Part shown: in pieces, positions 1-15,858 of the stretch | How positions within the stretch are numbered: the first letter of the stretch is position 1 | Layout of the letters: every line of letters begins with the position of its first letter | From: Anaerolineae bacterium | Lineage (GTDB): Bacteria; Chloroflexota; Anaerolineae; S140-20 | Assembly: GCA_027021705.1 (NCBI GenBank) | Contig: JALUTT010000029.1 | Span: 1-15,858, forward strand | DNA: 15,858 nucleotides | Direction: 5' to 3' | Translations under genes and position numbers: made by a program | The notes under the pieces: model-generated | What the model saw: only the letters and a program-made list of their open reading frames with translations | Databases searched by the model: none | Told to the model about the DNA's origin: nothing

Positions 1-630
1 GGCCCTGTAGCTCCCGTCCTCTTCCCGCACCACCTCGACCCACGGCTCTTCCCGACCACAGAGGGCGCAGCCCAGGCCTATCGTCCAGAGGCCGGGGCCC
101 CCACCCCCCTTCCCCATCGCCGGCCGGTGGAAGGTCACCACCTCGCCCCTCAGCAGCGCCCCCAGGCTCAGCCCGGCCAGGGCGGCCATCGCCAGGAGCT
201 GCCCCTGCTCCAGCAGCCAGCGCACCGCCTGCCATTCGGGCTGATGAAGCAGCCAGGGCCACCACCGCCCCCCACCTTGCCACACCCACTGCACCCAGGG
301 GATCAGGCTCACCCAGGCCGGCCCCTCCCGGCCGCTGAGATGCCACAAGCCTCCCGGCAACAGGCTACGCAGAAGGGGGATGTGCCAGGTGCGAGACAGA
401 TACCACCGGCCGGCACCGGGATGGACGCCGTCACACCTCGGGCTATGGCGTCGCCCATACCGTTGACCTCCTGGAACCACCACCACCTGGGGCGGGCAGG
501 TGAGCCAGCCCGCCTGGCTTTCAGGCATGGAGCCGAGGACGGCCAGGACAAGGATGCTGAGCACCACCAGGGCGTGCAGACGAAGCTGTGACTGTTCCAC
601 AACTGGTGAAAATCCCAAGTGGTGGGGCAC
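1..630 (-). CDS. Hypothetical protein, 3' end outside the window; N-terminal hydrophobic segment, Trp-rich region and CxxC motif; possibly transposase-associated
   Basis: Not in the ORF track because it has no stop in the window. By hand, the minus frame is open from 837 to 1: ...EQSQLRLHALVVLSILVLAVLGSMPESQAGWLTCPPQ...GLGCALCGREEPWVEVVREEDGSYRA. Candidate starts: GTG 630 (GGAGGGGGAG at 652..643), GTG 600, ATG 831. Start and function are uncertain. Confidence 0.6.
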   Translation of the reverse strand, partial: MPHHLGFSPVVEQSQLRLHALVVLSILVLAVLGSMPESQAGWLTCPPQVVVVPGGQRYGRRHSPRCDGVHPGAGRWYLSRTWHIPLLRSLLPGGLWHLSGREGPAWVSLIPWVQWVWQGGGRWWPWLLHQPEWQAVRWLLEQGQLLAMAALAGLSLGALLRGEVVTFHRPAMGKGGGGPGLWTIGLGCALCGREEPWVEVVREEDGSYRA

Positions 631-796
631 AGACCTGATGTTCTCCCCCTCCACAGCCCGTATGTGGGGCGAGCACCGCCTTCCGACCCCGTTTTCGCTA
701 CCCCAGTGGGGTGATCTAGGGAATGTCACCGAACTTGGAACAGTCACCGAAGCTGAACCAGTTGAACAATCGGGGGTTTTGTAGTACAATGCATAG

Positions 797-856
797 GAGC
801 CAACCTCGCGGGGAAAGAGAGTAGGGTACATTGTACCCTATTTCGCGGGTTGGCTC
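797..856. repeat. Nested inverted repeat with a perfect central palindrome
   Basis: GAGCCAACC-T-CGCG (797-810) pairs with CGCG-GGTTGGCTC (844-856) and encloses TAGGGTACA-T-TGTACCCTA (822-840). Confidence 0.85.
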
Positions 857-1022
857 AAATTCATTATGGGCAAGCTCCCCCCCCTTTTTCGACCATTTTA
901 CGAAGCCCAGAGCCTATTTCGGCTACCTGTAGGTCCCCAACTTGATACGCTCGCGGCAATGCGATGAGGGCTGAGGTACCGAGGGGTGTAGGGCAGTTTT
1001 TCTCGGCCGCCGTCGGCCTCCC

Positions 1023-2195
1023 TCAACGGCTTGGACTTGGGCGATCGTCGGAGAGCAGACGGCGGTAGAGGGCCACCAGTTGCTCAGCAGCCTTCGACCA
1101 GGTGAAGCGGCGGGCTTGGTCCAGCCCCCGTCGGACCAGGGCCTCGCGCAACGGGCGGTCGGACAGCAGGCGGGCCATCGCCCGAGCCAGCCCTTCCACG
1201 TCCGTCGGCTCCACCAACAGGCCGGCCTCCCCCACGACCTCGGGGAGCGAAGAGGCGTTGGAGGCCACGACAGGAACCCCACAGGCCATCGCCTCCAGGA
1301 GGGGGAGGCCGAACCCTTCGTACAGGGAGGGGAAGGCGAAGAGGGCCGCCGATCGGTAGAGGGCCGGCAGGTCCTCGTCGGCGATGAAGCCGGGGAAGTG
1401 CACCCGGTCCGCCACCCCCAGCCGCTCTCCCTCGGCGAAGATGGCGTCGAAGAGCCACCCCCGCCCTCCGGCGATCACCAGATGGGGAGGCGTGCCCTCC
1501 CAGGTCACCCCCATCGCCGTGAGCCGGTGGAAGGCCCGGATGAGGCGCACGTAGTTCTTGCGCGGCTGGAGCGTGCCCACGCTGAGGATGAAGGGGGCGT
1601 CGGGCAGCCCGTAGCGGGTCCGGAGACGATCCCGCTCCCCCGGCTCCTGCCGGGGGGTGAACCGGGCATCTACACCGCTGTAGAGCACCGTGACCTTCTC
1701 CGGCGGTGCGCCGTAGAGGGCGATCAGGTCCTCGCGGGTCGCCTGGGAGTCGGCCAGGACGTGGTCGGCCCGGGCCACGGAGCGGGGCACGACCCGGTTC
1801 AGGTAGCGCCGCAGCGCCGGCGTAGCCGTCTCCGGCGCGCGCACGAAGGAGAGATCGTGGACGGTGAGGAGGGTGCGCGTGCCGGGCCGGGTGGGAGGCA
1901 GGACGAAGTCGGTGGCGTGGAAGAGGTCCAGCGGGCCGGTGAAGCGCTCGACGGGCAGGGGGAGACGCAGCCGGTGCCAGAGGCGGGCTAGCCAGCGGTC
2001 GGAGAGGGGCGAAAAGCGCAGGGAAAAGTTGGGGGGGAGGGCAGGCCGTGCGAACCGATCCGAGGGACCGGCGATGAAGAGGAGGTAGGACGTCTCCTGG
2101 TCGAGGGCGGCTAGGGCACGGACCAGCTCCCGGACGTAGCGTCCGATCCCGCCGCCCTGGTGGACCGCCGGAGTGTAGTCAATGCCGATCCGCAT
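1023..2195 (-). CDS. Glycosyltransferase family 4 (GT-B, MtfB/mannosyltransferase-like)
   Basis: N-terminal MRIGID...GGIGRY, TVHDLSF, VGTLQPRKN and the PSLYEGFGLPLLEAM (EX7E) motifs typical of GT4. Start is ATG 2195 or the adjacent GTG 2198. Confidence 0.95.
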   Translation of the reverse strand: MRIGIDYTPAVHQGGGIGRYVRELVRALAALDQETSYLLFIAGPSDRFARPALPPNFSLRFSPLSDRWLARLWHRLRLPLPVERFTGPLDLFHATDFVLPPTRPGTRTLLTVHDLSFVRAPETATPALRRYLNRVVPRSVARADHVLADSQATREDLIALYGAPPEKVTVLYSGVDARFTPRQEPGERDRLRTRYGLPDAPFILSVGTLQPRKNYVRLIRAFHRLTAMGVTWEGTPPHLVIAGGRGWLFDAIFAEGERLGVADRVHFPGFIADEDLPALYRSAALFAFPSLYEGFGLPLLEAMACGVPVVASNASSLPEVVGEAGLLVEPTDVEGLARAMARLLSDRPLREALVRRGLDQARRFTWSKAAEQLVALYRRLLSDDRPSPSR

Positions 2196-2231
2196 CACGC
2201 CCCTGCATCCCCTTCCGGGGTGCTCATTGCC

Positions 2232-2726
2232 CTACTCGACGTCGTTGTAGGTCCAGTAGCGGTTGACGAAGAAGTTCCAGAACATCACGATGCCCACCGC
2301 CAGGGCCAGGGCCAGGTTGTTGCCCAACCGCTGGGCGGTAACCGGCCCCCACGCCGTCAGGTGGGCGACCAGCCGCCCCAGGGGCCTCCGGGTGAGCCAG
2401 AGGATGGGGATGCGAATGACGATGCCGGCCGCGTTGACGACGAAGAACTGGAGGAACTGCCCTGCCACCGGTTTGGAGCGGGAATCCGGGTAGGTCCAGT
2501 AGCGGTTCCAGAGGAAGTTGCTACAGATGGCCAAGACGAAGGAGATGGCACCGGCCAGCTCAGGCAGCAGGCCAAAGACGTTGACCATCAGGTTAAAGGA
2601 CCCAAAGTCTACGACGGCCCCGATAGCTCCGACAATGCTGAACTTGACGAACCGTTCCAGTTCCTTCTGATTGGCCCGGGCCAGGGCCAGGAGTCGCCCG
2701 GTGAGAGGCGAGCTTTGGTTGAGCAT
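2232..2726 (-). CDS. GtrA-family small membrane protein (putative lipid-linked sugar flippase)
   Basis: RFVKFSIVGAIGAVVDF start, internally duplicated NFxxNRYWTY motif, about 4 hydrophobic segments; GAGGA upstream of the ATG. Confidence 0.92.
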   Translation of the reverse strand: MLNQSSPLTGRLLALARANQKELERFVKFSIVGAIGAVVDFGSFNLMVNVFGLLPELAGAISFVLAICSNFLWNRYWTYPDSRSKPVAGQFLQFFVVNAAGIVIRIPILWLTRRPLGRLVAHLTAWGPVTAQRLGNNLALALAVGIVMFWNFFVNRYWTYNDVE

Positions 2727-2780
2727 TACGTCATCCTCGATGGTTGGCTACCCAAGGCGATCATCGGACAAGGCGGAGGG

Positions 2781-2789
2781 ATTATACCA
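2781..2789 (-). promoter_or_regulatory. Extended -10 promoter element for the gtrA/GT4 pair
   Basis: Minus strand reads TG-G-TATAAT at 2789..2781, about 55 nt upstream of the gtrA start. Confidence 0.65.
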
Positions 2790-2888
2790 TCCTCCTGACA
2801 GACCAGCAAGATCGCTGTGGTCCCTATCGTCGGTTCGGTGTACAATACGCCCACTCTCATCCCTACGGATCATCGGAGGAAACGGTTT

Positions 2889-4052
2889 ATGGCTCAAGGA
2901 CAGACCCCAGACCTATTGGCCTACTTCACCGAACGGACGGAGGCGATGGTGACCTTCCTGCGCCGGCTCGTAGAGATGGAATCCCCTAGCCACGACAAGG
3001 CGGCAGTAGATGCGCTGGGCCAGGTGATCGCCCAGGAGGCTCGGTCGCGAGGCGCGACGGTACAGGTGGTGCGCCAGAAGCGGTGGGGGGATCACCTGAT
3101 CGCCCGGTGGCCTGGCCAAGATCCCCGTGTCCAGTTCCTGATCCTCTGCCACATGGACACCGTCTGGCCGGTGGGGCGGCTGGCCGAGCAGCCGGTGACG
3201 GTGCGGGATGGCCGGCTCTACGGTCCCGGCACCCACGATATGAAGGGGGGGATCGTGATCACCCTGGCGGTGCTCCAGGGGTTGCGGGAGCTGGGCCTGG
3301 AGCCCCTGCATCCGGTCACCGTCCTCTTCACCAGTGACGAGGAGGTGGGCAGCCAGACCTCCCAGCCCCTCATCGAGGCGGAGGCCCGCCGGAGCTGTCT
3401 TGTCTGTGTGATGGAGCCGGCCACTCCTGAAGGGGGGATCAAGACCGCCCGCAAAGGGACGGGCATCTTCACCGTGGTCGCCCGGGGGGTGGCAGCCCAC
3501 GCAGGAGCAGCCCACGATCAAGGGGTCAACGCCATCGAGGAGTTGGCGCACCAGATCCTCACCCTCCAAGGGATGACCGACTACGCACGGGGCACCACCG
3601 TCAACGTGGGGGTGGTCCGGGGCGGCGAGCGGCGCAACATCGTGCCCGACTGGGCAGAGGTGCTGGTGGACCTGCGGGTCTCCAGCCGGGCCGAGGGGGA
3701 GCGGATGGTGCAGGCGATCCAGGAACTCACCCCCCGGCTGCCGGGAGCGCGGTTGGAGGTGCGGGGCGAACTGCGTCGCCCTCCGATGGAGCGGGATGCC
3801 CAGATGGTGGCCACCTTCCGACGGGCCCAGGCCATCGCCTCCCGGATGGGGATCATCCTGCGGGAGGGGAGCAGCGGCGGCGCGTCGGACGGGAACTTTA
3901 CGGCGGCGATGGGCGTGCCGACGCTGGACGGGATGGGGACGATGGGGGATGGGGCCCACGCCATCCACGAGCACGTCCTCATCGCCAGCCTGCCCGAGCG
4001 GGCGGCCCTCCTGGCAGGTATCCTCACCTCCTGGGACGAGGCGGAGGGATGA
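2889..4052 (+). CDS. M20 family metallopeptidase (carboxypeptidase G2-like)
   Basis: Metal-site motifs CHMDTV, GPGTHDMKGG, SDEEVGS, MEP, GGASDGNF and GAH. GGAGG at 2875-2879 supports ATG 2889 over the longer ORF start at 2817; TACAAT at 2841-2846 is a possible -10. Confidence 0.93.
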   Translation: MAQGQTPDLLAYFTERTEAMVTFLRRLVEMESPSHDKAAVDALGQVIAQEARSRGATVQVVRQKRWGDHLIARWPGQDPRVQFLILCHMDTVWPVGRLAEQPVTVRDGRLYGPGTHDMKGGIVITLAVLQGLRELGLEPLHPVTVLFTSDEEVGSQTSQPLIEAEARRSCLVCVMEPATPEGGIKTARKGTGIFTVVARGVAAHAGAAHDQGVNAIEELAHQILTLQGMTDYARGTTVNVGVVRGGERRNIVPDWAEVLVDLRVSSRAEGERMVQAIQELTPRLPGARLEVRGELRRPPMERDAQMVATFRRAQAIASRMGIILREGSSGGASDGNFTAAMGVPTLDGMGTMGDGAHAIHEHVLIASLPERAALLAGILTSWDEAEG

Positions 4053-4441
4053 CGGAGGAGACGGGCGAACTGCTGCTGGTCGCCGCCGATTGGCGGAGCC
4101 GGGCCTTGTTGCTGGCGGAGCTCCAGGAGGCCGGCTTCCCTGTGCGGGCGGCACCGGGGATTCAGTGGGCCATCACCTGGCTGCTGCGCGGTCAGGTGAC
4201 CGCGCCGGCCCTGTTGGTGGTGGACGTGCACCAGGACCCGCTGGCCCTGCCCAACCAGGTGACTGCGCTCCAGCAGCTCAGCGGAGGGGCGCCGCTGGTG
4301 CTCATCGTCGGCGTCTACCAGCGGCGGGCTTTCGAGTCGTTGCGGGCCTCCTGTGCTGCCTTCCTGGTCCGGCCGGTCACCATTGGGCAGGTGGTGGCGG
4401 TCGTGCGCCGCCTCTGGCCGGCCCTCCCCAGTTCTCATTGA
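4049..4441 (+). CDS. Stand-alone, atypical receiver (CheY-like) domain protein
   Basis: Pattern LLLVAAD...LQEAGFPV...PALLVVD...PLVLIVG...FLVRPV matches the receiver fold; ATGA overlap with the peptidase stop. Confidence 0.75.
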   Translation: MTEETGELLLVAADWRSRALLLAELQEAGFPVRAAPGIQWAITWLLRGQVTAPALLVVDVHQDPLALPNQVTALQQLSGGAPLVLIVGVYQRRAFESLRASCAAFLVRPVTIGQVVAVVRRLWPALPSSH

Positions 4442-4487
4442 CTTCTCACCTCTTCCTCATCTTCCTTTAAGCTTTTCTGGCTATCCT
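4432..4487 (+). promoter_or_regulatory. Putative tandem regulator boxes with 11-bp period, followed by a -10-like hexamer
   Basis: TTCTCA 4432, TTCTCA 4443, TCCTCA 4454, CTTTAA 4465; TATCCT at 4482-4487. Confidence 0.45.
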
Positions 4488-4493
4488 TATGGG

Positions 4494-4701
4494 TAGTTGG
4501 CCGTGAGCTCCGGTGCCTATCCAGGATGGTTGGGAGAGGCAAAGTGGGATGGCACCGGGGACGAGGTGGAGCCGTTTAGCGCGACCTTCCCCTGCCCTGC
4601 GCTCAACGGCCGGAGCCCTTCGCCCGGAGGGAAGCGGATTCGGGCGACCCCCCTGTAGCAGGCTGACCCCACCGTGTTCGCGGTGGGGTCAGCGCGTTTT
4701 T
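4494..4701 (+). ncRNA. Candidate structured small RNA (or long structured 3' UTR)
   Basis: Three consecutive hairpins (4508-4560, 4571-4610, 4620-4647) followed by a terminator; no convincing ORF. Confidence 0.45.
4662..4701 (+). terminator. Rho-independent terminator
   Basis: Perfect 13-bp stem GCTGACCCCACCG (4662-4674) / CGGTGGGGTCAGC (4681-4693), then GCGTTTTT. Confidence 0.75.
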
Positions 4702-4800
4702 CCTCAGCCTCCCTGCCTTCCTGCCACCGAACGTTCAACGAATAGCTGACGGATGTCCGCTCTCAATTGGAGGAGCGGATTGAACGGAGGGGTGTCGGAC

Positions 4801-4829
4801 TTGACCGCTGGGGAGCTCTGTGCTAAGAT
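4801..4829 (+). promoter_or_regulatory. Sigma70-type promoter
   Basis: TTGACC (4801-4806), 17 bp spacer ending in TGC (extended -10), TAAGAT (4824-4829). Confidence 0.8.
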
Positions 4830-4835
4830 GTTCTC

Positions 4836-5016
4836 CAGATTCAGGGCTTCCCCGAGGAGTGCAGGGCTTATCAACCTTTAACCCTGGAGATTCCCGAGGT
4901 CTGAAAAGCGGTCCTGGGGGGCAATAGCCCTCCCTTTTCGAGGGCATTTCAAGGCGCAGATCGCCTTGCGTAGACCTCGGGGATCTGGATCTTGCTGGAG
5001 CCTCGTTGAGCCCTGG
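4836..5016 (+). ncRNA. Rod-shaped ~180 nt structured RNA, possibly 6S RNA, or a structured leader of the GNAT gene
   Basis: Begins right after the promoter. Nested stems 4841-4849/5008-5016, 4853-4857/5001-5005, 4861-4866/4990-4995, 4888-4903/4971-4986, 4908-4913/4959-4964, 4927-4932/4940-4945; unpaired pyrimidine/A-rich bubble 4867-4887. Confidence 0.5.
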
Positions 5017-5053
5017 AGAGGTGGGGGCTTCTGGCCCTCGAAGAGAGGGGACG

Positions 5054-5947
5054 ATGTCGCTTCGGTCCATCTTTCAGCGGCGGCCTCCAGAGCTCCAGGT
5101 GCGCATCGCCACACCGTCCGACCGACCGGCGCTGCAGCGGCTCTTCTACCACGGTCGGCGGGTGCACCTCCTCCTGGAGTGGTGGGATTGGGAGGAGTGG
5201 CTGGGCTGGCCCACCTTCCTGCTGGCGCTGGAGGGGGAGCAGCCTGTGGCCCTCCTCCTGGCCGTCCCCGAGGCCGGTGCGACCGCCTGGATCCGGGCAG
5301 CGGCGACCATCCTGAGCCGGGACGACGAGCAGGTTTGGTCGGCGCTCTTGCAGCGCTGCCGAGACGCTCTCCCGTCCCTGGGGATCGCCCGCCTGGCCTA
5401 CCTGGGCGACGACCTCTGGCTGGTCCCCGCCCTCGTACACCAGGGCTTCCAGCGGGTGAACCAGGTGATCACGCTGGAGCGGACAGGGCGGGCGCTCCCC
5501 CCCATCCCCATCCCCCCCAACACGACGGTCCGCATCCGACCCGCCACCCGGCGGGACATCCCGGCCATCGTTGGCGTGGACCAAGCGGCCTTCCCTCCCC
5601 TCTGGTGGTACAGCGAGATGGTCCTTCAGCGGGCGCTCCTGCAGGCTCACCATTTCCTGGTTGCCGAACGGGGGCAGAAGGTCGTGGGCTACCAGTTCAG
5701 CACCCTGCGGAAGCGGCACGGTCACATCGTCCGGCTGGCGATCCACCCCGCCTACCAGCGGCAGGGGATTGGACGGCGTCTCCTGCTGGAGGCGCTGCAC
5801 ACGCTGGCCCGGGCCGGGGCCACCGAGGTGACGGTGAACACCCAGGAGGACAACGACGCCTCCCGCCGCCTCTACGACCGGCTGGCCTTTCACCCCTTGG
5901 GCCACCGGGTGGGCGTCTGGATGTGGCAGAGCGGTGGCATGTCGTAG
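5054..5947 (+). CDS. Tandem GNAT-family N-acetyltransferase (C-terminal domain RimI-like)
   Basis: C-terminal domain has RLAIHPAYQRQGIGRRLL (acetyl-CoA motif A) and NTQEDNDASRRLYDRLAF; the N-terminal half is a degenerate GNAT domain (VRIATPSD...LVHQGF). GAGAGGGG precedes ATG 5054. Confidence 0.9.
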   Translation: MSLRSIFQRRPPELQVRIATPSDRPALQRLFYHGRRVHLLLEWWDWEEWLGWPTFLLALEGEQPVALLLAVPEAGATAWIRAAATILSRDDEQVWSALLQRCRDALPSLGIARLAYLGDDLWLVPALVHQGFQRVNQVITLERTGRALPPIPIPPNTTVRIRPATRRDIPAIVGVDQAAFPPLWWYSEMVLQRALLQAHHFLVAERGQKVVGYQFSTLRKRHGHIVRLAIHPAYQRQGIGRRLLLEALHTLARAGATEVTVNTQEDNDASRRLYDRLAFHPLGHRVGVWMWQSGGMS

Positions 5948-5978
5948 GGAAACCGTCAAGTTAAGGACCCGGCTCCTG

Positions 5979-5987
5979 TGGTATGAT
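5979..5987 (+). promoter_or_regulatory. Extended -10 element in a convergent intergenic gap
   Basis: TG-G-TATGAT at 5979-5987; no plus-strand gene follows. Confidence 0.55.
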
Positions 5988-5993
5988 AGGCCC

Positions 5994-6080
5994 CGCGCTG
6001 AAGGGATGGCCCCTCAGCGGATGATTTCTCTCCAATCGAGGCGCTGGGCGGTTTGAACCCCCAGGCGCCTCGTCCATTTT
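5994..6080 (+). ncRNA. Candidate ~87 nt two-hairpin small RNA
   Basis: Hairpin 5996-6019, single-stranded GATGATTTCTCTCCAAT linker, GC-rich hairpin 6037-6072 followed by TCCATTTT. Confidence 0.45.
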
Positions 6081-6090
6081 GGTGCCCCCT

Positions 6091-8865
6091 TCACCGCCCC
6101 ACCTCCAGCTCTCCCGGCAGGTAGACGAAGTCCTCCCCTCGGTCCGTAACCAGTCGCTCCCCCGTCGTCGGATTGTAGAGCCCCACCTCGATGCGGGCCG
6201 GCCCCCGGTAGCCAGGCTCCCGAAAGGCCATCGGATGGGGGTCCACGATGATCTCGCCGGGGAGCCAGCCGCCGGTCGGCTTGCGCCCCCCGGCCGGCAC
6301 CCCGTCGTGCTGGGCGACGATCCGACCGTCGGGAGCCAGGAGGTGGGTGAAGACGGTGTAGTGGGTGCCGGTCGCCCCCTCCAGCGCCTCCCAGTAGAGG
6401 GTGAGGGTGAGGGGTTCGCCGGCCCGGATCGGTCGGTCCGGCAGGTCATAGCCGAGGAGCCGGGCCACGGAGCCAAAGCGGACCTCCATCGGGTGGGCGA
6501 TGGGGGGTGGGGTGAGGAGCCGCTCGCCGACGCGGACTTCCACCTGGCCCAGCACCAAGCGATGGCCGTTCAGGGAGAGCACCACCTCGGCGGGTCCCGA
6601 AGCCGCCTCCGGCGGCACGGTCAGCCGGCGGTGCTCCACCACCGTCTCGCCCGCCTGCCAACGGTCGGTGGGGTAGCGGCCCAGGGCCGGGGCCGCCGCA
6701 TCGGCGCTCAGCTCCCGTCCTGCCTGGACCAGGGCCAGCCGGGGCCGCAGGTCGGGGAGGGGGGCGCGGGTCGCCCGCCAGCGCAGGGTGACGAAGAGGG
6801 GCTGTCCGGGGGCCAGGGTGGTGCGGTCGAGGGCGGCGCCCAGGAGCCGGAGCCCGTCGGCCATCGGGACAGGCTCGGCCAGGGGAGGAGGGCCGCCTTC
6901 GACGCGGTAGGGGTTGTCCGTCAAGCCCAAGGGGGCGGTCAGGCGGACGGTGGTCAGCGCCAGTTGCTGCCCCTGGGGAGCGCCCTGAGCGTCCAGCAGG
7001 TCCAGGGGGCGGGGGCCGTCGGCCGTCAGCGCGTAGAGCCCCAGGGCCAGCGTGTAGGTGAGGGGCGGGGTACCCGGCGGGAGGGGGAGGAGGTGGTAGG
7101 TGGTGACCTCCCGCCCGGCGGGCCAGCGGTCGGTAGGGCGGCCTCCCTCGTCGAGGAGGGGAGCGTCGGCGGCGGCCAGGGGCCAGCCGTCGGCGTCCAG
7201 CAGCCGGAGGGCCAGGCGGTAGCGCTGGTCGGTCGCTTCGGCCAGGCGCCAGCCCAGCGCCAGGGTGAGGGCCGTGTCGGCCGGCGCCTCCGCCTCCACC
7301 CAACTCCGGGTCAGGAGGAGCGGACCGAAGCGGGCCTCGATGGGGGCCGGCGTCGGCGGCGCGACGGGCCGGTCAAGGTGGTAGACCCGGACGAAGAGGT
7401 CGTCGAACTCCTGCCGGGCGACCATCGCTCCCGCCCGCTCCAGGGCGAAGGGGATCACCCCCTGCCAGTCGCGGGTGCCCCGCCGGTAATCCAGCACGAA
7501 GACCCGACGACGGTCGGCGGTCCAGCGGGCCAGGAGCGCCCACATCCGCTCCCGGTCGGCCAGCGGAGGCATGGCAACGGTTGCCTCGCCCCGGTAGGTG
7601 AAGGGGAGGGACCAGTCGGAGTCGGGGACCAGGATCAGGTCGTCGGGGCCGGCCACCGCCTCCAGGTAGCGGGCGACCCCGCGCACGTCGTCCTTGGCGA
7701 AGGCGGGATCGAAGAAGTAGGCCCGCAGCCCCACCAAGGAGATGAGGATCAGGCTGGCGGTCGTCGCCCCTGCGAGCAGGGAGGCCAGGGCCGGACGGGG
7801 CAGGGGGGTGCGCCGGGGGAGGCGAAGGGGAGGGCCGGGAGGGCGGATGACCCCGGCGGCCAGCAGGATCAGGCCCGGGGCGAAGAGGGCGACGTAGCGG
7901 GGGTGGGCGAAGGGGCGGAGACGCCAGACGATGAGGGCGGAGCTCAAGGGGAGGAGCCAGTGGGCGGCCAGGCGGAGGGTGGTCCGGCGGGTGGCAGGGT
8001 GGGCGACCCGGAGGAGGGTGAGGGCGAGCAGCAGCAGGAGGGTGAGTCCTGCCAGTCCCTGGAGCTCAGGCCGGCCCACGGCACCGGCCAGCCCGGTCAG
8101 GTGGAAGGTCCAGACCTGACGCAGCAGGTAGTCGAGGGGGATGGGCTCGGTCAGGCCCCGCCCTATCTGGAGGCGGGCCTGGACGGCGGGCCAGTGGAGG
8201 AGGATGGCGCCGAGCCAGGGCAGGCCGGCCAGCCCCACCAGCAGGTGGGTGATCCCCCAGCGGCGCAGGTCGGTCCGGCGTCGCTGCCGCCCCAGGACGA
8301 GGAGAGACCAGCCCCCTCCGTAGGCGATGAGGAAGAGGGTCATGTAGTGCAGGTAGAGCCCCACCGCTTCGGTGAGGCCCAGGAGCAGCCAGAGGCGGCG
8401 AGGGGCCGGCGAGGCGCTGTGGACCAACTCGTGGACGAGGGCGAGCAGGGCCAGGTAGACGAGGGGGAGCAGGGCGTAGACGCGGACCTCCTGGGCGTAG
8501 ACGACGGCGAGGGGGGAGAGGGCGATGAGGAGGCCGGCGACGGCGGCGGTGGGCCGGCCCAGCCAGCGGCGAACGAGGGCGTAGAGGGCAGCAACTTGGA
8601 GGAGGCTGGCCAGCAGCGAGGCGTAGCGGGCGCTGAAGGCGGTGGTGCCCGTCAGGGCGACCCAGCCCTTCAGCAGGACGAAGTAGAGGGGGGGGTGCAG
8701 GTTGGCCGCCCGGTCGGCGACGATGTCGGCCAGGCTGGAGGTGGCCAGGTGCAGGCTGATCCCCTCGTCCCACCAGAGGCTCTGGACGTCGAGGCGGTAG
8801 AGGCGGAGGGCGAAGGCGAGCAGGAGCAGGAGCAGGAGGGCGTGCTTTCTCATCCTCATCCTCAT
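6091..8865 (-). CDS. Polytopic membrane glycosyltransferase (GT-C, PMT/ArnT-like) with three tandem C-terminal extracytoplasmic domains
   Basis: LRLYRLDVQSLWWDEG, HPPLYF and YAQEVRVYAL motifs typical of PMT_2/GT39-like proteins; many TM segments; three copies of a domain with LxLxW...PTxxWxxGE. Confidence 0.88.
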   Translation of the reverse strand: MRMRMRKHALLLLLLLAFALRLYRLDVQSLWWDEGISLHLATSSLADIVADRAANLHPPLYFVLLKGWVALTGTTAFSARYASLLASLLQVAALYALVRRWLGRPTAAVAGLLIALSPLAVVYAQEVRVYALLPLVYLALLALVHELVHSASPAPRRLWLLLGLTEAVGLYLHYMTLFLIAYGGGWSLLVLGRQRRRTDLRRWGITHLLVGLAGLPWLGAILLHWPAVQARLQIGRGLTEPIPLDYLLRQVWTFHLTGLAGAVGRPELQGLAGLTLLLLLALTLLRVAHPATRRTTLRLAAHWLLPLSSALIVWRLRPFAHPRYVALFAPGLILLAAGVIRPPGPPLRLPRRTPLPRPALASLLAGATTASLILISLVGLRAYFFDPAFAKDDVRGVARYLEAVAGPDDLILVPDSDWSLPFTYRGEATVAMPPLADRERMWALLARWTADRRRVFVLDYRRGTRDWQGVIPFALERAGAMVARQEFDDLFVRVYHLDRPVAPPTPAPIEARFGPLLLTRSWVEAEAPADTALTLALGWRLAEATDQRYRLALRLLDADGWPLAAADAPLLDEGGRPTDRWPAGREVTTYHLLPLPPGTPPLTYTLALGLYALTADGPRPLDLLDAQGAPQGQQLALTTVRLTAPLGLTDNPYRVEGGPPPLAEPVPMADGLRLLGAALDRTTLAPGQPLFVTLRWRATRAPLPDLRPRLALVQAGRELSADAAAPALGRYPTDRWQAGETVVEHRRLTVPPEAASGPAEVVLSLNGHRLVLGQVEVRVGERLLTPPPIAHPMEVRFGSVARLLGYDLPDRPIRAGEPLTLTLYWEALEGATGTHYTVFTHLLAPDGRIVAQHDGVPAGGRKPTGGWLPGEIIVDPHPMAFREPGYRGPARIEVGLYNPTTGERLVTDRGEDFVYLPGELEVGR

Positions 8866-11441
8866 CTATCCGGCACGGGGAAGGCGGTGATGCGCAGGCG
8901 CTCGGGGAGGACCACGTAGGCGTCGCGGTAGGGTTGCCCCGCCGGGTCCCGGGCCGGCAGCCGCTGCAGGGTGGTGGGGTGGTAGAGCCCTACGGCCAGG
9001 CGGTATTCCCCCGGCGGGAGCCCGCCCAGGGGGAGGAGTGCCTGGTCGGCGATCCGGTCACCGGCCTTCCATCCGCTCGTGGGGCACGCCCCGGCGCAGG
9101 GCATCGCGTCGTGCTGGCGCGCCAGCGCCCCCGTCCCGTCCAGCAGGTGGATGAAGACCTTGTAGTCGTCCGTTGGCGGCTCCAGGGCCTCCCAGAGGAG
9201 CGTCAGGCGCAGGGAGGGGCCGACCGCCTGCCAGGAGTATCCCCGCAGCCGGATGGCGGAGCCATAGGTGATCCCCGTCGGGCGGCGGAGGGGGAGGGGA
9301 GGGCCGTCGGGAGGTCGTTCGAGCCATCCCGGAAGGGGAACCCGCCGATAGTCCGGGCAGGTCAGCGCCCACCGGTAGCGGCCGGCCTCCAGGTCGGGGG
9401 GAAGGGAGAAGCTCTCCGTCAGGACGTCCAGGTCCCCGACCCTCCAGCTTCCCTCGGCCGGGGGAAGCTCCTCGAAGAAGGTCAGGGATACACCCAGGTC
9501 TCGCACGGCCCCTGAGCCGTCCAGCAGTTCCAGGCGGCAGCGGAGGGGGGCGGCGGGCGGGGCCTCCAGGGTCGCCAGGGCGAGCAGACGCCAATCCGGC
9601 TTCTCCGTCGTCGGCGGCCGGAGGTCGAGGCGGAGCAGGGAGACCGTCGGGCTGAGGGGGAGGGGCATGCCCTCGTCCAGGAGGAAGCGGGGGTGGGTGA
9701 GCTCGTAGACGCTCAGGCTGCCGTCTTCGTAGGAGGGGATCGAGGGGAGCAGGCGCTGCAGGCGGGCCGAGAGGTTGGGGGAGGTGTAGGGTTTGTGCAC
9801 CAGGAGGTAGCGAACGTTGGCCTCGGCGAGGGAGCGCAGGGCGGGTCCGAGGGCTATCGGTGTGTCGGGGGAGGGCGCGAGCATCTCGTCGGGAAGGCGG
9901 GCAGGGCGGTCCCACGCCGGGTAGAGGGCGCGGAGCAGGGGCTGAGAGGCGATGAAGGCGTAGTTCTGGGCGGTGTAGCGGGAGACGTGTCCTTCGACGA
10001 TGGGCTTGCCGTGGAGGGTTTGGTAGTAGAGCCAGCGCTTGGAGGCCGTGTAGCCCATCGGGTAGTCCACGACGCCGTACCAGGCCGGGTCCTGGGCCAT
10101 CTGCGCGAAGAAGGGGGAGCCGGGGGGGAGGTCCATCGTGGGCAGCGGGGCATACCAGTACTCGCCGACGATCAGGAGGGCGAGGGGGATGAGCCGCCAG
10201 CGATGGCGGCGGGAGAGCCCGGCGACTCCCAGGCCGGCGCTGACGGCCAGGCCGAAGACGACCAGCAGGTTGAAGCGGTCGGGAACCCGAAGGGCGGAGA
10301 AGGGGAAGTGCTCGCCCAGCAGGCGGTAGGGCAGCGGCCACCGGGGGTAGAGGGTACCATTCCAGCGGAGCACCGGTCCGGTGGCCAGGACCAGGCCCAG
10401 GCCGGCCGTGAGCAGCCATCCCCCGGCCTCCCGACGCCACCGCCGCAGGGCGAGGAGGGCCAGGACTACCGCTCCGTACCCCAGGTAGGGCATGCCCTCT
10501 TGATTGGTCTCGAAGCGTCGGTAGAGGGGTTCTGTCCACTTCCCCAGCAGGGGGTGGTAAGGCGGGGGAATGGCGTAGGCGAGCAAGTCGGTCTGCCGCG
10601 TCATCGTCTCGTCAACCAGGACAGGGGTCTGGTCCCAACGGGCCTGGGAGGTCAGGAGCGGGAGGAGGAGGGGCAGGCTCAGGATCAGGGCCAGGAGGAT
10701 GGCGAGCCCAAGGCGGAGGGCCGGCCGGGCGAGGCGGTCCCACCGCTTCCGGCGGCGGAGGGCTCGGACCAGGTGCCAGCCCAGGTAGACGACGGTCCAC
10801 ACTCCCAGCAGCAGGGCCAGGTGCAGGCTGGCCCAGAGCGTGAGGGCGGCGAAGAACCCCGTTCCCACCAGATCGGTGACCCGCCCTCGCCGGAGCAGGC
10901 GGCGCAGGAAGAGGGCGTAGAAGGGCCACCAGTGGATGGCGCTCAGGTTGGCGTGGGCCAGCGCCTGGGTGATGTGGTAAGGGGCGAAGGTGAAGAGGAA
11001 CCCGGCCAAGAGGGCTGCCGCCCGGTCCTCGGCGATCTCGTGCACCAGCAGAAAGGTTCCCATCGCGCCGATCCACAGGCCGAAGAGGAGCGAGAGGTTG
11101 TAGGCGGCCACCGGACCGAGGAGGGGGCGGATCAGCAGGGAGATGGCCGAGAAGGGAAAGGCGTGGGAGTGGGCCAGCAGGTCTGCGCCGAGGGGGTGGA
11201 AGAGGTAGGGGGTGAAGAACCAGGGCCGCCCTTCGGCGATGGCCCGGCCCAGCCACCAGGTGTCCCAGTAGAAGATCCAGACGTCGGCGTTGTTGCCGAT
11301 GATCTGGTGCGAAGGGTGCAGCGATCCCGGCATCGTCAGGACGAAGACGGCGAGGGCGTAGAGGAGGCCGACCGCTGGGATCGGAGCTCTCCGGCCCAGG
11401 GAGCGTGGCAGGCGCGTCATCGGAGGGTGCGGGCGACTCAC
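8862..11441 (-). CDS. Polytopic membrane protein, GT-C-like (YfhO-like), with C-terminal extracytoplasmic domain(s)
   Basis: Many TM segments; motifs LFHPLG, FTFAPYH, YLGY, LRVPDRF, YYQTLHGKPIVEGHVSR; C-terminal domain DYKVFIHLLD...PTSGWKAGD...YRLAVGLY. GTGA overlap with the upstream stop (an ATG 7 codons later is an alternative start). Confidence 0.8.
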   Translation of the reverse strand: MSRPHPPMTRLPRSLGRRAPIPAVGLLYALAVFVLTMPGSLHPSHQIIGNNADVWIFYWDTWWLGRAIAEGRPWFFTPYLFHPLGADLLAHSHAFPFSAISLLIRPLLGPVAAYNLSLLFGLWIGAMGTFLLVHEIAEDRAAALLAGFLFTFAPYHITQALAHANLSAIHWWPFYALFLRRLLRRGRVTDLVGTGFFAALTLWASLHLALLLGVWTVVYLGWHLVRALRRRKRWDRLARPALRLGLAILLALILSLPLLLPLLTSQARWDQTPVLVDETMTRQTDLLAYAIPPPYHPLLGKWTEPLYRRFETNQEGMPYLGYGAVVLALLALRRWRREAGGWLLTAGLGLVLATGPVLRWNGTLYPRWPLPYRLLGEHFPFSALRVPDRFNLLVVFGLAVSAGLGVAGLSRRHRWRLIPLALLIVGEYWYAPLPTMDLPPGSPFFAQMAQDPAWYGVVDYPMGYTASKRWLYYQTLHGKPIVEGHVSRYTAQNYAFIASQPLLRALYPAWDRPARLPDEMLAPSPDTPIALGPALRSLAEANVRYLLVHKPYTSPNLSARLQRLLPSIPSYEDGSLSVYELTHPRFLLDEGMPLPLSPTVSLLRLDLRPPTTEKPDWRLLALATLEAPPAAPLRCRLELLDGSGAVRDLGVSLTFFEELPPAEGSWRVGDLDVLTESFSLPPDLEAGRYRWALTCPDYRRVPLPGWLERPPDGPPLPLRRPTGITYGSAIRLRGYSWQAVGPSLRLTLLWEALEPPTDDYKVFIHLLDGTGALARQHDAMPCAGACPTSGWKAGDRIADQALLPLGGLPPGEYRLAVGLYHPTTLQRLPARDPAGQPYRDAYVVLPERLRITAFPVPDR

Positions 11442-11830
11442 GACCGCCGGCGTTCCCAGAGGGCGTAGGCAGCCCGCCAGAGGGTGAAGGCCAGGCCGCC
11501 CAGCCCCAGGAAGACGAGGACGAAGATGGGCAGGATGGGGCGGTTGAGGAGGAGCCCCCGCAAGAAGGCTCCCAGGGGGATGGCGGCCGAGCAGGCCCAG
11601 GGGACGCGCCAGACCCGGCGGGGCTCGGTCAGCGTGGCCCGGTCGTAGAGGCCGAACCAGGGGGCGACCCAGGCCCAGGCCAGCAGGAAGGGGAGGAAGG
11701 TGGTGAGCATGCGCAGGCCGGCGTCCAGTTCCCGATGGCTGGCGAAGCCGGCCACCGTCAGGATGCCCAGGGCCAGGACGTCACCGATCAAGGCGTTGCG
11801 TTGTAGGGGGGTGAGTCGGAAAGGGAGCAT
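11438..11830 (-). CDS. DUF3054-family small membrane protein
   Basis: GD...GFASH...PFLLAW...W...G..LR...F..V...WR pattern with 4 TM segments; GGAGG (11839..11835) supports ATG 11830 over the longer ORF start. Confidence 0.85.
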   Translation of the reverse strand: MLPFRLTPLQRNALIGDVLALGILTVAGFASHRELDAGLRMLTTFLPFLLAWAWVAPWFGLYDRATLTEPRRVWRVPWACSAAIPLGAFLRGLLLNRPILPIFVLVFLGLGGLAFTLWRAAYALWERRRS

Positions 11831-11894
11831 AGGACCTCCGGTGTGTGGTACGTGTTGTGGGGTGGAGAGGCGGCGGTGCACCTCGTCCACCCCA

Positions 11895-11924
11895 AGTATA
11901 CCACACCTCCCGGCGGTGGTGCAA
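11895..11924 (-). promoter_or_regulatory. Sigma70-type promoter of the DUF3054/GT-C operon
   Basis: Minus strand TTGCAC (11924..11919), 18 bp, TATACT (11900..11895) preceded by TGG (extended -10). Confidence 0.7.
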
Positions 11925-11933
11925 CCCGTGCCC

Positions 11934-12571
11934 CCCTCCCGCAGGTGCCCCACGTGACCTGCGGGAGGGTGACAGAAGCCCTCCCGCAGGTGCCCTCCAC
12001 GGCCAGAAGCGCGTCGTAGATAGCCTTCGGCAAGCTATGGTGGTTGTCGAGCACCGCGTGGCCTGCGGGAGGGTGACCCCGCAGGTGCCCTCCACGGCCA
12101 GAAGCGCGTCGTAGACAGCCTTCGGCAAGCTATGGCGGTTGTTGAGCACCGCGTGACCTGCGGGAGGTGACAGAAACCCTCCCGCAGGTGCCCTCCACGG
12201 CCAGAAGCGCGTCGTAGACAGCCTTCGGCAAGCTATGGCGGTTGTCGAGCACCGCGTGGTCTGCGGGAGGGTAACAGAAGCCCTCCCGCAGGTGCCCTCC
12301 ACGGCCAGAAGCGCATCGTGGACAGCCTTCGGCAAGCTATGGTGGTTGTCGAGCACCGCGTGACCTGCGGGAGGGTGACTCCCGCAGGTGCCCTCCACGG
12401 CCAGAAGCGCGTCGTAGACAGCCTTCGGCAAGCTATGGCGGTTGTTGAGCACCGCGTGACCTGCGGGAGGGTGACTCCCGCAGGTGCCCTCCACGGCCAG
12501 AAGCGCGTCGTAGATAGCCTTCGGCAAGCTGTGGCGGTTGTTGAGCACCGCGTGACCTGCGGGAGGGTGAC
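11934..12571. repeat. Tandem array of ~95 bp inverted-repeat-bounded units (REP/REPIN/BIME- or MITE-like): 6 full units plus 1 mini-unit
   Basis: Unit CCCTCCCGCAGGT + 69-nt core + ACCTGCGGGAGGG. Mini-unit 11934-11969; full units at about 11979-12073, 12078-12167, 12177-12271, 12281-12375, 12379-12471, 12475-12567. Confidence 0.95.
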
Positions 12572-12577
12572 ACTGGG

Positions 12578-14619
<2,042 letters not shown>

Positions 14620-14620
<1 letters not shown>

Positions 14621-15015
14621 CAGCGGCTACATCTCCCTTCTCCGTAGGCCGTCGTCTGACCGGTGCGGAAGGAGTGGCCGCACCCGCAGGTGGCGACGGC
14701 ATTGGGGTTGTCAATGCGGAAGCCGCCTCCCATCAGGTCGTCCACGTAGTCAATGGTGGAGCCCTGGAGGTAGAGCAAGCTGGTGGGGTCTACGATGAGC
14801 CGGACTCCGCCGCTCTCGACGACGATGTCCGACGGCTGGGGGTGGGCTTCGAAGGTCATCCCGTACTGGAGGCCAGAGCAGCCACCGCCGGAGACGAAGA
14901 CGCGCAGACCGTGATCGGTCAGGTTGCGCTCCTGGAGCAGCTTCTGCAACTGGCTCGCTGCCGCTTGGGTCAGGGTGAGCACGGCCGATTCCGAGGGTGC
15001 GACGGGGATACTCAT
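14620..15015 (-). CDS. iscA: A-type Fe-S cluster carrier (HesB/IscA/ErpA family)
   Basis: GGGCSGLQY and [14 protein letters not shown] carry the three conserved Cys; GGAGG RBS; TGATG overlap with yyaL. The subfamily (iscA, erpA or sufA) cannot be resolved by eye. Confidence 0.93.
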
Positions 15016-15076
15016 GGGTTGACCTCCCTTCCTTTCCTTTCCTTGGCTATCCCGGACTCTCCGACCGTTGTCAGCC

Positions 15077-15175
15077 CACCCTCCCGCAGGTCACCGGTCG
15101 AGGGCGCTTTCAGCCCCGATGGGCTATTTAAAGCACGGTTTCACGTCGGAAATGCGCCTAACCTGCGGGAGGGTG
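15077..15175. repeat. Solo copy of the inverted-repeat element with a divergent 69-nt core
   Basis: CACCCTCCCGCAGGT (15077-15091) ... ACCTGCGGGAGGGTG (15161-15175), a perfect 15-bp inverted repeat; core 15092-15160 is 69 nt. Confidence 0.9.
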
Positions 15176-15188
15176 AACAGTTACCGAA

Positions 15189-15217
15189 ATTCTAGCATAA
15201 GGGAGGGGATTTGTCAA
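15189..15217 (-). promoter_or_regulatory. Near-consensus sigma70 promoter of the iscA-yyaL operon
   Basis: Minus strand TTGACA (15217..15212), 17 bp ending in TGC, TAGAAT (15194..15189). Confidence 0.85.
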
Positions 15218-15256
15218 ATTTTCGTCTTCGAAATCCGGGGGTGCCGACGTCCCCGC

Positions 15257-15835
15257 CTACCCTCCGAACAGCGCCCTCAAGAGGATTTGCAGCAGGCCCA
15301 GCGCAGTGAACCCGAGGCCCACCTTGACCACCGTGGGATCGGGCTGCAGGGTGGGGTCCGGCTCCAGGAGTTGAAAGGCCAGGATGACCATTCCGACGCC
15401 CAGGGGGACCCATCCCAGCCCCGGTAGCAGGAGGACTCGCGCGATGAGGGCGAGGGCCTCCCGCCAGCGGTCGGCGGCCGTGGGCTGTTGCCGGATCTCC
15501 TGGAAGGCGGGCGAGTCGAGAAACTCCTGTATCGAGGTCGCCGGGGTCCAGTCCATAGTGCGGGCCCAGGCCCGCAGGAATCGCACCGCCCCGGCCAACG
15601 CCAAGGCGATGCCGCCCACCGCGATGACGACCTGGCTCACGGTTCGGGCGACCTTCATCAGGTTCCCGGAGCGGAGGGCGGGGTCCAGGGTTTCCACCCA
15701 CAGGGACCAGAAGAAGGAGGCCAGGGTGAGGATCACGCTGGCCCATCCCCAGCGCTTGACCGTCGGGGACAACTGGTCGCGTCCCACCAGCCAGGCCAAG
15801 AAGAAGAGGGCGGCGACGATGGTCACGAGGGTCAT
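15257..15835 (-). CDS. Hypothetical membrane protein (about 5 TM segments)
   Basis: Hydrophobic ORF with GC-rich third positions. ATG 15835 is assumed, but the frame stays open to the right edge, so the gene may start further upstream. Confidence 0.7.
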   Translation of the reverse strand: MTLVTIVAALFFLAWLVGRDQLSPTVKRWGWASVILTLASFFWSLWVETLDPALRSGNLMKVARTVSQVVIAVGGIALALAGAVRFLRAWARTMDWTPATSIQEFLDSPAFQEIRQQPTAADRWREALALIARVLLLPGLGWVPLGVGMVILAFQLLEPDPTLQPDPTVVKVGLGFTALGLLQILLRALFGG

Positions 15836-15858
15836 CGGGGCTTCCAACCAGGCAGGCA

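Follow-up and report, generated by a model that had tools for sequence, protein, structure and literature searches.

The solo element at positions 15,063 to 15,184 of the window (the whole 15,858-nt stretch of DNA that was analysed, contig C29 of the source genome, G000) is very probably a copy, damaged at its left tip, of a ~122-bp non-autonomous transposon (an IS66/ISBst12-type MITE). Such elements have as their tips the terminal inverted repeats of insertion sequences from the ISBst12 group (IS66 family), and the arms that lie inside the tips are a MITE-specific subterminal inverted repeat, which is not present at the ends of the full-length insertion sequences that we examined. The first-pass annotation had singled this place out as a candidate for an undescribed system; IS66/ISBst12-type tips and 8-bp target-site duplications were found instead. 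The element belongs to a real repeat family, apparently an undescribed MITE family of a known kind, and in being a MITE it is selfish DNA of an ordinary sort. We did not find the family described in the full-text literature on the arm sequence, on MITEs of Chloroflexi and Anaerolineae, or on ISBst12/IS66 MITEs.

The reading as a MITE draws on a patchy distribution, the intergenic position of the copies, nested intermediates, 8-bp duplications and the match of the tips to published termini. Against it stand the solo copy itself, which is without a target duplication and has a non-canonical left tip, and our failure to find any full-length element that carries the arms among the loci set out below.

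Anatomy and copy number of the element

The solo element has the same arms as the nearby tandem array and a spacing of 69 nt, both exact in the window as had been claimed (Table 1). The two strings quoted for it in the first-pass annotation, CACCCTCCCGCAGGTCAC (15077-15094) and GTGACCTGCGGGAGGGTG (the right end of the array), were likewise found in the window, and the central hairpin AGCCC-CGAT-GGGCT is present in the solo core. Allowing up to two mismatches, the 13-nt arm matches the window at 21 places, against 2.29 expected and a maximum of 8 in 200 shuffles. The full unit of the family to which the solo element belongs, family A, is longer than the 99 bases originally flagged, since tips of 11-16 nt (GTAxCTxTTCA...) lie beyond the arms; from one end to the other it consists of a tip (11 or 16 nt, resembling GTAACTGCTCA), an arm of 13-14 nt, a ~69-nt core, the arm again in inverted orientation and a second tip, ~122 bp in all.

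The right tip of the solo element is the commonest family A right tip (59/164 copies) and agrees with the terminal repeats of ISDge4 as excerpted from PMC12898284. Contigs carrying other copies part from the window at 15182-15186 on this side, and on the other side they part from it left of 15072, their consensus ending GTATCTAT. Inspection of the window sequence revealed no 8-bp duplication around the solo copy; judged from its sequence, this copy, with its damaged left tip, has probably been rearranged and is immobile. Two further claims about its relation to the array did not hold. The solo element had been described as inverted relative to the array; both of its ends bear the same arm, and as the arms are symmetric its orientation cannot be read from them. 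The residual similarity claimed between the solo and array cores was not above chance when the consensus cores of family A and of family B, the family of the array, were compared with shuffled sequences: local alignment scored 9 for the same strand, a value that 320 of 1000 shuffles reached, and 8 for the reverse complement, reached by 539 of 1000, with ungapped identities of 17/69 and 16/69, respectively.

Table 1. Features of the window, and terminal repeat types found around arm-core-arm units in G000 and other genomes
Feature	Position	Strand	Basis and remarks
Tandem array, family B arm-core-arm units	11934..12573	-	Period 96, 3 copies, 96% matches; B cores clustered
DUF255/thioredoxin-like gene, flanking	12578..14620	-	PF03190, E = 6.5e-78; array begins 4 nt past stop codon
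Fe-S cluster biosynthesis family gene, flanking	14620..15015	-	PF01521, E = 4.9e-21
Left tip region GACCGTTGTCAGCCCA	15063..15078	+	Inner 8 nt similar to family tip (..TTCAGCCTA); outer 8 nt non-canonical
Left arm CCCTCCCGCAGGT	15079..15091	+	Exact match; 442 such arms genome-wide at up to 1 mismatch
69-nt core, family A	15092..15160	+	Core clustering; 164 genome copies
Right arm ACCTGCGGGAGGG	15161..15173	+	Exact match
Right tip TGAACAGTTAC, 11 nt, IS66/ISBst12-type terminus	15174..15184	+	Reverse complement GTAACTGTTCA
B1 tips GCTACCTGACC..	G000, around B cores		Duplication ~8 bp, e.g. cggcggga at C63
B2 tips AGGGCTTTTCA..	G000, around B cores		Duplication 9 bp, e.g. ccctcaggt at C48
Type C tips GGGTG.RTTTCA	Other genomes		Duplication 9 bp; few copies
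Type D tips TCACTACCCGACA	Other genomes		Duplication 11 bp in L067; few copies
Types E and F tips	Other genomes		Two further types; few copies each

Genome G000 (5.19 Mb, 183 contigs, 66% G+C) contains 874 arms at up to one mismatch, spread over 104 contigs. A plot of arm-to-arm spacing, the check put forward with the original observation, gave the sharp peak looked for: of 348 neighbouring left-to-right arm pairs, 238 have a spacing of exactly 69 nt and 304 one of 66-70 nt, and the 34 pairs at 5-55 nt are internally deleted copies. When the 305 units with 60-75 nt between their arms were clustered, 164 fell into family A, 130 into family B and three into one further family, leaving eight singletons. 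The core had been thought free to vary. Within the genome it is not, since 294 of the 305 elements belong to two families, and the sharp peak there is largely a reflection of these two amplified families; across Anaerolineae the proposal fared better, with 47 further core clusters bearing the same arms. A search for the family A core that was independent of the arms recovered 159 places with a mean identity of 0.96 to the consensus. Crude gene calls place 143 of the 164 copies in family A and 126 of the 130 in family B between genes, and relative to neighbouring genes 30 A copies lie in the same and 54 in the opposite orientation (30 and 32 for B).

The family B array in the window opens with a core-less pair of arms 10 nt apart (11934-11969), followed by six units that start at approximately 11979, 12075, 12177, 12281, 12377 and 12473 and are joined by linkers of 1-9 nt; genome-wide, 41 of 93 full-length B units lie in such arrays. 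Elsewhere in G000, C176:64959-65286 holds a tandem run of three units whose 66-nt cores belong to a third family; their arms mostly end in ...AGGC / GCCT..., a one-base variant also seen in genome G072. On the side of the solo element, the Fe-S cluster gene has its start codon at a distance of 47 nt from the tip region (15063) and of 63 nt from the arm (15079). Just upstream of this start codon the pentanucleotide TCCTT is repeated four times (window 15025-15044), with one unit fewer in one contig of run X2 (5 nt omitted at 15029).

Terminal repeats, target duplications and distribution

The consensus left tip of family A is GTATCTATTCAGCCTA and that of the other side is TGAACAGTTAC, such that the element has terminal inverted repeats, GTATCTATTCA(GCCTA) and TGAACAGTTAC. 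The same layout recurs in other genomes as GTAACTGCTCA(GCCTA)-arm ... arm-TGAGCAGTTAC, flanked by exact 8-bp direct repeats of the target; examples of 8-bp duplications elsewhere are attactgg (L026), gctccaat (L090), ctccttgg (L008), aatgcccc (L109) and gaattctg (L075). In G000, an 8-nt duplication (0-2 mismatches) lies exactly outside the tips in 67 of 164 family A copies, as compared with 4 of 164 when the left window was shifted by 3 nt as a control. Tips and arms are closely associated in this genome: an arm follows in 119 of the 124 matches to the left tip and in 140 of the 159 matches to the short tip. A target duplication of fixed length, a small size (~122 bp), the lack of coding sequence and a high copy number (305 units in 5.19 Mb) are the marks of a MITE, and ends that start with GTAA together with an 8-bp direct repeat are those of the ISBst12 group. 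As excerpted from PMC11946415, IS66 has terminal repeats of 20-30 bp and direct repeats of 8 bp. The excerpt of PMC12898284 gives terminal repeats GTGACTACTCAGCA and GTAACTGCTCAGCA and an 8-bp direct repeat for ISDge4 of Deinococcus geothermalis (IS66 family, ISBst12 group), and the likeness to our element lies in repeats that begin GTAACTGCTCAGC / GTGACTACTCAGC and in the 8-bp duplication. Unlike such an insertion sequence, the element is without a transposase gene, measures 122 bp rather than ~1.6 kb and has 13-nt arms that are absent from the full-length elements examined.

Full-length, single-gene ISBst12-type elements with the same tips and 8-bp duplications were found in other Anaerolineae at L120 (908-2495, duplication gattcccg), L127, L119, L133 and L125, and such partner elements share the same 11-14-nt tips. 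A further, complete element of 1573 bp at L147 (97-1669, duplication gggtcaag) has these tips as well, and its transposase shares 100% identity across 400 aa with the one encoded by genome G140, in which 76 copies carry the arms. Because the tips are of the ISBst12 type and 8-bp duplications accompany them, the element was probably moved in trans by a DDE transposase of the ISBst12 group that cut the target in a staggered manner. The assembly of G000, a genome that is 95% complete, has no gene for an ISBst12-type transposase; repeats are often missing from assemblies. The sole PF03050 match in G000 is a canonical IS66 TnpC (322 bits; L112, C134:1-1419) on a 1.4-kb contig without element ends, which may be an unplaced repeat or a contaminant. 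The TnpC gene on this contig is preceded by the apparent end of an upstream open frame. No empty sites were seen in the run contigs compared with the window, and these contigs break inside repeats.

Exact arm pairs 55-80 nt apart were present in 26 of 401 sampled Anaerolineae genomes, with 185 pairs in G000, 76 in G140, 21 in G325, 17 in G072, 16 in G030 and 15 in G363, besides others, and in none of three genomes of the same family as G000. A phylum-wide sample yielded pairs in 3 of 301 genomes, one of them with 161 copies, and exact arm pairs occurred on one viral contig. A scan of one genome per species returned at least 104 stretches, and among the matches listed all titles were those of Chloroflexota MAGs; the arm-pair pattern read backwards gave no match anywhere.

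The arms, their spacing and the arm-core-arm unit

No arm, at up to two mismatches, was found at the element ends of any of 28 Anaerolineae IS66-family loci or of 58 loci from metagenomes that are related to the G140 transposase, L147 included, and none of these 28 + 58 loci revealed a full-length ISBst12-type member bearing the whole terminal repeat (tip plus arm). Short G140 contigs with an IS66 transposase end inside the gene. In G000, apparent full-length elements bounded by arms at left-to-right distances of ~730 and 1300-1370 nt were rejected as chance two-mismatch matches in coding DNA, the only shared pair in that search being one 840-nt duplicate, and orphan arms considered as element ends were truncated copies or chance matches. 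Within copies found by their core alone, conservation in family A is 0.97-0.98 for the arms, 0.96 for the core and 0.77-0.85 for the tips, and in family B 0.96-0.97 for the arms and 0.85 for the core. The weaker conservation of the family A tips argues against a simple burst driven by the terminal inverted repeats. Where the arms vary, the change is identical on both arms of an element, as in G072 (..AGGC) and G100; in the latter, an IS66-tip element at C38:25753-25875 carries CCCTTGCGAAGGT as both arms, with three changes from the canonical arm. Tips and arms together could form a 25-bp paired stem that would hold the two ends together or offer a second binding site, and thereby favour the amplification of so tiny an element.

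The arm-core-arm unit also occurs within MITEs of at least six further terminal repeat types (Table 1), and thus of at least seven including the IS66 type with its 8-bp duplication. The edges of the unit are constant in all tip contexts (A/CCCTCCC...GGGAGGG/T, slashes marking the edges), and armless IS66-tip MITEs are common elsewhere (35 in G167, 21 in G121 and 18 in G187). These sharp edges and armless MITEs, the absence of arms from all the full-length insertion sequence ends examined, the stronger conservation of arms and core than of tips, and variants that alter both arms together would suit a reading in which the arm-core-arm unit of ~95-97 nt stands on its own, as a hairpin module able to move or to be inserted, as a “parasite of MITEs” or as a DNA species that repair reuses as filler, and the tips are only its current carriers. 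Such a self-standing hairpin would spread between unrelated miniature transposons either by structure-specific insertion or because any short element gains from its stem as a substrate. We consider this unlikely. Neither a target duplication nor a constant target was found directly at the arm edges, no candidate enzyme was found, and G000 yielded no “empty” family A tip pair without the unit.

Nested copies bear on the same question. At C27:55631-55860 in G000, a AGGGCTTTTCA-type MITE encloses an arm unit that has a single IS66-type tip, an intermediate that follows the ordinary MITE-in-MITE route, and at C117:37286-37379 the core of a family A element is interrupted by a B2-type MITE; these nested insertions show past mobility and that insertion of one MITE into another happens. 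B2-type elements have the arm-core-arm unit inside, and a related armless form that shares the AGGGCTTTTCA-type ends is represented in G000 by at least seven ends. The B1 and B2 cores are separate sub-lineages, never mutual nearest neighbours among 23 units, as would be expected from rare capture followed by ordinary amplification. Taken together, MITE-in-MITE insertions and separate B1 and B2 sub-lineages make rare nesting, trimming and amplification the most economical account: in the units with other tips (B1, B2 and C-F), one MITE would have inserted into another, been trimmed, and then been amplified by other transposases. Against random trimming after nesting, the trimming always stops at the arm edges, which this account leaves unexplained. 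In another Anaerolineae genome, a c-di-AMP riboswitch (RF00379, 87.4 bits; L019 37-201, minus strand) lies ~80 nt from the tip, and ~100 nt from the arm, of an arm-bearing element of type F.

The first-pass annotation regarded the spacing as constrained, as in a measured substrate; on such a reading the arms would be paired sites for a protein, a transposase accessory or a host nucleoid protein, that needs them at a fixed distance of ~69 nt. Beyond the canonical-arm peak in G000 (238 of 348 pairs), this is consistent with 96 of 106 elements in other Chloroflexota genomes at 65-71 nt, with median spacings of 65-71 nt in 45 of 49 core clusters that have no detectable similarity to one another or to A and B, and with five other genomes that together have 145 pairs at 55-80 nt, 10 at 25-54 nt and none at 81-110 nt. 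Against a fixed distance stand the one-base arm variant CCCTCCCGCAGGC (..CAGGC) of G072, which has 24 copies at 55-80 nt and 32 at 81-110 nt, the persistence of internally deleted copies both in G000 (34 pairs) and in the five other genomes (10 pairs), and the many sizes of IS66-tip MITEs. Among 151 genomes, 2 have such MITEs with tip-to-tip gaps of 55-84 nt and 12 have gaps of 116-145 nt; in a larger sample, gaps of 85-115 nt occur in 20 of 401. We think it quite improbable that the arms mark out a measured substrate. The spacing searches required exact arms, which biases the sample to one young lineage, and for this reason we attribute the 69-nt peak mainly to common descent with few insertions or deletions, and to weak selection on size at most. 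In the lineage with canonical arms, the 65-71-nt spacing may thus go back to one founder, few indels and perhaps weak size selection, with no strict ruler. A general size preference of ISBst12-tip MITEs was not supported as the cause of the peak, as several size classes exist.

Related elements and structural readings

Correia/NEMIS, RUP and ERIC elements are likewise ~100-150 bp long, non-coding and present in many intergenic copies, with a transposase presumed to act in trans. As excerpted from PMC3189936, MITEPsy1 is also alike in its size (~100-150 bp), terminal inverted repeats, target duplication, lack of coding sequence, many intergenic copies and presumed transposase in trans. The present family differs from MITEPsy1 in that a conserved subterminal arm pair with its spacer is common to elements whose terminal repeats and duplication lengths differ, and in that the arms are better conserved than the termini. 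For transposon biology, the interest lies in a miniature element whose most conserved part is a subterminal arm pair without counterpart in the parental insertion sequences, and in the presence of one arm-core-arm unit within miniature elements of at least seven terminal types. Should the arms make very short elements more mobile, they may reflect a general physical demand that DNA shorter than its persistence length has to satisfy in order to be moved; were the unit a self-standing module after all, it would amount to a generic “MITE chassis” riding on several transposases at once in Chloroflexota. On a practical level, these repeats break Chloroflexota genome assemblies and mark horizontal exchange within the class.

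A gene for a structured small RNA, or a cis-regulatory RNA, closed by a stem of the two arms, would account for strong folds (-54.8 and -58.5 kcal/mol, z = -4.7 and -5.9) and for the many copies within operons. We hold it to be highly improbable, given that the elements had no Rfam match at gathering or E-value thresholds in the window and 14 loci, that the consensus fold of 123 distinct B units is the arm stem alone with no conserved inner helix on either strand, that both orientations to neighbouring genes occur and that the cores are unrelated between families.

REP/REPIN sequences with RAYT are ~100-nt hairpin-forming doublets with a preferred spacing and hundreds of copies. A REPIN-like doublet was among the earlier suggestions; its mobilisation by a RAYT (Y1/HUH) transposase would fit a hairpin-forming doublet of ~100 nt with hundreds of copies between genes and the two Y1_Tnp proteins of G000 (PF01797; 92.4 and 84.3 bits), but is scarcely credible for elements that have DDE-type 8-bp target duplications, IS66-type tips, an arm that is not itself palindromic and no RAYT association, both RAYT-type genes being flanked by other repeats with no arm within 6 kb. 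These genes, at L110 (G000:C14:14609-17953) and L111 (G000:C49:16325-19669), each lie in their own distinct palindromic repeat array, and G000 thus carries at least two REP/RAYT systems besides its MITEs.
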